A DNA stretch of 64,000 nt from NCBI GenBank assembly GCA_963726195.1, contig CAVSBO010000003.1, forward strand, positions 224,001 through 288,000, given 5' to 3'. The notes below the pieces were generated by a model. The model was given only the letters and a program-made list of their open reading frames with translations. It was not told the DNA's origin and did not search any database. This document shows, one piece after another, positions 1-64,000 of this stretch (positions within the stretch are counted from its first letter, which is position 1; the number at the start of each line of letters is the position of its first letter). Origin of the DNA: Candidatus Thorarchaeota archaeon. Lineage in GTDB: Archaea; Asgardarchaeota; Thorarchaeia; Thorarchaeales; Thorarchaeaceae. Made by a program: the position numbers and the translations under genes.

Positions 1-1032
1 TTCCCCGTCTACGTGGAACCTGTCGAACATCTCCTTCACCCAGTTTCCAACCTGTTCATCGAAAGCCATGTAGGCGGCGATCGTCTCCGCCTTGGCATCC
101 GACCAAGTGAATTCCTTGCCGGGAGCCTTCGGGAGAGGAGCTATGATATCATAGTTAGCTAACTTGGTAAGACCCATCATCTTCGCCTTCATGCCCAAAT
201 ACCTGCGATAGAGGGCAACGTTACCCTCGACCGTCTCAATCAGTGAGTCAATCGTCTTCTGGTCCACGTCGTTTGCCAGGAGACTCTGGGTCATGTAGGA
301 GGGATGCTTTCTCAGCCTGCAGACTTCGAGATGGTCTGCGCATATGGAACGAAGTGCGCTCGCCCAGATGATGCTGTCCCTACCTAGTCCTTCGTACACA
401 ATCTGATTCGCGCGGCGCCTAACATCACGGTCTCCGTGTTCATAGAGACCGACCATTTCACCATATGGAAGGCTCTTCTTCTGCCCATCCAACTCAATGT
501 CGAACATTCGTGTGGAGAGCCAATCACCCTGCAGCTGCGTCCAAGCACGAATGCCGTTTGTGTCCTTGGCGATAATCAGGCTCTCCTGATCTTCAGAGAG
601 CAAGTATGGTTGCCTCTTCAGCAGAAGCTCAAGTTGGTGCCTATACTCAGCTAGCATGGAGTCACTTACTAGCGAGGGCTTCTGGGCCAGAACCTTTCCA
701 AACTCCACATCCATGAAGGCCAGAAGTTGACCTATCTTGGAAGAGTTCCTGCGGTAAGAGTCATACAGCGCTTTCGTTGTTGCACTGATTGAGTCGGCCC
801 CGTAGCCTTGCTCGGCATACATGAATGCGCCCTCTGACTTCGTTGCAAGCTCCTCTCTCTCCTCAATCATCCGGAGCAAGTCTTTGGTCTCGAGCTTAGC
901 AATCTTGCCTTGGTATCTCTGCCGATATCTCTCAGCATCGGTTACTGCGACTTCCATCTCTTTAATCACGGCAGGAGCGCTACTGTTCGCGACAAGTTGA
1001 GTAAGATCCCACACCATCTCTTTCTGAGCCAT
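1..1032 (-). CDS. pepF: Oligoendopeptidase F (M3B), 3' end runs off the window
   Basis: Manual translation from ATG 1032: MAQKEMVWDLTQLV...RQPYLLSEDQESLI...DRDVRRRA...KLANYDIIAPL...EMFDRFHVD. The WDL start, the LS motif and the YD-x-x-APL motif are typical of PepF. Absent from the ORF track because it is open-ended. Confidence 0.85.
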   Translation of the reverse strand, partial: MAQKEMVWDLTQLVANSSAPAVIKEMEVAVTDAERYRQRYQGKIAKLETKDLLRMIEEREELATKSEGAFMYAEQGYGADSISATTKALYDSYRRNSSKIGQLLAFMDVEFGKVLAQKPSLVSDSMLAEYRHQLELLLKRQPYLLSEDQESLIIAKDTNGIRAWTQLQGDWLSTRMFDIELDGQKKSLPYGEMVGLYEHGDRDVRRRANQIVYEGLGRDSIIWASALRSICADHLEVCRLRKHPSYMTQSLLANDVDQKTIDSLIETVEGNVALYRRYLGMKAKMMGLTKLANYDIIAPLPKAPGKEFTWSDAKAETIAAYMAFDEQVGNWVKEMFDRFHVDGE

Positions 1033-1209
1033 TCAAATCATCAGACAGTGCCGCCGCAAAGCCTCCTTATGAGACCTTCGAACACGATGCAAAACAAAGA
1101 ACCAGACGGTCCAGAGAGCGACGATGAGTCGATTTCGGTGAGCCGTAAGAGATATCTTATGGGCAAAAAGGTCTAGTAGTACGGGGAGAGCACTACTAGT
1201 CAGAAGGGA

Positions 1210-2172
1210 TTGATAACGAAATACGGCAGGGTGCTCTTCGAAGAGAAAGTCGATGAGGTCGCGTTCAAACGGATCCTATCCGACCTCCATCTTAGGCCAC
1301 CGTTGGTTGTGAAACCTAATTGGGGAACTTCGACGATATTCACAGAGGCGGAGATACTCGATTGGGTGCTACACCAGTTCAAGGGAGATGTTGTGGTAAC
1401 CGAAAGCTACGGCTGGTCGAGGAGCAAGGATATGCTAGAAGGCAGAGGGCCGGGCTCAAAGCAGAAAACCAATCTCCGTGAGAGCGACCGATGGTTCCTT
1501 GAGTACTCGGGCATCGGCAACGTGCTCAAGAAGCATGACGTTCAGTTCGTTAACATCACAGAGGAAATGTGGCGCAAGCGAACCGTTGAACCGAGAGAGA
1601 TTAAGGCTCAGGTAGACAGCAAGTTTCGTCCGGTAAAAGTTACTGACTTCTTGTTGGGAGTGCCCAAGGCACTCTACGACCTCCGCGGGGGAACCCTGCT
1701 TAGCCTTTCCAAGCTCCGACTGCTCGTGGATCCTCCTGCTCCAAGCCTTTCAATCAAGAATCTCTTTGGAATGATTCCCGGTCCGGGCAGACGCAAGTAC
1801 CACGGAAGAGAGGATTCGTTGCTCGCGCAGAGCATTCTCGATATCAACAAGGTCTACCGGGCCCTGTTCGATGTGAAGGGGATAGTCGAGGGCGTGTTCA
1901 CTGCCGTAAGCCCTGGCATGAGTCCACGTGACCAGACGATGCACAACAATCTGGGTCTCGCGTGGGGTTCGGAAAGCACACTCGACCTTGATGCATTCGT
2001 GTCGGTTCTCCTGCAGTCCGACCCTGAACAGGTGCCTTACTTCAAGATGGCTGCTGAGACCTTCGGTGCGTGGGAGGACAAGACCATAGCTTTGGCAACA
2101 ATGAGCCATATCCGCGTTTTTCCGCAAGAGGAGAAGCCAGAGAAGAGAACTAGGGCACGCAAGCCGCAGTAA
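1210..2172 (+). CDS. DUF362-family protein
   Basis: VVKPNW, VVTES, LSLSKL and SLSIKNLFGMIPG motifs. Confidence 0.75.
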   Translation: MITKYGRVLFEEKVDEVAFKRILSDLHLRPPLVVKPNWGTSTIFTEAEILDWVLHQFKGDVVVTESYGWSRSKDMLEGRGPGSKQKTNLRESDRWFLEYSGIGNVLKKHDVQFVNITEEMWRKRTVEPREIKAQVDSKFRPVKVTDFLLGVPKALYDLRGGTLLSLSKLRLLVDPPAPSLSIKNLFGMIPGPGRRKYHGREDSLLAQSILDINKVYRALFDVKGIVEGVFTAVSPGMSPRDQTMHNNLGLAWGSESTLDLDAFVSVLLQSDPEQVPYFKMAAETFGAWEDKTIALATMSHIRVFPQEEKPEKRTRARKPQ

Positions 2173-2269
2173 GGTGCGTGCCAATCCAGTTCGTCAGAGC
2201 AAACTGGCACGCCAGTTAAACATGGGCCAAATAACGCGAACGTGAGTAGCCATCGCGGTGAAAGAAATA

Positions 2270-2300
2270 GAAGGGTCCTAGGCAATATTGCCTAGAACAC
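2270..2300 (-). terminator. Hairpin plus pyrimidine tract downstream of the 2327..2671 gene
   Basis: Perfect 18-bp palindrome CTAGGCAATATTGCCTAG (2278-2295), followed on the - strand by TTCTATTTCTTT; lies between convergent genes. Confidence 0.55.
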
Positions 2301-2326
2301 CTTTGAGGTTAGTACCTAGATTCAGA

Positions 2327-2671
2327 CTACTTCTTGAATGCAGCTCTTGTGCTGGGAATCAAGAGGTATATGACAACGATCACTGGGAATATCAGTGACA
2401 GAATACTGATGGTTGGATAGATAGCGAACAAGATGTTGAGGATGTTCACTAACAGCGCGAATATCCAGGCCCAGCCCTTCAGTGTCCACAGGCCCCAGAA
2501 CACAATTAGACCTACTATCCCGAGGATCAATGGGATAAGGCCGAGTATCATCAAGAATGGGGCCAACAAGAGCGTGACGCCTATTACTAGCGCGGCGGCA
2601 AAAATCTCTAGTAGAGCGCCCAGTAGCTGCAGAATTGCGATTATTGTAACGCCTAGCGGCCTTCCGGCCAT
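2327..2671 (-). CDS. Small 4-TM membrane protein (RPxGVTIIAIL type)
   Basis: MAGRPLGVTIIAIL...GLWTLKGWAW...YLLIPSTRAAF; GGAGGT SD upstream of ATG 2671. Confidence 0.8.
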   Translation of the reverse strand: MAGRPLGVTIIAILQLLGALLEIFAAALVIGVTLLLAPFLMILGLIPLILGIVGLIVFWGLWTLKGWAWIFALLVNILNILFAIYPTISILSLIFPVIVVIYLLIPSTRAAFKK

Positions 2672-3019
2672 GTTTGTTACCTCCCACAACAAATGTTGTG
2701 TAACAGGCCGCATTAGCTAACCTGCATATAAGACAATCGAAAGCGACCGCTAGAATCCGCTCTAGACGGCAAAATGCCAATCCCGGCAAGAGAGGCCTGA
2801 AAGATACATCTCATCTTCCCAACCGCCTGAACAAGAGATAATCAACGAGGGATGTTTTCAAGATTGAATCGCACGAGGCATGTTGGTGAGTCAGTTGGCG
2901 AGCATGAAATGACTAGCACACGAGACTGTTCAATGCCCATTCCCGAAGAGAGCAAGTGCAGAAGAGCAATACGTTTGTAGTGGATTGCCGCAGCGAATGC
3001 CTGAGAGGGACTGAGCAAA

Positions 3020-3895
3020 GTGAATCTTCCCATGATTATCGTACATGGAGGTGCTGGTGACTGGAAGGAGGACAAGCTCGTTGCCGCTGCGCCCGAGGTA
3101 GAAAGAGCGGCACGGGTTGGCTTCCAGATTCTGAAAAGTGGTGGTTCATCCCTTGATGCGGCTGAGGCTTGCACACTTCATATGGAAGGATGCGGCAAGC
3201 TGAATGCCGGTGTTGGTGCACGGCCAAATCAAGACGGGATTCAGGAATTGGATGCGATGATCATAGATGGTGTCAACCTGAAGTCAGGGGCTGTGATGGC
3301 AGTTACAGGGATCCGACATCCCATATCACTGGCCAGGTTCGCGATGGAGAAGACATCCCACTCGCAGTTCGCCGGCGAAGGCGTGAAGAAGCTATACGAA
3401 AAGATGCTGGCTGAGGGATATCGAAAAGAAACAGCCCCCGGTGTAACCTCATCTCCCTTTGGAGCTCAGGGTGGGGACACTGTGGGTTGTGTCGCCATAG
3501 ACAGCAATGGTCACATCGCTGCAACATCATCCACCGGAGGAATCCCAGACAAAATGGCTGGACGCGTAGGTGACTCGCCTATCTTTGGAGCAGGAGCATA
3601 CGCAGATGACATCTGTGGGGCAACTGCGACCGGGTGGGGTGAACACATCATTCGCGTACTTCTGTGCAAGACAGTCGTGTCATATGTGGAAGATGGCATG
3701 GAGCCTCCAACTGCAGCTAGAAAAGGTATAGAGCTGCTTCGGTCCAAGACTGGCAGTCAAGCGGGAGTAGTGATCGCTGACGGAAAGGGTAGATACGGCT
3801 TGGCAATGAATACCAAAGCAATGCCCGTTGTAGTGATAAGTAGCCGGATTACAAACTTGAAACGATATATGACGATGGCTGACGTATCGCAATGA
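3020..3895 (+). CDS. iaaA: Isoaspartyl peptidase / L-asparaginase (Ntn-hydrolase)
   Basis: IIVHGGAG, ELDAMIIDG, nucleophile DTVGCVA, STGG, GRVGDSP, ATGWGE. Confidence 0.92.
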   Translation: MNLPMIIVHGGAGDWKEDKLVAAAPEVERAARVGFQILKSGGSSLDAAEACTLHMEGCGKLNAGVGARPNQDGIQELDAMIIDGVNLKSGAVMAVTGIRHPISLARFAMEKTSHSQFAGEGVKKLYEKMLAEGYRKETAPGVTSSPFGAQGGDTVGCVAIDSNGHIAATSSTGGIPDKMAGRVGDSPIFGAGAYADDICGATATGWGEHIIRVLLCKTVVSYVEDGMEPPTAARKGIELLRSKTGSQAGVVIADGKGRYGLAMNTKAMPVVVISSRITNLKRYMTMADVSQ

Positions 3896-3995
3896 GCTGC
3901 ATATCTCCGCGCCTTCAACCACCGACAGGACGCGACCTGCGGCCCGGGGTTTCCTTTTGGTTCATGTTGATTGAAGAAACCTTCTTGGTGTATCA

Positions 3996-4265
3996 TCACC
4001 CGCGCTCATAGACAACGCCTTTACCTCCAGAAGGATATCGGAAGTCGATAGCGTCTGCCTCACACACCTGGTAACATGCGGCGCATTCAAGGCATTTGGA
4101 TTTGTAGTCGTCTGCGAGTTGCACCTTGCTGCCTTTCTTCCTCCACAGATTCATCGTGCACACAACAAGACAACGACCGCACACGTTGCACTTCGCCGAA
4201 TCTAATTTGATGAAGTCAACAGACCCCGGCACCCTCTTGACGAGCGAATCCATGTCGGTCCTCAA
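3996..4265 (-). CDS. fixX: Ferredoxin-like protein (FixX-like)
   Basis: CxxCxxCxxxC and CLECAACYQVC motifs, C-terminal YPSGGKGVVY; overlaps the stop of the FixC-like gene. Confidence 0.8.
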   Translation of the reverse strand: MRTDMDSLVKRVPGSVDFIKLDSAKCNVCGRCLVVCTMNLWRKKGSKVQLADDYKSKCLECAACYQVCEADAIDFRYPSGGKGVVYERG

Positions 4266-5663
4266 GTTCCTTCCTCCTTTTCTTCAAATGAAGAGGCAAT
4301 CGCCTCCTGTAGCTCAGGCATGGATTCCATCAGTTTTCCAGGATCTGTGAGGAGCTCCATCTTATCGCCCAGTACTTTTCCCAGTAGAGGCATGACCTCC
4401 TTCATGATAAACGGTACTGCTTGCGGCAGGTACGACTTGACCTGTCGCATTACCTGCTTGACTCGGACAGCATGAGGCTGTGACCAATCGAGTATGCCGC
4501 CAAGCACTTCCATAATCATAGGAATGAACCATGACATTGTCTCTTTGGGACTAAATGGTAACGCCCTCCAGATGCGTGCGAGTTCCGGTCCAGATTTGAA
4601 ATCCTCTCCGACACTGGTCTGGGACCACTTCGTGTCATAAAGATCCAAGAACTCATTCGATGTGTCGCCTGCTGAGATGGCTTCTGCGGCGGTCTCAGCT
4701 GCTGCCCTTCCGGTTATCATAGCAGGATAGATTCCTTCAGCCTCAAGAGGACACGGAACTCCTGCAGCATCGCCGACGAGAATCACATTGTCCGTATGAG
4801 TGTTCTTTGGGGCGCCGAGCCACGGTAACAGATGAACATGATACTCTCTGGGTTTCGCATCAAGTATCCGGACGAGTCTCTTGAAGTAATCGAGGTTGAC
4901 CACTTGGTTGAGGTAGGAAAGCGGGTTCTTGTCCCACCATGTCATCCAGTTGCCTAGGCCGATGTGGAAGCCGTCATGGAAGAACACCTGATAGGCCGCG
5001 GGAAACAATGCACTCCACCACACTGCAAGCGTCTCATCACCCATTATGTCGTCAATCTTCTGGGGGTCGACAGCATAGTCGTACTGAGGCACGAGAGTGA
5101 CATGGTCTTGGTCCCACCTCTTCCTGAGACCGCTCTGCCGAGCTACCATTGAGACTACTCCATCGGCACCGATGACCAAACCCCGGTACTTCTCACCATG
5201 TTCATCGATGACACCCACAACCCGGTCATTCTCCTTCAGAAGCCCCGTCACAAGGGTAGAGGTCTTCGAGCTCTGCGCCTACATTGCTCGCGAATGCCGC
5301 CAGCCAAGGGTCGAAGTCGCTTCTGTAGACATTCATGGTTATGAAGCTCTTTGCGGGTTCATACGAGACAGATTCAGTTGGTCTCGCCATCACATATCCA
5401 GCCACGACCCCTTCCTTGTTCACGAAGTAACTTCTCGATGCGGCACCGGCTCTCATCGAGGGGCACACTTCTGGATTCAGTTCTGTCATGAACCGGAAGT
5501 CATTCCACATCCGTGGCCCAAGCCCGCAGCCGGACGAGTTTTTCTCGCCGGGCTTCCTCCCTCTTTCGAAAAAGATTGTCTTCAGGCCACGGCTCGCTGC
5601 TTCCATAGCCGCAGCTGAACCACCTGGCCCTGCACCCACAATAACAACGTCGTAGTCTTTCAC
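4262..5663 (-). CDS. FixC / geranylgeranyl-reductase-family FAD oxidoreductase (one frameshift near 5267)
   Basis: GAGPGG, ERGRKPGEKN, VIGADG, LVGDAAG, EGIYPAM. The two ORF-track pieces join by removing one base (GAELKTSTLVTGLL). Confidence 0.8.
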
Positions 5664-5945
5664 CCGGGTTCACCTAACCTTCTCCGTCGAATCTGCTGCT
5701 AAATCCAGTTGCGTAGAGAAGTTACTAGCATCACAGCAGAAATGAGAGAGTCCCGAACCGTTGCGTTTCCTGAGATATAAGTGGTATCATCCCACGGGAG
5801 TGGACTATGGTTGCTCTGTGCCATAGTCTTCAATCGCTCTTGAGTCTAATTCGAGCCTGCCTACCCCCTCTTCCAATTCAGACAGCTCTCTTGCGTAAAC
5901 ATGATAAGTGTTGAAGACTGTATAACCGTCAGGAGCGTGGTAGTT

Positions 5946-6116
5946 GTGTTCGGTCGCAAGCAAGCAAAGACTAAGCATCCCGGGACATCGGACCCTAGCA
6001 AGCAGTTCAGTCCTCCTGATGTGGGGTTCTATTCAGAGTCTAAGTTCACGATGGCGGGCCGTGGTCAACCCATCGCTACCGGCAAGAAACAAGACAGGTG
6101 GCGGAAGAAAACCTAG
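5946..6116 (+). CDS. Small basic protein, tandem copy 1
   Basis: GTG start after an AGGAG SD; homologous to the next ORF (K-AK-xH-xGTxDPxxxFSPP). Confidence 0.6.
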   Translation: MFGRKQAKTKHPGTSDPSKQFSPPDVGFYSESKFTMAGRGQPIATGKKQDRWRKKT

Positions 6117-6207
6117 TATTCGCAAGAAGTGAGTCCGATCAAGTCGCTTTTCTCTGGTAACCTTGATATGCGTTCAGGACCATGTATCCCTCGGGAGTGT
6201 GCTAATC

Positions 6208-6408
6208 GTGTCCGGGCATAAGAAAGCAAAGCCAAATCATGCTGGAACCTATGATCCGAATACGAAATTCAGTCCGCCCAATCCGACGGATGAGTCCTAC
6301 TACCCAGCCGTTAGGGCAGCGGGTGGACCATTTCCCGTAGGCAAGAGAAAAGAACGAAAGAAGACAGAGACGTTCGAGAGAGGCGAGTCGGGTCAAACTG
6401 ACCTGTGA
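6208..6408 (+). CDS. Small basic protein, tandem copy 2
   Basis: GTG start after a GGGAG SD; paralog of 5946..6116. Confidence 0.6.
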   Translation: MSGHKKAKPNHAGTYDPNTKFSPPNPTDESYYPAVRAAGGPFPVGKRKERKKTETFERGESGQTDL

Positions 6409-6453
6409 AGAATCGAGTCAGCTCTGTACTGGGTTGGACCCCACCTAGCAATC

Positions 6454-8436
6454 TCAGGAACTTCCTTCTTCTTGCTTTTCTTCCTCCTCTTCCTCCCAAG
6501 CGAATTCAACTACGCCTTCCCGTGACACGTTGACTGAGTGGACACCCTTCTGCTTTGTGTGCACATGCAACACTTGTGTCTCCTTGTCGTACTCATATGT
6601 CCCCTCGGTGAGCTTGACAGTGAAACCCTTGGGGTACTGCACCTCCGGCACATAGAGCGTGGTTTCGTCCCTGATGTTTGGGTCAGCGTCAAAATCAAAC
6701 ACGAACAAGCCGGTCTTCATGTCGAAGTCCATACGTTTGGGAGTGCCCGCGACAGTAATGAAGTGAGGACGACAGAAACCGCGAATTGCCCTTCCTCCAC
6801 TGTTGATATCGTCGGGCTCCGTCAGTTGATCGACACTGAACATGGAGAAGTCTTCGAGGTTCCATTGATCGCCCCACTCGTTTGTGTTGTCACAAGTGTA
6901 GTTCCACTGGGTGCTATGCAACAGACTCGCATCCAGAGCGTTGTAGTACTTCATGAGAGCTCTTTCGTGAGTGTTCCAGGCTTCGAGTGGATTTGTCTTG
7001 ATCTTCTCATAAGCACTCTTCTGGTCAAGGTCGTAGCATAAGCCAAACTCTCCTATGACAGTCGGTACGCTTTTGGAAACGCGAGCAGTACCCTCAGCAA
7101 TCCCCTTCAATTGCCTCACGAACATCTGAGCAACCTTCCCGGGCCCGATTACTGTGCTCCCTTTCGCGATGTCGTAACTCGCCTTTTCCATGAATCTCTT
7201 TGTGCCGATTGTGCCTACATCATACCAATGAGCTGCATGAACGGAGTTCGGAGGCACCTCTATCTGAAGAGGCTGTCCCATGATCGTTTTCTCTGTTGAG
7301 CCCTCGTAGAAGACCATAGCATCAGGCATCACGGTCCTAATCTCTTTGGCAACGCGATTAACGAAAGGCGACACGTAGTCTCTCACGAAGTCCACTTCGA
7401 CCTCCTTCTTCTTCATGAAGTGGTCATTGTCAAGTATTCGTGGTACGCCCCTCTCGAGATCCCAGACGTGCTCAGTTCGCCAGATATCTGGGCACCCTTT
7501 GAGCCATACAGCGACTCGGCCTGCGTTCATGATGTCCTTGCGAGTCTCCTTCACTCCGAATCGCTTGATTTCCCTATAGCCTACGGTCCGCGGGAACCCG
7601 GATGCCGTAGCCATCGCATCCAATGGGGAGAAAGCGTGGCCGATCACCGTGCTCACGTCAACGTTCGATCCGTCAACCTTGGCCCCAATCCATCCTTGGT
7701 CGGGTTCGTTCATCGTATCAAAGCCCAAGACATAGTCCATGTCTTTGGCAAAAGCAGCCACCTGTTTCAGAGCATCGAAGTAGTGCTCCTGCAGATACTC
7801 CTGCGCGTTCTGCCCTTCAACGACACACGAAGGTGCGAAGTCTTTTCCTCCAAAGAAGAGTGTCCACATGTTTGCGGCGGCAAAGCGGTACTTGTTCTGC
7901 GGCCAACTCATCGGTGGATATGCCTTGGGATCGTTGGGATTGAACCGGCGCTGCATCAAGAATGCCGCTTCAGATGCGTCGAGTTTTCCAATGTCGAGAC
8001 CTACGTTTTCAAGGGTCCAGCCCGGGGCGCCATCTCCGCCACACATTCGACTCCACACGTCTTGATGAGGGTCGATGAAGACGTACAGACCAAGGCCATC
8101 TGTCATCTTCAGAACCTCTTGCAAGTAGTCGAGATACTCCTTGTCATAATCACCGGGGCCGGAGTGTTCGATCCCCTCCCATGTGACCAGAAAGCGAAGA
8201 CAGTTGAACCCCCAGTGCTTGATTCTCTTGAGATGGCCCTCAGCCTCTGAAAGAGGAAATGGTCTACCTACATACGAGACCTCTCTATGGTCAAGGAGAT
8301 CAGTTTTGATATGTGTGGCACCATTGGGCGTGGCAGGGACCTTCGAGCTTCCACCAACGTTCACTCCTCTAAGGAGCACCTTACGACCCTTCTCATCCAC
8401 AAACGAGCCATTGGATATCTTGAGACGCGGACTCAT
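6454..8436 (-). CDS. GH5 glycosidase, endoglycoceramidase-related / steryl-beta-glucosidase type
   Basis: LRGVNVGGSSKVP, VGRPFPL, TWEGIEHSGPG, DPHQDVWSR..GGDGAP, catalytic MNEP and GEFG, QWNY, WNLEDFS, C-terminal beta-sandwich, acidic tail. Confidence 0.88.
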   Translation of the reverse strand: MSPRLKISNGSFVDEKGRKVLLRGVNVGGSSKVPATPNGATHIKTDLLDHREVSYVGRPFPLSEAEGHLKRIKHWGFNCLRFLVTWEGIEHSGPGDYDKEYLDYLQEVLKMTDGLGLYVFIDPHQDVWSRMCGGDGAPGWTLENVGLDIGKLDASEAAFLMQRRFNPNDPKAYPPMSWPQNKYRFAAANMWTLFFGGKDFAPSCVVEGQNAQEYLQEHYFDALKQVAAFAKDMDYVLGFDTMNEPDQGWIGAKVDGSNVDVSTVIGHAFSPLDAMATASGFPRTVGYREIKRFGVKETRKDIMNAGRVAVWLKGCPDIWRTEHVWDLERGVPRILDNDHFMKKKEVEVDFVRDYVSPFVNRVAKEIRTVMPDAMVFYEGSTEKTIMGQPLQIEVPPNSVHAAHWYDVGTIGTKRFMEKASYDIAKGSTVIGPGKVAQMFVRQLKGIAEGTARVSKSVPTVIGEFGLCYDLDQKSAYEKIKTNPLEAWNTHERALMKYYNALDASLLHSTQWNYTCDNTNEWGDQWNLEDFSMFSVDQLTEPDDINSGGRAIRGFCRPHFITVAGTPKRMDFDMKTGLFVFDFDADPNIRDETTLYVPEVQYPKGFTVKLTEGTYEYDKETQVLHVHTKQKGVHSVNVSREGVVEFAWEEEEEEKQEEGSS

Positions 8437-8457
8437 GTTCAAAGGAGACCTCCTTTC

Positions 8458-9600
8458 CTATGGCCAATGCATCATTTCGCAGTTTCTCTGAATCGCTTTG
8501 TCCAAACCATCAAGAATGCTTTTGGTGCCGCCCTTAGTTTTTGCGATTGTCGCAAGTTCGCTCATTGAAGCGGGAGTGCCTTTCTTTGCAGACAAGTACG
8601 ACAGCAGTGTTACAGCGATGGCTTGCTTGGCCTGTTCAGGCGTGAATTCAGGCGGCTGGTCGTTTAGTATGCACTGAGCGAAATGTGCATCCTCTTCTCT
8701 TGCGGATATGAGATAGTATTTGGGATATGCACCGTGTTCAACCTTCGGCGAATAGAACTCGCCCTTGACCTGTGCTTTCTCATGCGACGAGAATATGCTC
8801 ACTGGGTTGTCCCACGCATGATCCTCTAGGACTGTACCTCTTGTACCATGCAGCTCCATTCTGTTGGTCAATGGGTGTGACGTGACGGATGAGACATCAA
8901 CGGTAATCATTGCACCGTTCTTGTACCTGAGAAGAACAATGGCGTTATCCTCGCCTTTGTTTGGCGGCGAGTTTAGCGCCTTGCCCAGCCAGCACTGGGC
9001 TTTGTCAACCTCGCCGAGCATCCAATTGAGAGTGGCAAACTTGTGGCAGCCCTGATCAGCTACGACGCCTCCCCCGCCCTTGTCAAAGGTGAATTGCCAA
9101 TTGTCAGCATCGAGAAAGACGTGAGATGGCACAAAGGCACCTTCATAGGCCCGTCCCAAGAAGACATCACCAATCAGTCCGTCTTCAACCGCTTGCTTGA
9201 CGAGTTTATGTGCGGGGAGAAAGCGATGATTCTCTGCAATCATGAACTTCACCGATGCCTTGTTTGCTGCGGCAATCATCTGATCACACTCTTCCAAGGT
9301 TGTCGCCATTGGCTTCTCACATAGGATGTGTTTCCCGGAGTCAGCAACTCTCTTTTCCAAGGTTGCATGCAGGTAGTGAGGAACAGCCAACAGCACAGCA
9401 TCGATATCGCTCGCAAGGAACTTGTCCAGCTCAGAGTACGGAGTCAGCTTGTGGAGCCTTGAGAACCGAGCCAAGGCTTTGTCGTTAACATCATGAACGG
9501 CCACGTATTTGACAGATGCCTCAGGATTCTCTTTGGAAGACATGACATGGAAGCCGCCCGCATTTCCACAGCCTATTAGACCGAATTTGACTTGGGCCAT
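8458..9600 (-). CDS. Gfo/Idh/MocA-family NAD(P) oxidoreductase
   Basis: GLIGCG, KHILCEKPM, GGGVVADQGCH. Confidence 0.9.
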   Translation of the reverse strand: MAQVKFGLIGCGNAGGFHVMSSKENPEASVKYVAVHDVNDKALARFSRLHKLTPYSELDKFLASDIDAVLLAVPHYLHATLEKRVADSGKHILCEKPMATTLEECDQMIAAANKASVKFMIAENHRFLPAHKLVKQAVEDGLIGDVFLGRAYEGAFVPSHVFLDADNWQFTFDKGGGGVVADQGCHKFATLNWMLGEVDKAQCWLGKALNSPPNKGEDNAIVLLRYKNGAMITVDVSSVTSHPLTNRMELHGTRGTVLEDHAWDNPVSIFSSHEKAQVKGEFYSPKVEHGAYPKYYLISAREEDAHFAQCILNDQPPEFTPEQAKQAIAVTLLSYLSAKKGTPASMSELATIAKTKGGTKSILDGLDKAIQRNCEMMHWP

Positions 9601-9655
9601 GAAGACCTTCTGATGCAGACCTCAGAATAAAGATTGTCACTCTATCTTGCCGTGC

Positions 9656-10453
9656 TCAAGGATTATGACTCGCCTTTCGCATCTGTTCAAGCAAGGCTTG
9701 CGGGTACTTCGCTTGGAAGAAGGGAAGACCAGAATAGAAGTGAGTAAACGTTGTAGCCAGTGGACCAGCCTTGTTTCTCTGCCTACTGTCATTTCCGAAG
9801 TATACCCGGCGATAAGCCTCTGCATACCTAGTACCCTTTACTTTGAAGCCCGAAAGAAGAGCAAGGGGTCGGACTAGATGCTTCATATTCTTCAACAGCC
9901 AAACCTGAGTCTGATGGCATTCAATCAGTTCCTCTGTCATGCGAAAACCCTCGGCCGGGAAAGGAAAGAAGACATTCGGAGCTATCGTGTTATAGAAGTA
10001 CAATGAAGGACTGAAGTCAATCATCTTGTGGTAGATGGCATAGAACACAGCGCGTCCAGTGTTCAGATGGTCCCTGTGATAGTACCAAGTGAACAAGCCC
10101 TCAGGAGCAACAACGACGTCGGGCCTATGCTGATTCATGTAGTCCGCGATTTTGCCGACAAACTCGCGATCAAATGGGACGAGCCCATCCACGTAACCCA
10201 AGAAATCAATGTGGTCGGGCGAGATTTTGTGAATTGCCGCAGCTGCGTATAGTTCCTTCGCCCTAACCCCGGCCAGGAAATCGCCCTTGAATCTGTCGTA
10301 CTTGAAGCCCGGTAGACCGAACTCTCCTTTGGTCACCGAGGCTATTCGGATGTCATGCTTCTGCGCGCTGACAACAGCAAGAGAGTGCAGGAGCTGAGAG
10401 CAATTCAGCTCTAGGTCATCGGGATGTGGCTCAAAGAATATGTATCGTTTCAT
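9656..10453 (-). CDS. PIG-L/LmbE-family N-deacetylase
   Basis: PHPDD, VTKGEFG, R..E, HRDH, YAEAY. Confidence 0.85.
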   Translation of the reverse strand: MKRYIFFEPHPDDLELNCSQLLHSLAVVSAQKHDIRIASVTKGEFGLPGFKYDRFKGDFLAGVRAKELYAAAAIHKISPDHIDFLGYVDGLVPFDREFVGKIADYMNQHRPDVVVAPEGLFTWYYHRDHLNTGRAVFYAIYHKMIDFSPSLYFYNTIAPNVFFPFPAEGFRMTEELIECHQTQVWLLKNMKHLVRPLALLSGFKVKGTRYAEAYRRVYFGNDSRQRNKAGPLATTFTHFYSGLPFFQAKYPQALLEQMRKASHNP

Positions 10454-10523
10454 TTTCCTACAACCAAGGCATCTTTAAATTCAGCCATATAGGTTCTTTC
10501 CAAAATCTCGAAGGCACTCATCC

Positions 10524-11441
10524 ATGTCTTATATGCTCGGAGTCACACTTGCTGTAGCATCTGGAATCTCAAACAACGTTGGCACTCTAGTACAGAAGAA
10601 GGTCGTTAACGAAGTTCCTCCAGAAGTGAGGGATGAGAGATTCATGAGAACCCTCGTGAGGAATCCGATGTGGATGTTTGGCATGATTCTTCAACTCGGG
10701 GTAGGTACAGTGTTCTTCATGCTTGCAACGAACTATATTGGTCCTGCACTAGTTCCCGGCCTGATGGCCGCAGGACTGATCGTTCTTGCGGTCGGGTCCA
10801 TCAAGCTCATACATGAATCGATCAGAGCCCCGGAAGCGGTTGGCATCACGCTCATGATTGTGGCTATCGTTCTCATTGGCGCCAGTTCTCTTGTGGTCGA
10901 TGCTTCTACCTTCAACTTTCTAGCACCTGATTTCTTGCTCCGAATATCGATCTTCACAGCGATCCTATTCCTAATCGTAGTCGTGCTCATTGTAACCGAG
11001 CGTCATTCAGTCAAACTAAAGGCTATCTCACTGGCGTTGATATCGGGGGTGATGTTCGCTCTGTCGAACTACTGGGTTAGTCCGCTCATGGGAACTATTG
11101 GGCACGTGCTGAGTGGAACCTTCGTGTTACCAGAGCTTGTGCTCTTCTCATTCGCAGCGGTGCTTCTCGTGCTAAACAATGTGGTTGGGATTAGTACTCT
11201 TCAGACTGCCTTCAAGTCCGGTCAGGCCAATATCCTAGTGCCGATTCAGCAGGTACCCATTCAAGTGACCCCGGCCCTTGTCTACTTCTTCGTGTTTGCC
11301 AAAGCTCCGCCCAATCAATTCTCATTCATGCTTTTGCTCATGGGCATTGCTGCGGTTGTCATGAGTTCGTTCCTGCTAGGCAGGCGGCAGGTCATGGTCG
11401 AGGCAACAAGACAAGAGTCGCATAGTAAACCTGAAAGCTGA
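10524..11441 (+). CDS. DMT-superfamily transporter (NIPA-like)
   Basis: About 9 TM helices; G-x-x-VQKK and LVRNPMWMFG N-terminal pattern. Confidence 0.7.
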   Translation: MSYMLGVTLAVASGISNNVGTLVQKKVVNEVPPEVRDERFMRTLVRNPMWMFGMILQLGVGTVFFMLATNYIGPALVPGLMAAGLIVLAVGSIKLIHESIRAPEAVGITLMIVAIVLIGASSLVVDASTFNFLAPDFLLRISIFTAILFLIVVVLIVTERHSVKLKAISLALISGVMFALSNYWVSPLMGTIGHVLSGTFVLPELVLFSFAAVLLVLNNVVGISTLQTAFKSGQANILVPIQQVPIQVTPALVYFFVFAKAPPNQFSFMLLLMGIAAVVMSSFLLGRRQVMVEATRQESHSKPES

Positions 11442-11536
11442 GAGCCAAACGCCGGAGGCCCTATCAGCTCAGGTTAAGTCTAAATACCCGCCTGCGGGAT
11501 TCGAAGACCCAACGCTGACAAGGAAGGTTCCCTCAA

Positions 11537-11890
11537 TTGGCTACGAAAAAGGATGTAAAAGATGCACTACAGAAGTGGATTCAACTACTAGAGAAGAACC
11601 CCGATGTGTCGGGGCAGTTTGCTGGTTACAAGAAGACCTTCTTGATGAACTTCACGGACCTCAAGTACTCTGTCCAGATGGTGTTTGATGGGTCCGGCAA
11701 AGCGAAGCTGGTAGACGGAACGGTCGCAAAGCCAGATATGAGCTTGGATGTGGATTCGACTCTTTTTCTGAAAATATCCAATGGCGAACTCGATCCGATG
11801 GAAGCATTCATGAGCGGCCAGCTGAAACCCAAGGGCAACATGGCTGACCTTGAGAAGATGGAAGTCTTCATGGACCTGTTCGAGCAGTAG
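11537..11890 (+). CDS. SCP2 sterol/lipid-binding domain protein
   Basis: GELDPMEAFMSGQLKPKGNM signature. Confidence 0.88.
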   Translation: MATKKDVKDALQKWIQLLEKNPDVSGQFAGYKKTFLMNFTDLKYSVQMVFDGSGKAKLVDGTVAKPDMSLDVDSTLFLKISNGELDPMEAFMSGQLKPKGNMADLEKMEVFMDLFEQ

Positions 11891-11932
11891 AGGTTCGCCG
11901 AACAAGGCCCCTTCATAATGGAGGTGCCCTTC

Positions 11933-13060
11933 ATGGAGCCAATCGGGTACAACAGAAAGAGAGCAAGTGAGATTCTCGACCGTTCAGGCATCGACGTACT
12001 GATTGCCTCGACGGACGCAAACGTATTCTATACAACGGGACTGCCAGTTGTCCACGTAGCGGACAACCCCATCCTTTGGGTACTGAAGAACCAATTCCCG
12101 TACATCTCGCTAGTCCGAAGGGATGGCGAGCTAAGTCTGTTCTATTGGATGGCCTATAGCAGCGCAGACAAGTTCTCATGGGTCAAGGATGCCACCGGGA
12201 TTGTCACGCCGCAGCAAGCCCTACAAGGAGTGGCAGACAAGATAAATGAGTGGCAGGGAAGCAAGAAGAAGACAATCGGCCTCGAAAGCCTGATGCCGAG
12301 GTATCAGTCAGAGTTCCTCAGGTCGAGGTTCCCCGAAGCAAACTTCGTTGAAGCAGATGATATCTTCCTTCAGATGAGGATTGTCAAATCTGACGAGGAA
12401 CTGCGTCGCATAAAGCGGTCGATGGAAGTTGCTGAGTCTGCAATAAGCGCCGTAATTGAAGCAGCTCACGAGAAAGTAACTGACAGGGAATTGCTGGAGG
12501 TAGCGCGTCAGAAAATTGTCGAATCGGGAGCACCCGGCTGGGATCACCTAACCATGGGAATTGGATCCTCGGACCCTGAGGCTCCAGGAGTCGGAACAAC
12601 GATGATGAAAGGCGACCTGAGTCGAATAGACGTGGGTGCTGTTTGGCAAGGATACGTTTCGGACCTAAGCCGCGAATTCGTAGTCGGAACCATTCCCGAA
12701 GGCGCTCAGGAAACAATGGACAGGCTCATCAAGGTGCAAGATTTCTGCGTTGAAAACATCAAGCCCGGAGTCAAGCCGGGCGATGTATTCAAGGCAGCAA
12801 TCGAATACCACAAGACTCTGAAGAAAGTATTACGACCAATTATCACATGCCATAGCTTGGGGATTGAGTGCGAAGAAATGCAGATGTTCTCTCCTATGAG
12901 AAGTGCGACAATTCCATTCCAAGAGAATATGACTGTCGATATTGAAGTCTGGCAACCTTTCCAGCAGTACCGTTTGGTTGGTATCGAGGACGCCTATCGA
13001 ATCACTTCGTCCGGGTGCGAGAGACTCTCAACTCTCGATAGAGAAATCGCAGTGAGATGA
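11933..13060 (+). CDS. M24 (Xaa-Pro peptidase / creatinase-fold) hydrolase
   Basis: RIVKSDEE, metal ligands D..SD..H..E..IED; GGAGGTG SD before ATG 11933. Confidence 0.85.
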   Translation: MEPIGYNRKRASEILDRSGIDVLIASTDANVFYTTGLPVVHVADNPILWVLKNQFPYISLVRRDGELSLFYWMAYSSADKFSWVKDATGIVTPQQALQGVADKINEWQGSKKKTIGLESLMPRYQSEFLRSRFPEANFVEADDIFLQMRIVKSDEELRRIKRSMEVAESAISAVIEAAHEKVTDRELLEVARQKIVESGAPGWDHLTMGIGSSDPEAPGVGTTMMKGDLSRIDVGAVWQGYVSDLSREFVVGTIPEGAQETMDRLIKVQDFCVENIKPGVKPGDVFKAAIEYHKTLKKVLRPIITCHSLGIECEEMQMFSPMRSATIPFQENMTVDIEVWQPFQQYRLVGIEDAYRITSSGCERLSTLDREIAVR

Positions 13061-13069
13061 GAACAGAAG

Positions 13070-13846
13070 ATGAGAGTGAAGGACAAAGTAGTTGTGTTGA
13101 CAGGAGCTGCCTCGGGCATTGGCAGAGCTGCTGCGGTTCTTCTTGCGAAAGAGGGAGCTATTCAGGTTCTCTCAGATGTCAATGAGCAGGGACTGAAAGA
13201 AACCTTAGCCTCGATTCGTGAGGGGAAGGAGCGAACGACCACCCAGAAGTGTGATGTGACCAAGCCCGACGAAGTCAAGCGGATGGTCGATGGCGTCATA
13301 GCCAAGTACAAGCGAATTGACGTTTTGATAGCGAATGCGGGAGTCGTGAGGGTTGGGCCAATCGAAGACTTCTCGGATCAGGACTACGACCTCCTCATCA
13401 ATGTCAACCTAAGGGGTACGTTCTACACCTGCAAGTTTGCCGTTCCCTACTTGAAGAAGCAGAAGCATGGTTCAATCATCACACTTGCATCTGTGGCAGC
13501 CCACATCGGTCAAGTGAACCACGCGAATTACTGTTCGACAAAGGCGGGCATTCTTGGTTTCACACGCGCCCTTGCACTGGATCTCGCTCCCTACGGCGTT
13601 CGAGTGAACTCGGTCTCACCTGGCGCAACTGACACGCCCATGCTTGTAAGTGATGTGACGAAGCAGGCCCGTGAACGCGGCGTGGATTACGCCATTGTGA
13701 AAAAGGAGTTCGAGTCCGAAGGCGTCATGGGTCGTTGGGCTACGGCCGAAGAGGTCGCGTACGGCATCGTGTTTTTGGCCAGCGATGAGTCGTCGTACAT
13801 GACGGGGTCGGACCTAAGGATGGATGGGGGTTGGACAGCTAGGTAG
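13070..13846 (+). CDS. SDR-family oxidoreductase
   Basis: TGAASGIG, NAG, YCSTK, DGG. Confidence 0.92.
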   Translation: MRVKDKVVVLTGAASGIGRAAAVLLAKEGAIQVLSDVNEQGLKETLASIREGKERTTTQKCDVTKPDEVKRMVDGVIAKYKRIDVLIANAGVVRVGPIEDFSDQDYDLLINVNLRGTFYTCKFAVPYLKKQKHGSIITLASVAAHIGQVNHANYCSTKAGILGFTRALALDLAPYGVRVNSVSPGATDTPMLVSDVTKQARERGVDYAIVKKEFESEGVMGRWATAEEVAYGIVFLASDESSYMTGSDLRMDGGWTAR

Positions 13847-13934
13847 TAGACGAGATTCTACGACTTTTCCTTGCCATCGCCCCCAAACCGTGCGTGCGTA
13901 GCCTTTATCTGGGACACTCCGTTGTCGACTAGCT

Positions 13935-15983
13935 ATGTCGAGGCCGCCAGTGGCAAAGAGGGAGCCGCGTCAGCTCAAGATACATGGAAAGACACTCGTT
14001 GACAATTACTTCTGGCTAAGGAACAAGGATTCTGAAGATGTTGTGAGCTACCTCACAGCCGAGAATGCCTATACCGAGGAAATGATGGCTGATACCAAGA
14101 GCCTTCAGGAGCAGCTCTTCCAAGAGATGAAAGGCAGGATCAAGGAAACTGATCAGAGCGCTCCGATGAAACACGGAGACTACTTCTACTATTATCGGAC
14201 CGAAGAGGGCAAGGACTACCGCATTCACTGTCGAAAGCATACGGCAATGAGCGCTCCCGAGGAAATCATACTCGACGAAAACGACGTGGCAAAGGGAAAG
14301 AAGTACATGAGTATAGAGAGCCTGAAGATTAGTCCTGACCACAAGAGACTCGCATACTCGGTTGATTTTACAGGAGGAACCACGTATGATATCCGAATCG
14401 TGGACCTTGATTCAAGAAGAATCATTGACACCGTCGAACAAGTTGGCGGACAGATTGAATGGGATTGGGACAGCAATGCTATCTTCTACTCAAAGCTCGA
14501 TAACATCCACCGTGACTACACTGTGTCGGTTCACATAATAGGCACCGGAAGCTCGCAAGATGAAGCTTTTACGAAGAACCAGACACTTCGTTGTTTGTTG
14601 TTCTCTCTAAGTCCAGTGACAAGAAGTACCTCTTTGCTAAGGTTGGTCAGCTACGGCTCAGAAACTTTTGACGTTCGTTACCTAGAGCTGAGCGGCCTGA
14701 CCGCAAACTTGGGACATTCTTGGCACGTAGAGAGGGTGTCGAAACCGACATTCAGCACCATCACGGATACTTCTACTTCTCCACGAATCTTGAGGATCGG
14801 ATGACGTTCAAATTGATGAGAACACCGGTCTTCGATGTTAGTCGCGCCAGCTGGGAGAGCGTCATCGACCAAAGCATCGAGGCCCGCCAACCTTGGCTCT
14901 TAGCCTTCGAAAACTACTTGGTCACAGGCAAGCGCAAGGACGGATACGCGTGCTTCATGATCTATGATTTCTCAACAGGGGAGACTCATGACATTGATCT
15001 GCCCGAGAGCATTTACGCACTCGAAGTACCCGATGATAACCACGAGTTCGAGTCGGACTCATTTCGATTCGTCTTTCAGCTCCACAGTCACACCTACAAC
15101 AGTATACGACTACAACATGGCGACCCGGAGGCTCGAAGTAAAGAAGATTGATGAAATAAGGAATCACAAACCAGTGGATTTCGTTACAGAACGTGGGTAT
15201 GCTACAGCTAAGGACGGAACAAAGGTACCAATCTCGATTGCCTACAGAAAAGGGACCAAGATGAATAGGAGAAGTCCCTTGGTCCTGTATGGATATGGTT
15301 CCTATGGATACTCATCTGACCCCGGCTTTGACTCAATGAGGTTGAGCCTTATTCAGCGGGGTTTCATCTATGCCACTGCTCATGTGCGTGGCGGCGGAGA
15401 GTATGGCAGGCTCTGGTATCATCAGGGCAAGCTCTCGAACAAAATGAACACGTTTACAGACTTTGTTGCTTGTGCAGAGTACTTGGTCCATGAGGGATTC
15501 ACGTCGAGAGATAGACTGTGCATTCTTGGAGGCAGTGCAGGCGGGCTGCTTATTGGTGCTGTCTTGAACCTTCGACCTAATCTTTTTGCATGCGCAGTAC
15601 CGCGCGTTCCTTTTGTCGATGTGATAAACACCATGCTCGACGACACGATTCCACTGACGACATTCGAGTACAAAGAGTGGGGTGACGCTAGAATCAAGAA
15701 CCAGTTTGACTGGATGATTCGCTACTCGCCCTACGACAATGTGAACGCAAGAAAGTACCCGCCGATGCTAATCACAGCGGGGTACAACGATCCGAATGTT
15801 GCTTACTGGGAGCCTGCCAAGTGGACAGCAAAACTGCGAAGCCTCAACACTGACGGAAATCTCCTGCTCCTATGGACGCGGATGGAGAGCGGCCATGCCG
15901 GCCTCAGCGGCCGATATGAAAAGATGAAGGAGGGGGCATTCATCTATGCATTCATCTTGAAGACTCTGCACATAGCGGCTTGA
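13935..15983 (+). CDS. ptrB: Oligopeptidase B (S9A), about 4 apparent indels between 14570 and 15075
   Basis: DNYFWLR, YGYGSYG, RGGGEYG, GGSAGG nucleophile, YSPYDN, GH; spread over three ORF-track pieces. Confidence 0.88.
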
Positions 15984-16022
15984 ACCTCAGAGGATACTCC
16001 TTGTTACAGCTATGTGATTCTG

Positions 16023-16772
16023 CTAGACCGTCATTCCGCCGTCAACTGAAAGAATGGCTCCTGTGCAAAACCCGTCGAGAATCAAGAACAGGATTCCTTC
16101 GGCTATCTCATCAGGTTTTCCAAAACGCCCTAGAGGCTGTCGCGCTATGAATTGCTTTCGTGCTGCATCTGGGTCTGGGAGTTGGGCAATTCTCTGCTGC
16201 AGTGATGGCGTATCGGTCGTCCCGGGACATATGCAATTCACTCGAATGCGGTCCTCGACGTAGTCCGCCGCCATTGCGCGAGTGAGCGAGACCACTGCTC
16301 CCTTTGATGCAGAGTATGCCGCTCGGTCCTTCACGCCCTTTATTGCAACAGACGAGCCAGTGTTGATTATCACGCCCTGAGTTTTCTTCAGATAAGGAAT
16401 CGCGAACTTGGAAACAAGATAGGTACCCCGCACGTTCACTGCCATTGTCCTGTCCCAGTCCGAATCGGTAGCGTTGTCCACGCGTCCCGGGATCACGATA
16501 CCCGCAATGTTGCAAAGGATATCCAGCTGCTTGTAAGCGTCTACAGCCTTGCTTACTATCCTCTTTGCATCTTCGGCAACTGCGACGTCCCCCTGCTCGA
16601 AAACCGCATCTCCGCCTGCTTGTTTGATCTCCTTAGCAACTGTGGATCCCTGTTCGGAGGTGCCATTGCACACGACTCTTGCGCCTTCCTTGGCGAGCAG
16701 CTTTGCCGTCGCTTCACCGATACCCGCACTCGAGCCAGTGACAATCGCAACCTTTCCTTTCAAACGCATCAT
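16023..16772 (-). CDS. SDR-family oxidoreductase
   Basis: TGSSAGIG, YSASK, CPGTTDTP, DGG. Confidence 0.92.
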   Translation of the reverse strand: MMRLKGKVAIVTGSSAGIGEATAKLLAKEGARVVCNGTSEQGSTVAKEIKQAGGDAVFEQGDVAVAEDAKRIVSKAVDAYKQLDILCNIAGIVIPGRVDNATDSDWDRTMAVNVRGTYLVSKFAIPYLKKTQGVIINTGSSVAIKGVKDRAAYSASKGAVVSLTRAMAADYVEDRIRVNCICPGTTDTPSLQQRIAQLPDPDAARKQFIARQPLGRFGKPDEIAEGILFLILDGFCTGAILSVDGGMTV

Positions 16773-16795
16773 TACTCCTCCTCGATATCGTGATT

Positions 16796-17599
16796 CTACA
16801 ACCCGATGAGTTTCCGTGCCTCAGAGGGGTCAGCGACTTCGCGGCCTATTTCTCTAGACAGGCGGACTGCCCGGGACACAATCTCAGCATTGTTCTTCGC
16901 TGGAACACCTGACGAGATGAATGGGTTGTCTTCAGTGCCGACTCTCACATTGCCGCCAGTGGCAATAGCAAGACCTACAATCTTCATCTGCTCCTCGCCC
17001 ATCACGCTTACTGTGTGGATGCAATCACGGGGCATGTACTTCAACCGATGCAGATACTCATCCGGCGTAGGCGGAGACCAAGTACCTCCAGGCCAATTGA
17101 AGAACAATGTAAGCACATAGGGCGGCTTGAGCAGCCCTTTGTCAATCAAGTACTGGAGATTCCAGAATGAACCAGTGTGCCACACCTCCCACTCGGGCTT
17201 GATGCGCAAACCCTGGCATCGCTTGCAGTAGCGCTCTAACTCGTCAAGCGTGTGTATCTGGTTGACGGAGAGCTTGGTGAAATGCTCGTCATGGTGGTTC
17301 AGGATGATGCTCATCATGTCAGGCTTTGCCTTGAAGGTGTTTTCGCGCTGCTCAATCGGGTAGCTAGACATCCCTCCTTGGATTATTACATCGGTCTGCT
17401 CACGAATCATCTTGACTACATCCTGTTCCTGACCCAAGGGTAAGTGCACATGAGCGATGGCGGCGCCTGCTTCAGCACAATCGACTACATCCTTGACCAG
17501 GGCCTCAGTGGTCTCTGCCCAGTTCTTGACCTCAGGGTGAATCCATGAATTCGCAGTAGTGGCAGTAATGACGAGCTTGTCCTGCACCAACCAAGTCAC
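16796..17599 (-). CDS. Beta-keto acid cleavage enzyme (BKACE/DUF849, Kce-like)
   Basis: AGAAIAHVH Zn motif, KPEWEV, GGNVRVGTEDN, NAEIV. Confidence 0.88.
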   Translation of the reverse strand: MTWLVQDKLVITATTANSWIHPEVKNWAETTEALVKDVVDCAEAGAAIAHVHLPLGQEQDVVKMIREQTDVIIQGGMSSYPIEQRENTFKAKPDMMSIILNHHDEHFTKLSVNQIHTLDELERYCKRCQGLRIKPEWEVWHTGSFWNLQYLIDKGLLKPPYVLTLFFNWPGGTWSPPTPDEYLHRLKYMPRDCIHTVSVMGEEQMKIVGLAIATGGNVRVGTEDNPFISSGVPAKNNAEIVSRAVRLSREIGREVADPSEARKLIGL

Positions 17600-17746
17600 C
17601 TACTTACCCCCCAAGACACACTGGCTAAAAAAGCCGCGTACCAATATCATGAGTCGCTAGGCATCTCCATTCGGTCGTCGGCAACTAACTAGAACACCGA
17701 GCTGGAGCGAGTCTCCTTTAAGTGCTGACAACTGAGACGAGCAATC

Positions 17747-18817
17747 ATGGAGCTTCTTCACTCCAGTTGGGGTTCCATCGGAGGACGAACATCGAAGCTG
17801 TTTACAGTGAGAGATGATGACTCAGGTTTTCAGGTGTCCATATCTGATCTGGGGGCTTCGGTAGTTCGGGTAATCATGCCGGACCGGCATGGAAATCTCT
17901 CAGACGTAGCCTTCGGCCAAGATTCCGCAGAGCAGTTGGTCAAGCAAGGAGGCTATCTCGGAACCACTCTCGGTCGAGTGGCGGGCCGTATCGCAAACGC
18001 AAGATTCACCATGGATGGTAAAGAGCACGCTCTTTTTGCCAACGCATCGGGCGGTCACTCGCTGCACGGAGGAAAGGAAGGATTCGACAAGAAGATCTGG
18101 ACTCTGAAACTGAAGCAAGTTCTTCGCGAAGAAAACAGTGTGGCGTTATTGTTCGAGTATGTCAGTCCGGACGGAGAAGAAGGGTACCCCGGGAGACTAC
18201 AAACGCTGCTCACATACAGAATCACCCCTATGGAGCTGACTTGGGAGTATCAGGCAAAGACGGACCAGCCAACCATTGTCAATCTGACCAATCACTCATA
18301 CTGGAACTTGGACGGTCTCGACACCTTGGTGGACAATCTACGCATCAGGATCGATTCCTCTCGATACATGCCTGCTGACACGAACACGATTCCAATCGGT
18401 GAAATCAAGGACCTGAAAGGCACAACTCTCGACTGTCGCTCGCCAAAGCCTTTCTCAGAAGTCTTCTCCTCTTACGGCGATGTTGATGATGTGTTTCTTC
18501 TAGACGGGTTTGGACGCAAGAAAAAGCCCGAGGACATGGTCTTCGCCGCTGAGCTCTACTCGCCAACAACCGGGAGAAGAATGGAACTCTACACGACTGA
18601 ACCTTCTCTTGTTGTGTATACTGGCAACCATATGGCGTCACTGAAGTCATTCGGAAAGCCATGTCGAAAGCATTCAGCCGTATGCCTTGAAGACCAACGA
18701 CCACCGAATGCTATCAATGACCCTCGCTTTGCTCAGACCGTTGTCTTGAGGCCAGACGAAACCTACTATCATAGAACGTTTCTTAGATTCAGGGTTGGCG
18801 ACCGCAAATCGGCGTGA
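17747..18817 (+). CDS. galM: Aldose 1-epimerase (mutarotase)
   Basis: GRVAGRI, HSLHGG, DGEEGYPG, NLTNHSYWNL, CLE. Confidence 0.92.
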   Translation: MELLHSSWGSIGGRTSKLFTVRDDDSGFQVSISDLGASVVRVIMPDRHGNLSDVAFGQDSAEQLVKQGGYLGTTLGRVAGRIANARFTMDGKEHALFANASGGHSLHGGKEGFDKKIWTLKLKQVLREENSVALLFEYVSPDGEEGYPGRLQTLLTYRITPMELTWEYQAKTDQPTIVNLTNHSYWNLDGLDTLVDNLRIRIDSSRYMPADTNTIPIGEIKDLKGTTLDCRSPKPFSEVFSSYGDVDDVFLLDGFGRKKKPEDMVFAAELYSPTTGRRMELYTTEPSLVVYTGNHMASLKSFGKPCRKHSAVCLEDQRPPNAINDPRFAQTVVLRPDETYYHRTFLRFRVGDRKSA

Positions 18818-18871
18818 AACGCATGACCTCAAGTCTGCTAAAATTCCCTGGACCCCAGTTCTTGTGCCGCT

Positions 18872-19543
18872 TTAGAATTGCTTACGTTTGAACACATATA
18901 ATGTGAAGGCTAGACAAAGAGTCGTTACGACCAGACCTGATAGAATTGCCAACGGTATAGGATCGGCAGATGGGTCGAAGTAGTTGGGAAGCATGGGAAC
19001 TAGGATGAGCAGTTCTCCTCCGAAGATTGCTGCTATTGCCGCGAGAGCAACGGATGAAACAAACATGCCAATCAACAGAGCTGCGGCGCACGTCATCGCC
19101 ATTGCAGACAAGGTGACGACCACAGATGTCACAATCTCGTTCCACTGCGATCCAATAGCGACGCCAAGCCAAGAATCGATGAGCATGCCTGAGGCGAGTG
19201 AGATGACGGTTGCTGCAACAAGACACGTGTAGGTCGCGGCAAACTTCGCCAGAATCAGACTACTACGCCTGACCGGTCTTATCAGAAACAGTTCGTAGAC
19301 CTTCTGATTTCTCTCACTGACGACCGCCGCGCTAAGACTGACTGAGGCCAATGGCCCACCTAACCCGGCGATTGTAATGCTTACAACGTATGAGAGAGAC
19401 CAGCCTCGCAAAGCTGGTTGTATGAGAGGTTGGAGGACGTGCAGCGCAATCGTCAAGGCGGGCAGTCCAACCCATAGTGCCAGCATGACGTACGACTTGT
19501 AGAACCCCTTCATCTCGTCAGCAAACAAAAGGCCAAGGGCCAC
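18872..19543 (-). CDS. ABC-2 type permease
   Basis: 6 TM helices; SERNQKVYELFLIRPVRRSSLILAKF. Confidence 0.85.
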   Translation of the reverse strand: MALGLLFADEMKGFYKSYVMLALWVGLPALTIALHVLQPLIQPALRGWSLSYVVSITIAGLGGPLASVSLSAAVVSERNQKVYELFLIRPVRRSSLILAKFAATYTCLVAATVISLASGMLIDSWLGVAIGSQWNEIVTSVVVTLSAMAMTCAAALLIGMFVSSVALAAIAAIFGGELLILVPMLPNYFDPSADPIPLAILSGLVVTTLCLAFTLYVFKRKQF

Positions 19544-20499
19544 TAGAGCTCACCTCCGACGAATCTGAGATAGACTTCCTCAAGACTGGGTCTAACGAGA
19601 TTGAGATTCCGGACCTGACAGCCAGACTGAACAAGTTTGCGAAGTATCAAGGTCATGGTTGCGTCCACATCCGCATCATGGGTCATGTGAAGCAGAGTCC
19701 TGCTTGAAGTCATCTCCTCGACTTTCTCAATGCCATCAACGGTTCCAAAGCTAGGTAGAGAACGAGAACCTTTGTTCAAAACCACCTCGACAACATTGCC
19801 AACCTGAAAATGACTCTGCAACTCGTCTGGCGTGCCGACTTTGAGCATTTGACCATGATTCAGTATCCCAATACGGTCAGAGATGTCCTGAACATCATTT
19901 AGGATATGAGAAGAGAGAAAGACGGTAGTTCCGTTATTGGCCATATCCCTAATCATCACTCTGACTTGATGGCGAGCCTCTGGGTCAAGTCCCGACATTG
20001 GCTCATCAAGCACGAGGAGACTGGGACTGTGGAGTATCGCCTGAGCAAGTCTCACCTTCTGAATCATACCGCCTGATAGATGAACTACGCGCTTGTACCG
20101 GACGTCAGTCAGCCTAGTAAGCTCTAGAACCTGAGGGATTCTCTCTTTGAGTTCCTGTTGGCTAAGTCCCGACAATCTGCCGAGGGTTGTTAGGACATGG
20201 TCCACGGTGCGCCACTCTTGGAAGCCTGCTTCCTGAGGGAGGTATCCTAGCACTCTGTGAAGGCCATTTTCCTTGCTCTTGATGTCATGGCCATCGACTA
20301 TGACTGAACCTTCGAAGTTGGGAATGAGCCCGACAAGTATCTTCATGGTTGTAGTCTTGCCTGCACCATTCGGACCTATGTAGCCGAATACCTCACCTGC
20401 TCCTATCTCAAACGACACATTATCAAGGGCAACGACATCCCGATATCTCTTTGAAACGCCGTTGAATTCAATCACGTTGCTCTTGTTCACATACTTCAC
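19543..20499 (-). CDS. ABC transporter ATP-binding protein
   Basis: GPNGAGKTT, LSGGM, LDEP, SSH, SLEEVY. Confidence 0.95.
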   Translation of the reverse strand: MKYVNKSNVIEFNGVSKRYRDVVALDNVSFEIGAGEVFGYIGPNGAGKTTTMKILVGLIPNFEGSVIVDGHDIKSKENGLHRVLGYLPQEAGFQEWRTVDHVLTTLGRLSGLSQQELKERIPQVLELTRLTDVRYKRVVHLSGGMIQKVRLAQAILHSPSLLVLDEPMSGLDPEARHQVRVMIRDMANNGTTVFLSSHILNDVQDISDRIGILNHGQMLKVGTPDELQSHFQVGNVVEVVLNKGSRSLPSFGTVDGIEKVEEMTSSRTLLHMTHDADVDATMTLILRKLVQSGCQVRNLNLVRPSLEEVYLRFVGGEL

Positions 20500-20733
20500 C
20501 GCAAAGCGAGCCTAGATAGTCATGGCAGTGTTCTTTCACCCCTATCATTCAGCGGGATAAGGATTTGGGGCAGACACGAAGAGACGTTCTTTCGAACGAA
20601 TCAGGAACAAGCACATTCTCCCGCGACTCAGCCACCCTTAGGGTGGGCGCGCCCTCCGGAAGAAACATAACGGATATTCGAAAGACTCAGCTGCAATTCC
20701 GAATGGAATCTTGAAGCCGCGGAGTGACAAAGC

Positions 20734-22242
20734 ATGACATCGTTTGAGAAGCTCATGGAGAAACAGAAAGAACTCGCTATCTTGGGTGCAGCAACAGGTA
20801 TTCTTCAGTGGGATCTTGAAACCTACATACCTGCGAAAGGAGTGGAGTTGAGAAGCGAGGAAATGGGCCTGCTGACACGCATGTACCACGACATGGTCGT
20901 TAGTCAAGAGATGGGCCAGCTCATACGCGAAGCAGAGAAAGAGAAGCTCAATGAAGTCCAGACCCGGAATGTGTTTCTCGCCCGGAGGGAGTACGACCAG
21001 GAGACCAGAGTTCCGTCAGATTCAGTGCAGGAGCTCGCAAAGCAGCAAGCAGCTACGTTGGATGTTTGGAAGAAGGCCAAGGCAGCAAAGAACTGGAGTA
21101 TGTTCGCACCAAGTCTTCAGAAGTTGGTTGAGCTCTCAGTAAAGCGAGCCGAGTTCATGATGGAAGCAAAAGGAATGTCGAATGTGTATGACTGCATGAT
21201 TGATGACTTCGAAAGAGCGATGCCAGCAGACGACATAGCGAAGGTCTTTGGAGAACTCCGTTCGAGACTTGTCCCTCTTGTAAAGAGATGCACCGACGCA
21301 TCCAAGCAGATACGGCCTGAATCCATACGAGTGAAAGTACCCATAGATGTTCAGCGGACAATCGCCAAGGATGTTGCATCCCTCGTAGGCTATGATACTA
21401 CGTCAGACCAAGCTCGCGGTCGACTTGATGAAACCGAGCACCCCTTCACTAGCGGCTACTACGATGATGTCCGTGTGACTCTCCACTACTACGAGGACAA
21501 TCCGGTTGACCTCATTTTCACGGTCATGCATGAATGTGGTCATGGCATCTACGAGCAGAATCTGAGCCGCGAGTTCATGTATCAGCCTATAGGCCACGCA
21601 GCCAGCATGGGAGTTCACGAGTCCATGTCTAGGTTTGTCGAGAACATGATTGGAAGGTCATCAGAGTTTCTAAGGTTCTATCACCAGCGTCTCAACAAGA
21701 TTACTGGAAACGCATTCAAGTCCATGGACCTTGATACGTTCGTGAAAGCCGTGAACATGGTGAGACCTTCAAAGATACGGATTCAAGCAGACGAAGTTAC
21801 CTACTCACTGCACGTCATAATCCGGTTTGAAATCGAGAGAGATCTCTTCGGAGGAAAAGTGAAGGTCTCTGAGCTTCCGCACCTGTGGAACGAGAAGTAC
21901 AATCAGTACTTGGGCATGAAGATTGAAAACGACTCGGAAGGCGTGATGCAAGATGTTCACTGGGGGTCAGGACTCTATGGCTATTTCCCGTCATATGCTC
22001 TAGGCAACGTGTATGATGGTATGTTCCTAGACAAGCTCAACAAGTCATTGCCTTCATGGAAACAGTCTGTCACACAAGGGAAGCTCGAACCCGTACTGGG
22101 TTGGCTGAGAGAGAACATACATGCCAAGGCATCGCTCTACGACCCTCGCGACCTAGCCCAGCGAGTGACCGGCATGAAGCTCACTGCTAAGCCGTTCCTC
22201 GATTACGTGGAAAAGAAATACTTGCAGCTGTTTCCATCATAA
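20734..22242 (+). CDS. Carboxypeptidase M32
   Basis: HPF, DVRVT, HECGH, HES, IRIQADE, QDVHW, GYFPSYALG. Confidence 0.95.
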   Translation: MTSFEKLMEKQKELAILGAATGILQWDLETYIPAKGVELRSEEMGLLTRMYHDMVVSQEMGQLIREAEKEKLNEVQTRNVFLARREYDQETRVPSDSVQELAKQQAATLDVWKKAKAAKNWSMFAPSLQKLVELSVKRAEFMMEAKGMSNVYDCMIDDFERAMPADDIAKVFGELRSRLVPLVKRCTDASKQIRPESIRVKVPIDVQRTIAKDVASLVGYDTTSDQARGRLDETEHPFTSGYYDDVRVTLHYYEDNPVDLIFTVMHECGHGIYEQNLSREFMYQPIGHAASMGVHESMSRFVENMIGRSSEFLRFYHQRLNKITGNAFKSMDLDTFVKAVNMVRPSKIRIQADEVTYSLHVIIRFEIERDLFGGKVKVSELPHLWNEKYNQYLGMKIENDSEGVMQDVHWGSGLYGYFPSYALGNVYDGMFLDKLNKSLPSWKQSVTQGKLEPVLGWLRENIHAKASLYDPRDLAQRVTGMKLTAKPFLDYVEKKYLQLFPS

Positions 22243-22364
22243 ACGCATGTCAGATGCCAACGAACCCCGTGGCCAGTCGGACTACCGAGGTCACTCAGCA
22301 ATACGAAGGGATTGGCCAAGAAGCTTTATGAGACCTAGAGGCACTGTGCGGCAACGAGAGTGGT

Positions 22365-25300
22365 TTGGTATTGCCGCGCAGTGTGCTCAGGTTTTCAGTG
22401 CTACTCGTTATGATTCTACTACTCGTTGTTCCCGGCTACTCCTTTGCGTCTACAGGACCCAGTTCGTCTTCCGCAAAGGCATCGTATCAGCAAGGCATGA
22501 CCTTGTCGGACGAATATGATGATAATCCACCACAAGCCGAGTCAACATCCCATGCTTCGGTCTGGATAACGTCCACAAGTGATTTCGTTCTCCAGACGGC
22601 AGATGGACTCTCGATTGTGCTCAGCGACGTCGGACAAATCAAGTACATCCGCATAGACGGAGTAACGATCTCCTCGGGCACGCTAGACCCTCTTGGGGTC
22701 GCCGACGTCAATGCCAGGACATACGACACTATGGGTGGTTCTGTGGCGCAGGTCGGTCAGACCTATCAGCAGACTGCAACGAAACTCCAGTTCAATCTCA
22801 ATCTCACCTACATTGTTTATGACAACTACATCAAAATCATAATGCAGGCACACAACGAGGGAGCAGCGGAGAGAGCCGCAGACCTCTGTCTGAGAATGCC
22901 AATAACAAGAGGCGGGGCATACTGGTGGCAAGGACCCAACCAAGCAATCAATGTGTCTGCCAGCGGCAACTACGAATATGTCAAGCAGAGTACCTATGAC
23001 ATACCTTACGGCTATCACAAGATGTCATGGTTGCCTTGGTCGGTCGTTGGCGTGGGAGACAAGGGCCTATGCATGGCGGTGCTCCTGAACTATCCTGGCG
23101 TCTTCTTCAGTGGATACAGCGCCTCACAGCAGCAAATGTACTGCAACTATTCAGTCGGTTTCAGCAATCACCAGACAATGAAACCGGGATTCGCCCAGTT
23201 TGGACTCATTCTATACAAGGTAGATGCGAGGTGGGGCATAAGATCTGCTGCCTCCAGATACTATACGTTCTTTCCCAAATGGTTCACAACGGCAAGAGCT
23301 GTTGGAGGAACAGAAGCCATCAGTGGGCCACTCCAGGTGCCTGAATCAGGAATGCTAACATACAAACACGCAGACCTGACAGCGTTGCGTTTTCCATACG
23401 GCGGTCTCTACGGACTCGCACTGCCATATGATGGGTTTACGAACGCGGCATATGGCGTCAACAGCCTACCATACCTCAATCCAACCGGAATACGCTTGAG
23501 ATGTACCCAGTCTCAATATAATGCAAAAGACTACAATGCAGTTCTCAACATGTACGCATCGTCGCCTGATGAAATCAACAGGACTGCTGCAACATTCATC
23601 AGAAACTCTCTTGCCAAGAATAGCTCCGACCTTCTGCTGGTGCAATGGAGCAGAGACTCACTTAATGTTGATTTCGTGTGTGATCCCATTCTCATCGGCC
23701 ATTCGGCTTCCTATGAGCCCGCATCGAGCTCATCCATGCTGTCAACTCAGGGTACAAGCGAGAGCATACTTGTCAGAGACCTTCTTGACTATTACTCCAA
23801 GTGGGTGGTCATGCCTAGCTACGAGGACAACGTCCCTTACGGTGCGGGTCCAGCTGGCATATTCTTCGACAACATTGGGGCAGGGTGGGATAACAGGAAC
23901 GTGACCCACTTTGAATATACGATGATGCCGCTGTCATATGTCTGCCTGAGTAACAACACAAGAATCCCTGAGTCTAACGTTGCCCATACGCAAGTCGAAC
24001 TACTCTGGGCACTCAGGATGGGCATAGATGCGAGTCTACTACAAGAACATGACCATCTATGGCAACATAGGCAGTGCCTGGCCATATGGCATGTTCCAGG
24101 TTCCCTTCCTTGACGGAGGTCTTCAGGAGCAGGAACTTCTGAACTGGGGTTTCGGTGGGACCAGCTACGATGCATGGGGTCTTGGAATGATCTCGCGATT
24201 CCTGATGAATCAGAAGCCAATCTCCGGCATGGACTACCATGGTTCGCTAGGGACATGGACCCAGATAGCCTCTGAAAGGTACCTTGCTTACGGGATGTAC
24301 CCCTTGATGACCGGCAATTTCACAAGAGACGATGGCCTCTATCAAAAGTACCTGCCCATTGCAGACAGTCTTCAGAAGGCAGGTTGGGGAGCCGTGACGT
24401 ATGCATCCGTTTCCAACACCGGCTCCAACTATGTCACGATGGAGAGATTCGGTCACTGGTACGCCAACTCACTCCAGTTCACCGTCCATAACTGGAACGG
24501 TACGGTCCTCAATAGCGTCACCGCGAGCATTGAAGCTGATAGTCTTGCAATCGATACATCGGGGATGACCATTCGAGAGCTAATGACTGACCAGCCAGTT
24601 TCATACAGCGTTGCCTCCAATAGAATAACATTCACTTTCAGCCTCGGTTACAACGAAACGAAAGTCTTCAGACTTTACAACCCAGTCTATGGAGTGCCCA
24701 CACTCGCATACGATGTACCCAATCCCGAGTCGCCCTCTCAAGTCAAGTTGGTTGCAGCTTTTTCCACAAGCATCCCTGCGGGAGCACCATTGCCGAACGT
24801 CAGGTTCATTGACAATGGCAATCTGCTGATCGATGTTGGTTCGAACTGGGCGAACACGACATACTTGTATGCGACAACCTTGATTACACTGGGCAGCGGC
24901 TATCATGGCATCACTGTTCAGATTCTGGATACTGCAAGCATGGCGGCGCCTGGCTACATGTCAGCCCTTGCCGCAGGAGGGGGTTCAGAACTATCCTTCA
25001 CGCTACCGTTCTTCTGGCCCTACAGAATTCTGATCACGGTTGACCCAGGAAACATCCCGCGACACGCAGCCTATGCCCGCGTGCCAATCAACTTTGAGCA
25101 AGTCAGAAACACGCTTGGCATCACATCAACTGTGGATTTTGACTCACTGAGAATGGTAAATCCAAACGGTAATCCTGTTGTCCTTCAATGGTTGGCCACA
25201 CCACACAGCCCCGAGTCGGGCGTTCTGGTCTTCCCATATAGTCAGGAGGCTGTGACTGTCGGCGCTACCAACGTTTTCAAGCTCTACTTCGACACCGTGG

Positions 25301-26199
25301 CTGGCACAGCGAAACCATCGTATCTCCAGCTTCACTCCCCGTTCAAGACGGTCGGTCCGTTTGGGGTCCAACTTGCTGATTCAACAATGATTCTGCCATG
25401 GCCAGTTGGTGCGAACGTTTACTTGATTCAGAAGACGCCCGATGAGGTCGCAAGGGGGTATGCGTTGCACTCGCTAGCCCAAGGAGGATGGGCAGGCCAC
25501 CTAGGCGCGTACGAACAGTTCGCTGCGACTGTGGTGAATCAGGGCCCGTGTCTCGTCCGGTTGGCCTTTACCCACGGACCTGAGGGTTCATACTCTTCCT
25601 TTGGCTGCTATCTTGACATCTATGCCACGGGAGTGGTCGAATTCTGGGCCTACATGAACTACAGTTCTCAAGTTACCGACGCGTTCACTGTATATAGACA
25701 ATATGAATGGACTCCTCCGAATAGGACGGGCTTTTACATGGGGCCTGATGGTACACTCGTGACTTTGAGTCCCGGCGACCACAAGGACCCCATCACCGAC
25801 TTCACGGAACCGTGGTTCGGTCAGATTGACACCTTGGGCAGATACTCGTTCACGGTGGCACTCGATCCGATTCCTGCGAATGGGATGATTCATACAACCT
25901 ACAATGAGGACGCTGTTCGGTTCCAGCAAAACGTGTTCAATGTGAGCCAGCTAGCCGTCTATCATCTGGTCTATGTTGCCGGCGTCGGAACCGCCCAGTC
26001 TGCAATCGTAGCAGCGAGAGAATGGCTGAATATGTCCTACACTCTAGTTGCCGAGGCCATTACGACAGAGAAGCCAAACAACTTCACGCTATTCATCGTA
26101 GCTGGTGCCGGAGCAGCCGTGGTGGCTGCAGTGGCCGGGCTATACATCTATCGCAGACGACAAGGAACCGGAGGCAAACCCGAAGACTCGGCTGCATGA
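22365..26199 (+). CDS. Large secreted, C-terminally membrane-anchored protein (frameshift near 24030)
   Basis: N-terminal signal-like helix; overlapping 582-aa and 723-aa ORFs; C-terminal TM followed by YRRRQ; many NxS/T sequons. Confidence 0.7.
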
Positions 26200-26270
26200 G
26201 AACACCACATAGCATCGGACTTCGAATAATCAGCTCTGTTCAAGGCGGAGTTACTGTTGGCGGCCTCGCC

Positions 26271-26840
26271 TCATGGAACATCCTCCAGTCTGCGGTTGGT
26301 GGTCGGACTCAGTCCCACAACCTTGGAGGCAATCCACTGAAGAAATCTTGTTATTCCTTCGCCTGTCCGGAAATCAACGCGTGCAATTCTCACAAATCGA
26401 GGAATGAACATCTGCCTAGCTAGGCAGAGCTCACCGCGGCTTTGACGGCTCGGTGAATCATAGATGAGGACGGCAGGCTTGGGAGCAACTCCGTAGGAAT
26501 CGAATACCTCAACAAAGCGGGCCAACTCTCTCAATGAGTATGCCTGTGCTATGTCTCCAATCATGACTATCCCCGCGTATCTTCCAAAGTACTCGTGAGG
26601 TGAGATGATGCCATACAGTTCCCACACCCAAGGGCCGTGTATCTCTAGAATCAATTCGACTGTGACGACGCGTGGCTCAGTCTCGACTGACAAGTGAGTT
26701 ACCCACTCGTCTCTGGACAGACCCGACAAGCTGTCCTTTGGTTCCATATTCACGTCAGAGACTCTCTTGCCTTCTGCAGAAAGAGCACAAAAACGGAGGC
26801 ATGATTCCGGTTCTCCGACCACCACAACTCGAAAGTGCAT
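26271..26840 (-). CDS. Degenerate small-GTPase-fold protein (pseudo-GTPase)
   Basis: FRVVVVGE start, YFGRYAGIVMIGDI..SL..L, PAVLI and RTGEGI..FL scaffold match Ras-family spacing, but the G-boxes are lost. Confidence 0.55.
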   Translation of the reverse strand: MHFRVVVVGEPESCLRFCALSAEGKRVSDVNMEPKDSLSGLSRDEWVTHLSVETEPRVVTVELILEIHGPWVWELYGIISPHEYFGRYAGIVMIGDIAQAYSLRELARFVEVFDSYGVAPKPAVLIYDSPSRQSRGELCLARQMFIPRFVRIARVDFRTGEGITRFLQWIASKVVGLSPTTNRRLEDVP

Positions 26841-26848
26841 GGTCGAAG

Positions 26849-27346
26849 TCACAAAAAATGAGCCCCCACGTACTGCCAATAGTCTCTTGAATGACTGTTC
26901 AGGAAGGAAACATAGCTGAGAACAATCCCAGCCGCATCCTCAACCAAGTGGGAACAGACGTCTTGGAAGACGCCTTTTTTTTCAGCTTCCGCATGAGCTT
27001 GAGGGTCACCAACATCGAACCCTACGAGTTCCCTGCAGATCGTTGTGCCTTTCATTTCTCGGAATTCTTTGAGAAAGCGAGCGGTGAGTTCGTATGTCAG
27101 CTTTTTGTGCTCCTTGACATCAGAAGTCTTCTGAGCAGCCAGTACTCCAATCGCCATTATGGCACCCGTGACAGCTCCGCAAGTCTGTCCTTGCCGCCCG
27201 ATACCTCCGCCAAAGCCCGCAGCAAGGTAGGGAGCTTGTTTGAAGTAGCATTTCTTGGTTTCGAGCAAGGCCCTCAATGTCGATTGAGCACAATTGTAGC
27301 TGGAGCTGAAGTATTCCTTAGCCTTCGTCTTTGCTTGTTCGGGCAT
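26849..27346 (-). CDS. C_GCAxxG_C_C family redox-active protein
   Basis: YNCAQS, GFGGG, TCGAVTG, TICREL, VC. Confidence 0.88.
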   Translation of the reverse strand: MPEQAKTKAKEYFSSSYNCAQSTLRALLETKKCYFKQAPYLAAGFGGGIGRQGQTCGAVTGAIMAIGVLAAQKTSDVKEHKKLTYELTARFLKEFREMKGTTICRELVGFDVGDPQAHAEAEKKGVFQDVCSHLVEDAAGIVLSYVSFLNSHSRDYWQYVGAHFL

Positions 27347-27453
27347 GTCAAACACGACCGCGGTGGAACTGCTGAACTACGACGCATATGGTACATATCA
27401 GTCTTGCCAACAGACGAGTTCAGCCCTCTTGCTCACAGACCGCGCATAGCATG

Positions 27454-27960
27454 CTACTTCTTGGGAGTCTTTCGCGAACCGACAGCCATCTCGGACCATT
27501 TGGCGGGAAGTTCATCCCGACGAGGTTTGTAGACTTGCTCAAAGAACTTCGATTGAGAAAGGAGAACCTCGCGGTCGAAGTCGTCCATCAGATCAAGGGC
27601 TTCAGCCCAAGCCTTTTCATAGCTCGTGCCGAACCGGGACACAATCCGTGCCTTGAACTCCTCTTCGGTCTGAGTCTTGCCGCCGAACGTGAAGACCAGA
27701 GCGCCGGGTTCTGACTCGGCCTTGTACGCCTTTTCATCCCCCAAGCGGAACTCTTCCGGCGCCTCTTCAGGGACCGGTGCTTGTGCCCCGGGTTTCGGTG
27801 CAGATTTCAGGGGCGCAGTCGACTTGAACCCGCGCTTCGCCGCAGCATAGAAAATCGCACGGTTCAAGCCCCAGCTTCTAGCCGCACTGTCGTCAAGACC
27901 CAGAGTATGCGCGCGGGCTGCTTGAAGCAACGCCATGACCTGGAACCTACCAACACTCAT
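27454..27960 (-). CDS. Conserved-looking hypothetical protein
   Basis: Natural composition (GRFQVMALLQAAR, SWGLNRAIFYAAAKRG, VYKPRRD); same strand as neighbours. Confidence 0.7.
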   Translation of the reverse strand: MSVGRFQVMALLQAARAHTLGLDDSAARSWGLNRAIFYAAAKRGFKSTAPLKSAPKPGAQAPVPEEAPEEFRLGDEKAYKAESEPGALVFTFGGKTQTEEEFKARIVSRFGTSYEKAWAEALDLMDDFDREVLLSQSKFFEQVYKPRRDELPAKWSEMAVGSRKTPKK

Positions 27961-28078
27961 TCAGGAATCCTCCCAGACACTCGGAAACGACACAACATAT
28001 TACCTATGGTTTGACTCTATTCATTCACTGCTGAGCTTTTTGAGTCTTCGTGGATGGTTCGCCGCATGAGCTACGCAA

Positions 28079-29473
28079 TCAACCTACGACTGAGAAACCA
28101 TCAAAGAGCAGGCTTGGACAACGAGGCCCGTATGCACTAAGCTTCACATCATTTCCAATGCCTACTAGGTTCCTGAGACCGTCATAAAACTGGCCAGCAA
28201 CGGACACTGGTTGAAGTGGATACTGGATGGCTCCTCGTTCGATGAGATATGCCGATTTTGCAACTACTGAGAACTGGCCTGTACTGGGATCGCTATGAAA
28301 GATGCCAATCGGTGGATCGGTTATCAGAACTGCTTTGCGATCAACCGAGGAGACTAGCTCATCAAACGTCTTGGAACCCGGTGCGACAGTGAGACCCTTG
28401 AGAAAGACCGTGACTGACGATTCATACGGTGTTTCTCCTCCGAATATAGGCGCACCTCTTGAGCAATTCCCGGTAGACTCGACACCAAATGCTCGAGCAT
28501 AGTAGCTGTTGAACAGAAATGTCTTCAATATGCCCAGGTCAACGATTACATTCTTCTGTTGAGGCAGACCCTCGGCATCTACACTCTCCGTTCCAAGCCC
28601 GTCAACCCTCTGTCCATCATCCTCTAGATTGAAGCCCTTGCTGGCAACCGTATCCCCTATCCGGTCGCATAATGGCGAGGTCTTCTCGACTACGGAGCGT
28701 CCGAGGACACCCTGACCAATGCCGATTAGAATGCAGGATGCAGCAGCTTCTTGCTTCCACAGAGTTGGCATAACAGCGGTCGAGTCGAGCTTCTTGGCCC
28801 CATGTTGCTTGACAGCATCCTTCGCGGCCTCATCTCCCAGACCTTCTGTGTTGAACAAACGGTCGCAGGCGGCATCATATTTGCTGGCGGTCTTCCGCTC
28901 CTCGCCTTCGATTGACATGACATCGACAGCACAGGCATTGCGTCCCGATCTGGAAGCTCTTTGAACGCCGCGGGTGTTGCCGACCGCGAATCCACCCCAT
29001 GACGCACTACACTGCGCACCCGCAACCTTCACTCGCGGGTCTACCAGACGTGCCTCGTCAATCATTTCCTGGCCATGACGGAGAAGGTCTTCTACTCCTA
29101 TCGATAGGATTTCCTTCGAGAACCTACATTCGCGTCCCGGTTTCTTCGGTTCGCAAAAGCCCTGAAACCTATCATCTTCGGCTGTCACTCGGTCAGCAAT
29201 TGACAGCGCTTCCTTGACGCTCACTTTGACCCTGTCGGCGCTGGCTCCGCTCGCACATGCAAACCCTATCCGCTTTCCCTTTGCAGCTCTGACAGCATTG
29301 CCAGCAACGATGCCATCCTTCGCTGTGACCACGCCTTGGTCAATCTCGGCGCGGGCAACATTGCGATAATAAACATACACCTCATACTCTGCTGAGCCGT
29401 CTAGTTTGGTAGCAAACTTTAGGCCTGTGTCAACCGCAGATAGCATCTCATCCTTGACATTTTCATAGTCCAT
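28079..29473 (-). CDS. pmbA: TldE/PmbA-family protein
   Basis: DAEG, STGN, TGQFS, AYLIERG, PSLL; lacks HExxH; follows tldD. Confidence 0.85.
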   Translation of the reverse strand: MDYENVKDEMLSAVDTGLKFATKLDGSAEYEVYVYYRNVARAEIDQGVVTAKDGIVAGNAVRAAKGKRIGFACASGASADRVKVSVKEALSIADRVTAEDDRFQGFCEPKKPGRECRFSKEILSIGVEDLLRHGQEMIDEARLVDPRVKVAGAQCSASWGGFAVGNTRGVQRASRSGRNACAVDVMSIEGEERKTASKYDAACDRLFNTEGLGDEAAKDAVKQHGAKKLDSTAVMPTLWKQEAAASCILIGIGQGVLGRSVVEKTSPLCDRIGDTVASKGFNLEDDGQRVDGLGTESVDAEGLPQQKNVIVDLGILKTFLFNSYYARAFGVESTGNCSRGAPIFGGETPYESSVTVFLKGLTVAPGSKTFDELVSSVDRKAVLITDPPIGIFHSDPSTGQFSVVAKSAYLIERGAIQYPLQPVSVAGQFYDGLRNLVGIGNDVKLSAYGPRCPSLLFDGFSVVG

Positions 29474-29489
29474 TCACAACGCCTCCCGC

Positions 29490-30917
29490 TCACGCTTGAC
29501 CTCCAAATGTCACACCATCAACAACCAGCTTGGGTCCGCCCAAGCCGACAGGCAAAGGACTCTGATCGCCTTTCCCACAACCACCAAAATAGCCAGATGT
29601 TATCTCGAAGTCCTTAGTAGCTCCTTCAACGTGGGAGAGGAGATCCAGTATGTTGCCAGAGAGAGCCACCTCCCTCAACGGATACTTGATTTCTCCTCCT
29701 TCGACCCAGTATCCCCTGATTGCGATGAACAGAAAGCTGCCGTCTCCTTCAACCTGACCGCCCTCACTCTGTATAGCATATACCCCTGTTCCCAGCTTCT
29801 CTATTGCCTCCTCCTCCGTAAGATCACCCGGGAGGAAGTACGTGTTGGTCATCCTCACGATCGGTGGATAGAGGAAGCTCACTGCTCTAGCATTCCCCGT
29901 GACCCTCTGGCCCAGCTTTTGCGCAGTTCCCCTATTATGGAGATAGTGAGTGAGCACGCCTTTGTCTAGCACTGTGGTAAGCCCCGTTCTGACGCCCTGA
30001 TCATCGAATGGTACCCACAGCCCACCGTAATTCTCAATGTCAGGAAGTCCAGCATCGACTATGCACGCAGCGCTGCTACCGAGACGAGTTCCGATCTTGT
30101 CTGTCAGCGGAGAAGCGCCTGTCACCACGAAATCTGCTTCACTCAAGTGACCAAACGACTCGTGCGCCAGAACACCGACAAGCCTGTTCTCTATGAGGGC
30201 TCGAAACTTACCTCCGGGACAAGCCTCTGCTTTGAGTTGTTCCTTGGCTCGGCTACCAGCTTCTCGTCCCATGTCCTCAGGGGTTCTGCCTTTCTTCCCA
30301 TAATGCTCGAGACCCACGGATCCACCGTAACCTTCTGCGCCTACTACCAGTGCCCCAGCGTCAGTCTTTGATGTAACCATGCACCGAAGATCTGTGACAA
30401 GGAAGTCCCAATCAATCTCGGATCCGTCACTGTTCGTCAGGACCTTCTTGCCATACAGCTCGCCATAAAGACCCCGAACATTCCTGATGTTCGCTCCATG
30501 CTCTCTTGCGGCCTCGACAATTCTGTTGACCAAGTCTGTCTTGAAAGCCAAGTCTCGCTGACTCGGGTGAATAGCAGGGCGAAGTGTGTCAGAGGGACGA
30601 CTCTTTACGGCTTTGGCTTTCTCGAATGGCAGCTTCAGCTTCGCGGACGGTACTGAGGCTCTGGCCATCGTGAAGGCCCTTAGGGTTGCGGCGCGAATGT
30701 CCTTCAAAGTGATACCTGATGAGAATGAATAGCCTGAGACACCTTCGATATAGCATGTGATTCCTATTCCCATACGCGACTTGACTTGTATGTCCTTCCA
30801 TGTGTCATCCGAACGGTCCAATGTTCGTAGCGTAAGGTCATCATAGCGGGCCTCCACGAAGTTCGCACCAAGCTTCTCTCCATAGTCGATGCATTTTTGA
30901 AGCGTGTCCAACATCAA
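29490..30917 (-). CDS. tldD: TldD metalloprotease
   Basis: HESFGHLSEAD, FDDQG, RMTNTY, CGKGDQ..PVGLGGP. Confidence 0.92.
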   Translation of the reverse strand: MMLDTLQKCIDYGEKLGANFVEARYDDLTLRTLDRSDDTWKDIQVKSRMGIGITCYIEGVSGYSFSSGITLKDIRAATLRAFTMARASVPSAKLKLPFEKAKAVKSRPSDTLRPAIHPSQRDLAFKTDLVNRIVEAAREHGANIRNVRGLYGELYGKKVLTNSDGSEIDWDFLVTDLRCMVTSKTDAGALVVGAEGYGGSVGLEHYGKKGRTPEDMGREAGSRAKEQLKAEACPGGKFRALIENRLVGVLAHESFGHLSEADFVVTGASPLTDKIGTRLGSSAACIVDAGLPDIENYGGLWVPFDDQGVRTGLTTVLDKGVLTHYLHNRGTAQKLGQRVTGNARAVSFLYPPIVRMTNTYFLPGDLTEEEAIEKLGTGVYAIQSEGGQVEGDGSFLFIAIRGYWVEGGEIKYPLREVALSGNILDLLSHVEGATKDFEITSGYFGGCGKGDQSPLPVGLGGPKLVVDGVTFGGQA

Positions 30918-31111
30918 GATTCGCTCCCTATACCGTGCACACTGACAGGCTGGTCAGTGACACTCCGACTGTCTCAGGGAATGCCGCTACACATTCCTCC
31001 ATTTTAACATGGTCCTTCAAGAAGAGGCCATCACTGTCTGAGAACAACGGAGTCGCGGTCTCCTGTGCCACGATAGGAAAGCCCGTTGACACCCTGCCTG
31101 GTCGGGTGTAC

Positions 31112-31504
31112 TCATTTCCTGTAGAGTATTCCTCCGGCAATCGCAAGTATAGTGCCAAGGGCCAAAGCAATCATGGGCAAGGCATCTATGTCGAACTTCG
31201 AATCCCACATCACAAAAGTGAGAAGAAGGCCCATGAAAATGACACTCAAACCGTACAAGATACCGAATGCGCTTGCGCTGTATGTTCCTTCGTCAATGAC
31301 CGTCCCGGATGTCGTCTGCATGTAAGAGTGTATGCTCTTCCCGGTCGCGGCAGAATAGATGCCGAACACGAGCAAAAAGCAAAGCATGCATCCGCCAATG
31401 TTGATTAGCATCTGCGGATATGAAGCACCGAGGAGTCGAGCCAACAATAATGACAATGCCGCGATTACGATTGCCGCAGTATACGCTTGTACTGTATAAT
31501 TCAA
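31112..31504 (-). CDS. Small 4-TM membrane protein
   Basis: Four hydrophobic segments; upstream AGGAGA. Confidence 0.65.
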   Translation of the reverse strand: MNYTVQAYTAAIVIAALSLLLARLLGASYPQMLINIGGCMLCFLLVFGIYSAATGKSIHSYMQTTSGTVIDEGTYSASAFGILYGLSVIFMGLLLTFVMWDSKFDIDALPMIALALGTILAIAGGILYRK

Positions 31505-31635
31505 TGTGATAGCCCTCTCTCCTAGTTTGAAGCTGCACTGAATAAGCGGCGTGTCGAAGCGACTAATAAGTCCTCGGACAGCTTTCTGGCCATTGGCGAT
31601 ATGTGCTTTCGAAACAGGGAACCACCGATGTCATG

Positions 31636-32424
31636 CTAGCCGACAGTCTTTTCCAGAAGGTCTCGCAAATCCCTCCCTCCGAATGGATGGGAGCCGAGGA
31701 GTCTGCCGTTGTAGACCGCGCTGAACACACCGAACGGTGATGGGGCATTCGCCTGGACATCCTTTGCACTCTTCAGTTCCACATCCTGAAACTCTATTCC
31801 GAGGCTGTCTGCTGTTTTCATTAGCCCTTTGACAAATGCTTCGATGTATGGACACTGGTCTGACCGGATGACTGTCAGCCCTGCCCCATATCGAGAAGCA
31901 CGTTCATCCCAGTCCGTTGGGAAAACGGCAGCCGCACCTTGGCGGATTCTTCTAACCATAAGATCGAATGAGGGTGGCGCATAATCGACAGTTTCGAATC
32001 CGTTCGCCAAGAAGACCTTCTTCCGTGCAAGCCATCCGCTGTCACTGCGAGTGACCACTGCCACTCCAGCCATTCCAAGTTTCCTGGCATCCTCAAGGCA
32101 GATATCCAGTAATCGCGATCCATAGCCCTTACCCTTGTGCCGACCGATGACCCAGAGACAATGTATGAACATGTAGTTCTTGGCGTTAACAGGCCGCCAA
32201 GCATACTCTCCAGGAATGTACTCGATGAATCCGAAGGAACCTCTCGGACCTTCGAACCTCTTGAGGTGGAGTAGCTTAATCCGCAATCCCTCTTGAAACC
32301 GGTCAGCCAGCCAATCACGCTTCCGTTGATATCCCTCAGACTTGCGCTTGCTCTTGTAACACAGAAAGCCTTGCTCGTCCACGTTGGTGGCGTCGACTGT
32401 GATTATCTCAACGTCGTCATCCAT
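31636..32424 (-). CDS. GNAT acetyltransferase with YoaP-like C-terminal domain
   Basis: FIEYIPGEYAWRP, KGKGYGSRLL, DQCPY, QANAPSPF. Confidence 0.85.
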   Translation of the reverse strand: MDDDVEIITVDATNVDEQGFLCYKSKRKSEGYQRKRDWLADRFQEGLRIKLLHLKRFEGPRGSFGFIEYIPGEYAWRPVNAKNYMFIHCLWVIGRHKGKGYGSRLLDICLEDARKLGMAGVAVVTRSDSGWLARKKVFLANGFETVDYAPPSFDLMVRRIRQGAAAVFPTDWDERASRYGAGLTVIRSDQCPYIEAFVKGLMKTADSLGIEFQDVELKSAKDVQANAPSPFGVFSAVYNGRLLGSHPFGGRDLRDLLEKTVG

Positions 32425-32693
32425 CTCTAAGCAGCCTAGTTCGTTCAAAAAACGCCTAGAGAAAAGGATTTGTCAGAGCACAGGCATCCACGTCTCTCCC
32501 GGCGAGATAGGCCTCGGGAACCGTCAAACCCCTCCTTTCTTGCTCAAGCCAATTCACACTGCAGCCGACAGTCTCCGCAAATGCTCCCTCTGTTTTCGTT
32601 CCTTTCGCAAGTCATAAGTCTGCAAAGCATAGCAGACACCCAACCATGCTAGTCAATTGAGAACATCCAAACAGACCAAGGATTAGTGGAGTC

Positions 32694-33575
32694 ATGCTCG
32701 AGTACGAAGGAACAATCTGGAGACCACCAAGCGAGGCAGAGAGCCTCATCCTTCAAGCCACAGTTGGTTGTTCTCACAATGCCTGTACGTTCTGTGTTTC
32801 TTACAAAGACCGCCCCTTCAGAGTCAGAGGTGCAGAAGGTATCGAAACAGACCTTTCATCCTTGACGCGTAATCAGAAGCTCGGGGTGACAAGAGTCTTC
32901 CTTGCCGACGGCAATGCTCTGACGATGGAGACCGAGGAAATGCTGAGCATACTCCGGATTCTGAAAAAGAATCTCCCGAACCTGAACAGAGTGGGCACCT
33001 ATGGTTATGCAAAAGATATCAGAACCAAGTCGGTTGAGCAATTGAAGCAGCTGCGAGACGCAGGTTTGGGAATTGTATACTTCGGTCTAGAGACAGGAGA
33101 CGACGAGATTCTAAGGCGGGTCCGCAAAGGAGTCAGCTCGACAGAGAACGTAGCCGCCTGCAGGAAAATCCGTGAGGCGGGCATTCCCCTGTCCATAACC
33201 ATCATTCTAGGATTGGGTGGTACAGAGCTCTCGGAGCGGCACGCGATTTCTACGGCGAAAGCACTCAACGCGATCGACCCTGACTACATAGGCGCATTGA
33301 CCCTCATGGTTCCCCACGGCACGCCGCTGTTTGAAACAGTCCAGAATGGCGGATTCAAACCGATGGGAGCCTTTGACGTCCTCAAAGAACTCAAGCTCTT
33401 GGTGGAGCATCTGGCACTCACTGAATGCATGTTCAGGACGAATCATGCGTCGAACTATCTCTCTGTCGGGGGAACTCTCAGCCGCGACAAGCAAGCCATG
33501 TTGTCTGTGCTGTCAAGGACCATTTCAGAACGGGACGAGACGGCTCTTCGCCCAAGCTACTTCAGAGGATTATAG
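32694..33575 (+). CDS. Radical SAM protein
   Basis: RPPSEA, GCSHNACTFC, FLADGN, GLETG, HASNY. Confidence 0.9.
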   Translation: MLEYEGTIWRPPSEAESLILQATVGCSHNACTFCVSYKDRPFRVRGAEGIETDLSSLTRNQKLGVTRVFLADGNALTMETEEMLSILRILKKNLPNLNRVGTYGYAKDIRTKSVEQLKQLRDAGLGIVYFGLETGDDEILRRVRKGVSSTENVAACRKIREAGIPLSITIILGLGGTELSERHAISTAKALNAIDPDYIGALTLMVPHGTPLFETVQNGGFKPMGAFDVLKELKLLVEHLALTECMFRTNHASNYLSVGGTLSRDKQAMLSVLSRTISERDETALRPSYFRGL

Positions 33576-33692
33576 GCCCATCATTTCTTCTATAGTTGCG
33601 TGAGAAAACCATTCAGAGACCAAATCCCTTGTGAGTCAGGCATAAAAGGAGGGTTGGACACTGGGTAGATGAACAACTCAGGCGGGGTCGCA

Positions 33693-34100
33693 ATGGTCGA
33701 CAAGATATATGTGATAACCTGCAACCAAGACCTAACCAGAATGGGTCTCGACAGAACCAGAACGGCCGTGGGTGGCCTAGAAGAGACAACCATCTCGCTC
33801 GACTGGTCGAGCTCGCGATTGGTACCTGTCATCGCAGCCGACAAGATGCCCTATCAAGTCGGAGAAACAAGAATCATAGGCATCAAACCGATATCAATCC
33901 CGCCATACTCCATGGTGTTCCAGTCATTCTACGGTGCGAATGGCATGGGCCACCTCTTTTGCATAGGTGCCCTTGAGTTCAAGTCGTTTGTCGAAGAGCG
34001 AACTGCAACAGTCGCCATGTTCCAGTCGAGAATCAAGTCTTCAGTACTGCCGGGTGACCTCTTGGGCCAAGTCATGGTCGTTCCCGGAAAGAAAAGATGA
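33693..34100 (+). CDS. DUF22-like archaeal protein
   Basis: GETRIIGIKPISIP, EER, GDLLG motifs. Confidence 0.65.
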   Translation: MVDKIYVITCNQDLTRMGLDRTRTAVGGLEETTISLDWSSSRLVPVIAADKMPYQVGETRIIGIKPISIPPYSMVFQSFYGANGMGHLFCIGALEFKSFVEERTATVAMFQSRIKSSVLPGDLLGQVMVVPGKKR

Positions 34101-34141
34101 GACCGTCCGTCTGTGCAGCACAGTGGCAATAGTAGAGCTCA

Positions 34142-34441
34142 TCAGAGCGAAACCACTCGGTCGTATCGCTCCATGATCAGATCAATCATTTCAGGATAGC
34201 CTACGAGATCAACGCCCGGTATTAGCCTACCACCGATGCCCCTCTCCGTCACATGTACCCGAGATGCGTGGACTGCAACACCTAGTTTCTGAATGCCCTT
34301 GGAGAGAGGGTTGCCTTTGTCAGCCTGAAAGACTCCGTCTTGCACCAAGAGAAGTCCAGCCTCAGTTCCCTGCTTCTTCAGGCCTTCGACGATCTCGCTC
34401 AGACATGAGCACTCCCCCGCCAGCCAGATTAGTACTTTCAT
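34142..34441 (-). CDS. dsrH: DsrH/TusB-like sulfur relay protein
   Basis: LLLVQDGV, ERGI, YPEMIDLI; third gene of the operon. Confidence 0.8.
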   Translation of the reverse strand: MKVLIWLAGECSCLSEIVEGLKKQGTEAGLLLVQDGVFQADKGNPLSKGIQKLGVAVHASRVHVTERGIGGRLIPGVDLVGYPEMIDLIMERYDRVVSL

Positions 34442-34457
34442 TGTGCTTTCTCTCCTC

Positions 34458-34807
34458 TCAGAAGGTCAGGACTATCTCGTTCTCGTTCAGCAACGCGCCA
34501 ATACCTGCAGTGTCAAGCACATCCACTTCCTCGAAGAGCTCCTCGCGCGTAATGCCTCTCTCTTCCAGAATATCTTGCTCGCACACTTGCGGCCTCCGAA
34601 ACCCTCGTACGTCGACTTGAACATGCGAATGGGTTTGTCATCAGCAGCTTTCATCAGAGAATACACCCCGTCGCCCATGAACAGGAGAGTGGGTTGATGG
34701 TCCATTCCATACATCCCAACAGCGGCCCGCCAGCCCTCGAAGTTGGCAATCTTCCCGTAAGGTTTGCTGCGCACTAGAACTAGGATCTTCCGTTCTTTGA
34801 ACTGCAC
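34458..34807 (-). CDS. dsrF: DsrF/TusC-like protein (frameshift near 34575)
   Basis: PYG, FMGDGVY; the shifted frame gives LEERGI...NEIVLTF with stop at 34458. Confidence 0.75.
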
Positions 34808-34819
34808 CTCACCATCCTC

Positions 34820-35185
34820 CTAGATCGTGAACGTGATGAATCTGTCACACTGACCAACGATTTCTCCAAATTCAGTGAGGCCGGACACAGTCACACCTTG
34901 GGTAAAGTCACTGCCATCTTGAACAAACCCTCGGGCGGAGGTGCAGAGACCACAGGCTTGGAACTCTACGCCTGCGTCTGCAAGCTCTTGAAACATCTGA
35001 TTCATAGGTCGCTCAGGATCCGGATCCTGATTCAGCTTGGCATTATTCACCCCATCTATGAACAGAAACACCTTGACCTTGTATCCCTTAGTCAGGGCAG
35101 CCTTCGCCAACTCATACAGAGTTCGGCTATTCTGAAAAGTGTAAGGTCCGGTTTGAAGTAAGAAGCCTAGAGTCTTGGTCTCCAC
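34820..35185 (-). CDS. dsrE: DsrE/TusD-like sulfurtransferase
   Basis: GPY, FLFIDGV, ACGLCTSARG (carrier Cys), SGL. Confidence 0.85.
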   Translation of the reverse strand: METKTLGFLLQTGPYTFQNSRTLYELAKAALTKGYKVKVFLFIDGVNNAKLNQDPDPERPMNQMFQELADAGVEFQACGLCTSARGFVQDGSDFTQGVTVSGLTEFGEIVGQCDRFITFTI

Positions 35186-35301
35186 GGTAAATCGACCTCG
35201 CTGGCATGAGCGGCGCTAACCTCTCAGTTAAAAACCAATCCAAAACCAAAAGAGCATGATAATGTCAGTGCTTTTGCACCCCTGGGGCGGGATTCCGGTA
35301 G

Positions 35302-36372
35302 ATGACCAAGACGACTATATCATATCACACCAAAGACGGTGGAGTGAGGCAGGCCGAGTTCGAGGATAACACGACTTCCTTCGATCTCAGTCGCCTACAA
35401 GCAGTGGACATTGACCTAGGTCCGATTTCCGAGGCCGCCAACCTAGAGGAGCTTCTGCTGGCCTCCAACAAGCTGAAGGCCGTCGACCTGACGCCTCTTG
35501 CAGACTGTGCGAGCCTCCAAGTGCTCAGCCTTCTGAAAAATCGTCTGCAGGACCTCAGTCTCAAGGGACTTGAGGGATGCACCGCTCTTAGGGAACTGAA
35601 TCTTGGCGGCAATGAACTCAAGAGGATTGATCTTAGCCCGCTTGGCAAGTCTGTCAATCTTGAGCGACTTAGGATGTTCGGTAACCAGATAGAGAAGCTC
35701 GACCTCAAGCCATTGTCGAAATGCACGAGCCTTCAGTACTTAGAACTTGAAACGAATCATCTTGAGAAGGTTGACTTGGGTCCGTTGCGTGAGTGCCGCA
35801 ACCTCGTGCAACTGAACTTGATGTACAATTCGCTGACCGAGATTAATCTCGGACCGCTCAAGGCGTGCACCAAGCTAAAGTTCCTGTACGTACAACACAA
35901 CGCCCTCAGTACTCTGGACCTGAGCCCGCTTGAGACCTGCAAAGATCTCACCATCTTGAGATTGGGCAACAATGACATTAAGTCAATAGACTTGGAACCG
36001 CTATGGAAGTGCGCTGGGCTGAGGCGGCTTGAGCTGGCAATGAACAATCTTCAGTCGATCGACCTCACGCCGCTTTCAAGCTGTACGGAGCTTAGGGGAT
36101 TGGACATTGCCGGGAATCTTCTCACAACGATAGACCTCACGCCCCTGTCCGACTGTGAGGCTCTTGAGGAGTTGTACCTCTACTCTGACCATCCCCACGA
36201 GAATCAGTTCACAGAATTGGACCTGACACCTCTCTTCTCGTGCAAGAACCTTGAAGACGTGGGCCTACCTGAATCGGTCGACCTGACCGCTGAATCAACC
36301 GCAAAGGGGCGGAAGGATATTCCATCTGCTCTCAGAGAGCTAATTGATGAAGATAGAATAAGCTGGACCTAG
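35302..36372 (+). CDS. Leucine-rich repeat protein (22-aa LxxLxLxxNxLxxIDLxPL repeats)
   Basis: About 12-13 regular repeats; no signal peptide. Confidence 0.9.
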   Translation: MTKTTISYHTKDGGVRQAEFEDNTTSFDLSRLQAVDIDLGPISEAANLEELLLASNKLKAVDLTPLADCASLQVLSLLKNRLQDLSLKGLEGCTALRELNLGGNELKRIDLSPLGKSVNLERLRMFGNQIEKLDLKPLSKCTSLQYLELETNHLEKVDLGPLRECRNLVQLNLMYNSLTEINLGPLKACTKLKFLYVQHNALSTLDLSPLETCKDLTILRLGNNDIKSIDLEPLWKCAGLRRLELAMNNLQSIDLTPLSSCTELRGLDIAGNLLTTIDLTPLSDCEALEELYLYSDHPHENQFTELDLTPLFSCKNLEDVGLPESVDLTAESTAKGRKDIPSALRELIDEDRISWT

Positions 36373-36587
36373 TAGGACTACTCGCAAGGACTCTATGTAG
36401 TCGCGGCTTTGTTCAATGGCGCAATTATCGAGAATGCTTTTTCATCGCGACAACAATCGAAGTCTCATTCGGCGCGTTTTCCAAGTCCCATTCAGGAGCT
36501 GCAATGCTCTCTCCGTCAATGATATATACCGAGATAACACGGCGGCCAATATCGGGCTTAAATGGCCTAGTACGTTGTGCATGGTGA

Positions 36588-36821
36588 ATGCAAATGTCGA
36601 CCATAGATCTTCGTGCGAAAGAGCTGAAGAGACTTGCCTCTCTCTATGAAGAATATCTCAATTCGCCTTTGGGGAAGGGAGTACTGGATAGGTTGCGAGA
36701 GGGCGAGTCCTTCATGATGAAGACACAAGATGATGTCATCCGGTTCACGAAGACACAAGGCAAAGCAGTGGTCTATGTCACGAAGACTAGCCCGCAAACC
36801 GGGCAGTCACTTACTCGTTAG
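36588..36821 (+). CDS. Small hypothetical protein
   Basis: Natural composition; TTAAAT box upstream. Confidence 0.55.
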   Translation: MQMSTIDLRAKELKRLASLYEEYLNSPLGKGVLDRLREGESFMMKTQDDVIRFTKTQGKAVVYVTKTSPQTGQSLTR

Positions 36822-37634
36822 TTGATACCTTCCGAGCCACGAAGAGAAGGTAAGCGGCGCGGCGGTTTGCAGGACTGTGCCAGCGCATCAGAGATTCTGT
36901 TCTCGCCACTAGACTCTGCATGATGCCAAAGGCCTCAGAATCTGAGTGTATGTAAGAAGGCCTGACTAGATAGAACACGCCTCCGCTGTCTATCAGACGA
37001 AAACCAGAGTCGCTCAGTGCGTCTTCAACCTCATTGCGGTCAAAGAATCGCGTCCACACTGATTTTCCTACCTCCTTCATTTCGAGCTCTTCCAAACAGT
37101 CCTAGCACCGTGCGACTTTGCCTGGGCATGACGAAGGCCCAGTCTGTTTGCTAGAGAAAAGAAGAGCCAGCCCCTAGCGGAGAGAACATGGTTCAACCCC
37201 TGCAAAGCTCTTGTCAGGTTCTTTACGTGATTGAAGGCCCCGAAGGTTGAGTATGCAAAATCGAACGCACCCAACATAGGAGGCAAGTCTTCTATGTTTG
37301 CAGCATGAAATTGAGTTCGCGATTCCACGCCAGCGTCTTCGGCCTTGAGCCGAGCTATGGATATCATGTCCGGTGATATGTCAACACCAACCACTTCATT
37401 GCCAAGATTCGCAAGCCTGGCTGCTAGAGACCCTGTGCCACAGCCCAAGTCGAGTAACCTTAGGCGTCTTCCCTTTGTGTACCTGCTGATAACTGACCAC
37501 TCAACCTGCTTCATGTACTCGATGCTGGGGTTTCTATACTTCAGGTCGTAGATAGGGGCTAGGCTGTCGTAGAACTGTATGAGGTTCTTCTGAAGTGCTT
37601 CCTCGGAAGGTTCTGCCAACATACCGTTCTCCAT
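36811..37634 (-). CDS. Class I SAM-dependent methyltransferase (frameshift near 37100)
   Basis: YDSLAPIYD, LDLGCGTG, GVDISPDM, FDFAYS; C-terminus continues in ORF 36811..37095. Confidence 0.85.
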
Positions 37635-37718
37635 ACTACCTGTTGTCCTGCAGCATTCTGACCTATCAAAGTGAATATATGTCTGAGCGCCATTAAGCTA
37701 CCGACAGGTTGGATACCC

Positions 37719-38372
37719 TTGGTAGTCGAGATAGATGAGCCAACAAAACTGCAGTTGCAGCAGATACTGAGCGGCCTTGACCACGAAGTCACTCTTCACT
37801 TGTTCACAGATGGCGCAGAGTGCTTGTTCTGCAATGACACAAAGGACCTAGTGAACAAGATATCTGCGCTTTCAGAGAAGATCAAGGTTGTGCCGCATGA
37901 GGGCCCTCCGAAGAAAGGAAAGAACCCCTTGGGTGTTCAACGAACTCCCGCGATTGTCATGCATGGCGTAGAGGAGTACAAAGTGAAGTACTTCGGTATT
38001 CCCGTTGGCCACGAATTCGGTGCTTTCGTTACGGGCATTGTTGACGTTTCAACCCGTGCAATCGCGCTTGCATCAGACATTGCGGAGGACATCAAGGCCA
38101 TTGCGAAGCCAGTCAATGTGAAAGTGTTTACGACCCCGCAGTGCCCGTATTGTCCTCAGATGGTGAGACTCACTTGGCAGGCTGCGATTCTCAATCCCCT
38201 CATAGAAGGGGAGGTTTACGAGTCCCTCGAGTTCCAAGATTTGGTAAAACGATACGAAGTCTTCGGAACTCCCAAGACTGTCATCAATGACAAAATCATG
38301 TTGGAGGGATTGGTCCAGCCTGGAGTGTTCGTCGATAAACTGTACGAAGCGGCCGGTGGGGGCGGCGCCTAA
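37719..38372 (+). CDS. Protein-disulfide oxidoreductase (PDO, two thioredoxin folds)
   Basis: CLFC and CPYC motifs, GIPVGHEF. Confidence 0.9.
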   Translation: MVVEIDEPTKLQLQQILSGLDHEVTLHLFTDGAECLFCNDTKDLVNKISALSEKIKVVPHEGPPKKGKNPLGVQRTPAIVMHGVEEYKVKYFGIPVGHEFGAFVTGIVDVSTRAIALASDIAEDIKAIAKPVNVKVFTTPQCPYCPQMVRLTWQAAILNPLIEGEVYESLEFQDLVKRYEVFGTPKTVINDKIMLEGLVQPGVFVDKLYEAAGGGGA

Positions 38373-38465
38373 CTGCAGAGCTCTGGTAGATGTTCACCGA
38401 CTGCAAATCCACAACTCTTCTGCACGCTTCTGCCTCGGACTCTCGAAAAAGTCGCTACTCCACAA

Positions 38466-39404
38466 TCACTCAGACTGTTGACATGTGAAGACGAACTCAT
38501 GCTCGTTCACATAACGGTATGCTTGGTATGCGGCGTGAACGCCCTCTGCGACTCCCGTTATGGCTTGTTTGAACTCAGTATCAGCAACGTCACCTGCTGC
38601 GAAGACGCCAGGCACGTTCGTACGACTTGAACGGTCAATGATGATTTCGCCGTTCTGGTTCAGCGCGACGCCAAGCTTCTTTGCCAAGTGCGAAACTGGG
38701 ATTCCACCAATCGATATGAACAGACCCTGAACGCTTAGATTGCTGCTTCCATCGAACGCCTTGTCCAGCTTGACAGACTTTACGCTTTGATCTCCTTGAA
38801 CTGCGGTCACGTTTGTGCCGGTGATAACCTGTATCTTCGGCTCCTTCTCGACACGAGCACCATTAATCGGCTCGGGCCTTATTCTCTCGCCGCGATATAT
38901 CATGTAGACTTTCTTGCATTGGCGCGCAAGCAAGAGGGCCTCCTTTGCTGCGCTGTCGCTTCCACCTACAACGGCCACGACCTTGTCCTTGAACAGTGGA
39001 GCATCACACAACGCACAATATGAGATTCCTTTGTTTCTGAATTCATTGTGGCCCGGGACCTCAAGCTCTCTTTCCTTCATACCTGTCGCAATCAGGACTG
39101 ACTTCGCCAAGAACGTCTTGCTCCCCGTTACCACATACAGCAGCCCTTCCTTGCTTCTGAAGAGATCCTCGACCTTCACTGATTCCGTGTCTACTGGATA
39201 ACCTAGTGCATGTGTCTTCAGTTTCTCGGCGAGTTCCTTGCCGGTAAGCTGGGCGAAGCCGGGATAGTTCGCCACGTCGTCAGTTAGTGTGATCTTGCCT
39301 CCCTCGATTTCACCGATCACAATGCATGACATGCTCAGCCGCGCTGCGTACATCGCAGCCGCATACCCTGTAACACCTGCACCGATTACAGCGAAGTCGT
39401 ACAC
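38466..39404 (-). CDS. trxB: Thioredoxin reductase
   Basis: GAGVTG, NYPG, GISYCALCD, GGSDSA, FAAGD, QAITG. Confidence 0.9.
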   Translation of the reverse strand: MYDFAVIGAGVTGYAAAMYAARLSMSCIVIGEIEGGKITLTDDVANYPGFAQLTGKELAEKLKTHALGYPVDTESVKVEDLFRSKEGLLYVVTGSKTFLAKSVLIATGMKERELEVPGHNEFRNKGISYCALCDAPLFKDKVVAVVGGSDSAAKEALLLARQCKKVYMIYRGERIRPEPINGARVEKEPKIQVITGTNVTAVQGDQSVKSVKLDKAFDGSSNLSVQGLFISIGGIPVSHLAKKLGVALNQNGEIIIDRSSRTNVPGVFAAGDVADTEFKQAITGVAEGVHAAYQAYRYVNEHEFVFTCQQSE

Positions 39405-39406
39405 AG

Positions 39407-39652
39407 CTACTTTCCTCCAAGCTTTCTTTCCAATCTTCGTTGAACACGAGAGTCAAAACCGATGAAGACCTCGCCATCGATTAGTGCAACTGGCACAGCC
39501 CTCTGTTTGCTAACTGCAATAAGCTCGGCAAGAGAATCAGGATTTGTTAGGACGCACTTCTCTTCAAGGGTGACGCCCTTGTCAGAAAGAAACTTCTTCA
39601 TTCTCTTTGAATGAGGACACTGCGGCGCGGTATAGATGACTCCTTTGACCAT
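39407..39652 (-). CDS. Glutaredoxin/NrdH-like protein (CPHS, monothiol)
   Basis: YTAPQCPHS, AVPV..IDG..IGFD. Confidence 0.85.
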   Translation of the reverse strand: MVKGVIYTAPQCPHSKRMKKFLSDKGVTLEEKCVLTNPDSLAELIAVSKQRAVPVALIDGEVFIGFDSRVQRRLERKLGGK

Positions 39653-39825
39653 GGTGGCACGCTCCATGTGAGGAACAACAATCAGAATTGCGGATGATGG
39701 CTCAGAAAGATGGAGCATGCACTGTCAGATATATCTTATGAAAAAGACTAGTAGCGCGGCCGATAGGTAAACATCTTAAGACCGAGCACTATTGGCAAGT
39801 ACAGCTAACCTCCGGAGGACCAGAG

Positions 39826-40302
39826 ATGGACAAAACACAGACACTTGCCTTCATTACAAAGGCAATCGAGATGGAGAACAAGATTCTAGCCGTCGTTGAA
39901 CAGAACACGGCAAAGCTAGGCCACGTCTTTGTGAAGGACCTGCTGCTTGCAATCGCACAGGATTCCAAGAAACATGCTGCACTCTTGAAATCACTCCAAG
40001 AAGCGGTTAAGGGCCCGACGCCTTTCATAACACAGCGAGAGCGTGATTCCATCGCCAAGGGCATCGAGGAACACATCAAACTTGAAGCAAAGGCTGTGGA
40101 AACCTATGGAGAACTCGCTGACAAGAGCGACAGTCAGCAGGTGAAAATCATCGCCCAGTTAATCAGAGAGGACGAACTCAGGCACCATGCTATGCTCAAG
40201 GAACTACACAAGACAGTCATTGAACCTGAGACCCTGACGGAAGACATTATCTACGAACTCATATGGAAAGACGCACCTTGGCATGGAACGCCAGGTGGCT
40301 AA
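39826..40302 (+). CDS. Ferritin/rubrerythrin-like di-iron protein
   Basis: Two E...D/ExxH helix pairs (DSKKH, DELRH). Confidence 0.8.
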   Translation: MDKTQTLAFITKAIEMENKILAVVEQNTAKLGHVFVKDLLLAIAQDSKKHAALLKSLQEAVKGPTPFITQRERDSIAKGIEEHIKLEAKAVETYGELADKSDSQQVKIIAQLIREDELRHHAMLKELHKTVIEPETLTEDIIYELIWKDAPWHGTPGG

Positions 40303-40480
40303 GGACTGACCCTCGGCCAATCGCCTCGCTCAACCAATCGCAAGAGACCACAATCGTGGTGAATCTCCATAAAGGAAGACAGCAGCATCGTTTGTCGTGC
40401 GACGTAGGAGAACGTCGTTCCTGAGGGAGTTGGACCCCAATCTGCCCTCACATTATCGCACGAATGAAGACGAGTGTTTG

Positions 40481-41029
40481 TTATTTAGTTCCACAAGCGT
40501 TGTCAATCATCTCTCTGAACATGAGATCAAGCTGTTGAATTCCGACACCGGTCTTGGCTGATATGAGAGCTGACTGAGTCCCGAACTTCTTGCAGAAATC
40601 GTCCATCTCCTTCTCAACTTCCTGCAGAGAACCGGGTTTCAGGTCAATCTTGTTTCCGACAAGAATGAACCGTTTGCCGTCTCCCTTCGCAAAATCGAAT
40701 GAACCATTTTTCTCCACTGTTGGTACCCAGTAGTTGTATAGACTCTCTAGACTGGACATCCGTGTGACATCAAAGAAGAACAGACCAATCTTGGCGCCCT
40801 TGATCATGGTCTTCAGAGTCTCAATGAAACGTTCTTGGCCGCCGAAGTCCCAGATGCTGAGAACACATTCGCCTCCAGCAGGTGTCGTGATCTTCATAGT
40901 ATCGAACGAGGCACCTATCGTCGTCTTCAGCAACATGGGGTCAGGGAAGGTTCCCCTTGTCCACCTTGACGTGAATGAGGTCTTGCCGACTTCTGTATCT
41001 CCGAGAACGACGACCTTGATGATGCCCAT
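40481..41029 (-). CDS. Rab-like small GTPase
   Basis: G1 GDTEVGKT, G2 TTIGASF, G3 WDFGGQERF, G4 NKID, G5 SAK; true start ATG 41029. Confidence 0.93.
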   Translation of the reverse strand: MGIIKVVVLGDTEVGKTSFTSRWTRGTFPDPMLLKTTIGASFDTMKITTPAGGECVLSIWDFGGQERFIETLKTMIKGAKIGLFFFDVTRMSSLESLYNYWVPTVEKNGSFDFAKGDGKRFILVGNKIDLKPGSLQEVEKEMDDFCKKFGTQSALISAKTGVGIQQLDLMFREMIDNACGTK

Positions 41030-41064
41030 AGCCGATTCCACGCTCGCCCGGCAACCCGATTCTA

Positions 41065-42423
41065 TTATGCTTTTCTGAATATTGCGAATCCTCTTGGACT
41101 GCTGGCTATCAACATCAGCCCTGCTCCAATCATGAGAGGCACAAGCAGCAGCAACGGAATGCGGTCCGCAAACATGGCAACTATGCCGATTGCCAGAGAT
41201 GCGAACATGAATGACTCGAATCTGGCTCCAGCTCTTCCGGAACCAACCCGACGCAGTTGAAGAGCTACAACTGAAAGGCCAACGAAGCCCAGAAGAATCA
41301 GAAGCAGGACTGGAACATAGAGAGGATTCAAGTTGTACCGGCCATCCTGAACAAAGGGATGACCTAGAGTCGCCAGGATTATTCCAAACCCTAGGATGAT
41401 GTCTCTTGAAGCGCTCCGAATCCGCTCTGAAACATTCGCTGAGACTGCTGCCATTAGGAATGTGGATACTCCGAAGACCCCAAATATCCAATCAAGGTAG
41501 AGAATGGCCGGGTCCCAGTTGTCAAATCCTATAATGCCCGAGAAGGCGATGGCAAAGTTGTTGGAGTGAGTAATCGCTAACAGAGCAACGAACACGAGCG
41601 TGTAGCTTATGTAGGTCGGCGTTTTTGCTCTGGTTGCTTGGGCCTGGTCTACGAAGAATTCCATAGGCAAAACCGTGCAACTCCCTGCGAATGCTGCCAC
41701 GAGAGCAAAAGCCCAGATTTCGACGTTGCCTCCTAGGTAGGCTGGCACTGCCAAGCTCACCCCAACAGTGACGGCTAGCAACACGATGGAAAGCGATATG
41801 ATTCTTCTCCACGGCTTCAGAATTGAACCGAGAATCGCCGCCACGAGAACGGCCGGTGCAGCCACCAACATGAAGAACTGTGGTGACAGTCCGGGTATGT
41901 TAATCTCAAAGGCAAGCTCATTCATCAGGCCTAGTATGGTGGCGGCAAGGATTGACACTGAGAAAGCAGAAGGTGAGATTTTGATGAGGTACAGTCCGGC
42001 CATCGTCGTGCAGAGAAAGAAGCCAAGGGGCACAACAACTGTCGTTAACGGCTGGACCACTGGGCCAAATACAAGGAAGACGTACACTTCGTCCACAGCC
42101 GCAGCAGCTATGACGAAGGATATGATTGCTGCGAGCAGTCTGAATCTTTTCTCCGAAGAAACTATGAGACTAAGTTGAGCCATGAGCAGGGATCCAAGCA
42201 GAAGGATTTCCCATATCGTTGTAAGTGACCCTTCGATTATGACTTGAAGCTCGAGAAGACCCAACGACACGCCGGCTACGAGAACCATGATGAGAGCTCG
42301 CGCGGTCTGCGGACTGACCTTACGGTACGTGCTCCTAAGTCGGAGAGCATACACGCAGGCGGCCAAGAATACCTCTAGGCTCGACAGCATTACACCAATA
42401 AAGAAAGACAACGCGAAATCCAT
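41065..42423 (-). CDS. Polytopic membrane protein (~15 TM), unknown function
   Basis: About 15 hydrophobic helices with short basic loops; GGAGG SD. Confidence 0.8.
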   Translation of the reverse strand: MDFALSFFIGVMLSSLEVFLAACVYALRLRSTYRKVSPQTARALIMVLVAGVSLGLLELQVIIEGSLTTIWEILLLGSLLMAQLSLIVSSEKRFRLLAAIISFVIAAAAVDEVYVFLVFGPVVQPLTTVVVPLGFFLCTTMAGLYLIKISPSAFSVSILAATILGLMNELAFEINIPGLSPQFFMLVAAPAVLVAAILGSILKPWRRIISLSIVLLAVTVGVSLAVPAYLGGNVEIWAFALVAAFAGSCTVLPMEFFVDQAQATRAKTPTYISYTLVFVALLAITHSNNFAIAFSGIIGFDNWDPAILYLDWIFGVFGVSTFLMAAVSANVSERIRSASRDIILGFGIILATLGHPFVQDGRYNLNPLYVPVLLLILLGFVGLSVVALQLRRVGSGRAGARFESFMFASLAIGIVAMFADRIPLLLLVPLMIGAGLMLIASSPRGFAIFRKA

Positions 42424-42441
42424 CGACTCTGTTCCTCCATT

Positions 42442-42819
42442 CTATCTCCAAAGGTCACCGATTTCCTTCCCTCTCTTTTGCACGGTCCTTTCAATCTTGG
42501 ATTTCAGCTGTTCACCTGAAGCATCCGGACTAGCGAGCACGGCCTTGAGAGCATCACCGGTCTCAGCCTCTGTGTCACCCTCGCAGATGACGACATGCCC
42601 ATCCAAGCCACAGTAACCGATGACACCTTTGTCGGATTTCATGAACCTTGGAATCCTAATTCCTGTGTCTCGCGTGCCAGACCTCTCCAGTGCAGCCGAC
42701 ACGAGTTGGACAATTCCGGTGAGCAGAGCAATTCTCTCTTCTTCTACCTGCGTATGGGGATAGAGAACCGTAGAGGTCAGGTCGGCCAGTTTCACCTTGG
42801 CGACAAGTCTTACTACCGT
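42442..42819 (-). CDS. Small longin/roadblock-like alpha-beta protein
   Basis: Pattern strand-strand-helix(LLTGIVQLV)-strand x3-helix-helix; start is either GTG 42795 or in-frame ACG 42819. Confidence 0.55.
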   Translation of the reverse strand, partial: TVVRLVAKVKLADLTSTVLYPHTQVEEERIALLTGIVQLVSAALERSGTRDTGIRIPRFMKSDKGVIGYCGLDGHVVICEGDTEAETGDALKAVLASPDASGEQLKSKIERTVQKRGKEIGDLWR

Positions 42820-43109
42820 TTTCCTTCACCCCCGAACGCATCACGGACCCAGTCTATCTCGCGACGTCCACCCTTTCTCGGCTTTCCAGGCTTGCCTGGT
42901 TCAATCGCCACCACTACATCTCGGACTCCGAGCGTTCCGTCCTTGATGTACAGAGTGACGAGAATCTCATGCTCATTGTCGCATTTGGTCAGAAGAGTTG
43001 GCGACCGTCCTTTCTCCACGATACTCTTCTTTATGGACTCCACTTCTTCATCCTTCAGGCTTAACGAAGCACTGGAGGAACACTCCGGGCATGAGAACTT
43101 GAGCAGCAT
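42813..43109 (-). CDS. Small Zn-binding protein (CPxC...CxxxH...VR)
   Basis: CPEC, CDNEH, GVRD; GAGGT SD. Confidence 0.75.
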   Translation of the reverse strand: MLLKFSCPECSSSASLSLKDEEVESIKKSIVEKGRSPTLLTKCDNEHEILVTLYIKDGTLGVRDVVVAIEPGKPGKPRKGGRREIDWVRDAFGGEGKR

Positions 43110-43215
43110 GGAAAAGACCTCTGTTCTTTCATACGTTTTTCTTGTAACTGCTGCGGACCTTCTACGAATTCACAAAGACAGTGCATTTAACGAAATCTTG
43201 TGCTTATCACTCGAG

Positions 43216-43243
43216 AGACCAGTCAACGGACACTGACTGGTCT
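43216..43243. promoter_or_regulatory. Perfect 10-bp inverted repeat in a divergent intergenic region
   Basis: AGACCAGTCA-N8-TGACTGGTCT. Confidence 0.45.
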
Positions 43244-43481
43244 GAACACGAATGTCAAAGAGCAGGTCTGACAGAAGAGAGACCCATTACAGCATGGCAG
43301 CGTCAGCTGTCTCTGTGCCCCTCCGAAGACTCAAGGTGCATATGCGCGTCAATGGAGAGAACCCTGTCTGAATAGGATGCGAATGCAAACATACGTTTGT
43401 GCCTATCCTAATGCTTATGTGATGGGACATGAATCGTCTCTCATATCTTCTTGAGAGATGCCTTGAGGGAGAAAGTTCACG

Positions 43482-45389
43482 ATGACCGTCGAAGATGTCA
43501 TGAGAACGGATGGCGGCAGGGCACTGATGCTTGCAAACGAAGCCGTCGTCAGAGGAGCTCTGGAAGCTGACGTGAAGGTTGTATCATGCTATCCCGGTAG
43601 TCCGACCTCAGAAATACTGGATACATTCAGTGATGTGCTTCAGCACTTCGGCGATTACAGGATGCACATAGCAGCCAACGAGAAGGTTGCTCTGGAAACC
43701 GTCGCTGGAGCATCGATGGCGGGATTGAGATCTCTCACTTCCATGAAAAGCGTCGGCATGAATGTCGCTAGTGATGCACTCTTCAGTATTGCATACACGG
43801 GAGTGAACGCAGGGTGCGTTTGCGTGGTCGCTGATGATCCGCACGCTCACTCGTCCCAGTCCGAACAAGACGGCCGCTACTTTGCGGAGCCATCCTACAC
43901 ACCAATGATTGAGCCATCCACCGCGCAGGAAGCCTACGACATGACCAAATGGGCTTTCGAGGTCTCGAGCAAGTACAAGACCGTCGTCATAGTAAGAACC
44001 ACAACGAGAGTTAACCATCAACGAGGAATGGTCAAGCTCGGTGACCTGAGGCGCACCCCTTTCAAGAAGAACAAATGGTCGGAGGTCAAGGGTCAGTACT
44101 TCACGGTTGGTGCTGTTGCTAGAGCACTCAAGGCGAAACTCCTGACGAAGATTGAGAACATGAAACCGGAGTTCGAAGACTCCAGGTTCAATGTCGTCGA
44201 GGAGGGACAAGGCAAGATCGGAATCATCACGGGAGGGGTCTCATATCTTCATACCAAGGAGGCCATGAAGAACCTCGGTGTCAGCCTGCCTATTCTGAAA
44301 ATCGGAACCGTCTATCCGCTCCCTGAGAAAAAGATTGCCGCTTTTCTCAAGCGTCTCGACACAGTAATTGTCGTTGAAGAACTCACTCCGTATTTTGAAC
44401 TTCGAGTGACTGCTATTGCCAAGGACGCGAACGCGAAAGTACGGATTATTGGAAAGCGCAGTGGTGACTTCAGTGAGATGCTTGAGTACAACGTCCCCAT
44501 TGTTGAAAAGGTTCTTGCGAAAACTCTCAAGAAGCCACTGAGCACTGACTACGACGCTGTTGTGAAACGTGCTGATCAACTGAAGTCGATTCTGCCTGAG
44601 CGTAATCCCATCTTCTGCCCCGGGTGTCCTCATAGAGGAACACTTTGGGCTTTTAGGCAGGCACTGTCTCGGGTTCGGATTCGTGAGAAGATTGTCTTCA
44701 ATAATGACATTGGCTGTTACTCAATGGCTTTCCTTGCTCCCAACAACTTCAGTGATTCCATGCTGTCGATGGGTTCGTCCGTGGGTGTTTCAGCAGGCAT
44801 GGAGATGGCTCTTGAGGACAAGGTCGTAGCGATGGTGGGTGATTCTACTCTCTACCACGCGGCTCTGCCCGGGATTGTCAACTTGATCCACCACAGCGCG
44901 AATGTCACGCTATTCGTGCTCGACAACAGCGTCACTGCAATGACCGGGCAGCAGTACAATCCCAATAGCCCTCTCAATGCTGGAGAACAGCCGGCTAAGA
45001 AGATTAACATGGAGAAGATGTTTGAAGCACTTGGAGCAGACAGCGTCACTGTAATCGATCCCTATCACACTCGTGATTGCGTGAAGCCTATCATAGATGC
45101 TCTTCAGAGCAAGGGCTTCTCGGTCATCATTTCGCGTCGCGAGTGTGCGCTTTATGGAGACCGCCTTCGCAAGGAACGGAACGAACCCATTATTCCAAGT
45201 GTGACTGACAAGAACATATGCCGCAGTATTTACAACTGCGTCAAGGAGTTTTACTGCCCGGCCATCACCGTCGACGAATCAGACTCCAAGATGCGGATTC
45301 AGACCGATCTGTGTGACGGTTGTCTGGAGTGTAGACAGGTTTGCCCAACCGGAGCTCCGGCCCACATCGACGGTACAACAACGAGGTGA
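43482..45389 (+). CDS. iorA: Indolepyruvate:ferredoxin oxidoreductase alpha subunit
   Basis: YPGSPTSE, NEKVALE, SSQSEQD, CPGCPH, DIGCY, GDST, TAMTG, C-terminal ferredoxin motif. Confidence 0.95.
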   Translation: MTVEDVMRTDGGRALMLANEAVVRGALEADVKVVSCYPGSPTSEILDTFSDVLQHFGDYRMHIAANEKVALETVAGASMAGLRSLTSMKSVGMNVASDALFSIAYTGVNAGCVCVVADDPHAHSSQSEQDGRYFAEPSYTPMIEPSTAQEAYDMTKWAFEVSSKYKTVVIVRTTTRVNHQRGMVKLGDLRRTPFKKNKWSEVKGQYFTVGAVARALKAKLLTKIENMKPEFEDSRFNVVEEGQGKIGIITGGVSYLHTKEAMKNLGVSLPILKIGTVYPLPEKKIAAFLKRLDTVIVVEELTPYFELRVTAIAKDANAKVRIIGKRSGDFSEMLEYNVPIVEKVLAKTLKKPLSTDYDAVVKRADQLKSILPERNPIFCPGCPHRGTLWAFRQALSRVRIREKIVFNNDIGCYSMAFLAPNNFSDSMLSMGSSVGVSAGMEMALEDKVVAMVGDSTLYHAALPGIVNLIHHSANVTLFVLDNSVTAMTGQQYNPNSPLNAGEQPAKKINMEKMFEALGADSVTVIDPYHTRDCVKPIIDALQSKGFSVIISRRECALYGDRLRKERNEPIIPSVTDKNICRSIYNCVKEFYCPAITVDESDSKMRIQTDLCDGCLECRQVCPTGAPAHIDGTTTR

Positions 45390-46021
45390 TGAGGATGAAG
45401 GATACGTACAACATCATGTTTTGCGGCGTCGGGGGGCAGGGGCTCATGCTCCTCTCGTCAATCCTAGGAAAAGCGGCAGTCGATTCAGGCATGGAAGCGA
45501 TGACAGGCGAACAACACGGCCTCTCACAACGAAGCGGTTCCATCTATGTGCACTTCAGAGTTGGCAAGCCCATCTCACCCCTGATACCCTATGGCAAGGC
45601 CGACCTCGTGATTGCAATGGAGGCCACAGAAGCTTTGAGATACATAGAGTACCTGAAGGATGGCGGCGTCGTAATAATGAGCAACCGCATCATGCCTCCA
45701 CCGTCTGAGACTGAAGAGGTGGCGCTCGACAAGGAGAAGAAGAAGAAGTACATCAAGCTTCAGGACATTGTAGAGAAGATAAACACGGTCACAAACAAGG
45801 TGGTTGCTCTTGACTCACTTCAACTAGCCACAAAGGCTGGAAACCCGAGGGCTGAGAACTCTGTGCTCGTCGGAGCGGCTTGTGCATGTCCGGACTTTCC
45901 CATACCTGTTGAGGCTGTTAGGAAAGCCCTACTCGCGCTGGTTCCTAAGAAAACCGCAGAGGCAAACTCTGCTGCATTCGATCTCGGGCGCGAGGCAGGC
46001 GGCACCTGCTTGGAGATATGA
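45389..46021 (+). CDS. iorB: Indolepyruvate:ferredoxin oxidoreductase beta subunit
   Basis: GVGGQG, HGLSQRSGS, EALR; start overlaps the iorA stop. Confidence 0.93.
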   Translation: MRMKDTYNIMFCGVGGQGLMLLSSILGKAAVDSGMEAMTGEQHGLSQRSGSIYVHFRVGKPISPLIPYGKADLVIAMEATEALRYIEYLKDGGVVIMSNRIMPPPSETEEVALDKEKKKKYIKLQDIVEKINTVTNKVVALDSLQLATKAGNPRAENSVLVGAACACPDFPIPVEAVRKALLALVPKKTAEANSAAFDLGREAGGTCLEI

Positions 46022-46120
46022 AGCGAAACTAAACATGTATTCGTACCTTCATGTTCCGTCGTAGGTCAGCTGGATAGAGATATTAAAGAGACTTCACACG
46101 AGTCACGTTGAGGGAATACA

Positions 46121-47134
46121 TTGAGCGCCTCGAAGCTCTATGATACGATTGTGATAGGCGGCGGTCCGGCCGGTTGCTCGGCGGCACTTCATCTTGCATA
46201 CCACAAGCGATCAGTGTTAGTTCTCGACAGGGGAACCAGTCCAATGTGTTTTCATACGAACTCGATAATGAACTATGCCGCAGGGCCCACATATTTCGAG
46301 GGACGAACCCTATTGCGCCAGCTTCAGGGGCTCGCCGAGTCAGCGGGTGCGAGTTTCAAGGCCGCTGATGTTGTCGAGATTAGCAGGAGATACCCTGATT
46401 TCAAACTCAGAACCGAGAAGAGTTATCGAACAAACGACGAATCCGACTATCACTGCAAGACGCTCATCTTCGCGACAGGCACCGCACGAAAACATCCATT
46501 GGTCGATGGCAAATGGAGACTCTGGCTGCCAGTCGCCGGTGTCGGGAACGCTGCATTCTACTGTCCGGACTGTGAGGCGCCCTTGTGCAAGGACAAGGAT
46601 GTACTTGTTGTGAATGCTGGTTCTGTCGGTAGCGCCCTTCATGTTGCTAACGCAGTTAGTAGGTTTACCAAGAAAGTCAGAATCCTAATGACGGAAGACG
46701 CCTTTGTCCCCTATGCTGAACAGGATTTGTCCAAGCTCGAAGCCTCACCGTTCGAGTGGACCCATGGCAAGATAAAGTCAGTAGAGTTTCCGAGACCTGG
46801 TAGGGTTCAATCACTGACGCTTACGTCAGGAGAAAAAACCAAAGCAGAGGTCTTCTTTGTTGCTCATGTCGCAAGAGCGAGATCCGAGCTTGCCCAGAGC
46901 ATCGGAATCCAGGTAGACGAGAGGGGAAACATCATTACTGACCATAGAGGAAAGACCAATATCGAAGGCATCTGGGCAGCTGGCGACGTGAGACCAATCA
47001 CGCAGCAAGTCGCGATGGCAGTTGGTACAGGCAATTATGCAGCACTGATGATTGATCAGTTCCTAGGCAATGATTATGAAAGCGAGCAAACGTTTGACCA
47101 CCCAGAATCTCGCGGTCTACTGCACCCGGACTAG
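46121..47134 (+). CDS. TrxR-like FAD-dependent disulfide oxidoreductase
   Basis: GGGPAG, ATG, YCPDCE, WAAGD, QVAMAVGTG. Confidence 0.85.
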   Translation: MSASKLYDTIVIGGGPAGCSAALHLAYHKRSVLVLDRGTSPMCFHTNSIMNYAAGPTYFEGRTLLRQLQGLAESAGASFKAADVVEISRRYPDFKLRTEKSYRTNDESDYHCKTLIFATGTARKHPLVDGKWRLWLPVAGVGNAAFYCPDCEAPLCKDKDVLVVNAGSVGSALHVANAVSRFTKKVRILMTEDAFVPYAEQDLSKLEASPFEWTHGKIKSVEFPRPGRVQSLTLTSGEKTKAEVFFVAHVARARSELAQSIGIQVDERGNIITDHRGKTNIEGIWAAGDVRPITQQVAMAVGTGNYAALMIDQFLGNDYESEQTFDHPESRGLLHPD

Positions 47135-47233
47135 ATCGGCGTCGGAGAAACGTCTGCGTACCAATTGCTTAGTGCATAGGTTTTTAAGGTGGTTTACTAT
47201 TGTTAACCCAACGCTAAGAGGAGATTGATAATA

Positions 47234-47722
47234 ATGGCGACAACCGGCAGTCGAAAGATAGCGGAATTGCTTAAGCAGCAAATAGAGGTAGAGAAGCGAA
47301 CGCTTGACATAATCAAGAAAGCCGAAGAGAGCACCGATGAGATGGCTGTAAAGCTAGTATTCATGGACGTTAGATTCGACACAGACAAGCATGCCCAGTT
47401 TCTGCAAGGAATTGTTGACATGCTGGATGAGATGCCTTGCGATCAATGGAGTGCAAAGGTGCAGCGATATGCGGACAGAGTGAATCTGCAAAGAAAGATT
47501 AAGGACATAGTCGCCGGAGAAGACAGCATGACTGATCTTGTATCGAAGGCCTTGAAGCTCACAAACGATCAGATTGCGAAGCTTCTGTTGACTCACCTCA
47601 AGGAGGACGAAGTGAAGCACAGCAAGAACTTGACCGAGATCGCCCGCGTTGTTCAGACGATGCCGCTTCAGAGCAAGAAGGCAGAGAAAGGAACTGACAT
47701 CGTATGCAAAACGGACGAGTAG
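47234..47722 (+). CDS. Ferritin/rubrerythrin-like protein (paralog of 39826)
   Basis: DTDKH and DEVKH helix pairs. Confidence 0.75.
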   Translation: MATTGSRKIAELLKQQIEVEKRTLDIIKKAEESTDEMAVKLVFMDVRFDTDKHAQFLQGIVDMLDEMPCDQWSAKVQRYADRVNLQRKIKDIVAGEDSMTDLVSKALKLTNDQIAKLLLTHLKEDEVKHSKNLTEIARVVQTMPLQSKKAEKGTDIVCKTDE

Positions 47723-47817
47723 CCAGTAGTCCAGTAACATGCAGACGTGCCAATGGTATGTCGTCTCCTTTCGGTTGAAGGTATTGACTCTGAGCAACAG
47801 CAAGTAGTGATTGTGAG

Positions 47818-48303
47818 GTGCAAAAGATGCCAACACTAAGTGATGTCCGGACTGACTGTATGTCGTGCACTGAGTATATTGAGAAAATGAAGCCCTCCTA
47901 TCGCGGAGGCTTCAGAAGACAGGCTGAAGAGTACAAGCTGGACAAGAAGGTCGTAGAGAAACTGAAGCCCTATGCGAAGGACTACGTGCTTGTGGCTATC
48001 TTCGCTGACTGGTGCAGCGATGCGGCAAAGGCAGTACCTGTGCTCTCTCTCCTCGAGAAACAGATCGGGATACAGGTCAGGGCTCTCGGTGGTATGGAGA
48101 AACCTCCCTACGGTTCGCCGAAATTCTGGGCTGTGCCGCCAAGTCCGGAGGAAGTGGATGTCTTTGGCATAACTAGCAGCCCGACCATAATCGTGTTCAA
48201 GAAGACTGGAGAAGAGGTTGGGCGCATAAAGACAAGGCCCAAGATGACTTCCACTGTAGAAGCTGAGATCCTGAAGATAATCGAGGATACTAGACACACT
48301 TAG
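47818..48303 (+). CDS. Thioredoxin-family protein (WCxD type)
   Basis: ADWCSDA, SPTIIVF..GEEVGRI..RP. Confidence 0.8.
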   Translation: MQKMPTLSDVRTDCMSCTEYIEKMKPSYRGGFRRQAEEYKLDKKVVEKLKPYAKDYVLVAIFADWCSDAAKAVPVLSLLEKQIGIQVRALGGMEKPPYGSPKFWAVPPSPEEVDVFGITSSPTIIVFKKTGEEVGRIKTRPKMTSTVEAEILKIIEDTRHT

Positions 48304-48403
48304 AGCGCCGTCGAGACGATGACCTTCTGGTTGTGCTGTTCTGCTGCTGGACACCTAAAGCGACCGCACTGCTTATGACTTCGCGACACCATGATGTGTC
48401 TGA

Positions 48404-49440
48404 GTGAGACCTGTGCCTAGGACCTCCGAAGAAATCACCCCGGGCATCTCAACTATCGACTGGCTCCTTCAGCCCGAGGACCCTTCTGTTCGCTATCATA
48501 CTCTGCTTGATCTCGTAGGACGTTCGGCGACCGATTCAGAGGTCAAGAATGCAAGAGAAGCTGTTCGACACAGTCAACTAGTGACTGAGATTCTCAGACA
48601 TCAGCTGCCCGACGGCTCTTGGCGTGGAACTCGAGGCGACCTGTGGGAAGAGAAAGGAACCGTGTTCTCACTCTTGTTGCTAGGTGAGATGGGTGTGGAG
48701 GCCGGAGAAGCCACAGGAAAAGCTCTGGACTTCCTGCACGAGCACTACCAGCTGGCGACAGGAAGGATAACGTACAGACCTGCTGACAGCCCGCGACGTA
48801 AACAGGACACGTCTACCTGGATGTGGTGCATTACAGCAATCGCTCTTCGTGCCGCTCTGCTCCTTGGTCATATGGATCATCCATTGACCCAAGCGGCCAT
48901 CAACTTCCTCGAAGAAACCCACGAAGACAAAGGGGGCTGGCACTGCTCGGTCTACTCAGGCGACCCAGCGAAGGTTCGTCCGCCGAATTGCTACATGGGT
49001 GGCATCAAGGCGCTAGGTGCCATTTCACTCATCCCACCTGACAAGAGGTCTAAGAAAAGCCGAGCAATTGTCAATCAAGAGACGGAGACCTGCCTTGAGA
49101 ATCATGTGCACTTTTACCGTGTTGATCCAAAGGGGCGGCCTGCCATCAAGCGTGCTTGGCTCAAGTTTGCCTTCCCCAGATACTGGAGAAGTGATGCCCT
49201 AGAAGCAACGGACGTTCTGACAACCCTCGGCGTACGTGACGAGCGAATGCAGGAAGCTCTCGAGCTTATCCGAAGCAAGCAGCAACCTGACGGACGTTGG
49301 CTTCTCGACTTCTCAGAAACCAAACGAGCTGGGTCCAGCTCGATGAGGAAGGTACGCCTAGCAAGTGGGTCACATTGCGTGCGCTTCGTGCTCTGCACAA
49401 CGCGGAGAATGCATCTAGGATAAGCCGTCCAGATGTCTAG
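48404..49440 (+). CDS. Prenyltransferase/terpene-cyclase-like alpha-alpha toroid repeat protein (frameshift near 49330)
   Basis: WLL..DPSVRY, QxPDGxW repeats, FPRYWRSD; the shifted frame gives GTPSKWVTLRAL, stop at 49440. Confidence 0.75.
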
Positions 49441-49552
49441 TTAGTCTCACCAATTCCTCAACTTATGCGAACCTCACAGGATCCTATCCTGAAACGTGTT
49501 CAACCTAATTGTGCCACTGACAATTGACAAGAGCAGTTTGCTTGTGTGTTGC

Positions 49553-49593
49553 AAGAAAGAGATCCCCAGCTCCTATTGCCGGAGCCGAGGGAT
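49553..49593 (-). terminator. Hairpin plus pyrimidine tract after the Pro/Ala-repeat gene
   Basis: - strand ATCCCTCGGCTCC-GGCAATA-GGAGCTGGGGAT-CTCTTTCTT; its G-U pairs form only on the - strand. Confidence 0.55.
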
Positions 49594-49648
49594 GATATCC
49601 AACTGAGCATTAGCTCAGAAATGAACGAACACCAGCTTGGTGATTACA

Positions 49649-50143
49649 CTAATCCTTCTTCTTGTACGGATTCTTATTCTTGAAGGGATTCTTTGGACCG
49701 TGCACCTTAACCTTGAATACGTCGCCCATCCCTTCTCCCTTCTTCTCGGGCTTCTTCTCAGCAGGCTTTGCTGGAGCAGGAGCTGGCTTGGGAGCCGGAG
49801 CTGGTGCTGGAGCTGGCTTAGGAGCTGGAGCAGGAGCTGGCTTGGGAGCCGGAGCTGGAGCAGGAGCTGGCTTAGGAGCTGGAGCAGGAGCTGGCTTCGG
49901 AGCCGGAGCTGGTGCTGGAGCTGGCTTGGGAGCCGGAGCTGGTGCTGGAGCTGGCCTAGGAGCTGGAGCAGGAGCTGGCTTGGGAGCCGGAGCTGGTGCT
50001 GGAGCTGGCCTAGGAGCTGGAGCAGGAGCTGGCTTCGGAGCCGGTGCTGGAGCAGGAGCTGGCTTGGGAGCCGGTGCTGGAGCGGGCTTCGGAGCCGGAG
50101 CTGGAGTCCCCTTCTCAGGTTTCTTCTTGTCTTTGTCGCTCAC
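49649..50143 (-). CDS. Pro/Ala/Lys-rich low-complexity protein
   Basis: GGAGGA SD before GTG 50143; MSDKDKKKPEKGT-(PA)nPK x13-...KNPFKNKNPYKKKD; synonymous variation among the repeats. Confidence 0.75.
   Translation of the reverse strand: MSDKDKKKPEKGTPAPAPKPAPAPAPKPAPAPAPAPKPAPAPAPRPAPAPAPAPKPAPAPAPRPAPAPAPAPKPAPAPAPAPKPAPAPAPKPAPAPAPAPKPAPAPAPKPAPAPAPAPKPAPAPAKPAEKKPEKKGEGMGDVFKVKVHGPKNPFKNKNPYKKKD
49768..50105 (-). repeat. Coding tandem repeat, 24/30-bp units encoding (PA)3-4-P-K/R
   Basis: Directly visible GGAGCTGG/GGAGCCGG/GGAGCAGG arrays. Confidence 0.95.
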
Positions 50144-50555
50144 ATCATAGTCCTCCACAAGGGAGTGCCCCTTTGGAGTCAAAGGGCTGAGCTGAGGCGT
50201 GAATTAGTTGCTATATGAGTTTACTGGCCTATGGAGAAAATGCCGGTTTTGCTGGCTCAAGCGACGATTTGATGCAACCGATTTGCTGCTATTGAAAAGG
50301 TGCTATGATTGGGATTGACGAGAACTTCTGCAGAGAAGCCATCGCTGTAACGAGGAACTATACTTCGTGTCGTTTTCTTTTTTTGCGCATCCTTACACAG
50401 GCTTATAAGCGAACATGGAGGACAAACATCCAGCAGGCGTTACAAGCTGAGAGTTCCTAAGTTGGAGTTTAGCAAGTGGTTCATCCCTTAAGCAACCCCG
50501 TGTAGAATGTCTAGTTTTGAAAGCCTGCAAATGCACTGATAAAGGGATATTGAAA

Positions 50556-51119
50556 ATGGATTTCGATACCGAGCCCGTAGAGGCAACTGTGGCAGAACTG
50601 AAGCCCAGTATGAGAAACTTGACCGTAACCTTCAAGGTGGTCGAGATTGGTGAGGAACGAGAAATCACCTCACGTGACACTGGAGAAGCTCATCGCGTAG
50701 TAGATGCGCGAGTTGGAGACTCCACTGGTACCGTCTTGGTCCCACTGTGGGACGAGGCCATCGACAACATGGAAGTCGAAAAGACTTACAAGTTGACCAA
50801 TGGCTATACCGGTCTCTTCAGGGGTAACCTAAGACTGAACATAGGCAAGTACGGTCAGGTTGGAGAAGCCGAGGAAGCTATCGAGGAAGTCAAGTCGGAC
50901 CTCGATATGTCTGCCGAAGAGCACGAGGATACCCGTCCCCCTAGGCGAAGCTTTGGCGGACGAGGCGGATACGGCGGCAGCGGTGGCGGTGGCAGTGGCG
51001 GCTATGGCGGCGAGCGTCGTGGCGGCTATGGCGGTGATGACCGTAGGAGTAGTGGCGGTGGATATGGTGGCCGCGACCGCAGAGGCGGTGGCAGCTACGG
51101 ACACCGCGACAGGCGCTAG
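50556..51119 (+). CDS. ssb: Single-OB ssDNA-binding protein (crenarchaeal/RPA-type) with Gly/Arg/Tyr-rich tail
   Basis: LKP..NL..KV, VGDSTG, LWD, NGYT..FRG.LRLNIGKYG; tail of RGG/YGG repeats. Confidence 0.88.
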   Translation: MDFDTEPVEATVAELKPSMRNLTVTFKVVEIGEEREITSRDTGEAHRVVDARVGDSTGTVLVPLWDEAIDNMEVEKTYKLTNGYTGLFRGNLRLNIGKYGQVGEAEEAIEEVKSDLDMSAEEHEDTRPPRRSFGGRGGYGGSGGGGSGGYGGERRGGYGGDDRRSSGGGYGGRDRRGGGSYGHRDRR

Positions 51120-51179
51120 TCCAGAACCAGAACGTACAAGCTAGAGTATGAGCTGGGCGCAACTGCCCGGCATACCAGT

Positions 51180-51215
51180 GAACTGCGTCTATCGGACGCA
51201 GTTCTTCTGTTTTTT
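51180..51215 (+). terminator. Intrinsic-type terminator after ssb
   Basis: GAACTGCGTC-TATCG-GACGCAGTTC followed by TTCTGTTTTTT. Confidence 0.7.
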
Positions 51216-51293
51216 CAGACAAATGAACACTCCAAGGAGTGTCGACCATTTAAGAGGAGGTTTGTTTCCAGCCGGGCTTGAGGCAAATAGCCC

Positions 51294-51903
51294 GTGAAAT
51301 TTGATCTCCTTAAGTGGCCATTGACAACTATCAGCGGAATCCTCGTCATCGTGTTCTATTGCCTATTCACTTTCACGTCTTGGGCGCTCTATCCATTTCC
51401 GTACGGCCCATCGACTAATTATCTAAGCAGACTAGGTGACTTGGCCTACAGTCCATTTGGCGGCTACTTCTACAACGCGGGATGTATTCTAACGGGGATC
51501 GCACTGATTCCCTTCTTCCTAGGGTTGTACATTTGGTATCCCGACAGTCTGGTGAAGAAAGCTCTGGTCATTGTGGGGCAAGTCATTGGACTCTGCTCGG
51601 CTGTCGCTCTCATGATGATTGGTGTCTTCTCCGAGGACAAGGGAGCATCCCACCTGTTGGCATCAGCAGTCTTCTTCGAGCTGTTGTTTGCTGTCCTGAT
51701 TGTGCTTAGTCTTGCACTCCTATTGCATCGTGGGTTCGTGAAGCTCATTGCGGCCTACGGCCTAGGTATTGCCTTCTCTGATTTGGTTGTTCTCATTTGC
51801 AGTAGGCGGACCGCTCGTGGAGTGGTATGCAGTTTTCAGCGCCCTTGGCTATGTAGTATTCTTGTCTGCGAACACGCTAAGACTAAAGAAGCAGACCCCT
51901 TAG
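51294..51903 (+). CDS. DUF998-like membrane protein (frameshift near 51795)
   Basis: YLSRLG, YN.G.IL.G, IGVFSE..H; the shifted frame gives VEW and a stop at 51903. Confidence 0.7.
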
Positions 51904-51998
51904 AGCCCGTTTTCGTTGGTGCGGCATCTTTAAGAATCAAAGTGCCAATAGCATGTTCTGTTAGCTCTTAGAATCACGGGGCGTAAGGAGAAACAGGT

Positions 51999-52715
51999 GT
52001 GGGCTCAGAGGAGATAATCGCAAAGCAATTCGACAAGAGTCACTTCCCCTCATGGGGTATCTTCGGATCTGTAATCGGCCTTGCCTTCATTCTGGTCGCA
52101 AAGATTATGAATGTGGGAATCTATCCGGAATTCGGATTCTTCGTCCCTATCTTGTTCGGCTTGGTATTGATACTCGCGGGTATCGCCTTCATGCCATTTA
52201 TGATAGGACTTGGATGGTACATGGACTCGCGTTTCTCCACCTCGAAACTGGCCGCCATGGTCGGTATGATTTATGCGAGTGCGATGGTCGTCGTTGGCAT
52301 CTTTGAGACCGTTTATTGGGCAGAGGACTGGGTATGCTGGTTGTCATTCCTCTTCAGTGGCATGATCATGACCGGCTTGTGGACAATTGCCATCTATCTC
52401 CAACGCACAGTCAAAGTACGCAGAGTCCTTTCACTATTCGGAGTTCTGAATGTAGGGCTGTTTGCCATCTTTCCTTTAGGTGCCTACCTATCTATTGTGT
52501 ATTATCTTCTCACTTTGCCCCCCGGCTTCTTAATCAGCCTTGGTCCCAATTTCTGGTGGATGCATAAGTTGGTATGGGCGCTCCACTTCGCGATCATAGG
52601 CTACATGTTGTTGCTTGCAATTCACATTCAGAGAGAGGAGAAAGAAACCCGAGAGCCCTCGGTCCTGTTCCAGCAGACGCACGACTGGGCACCACTCCCT
52701 CCGGGTGTAGACTAA
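51999..52715 (+). CDS. DUF998-like membrane protein, diverged paralog
   Basis: Shares GLILAGI.F.PFMIGLG.Y.DSRF..KLAA with the next gene. Confidence 0.7.
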   Translation: MGSEEIIAKQFDKSHFPSWGIFGSVIGLAFILVAKIMNVGIYPEFGFFVPILFGLVLILAGIAFMPFMIGLGWYMDSRFSTSKLAAMVGMIYASAMVVVGIFETVYWAEDWVCWLSFLFSGMIMTGLWTIAIYLQRTVKVRRVLSLFGVLNVGLFAIFPLGAYLSIVYYLLTLPPGFLISLGPNFWWMHKLVWALHFAIIGYMLLLAIHIQREEKETREPSVLFQQTHDWAPLPPGVD

Positions 52716-52810
52716 TCAATTACTCCTCGGACATGCGCCAGTCTTAAGAGCAGGGGGAAGAATCGCCTAACCCGTAGCCCGAGAAGTGCAATACATCTGG
52801 AGGCAGAAAC

Positions 52811-53482
52811 TTGAGTCTGAAACAAACAATCGTAAAGCAGGTTGACAAGAAGCATTTCACACTGTGGGGAATTTTCGGATCAGCGATAGGCCTCATCTTC
52901 ATCCTAGGCGCAATGATCCCGTACCATGGACACAATGGCGAAGTCTATTCAATATTCAATCACTATGTCAGCGAGCTCGGGGAGCTGGGAGTCTCTCAGG
53001 CCGCCATGCTGTTCAACATTGGATTGATACTTGCAGGTATCACGTTCATCCCCTTCATGATAGGACTGGGTCTCTACTTGGACTCGCGTTTCTACGTGGC
53101 GAAACTGGCTGCCGCGGTTGGTGTGTTCACTTCGGTCGCGATAATCTTCGTTGGTATCTTTCCCATGAATTTCATCGCTCAGCATAGTATGTCTGCACTA
53201 TCGTTCTTCTTCAGTGGGATGATCATGACTGGGTTGTGGATGATTGCTCTTCTGCTTCAACGTACACCCAAAGTGCACAAGCTGATTTCATTGCTCGGGC
53301 TCGTTAACGTCGCCGTCTTTGCAGCCTTTCTTTTCGGCAACTACGGTACCTATGACATATACGTGAACCGTCCCGACTTCTGGTGGACCCCCACATTGGA
53401 GTGGGCAATCTACTTCGCAATCGTAGGCTACTTGCTGTTGCTTGCACTCTACGTCTGGTGGAAGGAAAGAAGAAGCAGCTAA
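52811..53482 (+). CDS. DUF998-like membrane protein
   Basis: YSIFNHYVSELG, FNIGLI, VGIFPM..H, LEW. Confidence 0.8.
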   Translation: MSLKQTIVKQVDKKHFTLWGIFGSAIGLIFILGAMIPYHGHNGEVYSIFNHYVSELGELGVSQAAMLFNIGLILAGITFIPFMIGLGLYLDSRFYVAKLAAAVGVFTSVAIIFVGIFPMNFIAQHSMSALSFFFSGMIMTGLWMIALLLQRTPKVHKLISLLGLVNVAVFAAFLFGNYGTYDIYVNRPDFWWTPTLEWAIYFAIVGYLLLLALYVWWKERRSS

Positions 53483-53548
53483 CTATCAGACATCATTCCT
53501 ACCTGCGGTCATCTTCCCCTGAGTATACGATATCGATCACGTCTGATG

Positions 53549-54427
53549 CTATCCCCTGAAAGGCCACTCAGGGCGCATTGACGAGTAGATGCTGCTCGAG
53601 GAGGCTGACGCGACTGCGACGGGCATGTGAGGTGTGTCATACCCCGTTGCCACATTCCCTTGACTATCGATCATGATTAGCCCGGCTTCACCAGCCGTCC
53701 TCTCCCGTAGAACCGCCATTATCTTTGCGGCAGCATCAATCACACTCAACCCGTCTTCCACATAGTGGACTGCCATCCTTGCCATCACTATTCGGAGAAT
53801 CTGCTCTCCTTTCCCAGTGCAGCTTGCTGCCCGCTAGGTCATTGGCGTAGACGCCAGCCCCGATAATCGGGGAATCACCAATGCGGCCGGGTAACTTGCC
53901 AGACCACCCGCTTGTGGAAGAGGCAGCGGCAATGTGTCCTTCCGAGTCGACAACGACGCATCCAACAGTGTCGCATCCCTGGGCGATTGCCGAACGTTGA
54001 GTGGCGCCGCCCTTACTCACTTTTCTATATCCTTCTGCTATCATCTTTTTGTACAGCTTCTCTGCTCCTCCAGCCACGAACTGACTGTTGGAGGTGCGCT
54101 CAAGGACGTATCGCGCCAATGAGATGGGATGGACGACACCTCGCACCGCCATGACTGCTCCACTCTGAAGACGAGTACCATCCATGATCATTGCATCGAG
54201 TTCGATGTCGCCTTCGCTGTTCGGCTTCGCACCCCGGCCTGCCGTGAAAAGGTTGGTCTCTTCAAGCTTCCAAACAGCAGCCTCAGCTGCATCCAGAGAG
54301 ATCCGCCCTTTTCCATCACGCACATGCCTGTCTTGGCTGCTGCTCGGACTGCTTCGATGATTGCGTCATGGTACTTGGCCTCGAAGCTGGTCGCACCACC
54401 ATGAACAACAACGACAGGCAAGGTCAT
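53549..54427 (-). CDS. iaaA: Second isoaspartyl peptidase/asparaginase (frameshifts near 54310 and 53825)
   Basis: VVVHGGA, ELDAMIMDG, DTVGCV, GRIGDSP over three pieces; close paralog of 3020..3895. Confidence 0.85.
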
Positions 54428-54474
54428 AGAGACACTCGAGCCGTCGCCGGATACAACACTGAAAAACGTTCTGT

Positions 54475-55359
54475 TCAGAAGCCCATTCTGTTCAGTTCGC
54501 GTTCAAGGAAAGCCTTGGTTTGAGTGACATTGTTCCACCGCTCAGCGAAGTTCTCAGGGCTGATGCGCTGCTCCCTGTACATCGTCTCCAAGTCGGCAAG
54601 CTCGTTGTCATTCTCTGCAAGGCGGTCCTTGTACATTCGAACAATCAGCGCGGCATTTGCTTGCTCCGATTCGCTTGGTTTTTCAACCGATATTATGCGG
54701 CCGTCCATGATTCTGAATATTCTATCGGTTCTCCGCGCAACTGACGGATCGTGAGTGACAATCACGATCGTCTTGCCCATCTCTTTGTTCACCTTGGTCA
54801 GGAACTGGACAATTTTGGCTGAGGTCTCAGTATCTAGGTCACCTGTAGGTTCATCGCATATCAGTACGGGTGGGTCATTTGCGAGTGCTGAAGCAATGGC
54901 GACCCTCTGCTTCTCTCCTCCGCTGAGTTCGTCGGGCTTATGGTTCATCCTCAACGACAAGCCAACTGTATCGAGAAGCTCAGTAGTCCTCCTTTTTCTC
55001 GCATCACCGGGCGTCTTGAGTGATAGCATCGGAAGCTCTACGTTCTCATAGGCGGTCAAGGTGGGAATCAAGTTCAGAGTCTGAAAGATGTGGCCAACCA
55101 CTTTTTGCCTCAGTAATCCCAGTTCCGCAGAGGTTGCATTGGTTATTTCTTTGCCCGCGACCCATGTCTTCCCAGCTGTCGCGTGCGTCAGTCCTCCGAT
55201 GACATTTAGCAAAGATGTCTTGCCCGACCCGGAAGGACCAACAATCGAGACCATTTCTCCTTGTTCGATCTTGATGGACAGACCTCTTAGCGCTTGCACT
55301 TCGACGCTTCCCAGTTTGTATACCTTAACCAAGTCCTCAGACTGAATGTAGCTAACCAT
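54475..55359 (-). CDS. LolD/MacB-type ABC ATPase with C-terminal coiled-coil extension
   Basis: GPSGSGKT, LSGGEKQRVAIA, DEPTGDLD, VTHD. Confidence 0.93.
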   Translation of the reverse strand: MVSYIQSEDLVKVYKLGSVEVQALRGLSIKIEQGEMVSIVGPSGSGKTSLLNVIGGLTHATAGKTWVAGKEITNATSAELGLLRQKVVGHIFQTLNLIPTLTAYENVELPMLSLKTPGDARKRRTTELLDTVGLSLRMNHKPDELSGGEKQRVAIASALANDPPVLICDEPTGDLDTETSAKIVQFLTKVNKEMGKTIVIVTHDPSVARRTDRIFRIMDGRIISVEKPSESEQANAALIVRMYKDRLAENDNELADLETMYREQRISPENFAERWNNVTQTKAFLERELNRMGF

Positions 55360-55371
55360 AATTACCACCTT

Positions 55372-58140
55372 CTACTCACGAATCGAGTTTATTCTCTCTT
55401 CCGTAACACGCGAGGTCATCACAACTGGTATCAAAGCAGCGATGACCACTATCAATACGATCCCAGTCATGGCGAGAATTGACAATGGTGTGAAGACCAT
55501 TCTAGGACGTACGAGTTCTTGGGTGCTTTGGCTTGTGTTAGAGATGTTTCCGAAAAGCTGAATGAAGCCTGTTGCCACACCAAGTATGAGAGAGAACAAG
55601 ACCATGACCATAACTTCTGCAGTGAGAGCCTTTAGAATCTGACCGCGGGTAAGACCTCTTACGCTCAGAAGCGTCGTCTCCTGTTCCTTCTCCTTCAACG
55701 TGAGACCTACGACAAGACCAGTGCCCACCACCGCGAGAACCCCTGCGAAGATGATACCAAGCCACCGAGCACGGGTTCCACCCACTTGGTAGCTATTGGT
55801 CTGAGCCGCTTTCAGTCTCGACGTCAGCGAGTCTGTGCTGGTTGCTTGAGGCAACGCTGAAGATATCTGCTTCTCGATAACAGTTCCATTAGTACCCGGG
55901 GTAGTCTTGATCAGAATCCAACCATTTGAGACGCTAACGAGGCTTGCATTGTTCAAGAAATCTACTGGAACATAGGATGGGTAAGTACCTCCAAAGGCGA
56001 ACTGTCCTAGGATTTCCTCGAACGGGCTCGCGTAGCCGACAAGACCGACTATGACAAGTCTGTGTGCTGTGCTCTGGCCTGGGCCGCGAAGAGCTATGCT
56101 ATTCCCAATATGAAGCTGCAGTTGACGAGCAACAGCTATGGATAGGATGATTTTCTCACCGGTGAAGTTGGAAAGGATTCGATTGATCGAAGCCCCTGTG
56201 AACCATGTAGTCTCATAGAATGCTGCGCGAGACCAGTTTTCAGGTGCTATTCCTCGAACTTCCAGAGCTCCTCTTGTGCTACTCATTGTGATTCTATATT
56301 CGATTGTCGACTCATTCACCTGAGCGATGGAACTCACGGTCTGGCTTACCAAGGACATATTGGCTCCCGGATTGAATGTTGCACTAACATCAGAGCCAAC
56401 TTCGTAGAGGCTGGTCCGCTCCAGTGTGTCCTGCTCGGTAAACATGTTTCCAACGCTAGAGAGGCCGTATGATACGATAAGCGACACGACGAAGACCAAT
56501 GCAGCATTTCTTGCCGGATGACGCGTGACGTTTCGAGTTGCAAGATGCCCAAATGCGCCAAAGAATCTCGAGCCTACATTCACGACGCCCTCCTGGAACT
56601 TCTGTGACCCTCTCAGTAGTATTTTTGTTGCACCATAGAGAAACATGATTGGTCCAACATAGTTTAGAAAAGCATCGATTGGGGTCCACAATGCCACTGC
56701 TATTAGCAAGATGAAATTGCTGCTCAATGCGGACGATAGCACGGTGCTCATATTGATTCCCAAGGCCCAGACGATCAGCTTGTAGGTTCCAAGAAACAAC
56801 GCAATGGAGGGGAGCAGCTTCTTGTACTCCCTCTGTTCCTCTACGTAGACATACTGCTTGAGGCTGTCGAGAGGGTCAAGTTTCGCAGCCCTGTCGGCAG
56901 GGCCTCTTACAGACCACACAGCCATTATGACTGCGAAAGCCATGACAACAACGATGTTTACCGTGCTGCCAGCTAGAATCACAGGCAAGGACGCGAGGCT
57001 GGCTCCCACCAAGAGAAATGCTACTAAGGTACCGCCGATTAGGCCGACGAAACCCCCAATTAGACCGATTATCGCGCCCTCAAACATCAGCATCCTCTTG
57101 ATTGCCTTCGGGCCATATCCCTTTGTCTGCAGAAGACCGAACTCCCTTCTCCGCAGATTGTAGCTCACATCACTGAGCATTGTCGAAGAGTACCATGACA
57201 TGAAGATGATTGGTGCTGCAAGAGAAACGAATGACAACACAAGTAATGATGCTTGCAGTGAAAGCGTTGACAGAGTTATCCCTAGTAGGTTTGTAACCTG
57301 GGTATTGTACGCGGCTGTCCTGTCTGAAATCTTCGCCAGAGCATTTGAGACGCTAGTCGACGAGCCACCAATGTCATAGGGATTCACAAGCATATTCCTG
57401 TTCAGCTGGCAGTAAAAGCCACATTCAACGGCGAGCTGGGTCACGTTCTGATGACTGGAGAACCAGTTGATGAGTGGGCCAATCGTAGAATTCCAGTCGA
57501 CAAGCAGAATGTCGTACTTACGCCAGTCGCCAAGGGGGATTTGGATGAAGCCAAGACTCAGGTATCTCTGTGGATTGAGCAGTTGAGCTGTCCTCGGAGG
57601 AATGTCAACGAAGCCGGCAACCGTCAGATTCACATAAACCGTGGTTGTGAAAGGAAACTTGTTGGTGATAGCTTTCACGGGAACCTTGAGTATCTGCCCC
57701 GTGGACAGGTATGATGCGTTCACTGAACTCGCAACAACATATGTTTGGTTTGCACCGAGAGCGAGCGTCCCATTCAGGTGAGTTACTGTGTTCCAAGCTG
57801 TGGTATTAGGCTCCATTCCCACAATGTCGAAGGTCTGTCTGGCGGTCGTATTGTACTGATAAGAAATCTTAGCATATCGATCCGCATGAACTACTTCGGG
57901 CTGGCTTTCCAACGTTGTGCGAAGATCCGCAAATTGCTTCCCTGACCAAGTCATGTTGTTTGCCTGTATTCGTGCGTCATAGTCAAGGCCCGCTAGAGCA
58001 TTGTCGACTGCGTCTTTGGAGACCATATCAGCGGACACTATCATGCTCGCAAAGAATGTGGTAGCAATCAGGACACCAATCGTAAGTGCCAGAAAAAGGC
58101 GATATCCCCGCAAGACTCTCTTGAGTGCATACCAAAACAT
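55372..58140 (-). CDS. FtsX/MacB-like ABC permease (duplicated, with large extracellular domains)
   Basis: RRREFGLLQTKG and LLSVRG motifs, two 4-TM bundles, many NxS/T sequons. Confidence 0.88.
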   Translation of the reverse strand: MFWYALKRVLRGYRLFLALTIGVLIATTFFASMIVSADMVSKDAVDNALAGLDYDARIQANNMTWSGKQFADLRTTLESQPEVVHADRYAKISYQYNTTARQTFDIVGMEPNTTAWNTVTHLNGTLALGANQTYVVASSVNASYLSTGQILKVPVKAITNKFPFTTTVYVNLTVAGFVDIPPRTAQLLNPQRYLSLGFIQIPLGDWRKYDILLVDWNSTIGPLINWFSSHQNVTQLAVECGFYCQLNRNMLVNPYDIGGSSTSVSNALAKISDRTAAYNTQVTNLLGITLSTLSLQASLLVLSFVSLAAPIIFMSWYSSTMLSDVSYNLRRREFGLLQTKGYGPKAIKRMLMFEGAIIGLIGGFVGLIGGTLVAFLLVGASLASLPVILAGSTVNIVVVMAFAVIMAVWSVRGPADRAAKLDPLDSLKQYVYVEEQREYKKLLPSIALFLGTYKLIVWALGINMSTVLSSALSSNFILLIAVALWTPIDAFLNYVGPIMFLYGATKILLRGSQKFQEGVVNVGSRFFGAFGHLATRNVTRHPARNAALVFVVSLIVSYGLSSVGNMFTEQDTLERTSLYEVGSDVSATFNPGANMSLVSQTVSSIAQVNESTIEYRITMSSTRGALEVRGIAPENWSRAAFYETTWFTGASINRILSNFTGEKIILSIAVARQLQLHIGNSIALRGPGQSTAHRLVIVGLVGYASPFEEILGQFAFGGTYPSYVPVDFLNNASLVSVSNGWILIKTTPGTNGTVIEKQISSALPQATSTDSLTSRLKAAQTNSYQVGGTRARWLGIIFAGVLAVVGTGLVVGLTLKEKEQETTLLSVRGLTRGQILKALTAEVMVMVLFSLILGVATGFIQLFGNISNTSQSTQELVRPRMVFTPLSILAMTGIVLIVVIAALIPVVMTSRVTEERINSIRE

Positions 58141-58260
58141 TCAGCCCACGGACCTGAATTGCTCGTGTCGCATCCGGTTATAAACGAACTGAAGGATGCA
58201 TATCGTCTCGTCCACCAGTAATCCATGAGTACAGTTGGCCTTGGGCTCCAAGTCACGAAC

Positions 58261-58833
58261 TCATTGCAGTCCCTGTCTGGTTCGCCTTCGGTCATAGATC
58301 ATCGCCACAACAGTGACTACAGCCATGAGGACAAGGCTCGAGCCAACCACAATAGGGGTCGTAACCGACGGGTCCTTTGTTGTTGTGGTCCTTTGTGTGA
58401 GATCAGCAGTCCGCGAGTAGCTAGTTGCTGTATTGTTGGCCATGTCAAATGCAATTATGTATAGAGTATAGGTTGCATTGACAGCAAGACCAGGTACGTC
58501 AGCCATGTAGAGAGAGCCGTTGAACGCGAGAGGGTACGAAGACCGCTGTCCATTATCACCGTGCACTGACAATGATACGTTACGAACTCCAGACTCTGTG
58601 TCGCTTACATTGGCCCAAGCCGAGAAAGACACTCCTTGCTCAACAGGCCCTTCGAGTCCCCACGCTGATATCTCCGGTCTTAGTGTGTCATTCGCTGCTA
58701 GGTTGATTGGCCCGAAAACATGCGACGGTGGTATCAACTTCAATCCCAAAAGAACAGAAGCTGTGCCCATTTCAGCAAGACCGCACACGGTCAGCATCAG
58801 AAGCAAGAGCACTTCACGGACTCGCGGTCTCAT
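58261..58833 (-). CDS. Membrane-anchored Ig-like surface protein
   Basis: Signal helix, DT..P.I, SD.ESGV, AFD.A.N, Thr-rich linker, C-terminal TM followed by RRR. Confidence 0.75.
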   Translation of the reverse strand: MRPRVREVLLLLMLTVCGLAEMGTASVLLGLKLIPPSHVFGPINLAANDTLRPEISAWGLEGPVEQGVSFSAWANVSDTESGVRNVSLSVHGDNGQRSSYPLAFNGSLYMADVPGLAVNATYTLYIIAFDMANNTATSYSRTADLTQRTTTTKDPSVTTPIVVGSSLVLMAVVTVVAMIYDRRRTRQGLQ

Positions 58834-58884
58834 GCCAGCAGCGTCTGTTCTGTGTCCTTAACTAAGTAGCTATTAGCGAAAGCA

Positions 58885-59045
58885 GAAAGGGTGGGCGCAG
58901 AGAAATGGGCAACATGTCGCATGCCGCGCCACCACCTGTAATTTTGTGCGACAAGTTCCGACCTTCCTATTCTGAGGAAGCCGCAAGACTGTCACCGCAC
59001 GCCAAAGTGACCAGTCGACCCACTTTTTCGTCTCTGCGCCCTTGT
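58885..59045 (-). ncRNA. Candidate structured RNA (four-way junction), family unknown
   Basis: 11-bp perfect closing stem 58893-58903/59031-59041 enclosing an inner stem and three hairpins; pyrimidine tract 3' on the - strand. Confidence 0.4.
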
Positions 59046-59465
59046 TCTTGCCGATGGCCAGTACCTGTGGTCAGAGATATGTCCTTCGGTTCCCATGAGT
59101 GCTGGTCGTCGTGAGATGAGTGCCCTCCACTCTCAAGAGAGTGGTGGCGTCGAGCATTGTGTGATATTGGGCGGGAGTGCATAAAAAGGTGTGTTGGCTG
59201 ACTACTGCAGGGGCTCTTCATGGTGCCCATTTAGAGATGGCCTGCAATAGGAGGACATCTCTACCGGCTGCTTGGTAGGATTGAATGATATTCTTTCCAT
59301 AGAGGAGCGTACTAATGATGTTGAAACGCAAAGCTGAAAAGAAGCCGTTGGCTGCGGTTCTCTAGCAATCGCCGCGCTAAAGTCACAAAGACATAAATAG
59401 CAGGCACTTGGCACTGATGGTAAGTGTCTTTGCCGAGCTCGGCATGGACGCAAGGAGAATGAGCA

Positions 59466-59807
59466 ATGGCAGGATACAAGCACCCTTGTCGCTATTGTGA
59501 ACAATTGATTCCCGGCGACTCTAAAGTCTGCCCAATGTGCGGAGCAGTAAATCCACTTGGGCCGTTGAGATGCCCAAAATGCAAGTCTCCAATCGAGGCA
59601 GGCTGGGTGAAGTGCAACAATTGCGGGTTGTCATTGTCAATCACGTGCCCGAAATGCCATAAGGAGACTTTCTTTGCTGACTATTGCATGAACTGTAAGG
59701 CTCCTTTGGTCGTTATATGCCCTAAGTGCAAGACACCGACACCACCACTCGACAAGTGTCTGAAGTGCGGTAACCCGCTTAAAGTGGAGGCGAAAAAGAA
59801 GAAATGA
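59466..59807 (+). CDS. Multi zinc-ribbon (DZANK-like) protein
   Basis: Eight CxxC pairs; AAGGAG SD. Confidence 0.85.
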   Translation: MAGYKHPCRYCEQLIPGDSKVCPMCGAVNPLGPLRCPKCKSPIEAGWVKCNNCGLSLSITCPKCHKETFFADYCMNCKAPLVVICPKCKTPTPPLDKCLKCGNPLKVEAKKKK

Positions 59808-60467
59808 GTCTGAAAGCATTCACAAGGAACTACGCTGACAACAGCACCGAAGCAGGCTTCGAGTTCACGTTTTTCTGCGATCTATGCAATGACGGATTCA
59901 AGTCCGCATTCATAGAATCGAAGAGCCACAAGAAAGCTGGGCTTCTCAGTGGAATTGGAAGAGCAGCCTACGCGGGCGCGTCCTTGGCAGGACACGGTTC
60001 AGTCGGATGGGCCGCCAGCGAGGGCTCCAGCATCTTGTCACAGAAATTCGAGGGGATGTCTCCTCAGTGGCACAAGGAGCACGAGGCAGCTTTCGAGCAG
60101 GCTTCGAATGAAGCAAAACAGCATTTCAAGCGCTGTCCCAAGTGCAAGAAGTACGTCTGTGAAAATGACTGGAATGAAGAAGAAGGGCTCTGTGTCGATG
60201 ATGCTCCCCGCGAAGCAGTTGAGGTCGCAACTGCCAAAGGAAAGAAGATGGTCAAGGACATAGAGGCAGAGGCAGAAAACACCCAAGTCTTCAAGGGGAA
60301 GATCGAGAACCAAGCAGACAATATGCCCCAAGTGTGGAAAGCCTGCGGGAACAGGCAAATTCTGCAACAACTGTGGTGCGCCCCTCACTGTAGCAAAATG
60401 CAAGAAGTGCGGAGCAACCAATGTTGCCGGTACCAAGTTCTGCTCCGAGTGTGGAGCAAAGCTGTAG
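59804..60467 (+). CDS. Zinc-ribbon protein (frameshift near 60310)
   Basis: FFCDLC, CPKCKKYVC; the shifted frame gives CPKCG..KFCNNCG..CKKCG..KFCSECG with stop at 60467. Confidence 0.8.
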
Positions 60468-60719
60468 TACAACCTAAAGCTGAAGTAGAATCGCGCTGGG
60501 TTCAGATTGGATTCTATTTCAGCGCTTCCTTCTTTTATATTGGAACTGATTGCAGTTGACTAGTTTCAGTCCTATTCTGGCTGAGTATTGCGAAACCCGA
60601 GGCATGGATCTGAGATTAGTTCGAGCCAGAGACAGGCTCTCTGGACCAACCATCGCTCTAGGACAAACCTTGAGCCCTCTTCCGATAGGAACATTAGCGC
60701 ACTCTCGAAGTCTGCTCAC

Positions 60720-61475
60720 ATGAAACCCAAGAGAGCAGTTGTCCGCCCGCCAAGCAGCGCCTTTCCTAGATGCATCTCTTCTCATCCTCTTCGCAACACG
60801 ATTGCTGTTGAAAAAGCGCTGAAGCAGCATCAAACCTACTGCGACACGCTCAGGGAACTGGGTCTCGAACTGATAGTCATGAACCAAGAAGAGAAGTATC
60901 CGGATTCCTGTTTCGTTGAGGATACAGCGGTCATTCACAACGGCAAGGCACTCGTGGCAAGAATGGCTCGACCAAGTCGACAGGGAGAAGAGGACAGTGT
61001 GGAAGCCCTGCTGGGCCAGTACTTGCAGGTTCGTCGAGTGACCAAGCCCGGAACGCTTGAGGGAGGTGATGTAATCCATCTACCCAACAAGCTCATGACC
61101 GGTGTCTCGCAAAGAACCAACATAGACGGAGTGTTCCAGATGAGGGACTGGCTTGAAGTGGAAGTAATCGGAATCCGCGACCCGTACATCGTCCATCTGA
61201 AGAGTCATGCAACATTTCTCGGCATGAAGACCATGATATGCAGGAGAGCCTATCGAGACCATCCGGCACTTGAGAAGTACAATCTGATCGTGCTCGACGA
61301 TGAGGACAGCTACGCTGCGAATACGCTCACAATTGATGAAGTCGTGCTCATGCCTGCAGGGTTTGATAGGGCTGCATCACAGGTCCGAGAAGCCGGGTAT
61401 GAAGTGCTGCCGATTGATGTGAGTGAGTTCGAGAAGTGTGAAGGGGCTCTGACATGTCTGTCGATTCTCTTCTAA
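60720..61475 (+). CDS. Dimethylargininase (DDAH) / amidinotransferase-family hydrolase
   Basis: PDSCFVEDTAV, SRQGE, LEGGD, HLKS, SEFEK.EGALTC. Confidence 0.9.
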   Translation: MKPKRAVVRPPSSAFPRCISSHPLRNTIAVEKALKQHQTYCDTLRELGLELIVMNQEEKYPDSCFVEDTAVIHNGKALVARMARPSRQGEEDSVEALLGQYLQVRRVTKPGTLEGGDVIHLPNKLMTGVSQRTNIDGVFQMRDWLEVEVIGIRDPYIVHLKSHATFLGMKTMICRRAYRDHPALEKYNLIVLDDEDSYAANTLTIDEVVLMPAGFDRAASQVREAGYEVLPIDVSEFEKCEGALTCLSILF

Positions 61476-61523
61476 TCCAATGCCATCTCCATAACTGTCC
61501 GCGGAACACGCAAAAATGGACAG

Positions 61524-62063
61524 CTACTGCTGTCTCTGATACTTAATGCATGTGAAGGTCGCAGTGCCCGATTTCATTCTGACAGTGCAATCGGACAGCC
61601 TAAGGAGCTCATAGTCATAAGCATAGAATCTCAATTCAAACCCCTCTCGATTGACCCTAAGGACTGGTTCGGTCTCAGACCGTTGAATCTGCTTCTTGGG
61701 AATCTTGCCGTCCACACTCCGCGGCCACGACTCTCCTATGACATCATTGAAGCGGCCGAACCAGACTGACAGCTGGGCGAGCATCATCGCATCAGTCGCC
61801 TTCACGGGAGTGACAAGCCCGGTCACAATTCTCTCAAACGCTTTGGGCTGCTCAACACTGAGAAGTATGCCGTCAGGAAGTATGGCAAAAATGGGTGAGA
61901 AATCGATTTTCATCTTCGTCGGGATTCCTGCAACCAAGGGCACGCGGGAATTGTCCCATTCGGCCATGAACTCAAGTTCGTAGTCATCTGGGTTCCAGCC
62001 CAAGCGTTCTTTCACACGTCTTTGCATTTCATCTACTTGAGCACGGCTTAACCTAGGCGACAT
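61524..62063 (-). CDS. Hypothetical protein
   Basis: Natural composition from MSPRLSRAQVDEM; fills the gap between known genes. Confidence 0.6.
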   Translation of the reverse strand: MSPRLSRAQVDEMQRRVKERLGWNPDDYELEFMAEWDNSRVPLVAGIPTKMKIDFSPIFAILPDGILLSVEQPKAFERIVTGLVTPVKATDAMMLAQLSVWFGRFNDVIGESWPRSVDGKIPKKQIQRSETEPVLRVNREGFELRFYAYDYELLRLSDCTVRMKSGTATFTCIKYQRQQ

Positions 62064-62351
62064 GAAACTTGCACATCCGTCGCGATCCATTGTGCCGCAG
62101 ACCGACACAAACATTATCATCATTGGCCGAATGTCCGAGCTTTATTATGTTGCCTACCAAGAAGTCCAGCATCAATAGAGGCCAGCCTTCAGACATCCCG
62201 AAGACCTCAAGAAAGCGTGTGCTCTTGCAAATGGGCAAACTCGCGTTAGAAATGACTTCCTCCGGATGTGCTTTGATTCATTTTAGAATCATACTTCAGC
62301 TCAGATTAGTTGAAATTCAAGAAACTTCACTCACAAAGCAGGAAAGCGGCG

Positions 62352-64000
62352 TTGTGGTCAATACAGGACAGCAAGTACATCTATGGTATAGGCAAGGGCG
62401 ACCTCTATTTCCTAGATGTCGATGGTCAAGGCCGCCTCGTCTTGCGCTTTGAAAATCTCAGTTTGTCGTTTCCTGAGCTTATCGAGAAAGTCAGGAACAT
62501 CTCTCAGGCGGAGTATTCGTCCTTCACCGTTAGGATTCCTGCCCTCGCGGCCGAACGTGCAATAGAAGTAACGACCGCATTTCGTGAAGCCATGACGCAG
62601 TCGAAGTACGAAGGCAAGTACCTGCCCATATTCCCGATCAAGGTCAATCACCACAACGACATTGTTAGAACAATCTTGGCCACGGATCCGTCCTATGGGC
62701 TTGAAGCTGGTTCGAAGGGAGAGTTTGCCCTCATCCGAAACATCGTAGGCCAAGACAAGTCTAGGTGTCTGATTTGCAATGGGACTAAGGATGCAGAGTA
62801 TCTGAAGATGGCTACGGAAGCCCGCAATGCAGGACACAATGTGCTCTTTACCGTCGAAAGCCCCGAGGATGTCGAGCTTGTCGCGAAATCCCTTCCCGAG
62901 GGTGGCATTCCGCTAGGTCTTCGAATCAAGCCATACGTTGAGTCAAGTGGACACTGGGCTGCCGCGGGCGGTCGTGACTCGAAGTTCGGCATGGCTCCCC
63001 GCGATTTGCTGCAAGCAATCAATGTTCTGAGAGCTAACAACCTGAAGAAAGACATCATTTCAATTCACGGGCACATTGGTTCGCAGGTAGCCGACCTTGA
63101 GAATGTGCGTGAGCTTGGGAGATTCATGACAGAGGCATTCTGGTGGCTCGTCAACAAGCAGACCTTCCCCGCCTTGAGATTGATGGACCTTGGGGGAGGC
63201 TTGCCGGTTGACTATGAAGGAGTTCGCAAGAACAGGGCGCTCAAAGAATACGCTACGAACGTCGTCGAATCCGTGAACAGCACATGCAATGAATTGGGAG
63301 TCACCAGACTTCCGACCATAATGACGGAAAATGGCCGGGCTGTTGCAGCTCACAGCTCAATGGTCCTGGTTAAGGTGCTCGCCGAACGTGGGTCGACGCG
63401 GGCAGGCGAAGCACTGACACAACAGACAGCCGATGAAGTGAAGAAATGGATAAGGCTGGTCAAGAATGCCAAGACCCTCTCAGCTGTTCTTAGAGTATGG
63501 TCACGACTGAACATGGAACTGGGAGCAAGCACGGGAGATATTGACAGACTTCACCAAAGAGAGCAAATCCTGGCGTCGGTGAAGGGGAGCATGATGAGGA
63601 AGGTAGTCGAGGAAGGACTAGGAGAACCGGAAGGGACAACACCAAATTGGTTGCTCCAACCCGACATCATAGCTTATGGGAACTTTAGCGTATTCAACAG
63701 CTGTATTGACCATGTGCTCGTGGGACAGTACTTTCCAATCATACCCGTCGCAGGCCTTGACAAGGAGCCTGAAACGACTGTACGCATCGCAGACATTACT
63801 GCTGACAGCGATGGAGAGATCTCTGCATTCGTACGAAGAGAACGGGCCAAAGACAAGGAGCTTACTACCCTAGACGGACGGCCGCTCACTGGTTCCAAGA
63901 ACAGCATCGCTCTAGGGATACCCGTTCCGTCAGTGAAGAACCTGAAAGGCTCTTTCTTTCTTGTGGCCCTGACCGGCGCCTACCAAGAAGTGATGGCCAG
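62352..64000 (+). CDS. speA: Biosynthetic arginine decarboxylase-like (PLP fold III), runs off the window
   Basis: Manual translation: WSIQDSKYIYG, FPIKVN (PLP Lys), GLEAGSK, CNG.KD, SKFG, HGHIGSQ, DLGGGL, TENGRA, NFSVF, QYFPIIP, DITADSDG, GAYQE. Missing from the ORF track. Confidence 0.9.
   Translation, partial: MWSIQDSKYIYGIGKGDLYFLDVDGQGRLVLRFENLSLSFPELIEKVRNISQAEYSSFTVRIPALAAERAIEVTTAFREAMTQSKYEGKYLPIFPIKVNHHNDIVRTILATDPSYGLEAGSKGEFALIRNIVGQDKSRCLICNGTKDAEYLKMATEARNAGHNVLFTVESPEDVELVAKSLPEGGIPLGLRIKPYVESSGHWAAAGGRDSKFGMAPRDLLQAINVLRANNLKKDIISIHGHIGSQVADLENVRELGRFMTEAFWWLVNKQTFPALRLMDLGGGLPVDYEGVRKNRALKEYATNVVESVNSTCNELGVTRLPTIMTENGRAVAAHSSMVLVKVLAERGSTRAGEALTQQTADEVKKWIRLVKNAKTLSAVLRVWSRLNMELGASTGDIDRLHQREQILASVKGSMMRKVVEEGLGEPEGTTPNWLLQPDIIAYGNFSVFNSCIDHVLVGQYFPIIPVAGLDKEPETTVRIADITADSDGEISAFVRRERAKDKELTTLDGRPLTGSKNSIALGIPVPSVKNLKGSFFLVALTGAYQEVMA

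Follow-up and report, generated by a model that had tools for sequence, protein, structure and literature searches.

Four consecutive genes of a Thorarchaeota genome are likely to encode a single membrane-attached small-GTPase switch, a reading to which we assign a probability of roughly 0.55 and whose constituents are so far found in one Thorarchaeota family only. In the window, i.e. the entire 64,000-nucleotide stretch of DNA that was analysed, the genes lie co-oriented on the minus strand in the order zinc-ribbon protein, longin-fold protein, membrane protein and Rab-like GTPase, with the following features:

42813..43109, minus strand: zinc-ribbon protein, 98 aa, first gene of the operon (open reading frame, invariant ligands, PF23454)
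42954..43097, minus strand: Brz-like zinc beta-ribbon domain, residues 5-52 (Pfam match range and invariant metal ligands)
42828..42860, minus strand: C-terminal motif EIDWVRDAFGG, residues 84-94, following a variable basic linker (conserved in all full modules)
42442..42795, minus strand: predicted longin-fold protein, 117 aa, GTG start (AlphaFold2 model and structural matches)
41065..42423, minus strand: membrane protein, 452 aa, 15 predicted helices, N-terminus outside and C-terminus inside (AlphaFold2 pLDDT 90.6, pTM 0.88)
41803..42423, minus strand: predicted first 7TM bundle, residues 1-207 (GPCR-type 7TM folds over ~195-205 residues, rmsd 3.5-4.0, at Z 11-14.6, values also seen for unrelated helical bundles)
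41731..41802, minus strand: predicted linker helix TM8, residues 208-231, with the conserved inner-loop motif PWR just before it (model and conservation)
41068..41730, minus strand: predicted second 7TM bundle, residues 232-452, better conserved than the first (7TM folds of adhesion and other GPCRs, Z 10.6-14.4)
40481..41029, minus strand: Rab-like small GTPase, 182 aa, catalytic Gln65, no lipidation tail (Pfam, PDB matches and orthologue alignment)

The genes are separated by gaps of 17, 18 and 35 nt, and the region upstream of the first of them spans 372 bp (43110-43481). The initial annotation had already recognized four co-oriented genes and the spacings of 18 and 35 nt, which stand, while the overlap that it also reported disappears with the starts given here, the third gap being 17 nt. 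A 336-aa open reading frame with a TTG start that extends to 41491 and overlaps the membrane-protein gene is an artefact, the GTPase starting instead at the ATG at 41029. The gene order proposed for a synteny comparison is retained in 16 of the 16 related genomes examined, which come from at least 13 genera, and such recurrence is far more than would be expected by chance, with the proviso that counts of co-occurrence among related genomes are not independent. A bacterial-type scan for promoters and terminators gave none above the shuffled expectation. The four operon proteins have zero matches to PADLOC defence families, and a reading of the operon as a defence system was rejected on this count. 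We found no published description of this operon in the literature, and the DNA runs containing this stretch come from peat, wetland and freshwater sediment only.

The phyletic patterns of the components are concordant. Profiles of the longin-fold and membrane proteins match the identical 38 of 301 Asgard genomes, all from a single GTDB family, and wherever the two genes were inspected they adjoin each other. In this sample the module is thus confined to a single family and is not general to Asgard archaea; a candidate distant homologue in a genome of another family (E 6e-4) was lost upon the use of profiles and had no module genes at its site. At two loci the four genes remain together amid different flanking genes, and at three loci the whole cassette has been duplicated. 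The duplicated cassettes co-diverge in all four genes: the second cassette of one genome (G010) is nearest to the cassette of another (G008) in all four proteins, rather than to its genome-mate. Distances between membrane proteins and between longin-fold proteins are likewise correlated (rho 0.75).

The GTPase scores 93.1 bits against the Pfam Ras family (PF00071; cut-off 21.6) and combines this score with intact G1-G5 motifs and a catalytic Gln, all of which are hallmarks of the Ras superfamily. It carries GDTEVGKTS, T37, WDFGGQ, NKID and SAK, and the corresponding motifs GDxExGKTS, TT(I/V)G, WDFGGQxRF, NKxD and SA(K/R) are invariant in 19 orthologues. Judged by its best matches in the PDB, namely Rab28, Ypt7, Thor-Rab, Rab21 and Ypt31, the protein is Rab-like, so that both the intact motifs and the Rab affinity claimed at the outset are upheld. 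The hypervariable tail with a prenylated Cys that is typical of Rabs was not found: 18 of the orthologues (178-189 aa) stop right behind the last helix and share no conserved Cys at the C-terminus, and C179 of the window GTPase is a Ser in its closest relative. The orthologues adjoin the module and are 53-82% identical, as against at most 33% for 11 paralogues in the same genome, and by these sequence relationships the GTPase is dedicated to the module.

The AlphaFold2 model of the small protein encoded by the second gene is of moderate confidence (pLDDT 71) and displays a helix (residues 19-39), followed by three strands (50-73) and a pair of helices (76-116), with the N-terminal hairpin not modelled and the N-terminal strand poorly defined. 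The longin domain comprises two strands, a helix, three strands and two helices. The strand-strand-helix-strand-strand-strand-helix pattern that had been read from the letters is close to the modelled order, but not identical to it. Longin or roadblock domains account for about 45 of its best 50 structural matches (Z up to 8.5), and many of them belong to GEF/GAP complexes of GTPases, e.g. DENND1A-Rab35, Mon1-Ccz1, FLCN and Ragulator. Longin chains dominate the match list, aligning with residues 1 to ~110-117 at Z 6-8.5; as these values lie in the range that the tool terms "common", the fold call rests on the consistency with which longin and roadblock domains fill the list. The protein has no Pfam match at E<=1 and no sequence match to a longin or roadblock family, and an 80-sequence profile of it retrieves no PDB match at E<=10. 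Its nearest other clusters in the ESM Atlas are Roadblock/LAMTOR2-like and Fuz_longin_1 (the latter with a score of 0.89), which we regard as a lead only. On the whole, the model and its structural neighbours support a longin/roadblock-type fold, and the earlier assignment to these domains is supported at the level of the fold. A specific identity as Roadblock/LC7 (MglB) was considered and rejected, given that there is no Pfam Robl_LC7 match, that roadblock chains align only with residues 1 to ~91, and that the order of elements suits the longin domain better than the roadblock order of helix, two strands, helix and three strands.

The membrane protein is confidently modelled as an arrangement of 7+1+7 helices, in agreement with the initial reading of two units of about seven helices each. 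Its predicted topology obeys the positive-inside rule, with ~23 of 26 Lys/Arg in the inner loops, whose basic character had also been pointed out. Both halves align with GPCR 7TM domains over ~200 residues at Z 10.6-14.6, a likeness at the fold level only. No family match was found for it in Pfam, NCBIfam or PADLOC; a GPCR class is likewise not indicated by Pfam or NCBIfam, and Foldseek gave no match at E<=0.001. A profile search among 1.84 billion representatives recovered 59 clusters, all of the same ~450-aa type or fragments thereof, and the ESM Atlas returned its own Thorarchaeota cluster and unnamed clusters only. The most conserved positions fall in the cytoplasmic half 16 times and in the outer half 5 times (Fisher p=0.012), a modest enrichment, and basic inner loops are commonly conserved across membrane proteins in general. 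Among the conserved inner loops are PWR 204-206, Q260-T264 and G394-F405. An hhalign comparison of the two halves pairs residues 15-96 with 373-448 at a probability of 10-18%, a match so weak and out of register that an internal duplication is unsupported by sequence, and the similarity of the two predicted folds is all that hints at one. Two rhodopsin chains occur in weak Foldseek rows, but a microbial rhodopsin was rejected as neither seventh helix has a mid-membrane Lys.

The zinc-ribbon protein is characterized by the residues C7, C10, C43 and H47 and a GRSP(T) motif, which are invariant across 16 orthologues. A natural variant of the module bears on how its parts may connect. In three genomes the same locus retains genes for the zinc protein and for an intact GTPase, while the longin-fold and membrane-protein genes were not found anywhere in them; their zinc proteins lack the C-terminal EIDWVxxAFGG motif. 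This reduced form probably goes back to one evolutionary event within a single genus. The module had been described as self-contained, which is not strictly so, as the zinc protein and the GTPase persist by themselves in these genomes. The loss of the motif exactly where the longin-fold and membrane-protein genes are lost suggests that the zinc protein contacts the products of these two genes.

From these observations we infer the following arrangement of protein contacts and direction of signalling. The double-7TM protein would be a membrane platform, and possibly a sensor, that presents a conserved cytoplasmic face, on which the longin-fold protein would sit. The latter may control the nucleotide state of the Rab-like GTPase as a GEF or a GAP, like longin/roadblock platforms elsewhere. 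The zinc-ribbon protein would be a partner of the GTPase, serving either as a second regulator or as its effector, and its EIDWVxxAFGG motif might tie this pair to that of the longin-fold and membrane proteins. Given that the GTPase has no lipid anchor, it would reach the membrane only via its partners in the module. A bolder version, which we hold to be tentative and somewhat doubtful, has the double-7TM protein as a true receptor whose cytoplasmic face, via the longin protein as exchange factor, loads the Rab-like GTPase upon a membrane or extracellular cue.

A different possibility is that the membrane protein functions as a transporter or as a membrane enzyme, with no role as a signal-sensing receptor, and that the GTPase, longin-fold and zinc proteins only regulate, target or assemble it, as the longin-type SRX domain and SRbeta do at the SRP receptor. 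The protein lies almost wholly within the membrane, its loops are very short, it has no ectodomain for ligand binding, and conserved polar residues occur inside its helices, e.g. H286 and Q260; SRP receptor chains (6frk, 1nrj) are also among the fold matches of the longin-fold protein. However, it matches no known transporter or enzyme family by sequence, and the suspicion that it might prove to be a known stand-alone transporter is not borne out. The transporter rows in Foldseek are of low probability, with TM-scores of 0.12-0.25, and the best 50 VIA rows are all 7TM folds, namely GPCRs, designed GPCR-like folds and a single transporter subunit of seven helices. We regard this alternative as unlikely.

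The zinc-ribbon protein invites a further alternative, since its ribbon resembles that of the transcription regulator Brz, and it may accordingly act on DNA rather than inside a complex. Brz is a small zinc-finger protein whose gene immediately precedes the 7TM bop gene, the transcription of which it regulates (PMC2253796). By analogy, the zinc-ribbon protein could regulate the operon or other genes, either as the output of the GTPase switch or as a plain autoregulator, without being a structural member of the complex. PF23454 (Zn_ribbon_Brz) matches 15 of the 16 orthologues at E<=0.01 (best 6.3e-7), the linker is basic, the reduced form ends in KKKARKRK, and the zinc protein and GTPase also occur without the membrane pair. 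The window protein itself scores 23.0 bits, below the cut-off of 27.9, and the joint loss of the C-terminal motif with the longin-fold and membrane-protein genes speaks for a protein contact instead; a purely transcriptional role appears improbable. Far less plausible is the view that the four genes are neighbours held together by shared descent and co-regulation in one family, with no complex being formed. In most of these genomes synteny extends to the wider redox neighbourhood, comprising a thioredoxin-fold protein, TrxR, Grx, a rubrerythrin-like protein and IorAB, and general synteny in this family is therefore high. Against this stand the cohesion of the four genes amidst differing flanks, their duplication as a whole cassette, the co-divergence of all four proteins and the identical distribution of the longin-fold and membrane-protein genes.

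Small GTPases number in the dozens in Asgard archaea, which also encode many proteins of the longin and roadblock types, and this raises the question of which regulator serves which GTPase and of how GTPases without a lipid reach membranes. The operon under consideration names one cognate set, in which a GTPase is accompanied by a longin-fold protein, a zinc protein and a partner in the membrane, and its natural two-gene variant suggests how the parts connect. The set is small enough for expression and reconstitution, so that the switch can be assayed jointly with its probable regulators and its probable partner in the membrane. Should the parts bind in the proposed manner, the operon would provide the first membrane-coupled small-GTPase system to be defined in an Asgard archaeon, and would connect a 7TM fold with a Ras-superfamily switch outside the eukaryotes. 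Were the receptor version to be true, it would represent an archaeal pathway from a seven-helix receptor to a G-protein, built from parts that eukaryotes later used in Rab/Rag signalling.

Several previously described systems offer points of comparison. The actinobacterial G protein systems include the conservons, with the sensor histidine kinase CvnA, the roadblock protein CvnB, the DUF742 protein CvnC and the MglA-like GTPase CvnD, and the Mfp operon (PMC13343842, PMC13621833, PMC11343762, PMC4316618). Like the present module as proposed here, they are operons of four genes, for a membrane input protein, a regulator of the roadblock/longin superfamily, a small second regulator and a Ras-superfamily GTPase. 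The genes of conservons fall into a sensory part upstream and a CvnC-CvnD part downstream, which mirrors the split between the membrane-longin and zinc protein-GTPase pairs. In contrast to these systems, the module has a predicted double 7TM bundle without a histidine-kinase domain, a putative longin-type regulator without a Pfam roadblock match, a zinc ribbon in place of DUF742, a Rab-like rather than MglA-like GTPase, and an Asgard archaeon as host. A Pfam scan of the four proteins found no kinase, Robl_LC7 or DUF742 domain, and beyond the superfamily level none of them shows sequence homology to its counterpart in conservons, so that the likeness is one of architecture only.

The eukaryotic longin/roadblock platforms of Rab and Rag GTPases, such as Mon1-Ccz1-Ypt7, DENND1-Rab35, FLCN-FNIP and Ragulator-Rag with the membrane proteins SLC38A9 or LYCHOS, share with the module the combination of a longin fold, predicted in the module, with a Rab-like GTPase, and complexes of this type fill the top fold matches of its small protein. 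Both also associate a polytopic membrane protein with the longin/roadblock-GTPase unit, in the module by gene neighbourhood. The module differs in having a single small longin gene without DENN or other extensions, a GTPase without a prenylation tail and a membrane protein with no detectable homology to SLC38A9 or LYCHOS (LYCHOS Foldseek rows have E 0.12-0.5 and rmsd 15-18).

Closer to hand among prokaryotes, a small GTPase gene adjoins one of the roadblock/longin superfamily in MglA-MglB and in the operon of a LAMTOR1-like protein, a Rab-like GTPase and a DENN protein reported from most Asgard archaea (Liu et al., preprint 10.1101/2020.10.19.343400). Unlike the module, which in our sample is found in one GTDB family only, these have neither a 7TM partner nor a zinc-ribbon protein. 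Thor-Rab (PDB 7EZB; Tran et al. 2024, PMC10933270) is a Thorarchaeota Rab-like GTPase that matches the module GTPase at E 1.3e-15, but it scores below Rab28 and Ypt7 and is a different paralogue. According to the same study, the GTPases of MK-D1 do not as a rule share operons with roadblock or longin genes, and are hard to pair with them for this reason (Tran et al. 2024, PMC10933270), whereas here the pairing of GTPase and longin-fold protein is explicit in the genome. On our reading, the module resembles both the actinobacterial conservons and the eukaryotic longin-GTPase platforms in its logic, while being a member of neither.

The module consists of four adjacent genes, all encoded on the window's minus strand:

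42813-43109, minus, Brz-like zinc-ribbon protein (zinc protein), 98 aa
42442-42795, minus, small protein of probable longin fold, 117 aa, GTG start
41065-42423, minus, membrane protein, 452 aa
40481-41029, minus, Rab-like GTPase, 182 aa

They are separated by gaps of only 17, 18 and 35 nt, and the membrane gene has a GGAGG upstream of its ATG. In the ORF list the GTPase frame reaches a TTG at 41491 (336 aa, 40481-41491), overlapping the 3' portion of the membrane gene; this longer version is an ORF-calling artefact, given that overlap and the ATG at 41029, which opens the MGIIK/MAIxK start common to all orthologues. Judging by the names given to its closest homologues in databases, the genome belongs to Thorarchaeota; a few database entries bear other names, such as 'Lokiarchaeota'.

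The operon is genuine; it is strongly conserved and restricted to one lineage. In all of 16 related genomes, belonging to at least 13 genera, the gene order is zinc protein, longin protein, one or two membrane genes, GTPase. The cassette is intact in G012 and G018 despite their differing flanks, and is tandemly duplicated in its entirety in G010, G016 and G011. All four proteins of the second G010 cassette are nearest to those of the G008 cassette, not to those of their genome-mate. Profiles of the membrane and longin proteins match the identical 38 of 301 genomes sampled from the phylum, all in one GTDB family; counted by family, matches occur in 37 of 76 genomes of that family versus 0 of 224 across 29 other families. 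Wherever the locus was inspected in this sample, a membrane gene immediately follows the longin gene. The strongest distance correlation is that between the membrane protein and the longin protein (rho 0.75), a figure which, like the other co-divergence values, is descriptive because the genomes are related.

The operon is flanked (37671-40302 and 43482-47134) by redox and oxidoreductase genes, including those for a thioredoxin-fold protein, a thioredoxin-reductase-like protein, glutaredoxin, IorA/IorB-like 2-oxoacid:ferredoxin oxidoreductase, a second pyridine-nucleotide disulphide oxidoreductase and a rubrerythrin-like protein, the gene for the last being convergent with that of the GTPase. 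Synteny of these flanks extends to most related genomes; they are absent at two of the compared loci (L025 and L020) and are therefore probably not part of the module.

Hydropathy analysis of the membrane protein yields 15 helices, placing its N-terminus outside and its C-terminus inside, and about 23 of its 26 Lys/Arg residues fall in inner loops. A confident AlphaFold2 model (pLDDT 90.6, pTM 0.88), for which 27 family members were used, predicts a 7+1+7 architecture, in which helix 8 joins two bundles and keeps both parallel. In a search by structure, each half (residues 1-207 and residues 232-452) superposes on 7TM bundles of the GPCR type over about 195-210 residues (rmsd 3.5-5) at Z 10.6-14.6, values also seen among unrelated helical bundles, and one and the same receptor, such as ADGRF1, matches both halves. 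The likeness to GPCRs is at the level of fold only. Foldseek with the model returned nothing at E<=0.001, no sequence link to any family was recovered, and comparison of the two halves by sequence gave no in-register signal. When 1.84 billion representatives were searched with a profile, only 59 clusters were retrieved, all of the same ~450-aa type or fragments of it. The most conserved positions (PWR 204-206, F257/Q260/T264, P269, G394/A398/F402/F405 and P443) concentrate on the cytoplasmic side (16 inner versus 5 outer; Fisher p=0.012), and conservation is higher in the second bundle than in the first. In many relatives (loci L015, L018, L019, L021, L022, L024 and L026-L028) the membrane gene is duplicated within the cassette, and the two paralogues share 25-35% identity with the protein of the window. 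Such pairs may form a heterodimer, and the protein of single-copy modules like that of the window a homodimer or monomer.

The 117-aa protein has no sequence match in Pfam, NCBIfam or PDB. Its AlphaFold2 model, built from 11 orthologues and of moderate quality (pLDDT 71), shows a helix at 19-39, three strands within 50-73 and two helices at 76-116. A Foldseek search with this model gave no significant match, the non-significant rows including Sec22b, synbindin, AP sigma subunits, VAMP7 and BLOC-3. An independent all-against-all structure aligner recovered the DENND1A longin domain across 104 residues at Z 8.5, the Z values lying in a range that this aligner calls common, together with Gse1, Sec22, Nyv1, CPLANE, synbindin, TRAPP, FLCN/FNIP2, Mon1-Ccz1 and Asgard longin and roadblock structures. 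Longin or roadblock domains account for about 45 of the 50 best rows; longin chains span nearly the whole model, and roadblock chains end near residue 91. Given the common range of the Z values, the longin call rests on the consistency of this list and on leads from the ESM Atlas (a Roadblock/LAMTOR2-like cluster and a Fuz_longin_1 cluster). We read the protein as probably belonging to the longin type within the longin/roadblock superfamily, its N-terminal hairpin being reduced. Two stretches are near-invariant, helix 1 (ERIALLTGIVQLVSAAL) and a C-terminal KEIGDLWR.

The GTPase matches Pfam Ras at 93.1 bits, and its best relatives of solved structure are Rab28, Ypt7, Thor-Rab, Rab21 and Ypt31. 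The P-loop, the switch I Thr and the WDFGGQxRF, NKxD and SA(K/R) motifs are invariant in 19 module orthologues, and hence it should bind and hydrolyse GTP. The orthologues are 178-189 aa long and do not end in a conserved Cys, so that a Rab-type lipid anchor is absent. They form a dedicated orthologue group: those from other genera are 53-82% identical to the window GTPase, and at least 11 other small-GTPase loci in the same genome (contigs C3, C5 and C7) are 28-33% identical to it.

The N-terminal 50 residues of the zinc protein match the Brz zinc beta-ribbon, yet the window protein falls below the Pfam cut-off; at E<=0.01 the domain is recognised in 15 of 16 orthologues. C7, C10, C43, H47 and a GRSP(T) motif are invariant, and the C-terminal part consists of a variable basic linker followed by a conserved EIDWVxxAFGG motif. 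In Halobacterium, Brz is a small regulator encoded directly upstream of the 7TM bop gene (PMC2253796). Genomes of the family also carry other small Brz-like zinc-ribbon paralogues away from the module (87-108-aa open frames that match profile positions 5-86 at E 1e-6 to 1e-7), for example at G170:C48:32527-32751, G148:C1:95600-95836 and G010:C21:153083-153298.

A reduced form of the locus, with only the zinc protein and an intact GTPase, is seen in three genomes of one genus (G227, G248 and G170; completeness 87-90%), where it lies between IorAB and a 172-aa gene occupying the position of the rubrerythrin-like gene. Searches of these whole genomes gave no longin or membrane-protein match, and the congeneric G296 has the full module. 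The reduced form probably represents a single evolutionary event, and is hence a lead rather than a statistic. It divides the module into two units, one of longin and membrane protein and the other of zinc protein and GTPase. Its zinc proteins (L040-L042) lack the EIDWVxxAFGG motif, the loss of which points to that motif as the link between the two units, and end in a polybasic KKKARKRK; speculatively, this tail could stand in for the lost membrane unit by binding acidic lipids or nucleic acid.

A plausible functional model is that the double-7TM protein would keep the longin protein on its conserved inner face, where the latter may act as GEF or GAP for the GTPase. The zinc protein, either an effector or a second regulator, might bind the GTPase and dock through its C-terminal motif onto the membrane unit. 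Having no lipid anchor, the GTPase would reach the membrane solely via these partners.

Among known systems, the closest in architecture is the actinobacterial conservon, a G protein system of sensor kinase, roadblock GAP, small GEF and Ras-like GTPase, the genes of which fall by function into two parts, one sensory and one comprising CvnC-CvnD (PMC13343842, PMC13621833, PMC11343762, PMC4316618). The logic is alike, but the defining conservon domains are all absent from the thorarchaeal module, which is therefore an analogue of conservons and not a member. With the eukaryotic longin platforms for Rab and Rag GTPases, which dominate the fold matches of the 117-aa protein, it shares the longin-GTPase pairing. 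Among Asgard archaea, Liu et al. (10.1101/2020.10.19.343400) listed ESCRT and LAMTOR1-Rab-DENN operons, and Tran et al. 2024 (PMC10933270) noted that GTPases generally lie outside operons with roadblock or longin genes; our literature search found no published description of the four-gene module. It extends the prokaryotic theme of small GTPases encoded with their regulators, to which it adds an unprecedented double-7TM partner.

Follow-up and report, generated by a model that had tools for sequence, protein, structure and literature searches.

A structured RNA of a new family encoded upstream of a surface-protein/ABC-exporter operon in one family of Thorarchaeota

We studied an intergenic element in a 64,000-nt stretch of a Candidatus Thorarchaeota genome (the whole stretch is called the window hereafter, and the genome G000). 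The element is a 152-nt folded RNA encoded on the minus strand, running from position 59041 down to position 58890 of the window (G000:C3:282890-283041); its parts and those of the genes it precedes are collected in Table 1. As a first-pass annotation made from the sequence had proposed, the RNA lies upstream of a surface-protein/ABC-exporter operon; the two are co-oriented, and the gene for the 190-aa protein is the next one. The ~140-aa extracellular domain of this protein has no Pfam match and recurs in many Thorarchaeota proteins of 600-2400 aa (paralogues are found, for example, at G000:C3:371547, 402197 and 655228), and it may represent an unnamed surface-protein domain family. On the other side, divergent from the RNA, positions 59466-60559 of the plus strand encode a double-zinc-ribbon protein of 113 aa and, overlapping it, a Cys-rich protein of 251 aa that has no Pfam match, and a DDAH/arginine-deiminase-like gene follows the latter at 60588-61475; none of these three genes shows synteny with the RNA in relatives.

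Table 1. Features of the RNA gene and of the downstream operon, in window positions
Feature	Position	Strand	Remarks
RNA gene, GGGCGCAG...CUGCGCCCACC	58890..59041	-	152 nt; covariance-model match, model positions 1-154, 151 bits
BRE/TATA-like promoter of the RNA gene (CGAAGG ACATATCT)	59075..59088	-	33 nt before G1
P1, 5′ strand (GGGCGCAG)	59034..59041	-	pairs with 58893-58900; G1-G3 and C4 nearly invariant
P1/P2 internal loop, 5′ side	59023..59033	-	3′ side at 58901-58905; from alignments
P2, 5′ strand UGGGU	59018..59022	-	pairs with 58906-58910 (GCCCA); 5 pairs, 4 with double changes
P3 hairpin, 10 bp	58987..59016	-	double changes in 8/10 pairs
P4 hairpin, 2 + 5 bp	58959..58983	-	double changes in 5/5 upper pairs
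P5 hairpin, ~10 bp	58911..58957	-	double changes in 8/9 pairs
P1, 3′ strand (CUGCGCCC)	58893..58900	-	RNAalifold and 33-sequence alignment
Single-stranded 3′ ACC	58890..58892	-	invariant
Pyrimidine-rich trailer (CTTTCTGCTTTC)	58878..58889	-	likely archaeal termination tract
TATA-like box (CTTAGTTAAGG) of the downstream operon	58856..58866	-	23 nt before ATG
190-aa protein gene	58261..58833	-	hydrophobic N- and C-termini; no Pfam match
FtsX-type permease (922 aa) and ABC ATPase (297 aa)	54475..58140	-	PF02687, PF00005

The RNA is laid out as a terminal helix (P1) followed by the 3′ ACC, a variable internal loop, a second helix (P2) and a four-way junction that carries the hairpins P3, P4 and P5. 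Homologues are 147-164 nt long, except in genus g11, where they reach 188-218 nt. P1 has the consensus GGGCRCAG/CUGYGCCC, and four of its eight pairs are changed on both sides at least once in an alignment of 33 sequences, as in the replacement of a G-C by an A-U pair in 14 of them, while the fourth pair, C-G, becomes U-A or U·G in genus g11. The perfect terminal stem of the first-pass annotation is present as 11 bp in the window genome, of which 8 bp are conserved family-wide and three are extra; the inner stem and the three hairpins it described are likewise found, as P2 and as P3, P4 and P5. All 45 full-length homologues end in ACC, and the base that follows is C or T, never A, in every homologue for which the flank was displayed. 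The most variable part of the RNA, in both length and sequence, is the P1/P2 internal loop.

The hairpin loops differ in how they are conserved. Loop L3 (58997-59005, UUGGCGUGC in the window genome) has an invariant core, GGCGUGC, and its closing U·G pair is replaced by U-A at loci L158 and L288. The A-rich loop L4 (58969-58974, CAGAAU in the window genome) follows the consensus N-A-R-A-A-Y, measures 6 or 8 nt, and its triplet varies among CAA, CAG, AAG, GAG and AAA. The 27-nt loop L5 (58921-58947) carries CAAA...UAGG(UGG)UGGCGCGGCA, which in the window genome reads CAAA...UAGGUGGUGGCGCGGCA, and within it UAGG...UGGCGCGGC is invariant. In genus g11 one or two additional GC-rich hairpins are inserted inside L5, between UAGG(UGG) and UGGCGCGGC (loci L167 of G013 and L180 of G035, with RNAs of 188-218 nt), which indicates that L5 consists of two separate conserved strands; these natural insertion variants mark a solvent-exposed site in the fold.

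We evaluated the pairing on a MAFFT alignment of 33 distinct homologues that had been fitted to no structure beforehand. Standard pairs occupied 95.1% of the pair cells, compared with 33-44% when the 3′ partners were slid by one to three columns, and the covariation score was 0.528 against 0.08-0.11 in the same slid controls. Compensatory changes on both sides were found in 30 of the 42 pairs, and none of 500 shuffles reached any of the observed measures. Congruently, RNAalifold predicted 43 pairs from 20 sequences, 28 of them with compensatory changes. The minus-strand fold of the window element has an energy of −69.2 kcal/mol (z = −4.0), equalled by none of 200 shuffles, and the plus-strand fold has a z of −2.3. 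The element is a folded RNA far beyond chance, and both the comparison with shuffled sequences and the search for covariation suggested in the first-pass annotation came out in its favour. The suspicion that the RNA is made from the minus strand also held, since its frequent G-U pairs, among them the one closing L3, would turn into A-C on the opposite strand; the fold z-scores favour the same strand.

Next, we determined how widely the RNA occurs. When relatives were searched with BLAST, the element was recovered once in each of 34 genomes out of 36 from the same family, with an identity of 68-80%. A covariance model derived from 33 sequences and run with Infernal's stricter filters gave a single match in each of 24 of the 26 sampled genomes of this Thorarchaeota family (f1), at 81-151 bits, and none in 125 genomes from 26 other Asgard families under the same filters. 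In the sister family f2, FtsX homologues are present with no such RNA upstream. A metagenome scan with a 16-mer of L5 yielded one true homologue among the 120 matches listed, and a pattern scan of contigs returned mostly chance matches in GC-rich bacteria. The element is single-copy in G000, and this, together with the one match per genome in 24 relatives, rules out a MITE, which would be present in many copies with terminal inverted repeats and target-site duplications, or another dispersed repeat; this was one of the outcomes that had been named as refuting the first-pass proposal.

We then compared the RNA with known families. No family of Rfam 15 matched the window element at its gathering score, and at E ≤ 10 only noise far below the cut-offs was obtained from the surrounding 1 kb, from a 173-nt segment and from 16 homologous loci; ARAGORN found neither a tRNA nor a tmRNA in the window. 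The earlier statement that tRNA, 5S, SRP and RNase P signatures are lacking thus agrees with both searches, and the SRP, RNase P and 5S genes were located elsewhere in the genome. SRP RNA, which is about 300 nt long with Alu and S domains (RF01857), is encoded in full length at G000:C16:201353-201661 and bears no likeness to the element by eye. The archaeal RNase P RNA (RF00373, with conserved regions CR-I to CR-V) was found at G000:C11:57831-58171 with 154.9 bits. The 5S rRNA, a three-way junction of about 120 nt (RF00001), lies at G000:C18:17684-17803, and the element is a four-way junction. A tRNA has a 7-bp acceptor stem, D and T loops and a 7-nt anticodon loop (RF00005; RF01852 for tRNA-Sec); ARAGORN found none in the window, the 173-nt segment gave no match to these Rfam models even at E ≤ 10, and L4 has 6 or 8 nt. 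The genuine tRNA-Sec gene of G000 (anticodon TCA) lies at C13:134005-134095, and the organism therefore probably uses selenocysteine. Neither does the element fit tmRNA, which combines a tRNA-Ala-like domain bearing G3·U70 with a tag reading frame: ARAGORN reports none and the third pair is G-C in all 33 sequences.

Archaeal H/ACA sRNAs share part of this layout. In them, too, a large internal loop separates the lower from the upper stem and a single-stranded tail of 3 nt directly follows the lower stem, a combination known to resemble an acceptor stem with CCA. However, the tail of the RNA is ACC rather than ACA or ANA in 45 of 45 full-length homologues, the internal loop that would be the guide pocket is its least conserved part, the hairpins radiate from a four-way junction, and no K-turn or K-loop was seen by eye. 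A Y RNA of the YrlA type was rejected because a search of G000 (88.9% complete) revealed no Ro60 domain (TROVE, PF05731) and no Rfam Y RNA matched; a search for vault components had no match in G000 and none in the control genomes either. A T-box leader was set aside on the grounds that the L4 triplet varies while the neighbouring operon is constant and that RF00230 does not match, and the 6- or 8-nt size of L4 with its unconserved triplet excludes this loop as an anticodon or specifier. Searches for antisense targets of L3 and L5 in the same genome gave only chance-level matches of 11 out of 12 positions, one of them near a tRNA-Ala gene outside the rRNA operon. Full-text searches of the open literature found no description of the RNA. 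These results strongly support a new RNA family that is confined to a single Asgard family and resembles nothing in Rfam 15; it shares single features with tRNA, H/ACA sRNAs and the orphan RNAs of bacteria but does not qualify as any of these.

The sequences that flank the RNA suggest how it may be expressed. A box of the AAAG-nTATAA type lies 23-37 nt upstream of G1 in the homologues, a spacing that predicts a leader of about 0-14 nt, and in both type and distance the box matches those in front of the tRNA genes of G000; the promoter of the tRNA-Sec gene, for instance, carries AAAGGACATATGG. Trailers of the TTCTTC type follow the RNA in nearly all homologues, as they do the tRNA genes of G000. 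Moreover, nearly all of these tRNA genes encode the full CCA (ending in NCCA), whereas the RNA gene always ends in ACC. Because of its tRNA-like promoter and trailer and its ACC end, the gene looks like a stable-RNA gene whose product has an acceptor-stem-like terminus lacking only A76. Many tRNA genes of G000 contain introns, some at non-canonical positions. The flanking intergenic DNA shows no conservation in relatives. This holds for the stretch containing a Thr-rich 28-aa sORF (59071-59190, minus strand), and a leader-peptide attenuator built on it was rejected; the sORF probably lies outside the transcript, since the promoter of the RNA gene overlaps its end.

The downstream operon appears to have a promoter of its own. 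Boxes of the CTAATTAAGG type precede the first ATG of the 190-aa orthologue by 12-38 nt in other genomes, a distance that implies a leaderless or short-leadered operon mRNA. This TATA-like box is conserved between the window (58834-58870, minus strand) and the homologous loci, and in many genomes a motif ATGCGT(CAA) is present ~12-20 nt upstream of it; the motif could be a transcription-factor site of a leaderless envelope operon.

To a reader of the gene map, the arrangement of the RNA and the operon invites a second interpretation, namely that the RNA is a cis-acting leader, a riboswitch or attenuator. Here, transcription would read through a weak trailer into the operon, and a ligand or factor would decide whether P1 forms or whether L5 (GGUGG-CGC) pairs instead with the P1 3′ strand plus the ACC, thereby controlling termination directly after P1. 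Most genomes, from at least 13 genera, share the order and orientation of RNA and operon but not the gene upstream, a pattern that is also expected of a cis-regulator. About 20 genomes have a gap of 40-170 nt between the RNA and the 190-aa orthologue, and in the one genus that lacks the small gene the RNA is followed immediately by FtsX, which starts at +63 in one genome and at +104 in another. The complex fold with its invariant loops is what aptamers display, a T/C-rich tract begins within 3 nt of the GC-rich P1, and the complementarity of L5 to the P1 3′ strand and the ACC can be seen in the sequence, even in a noise alignment. The yybP-ykoY Mn2+ and NiCo aptamers are likewise multi-helix junctions upstream of transporter operons, and the UGGU within L5 is complementary to an ACCA end, as is the antiterminator bulge of T-boxes.

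Against this interpretation stands the conserved TATA-like box of the operon, which implies an mRNA with a short leader or none. The gene linkage is also broken in several genomes, where HicAB, a TyrRS-like gene, genes for other secreted proteins or a 3-kb insert lie between the RNA and the module, although most of the inserted genes are co-oriented with it. In G024, in G034 and at locus L083 the RNA is followed by a convergent gene, and in G013 the nearest 190-aa orthologue lies 13 kb off on the other strand; in these four cases, where the neighbour faces the RNA or the operon is found at a distance of 7-13 kb or on a different contig, the RNA is fully conserved. Conversely, G027 retains FtsX and the ABC gene with the small gene reduced to a stop-containing remnant and the RNA absent. 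The nearly invariant outer part of P1 and the invariant, exact ACC end are unusual for the P1 stem of an aptamer, promoter and trailer are of the stable-RNA-gene type, and no Rfam model of the yybP-ykoY, NiCo or T-box classes matches; unlike a T-box specifier, the L4 triplet is not kept as one codon or anticodon. With its location in a 5′-UTR contradicted by the operon's own box, the inserted genes and the RNAs that stay intact beside a convergent gene or far from the operon, the RNA is probably not a simple leader, and we regard a cis-acting role as rather unlikely. Among the insertions, the HicB-like/HicA-like toxin-antitoxin pair at +50..+489 of locus L008 (G025), between the RNA and the surface-protein gene, and the TyrRS-like gene of G010 occupy the same spot, and the interval behind the RNA seems to be a hot spot for insertions.

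The explanation that we favour as the probable one is a structured sRNA that belongs to a new family, is encoded by a stand-alone gene with tRNA-gene-like ends and acts in trans; its own promoter and its tRNA-gene-like trailer argue for a stand-alone gene. According to this proposal, the RNA would be transcribed as its own unit from the BRE/TATA promoter and would end at the pyrimidine-rich trailer. As the helix that starts with GGGC and the A-C-C resemble an acceptor stem lacking only A76, the ends would probably be trimmed by the tRNA-processing machinery, with RNase P acting at the 5′ end and 3′ trimming occurring with or without addition of the A. A counterpoint is that tRNA enzymes measure the 12-bp stack of acceptor and T stems, whereas P1 has 8 bp and then a loop. 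The arms would probably be locked by a putative contact between CGUGC of L3 and GCGCG of L5, and L4 would probably dock by A-minor contacts. The mature RNA would act in trans, most likely bound to protein. In relation to the alternatives raised by the first-pass annotation (a novel sRNA, a riboswitch or attenuator, or a ribozyme), the novel structured RNA is upheld by covariation, conservation and the lack of an Rfam match, the sRNA is now favoured in its stand-alone form, and the riboswitch or attenuator is weakened.

The contacts invoked in this proposal can be read from complementary segments. CGUGC of L3 can form 5 bp with GCGCG of L5, which would join the first and the third arms. Similarly, GGU or GGUGG of L5 can pair with the ACC tail or with CCACC, and GGUGG-CGC of L5 is complementary to the P1 3′ strand; L4, with its N-A-R-A-A-Y consensus, looks like an A-minor docking loop. 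The bases of all these putative contacts are invariant. In G035, however, the GGUGG of L5 is replaced or buried, which weakens the contacts that need it.

The RNA may be functionally linked to the envelope exporter next to it. The function of the RNA may be tied to the module formed by the small surface protein, the FtsX permease and the ABC ATPase, with a linkage that would be ancestral. In two genomes the RNA, the small gene and the FtsX orthologue are missing together; as these genes are adjacent, their joint loss may be a single deletion and hence provides no independent evidence of such a link. In this respect the RNA can be compared with OLE, raiA and similar orphan non-coding RNAs of bacteria, which are also lineage-restricted and combine strong covariation with invariant loops; OLE, moreover, shows a conserved adjacency to genes for membrane proteins, in its case oapA. 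There is, however, no homology with OLE or raiA in sequence or structure, and the RNA is archaeal and much smaller than OLE.

A bolder version, which we consider unlikely, would make the RNA an innovation of the Asgard lineage, a tRNA mimic of unusual size that is processed by RNase P and the CCA-adding enzyme and serves as the RNA subunit of a new RNP coupled to a MacB/FtsX-type envelope exporter, or else the first Asgard-specific class of riboswitch-like RNAs, sensing by strand exchange between P1 and L5.

The RNA might also be a tRNA-like adaptor or mimic that receives the terminal A and is aminoacylated, or is bound by a tRNA-recognising enzyme, in a non-ribosomal role such as the modification of an envelope component that the neighbouring exporter handles. 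Like tRNA and the tRNA-like module of YrlA, it has a terminal helix that starts with GGGC and is continued by a single-stranded A-C-C (GGGC...GCCC and A-C-C taken together form an acceptor-like terminus, and ACC ends in general can be completed by the CCA-adding enzyme), and its four-way junction with three hairpins gives a cloverleaf-like topology in which the loops of the first and third hairpins could pair, as the D and T loops do in tRNA. The promoter and the pyrimidine trailer are those of the tRNA genes of this genome. However, the RNA is twice the size of a tRNA, P1 is set off from the junction by P2 and the large variable loop, and neither D- nor T-loop signatures nor a 7-nt anticodon loop are present, in line with the lack of matches to ARAGORN and to the tRNA models of Rfam. 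Nearly all genuine tRNA genes in G000 encode the full CCA and the RNA gene never encodes the terminal A, there is no G3·U70 or other recognisable identity set, and the likeness to YrlA, a Y RNA, stops at the Ro60 (TROVE) gene, which was not found in G000. Taken together, we judge a tRNA mimic very unlikely. A self-cleaving or otherwise catalytic RNA is the most improbable of all, for, although the invariant loops and junction residues in a compact multi-helix fold would suit a ribozyme, no ribozyme family of Rfam matched and the single-copy gene has no association with repeats, introns or mobile elements.

No known organisms are more closely related to eukaryotes than the Asgard archaea, whose repertoire of non-coding RNAs is, to our knowledge, almost unexplored beyond rRNA, tRNA, SRP RNA and RNase P RNA. 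The covariance model provides a ready-made alignment for annotating Thorarchaeota genomes, and it defines a target whose structure can be probed, whose partners can be pulled down and which can be sought in metatranscriptomes. If its tRNA-like processing or its tie to the envelope exporter proves true, the RNA would represent a new kind of archaeal RNP or regulator.
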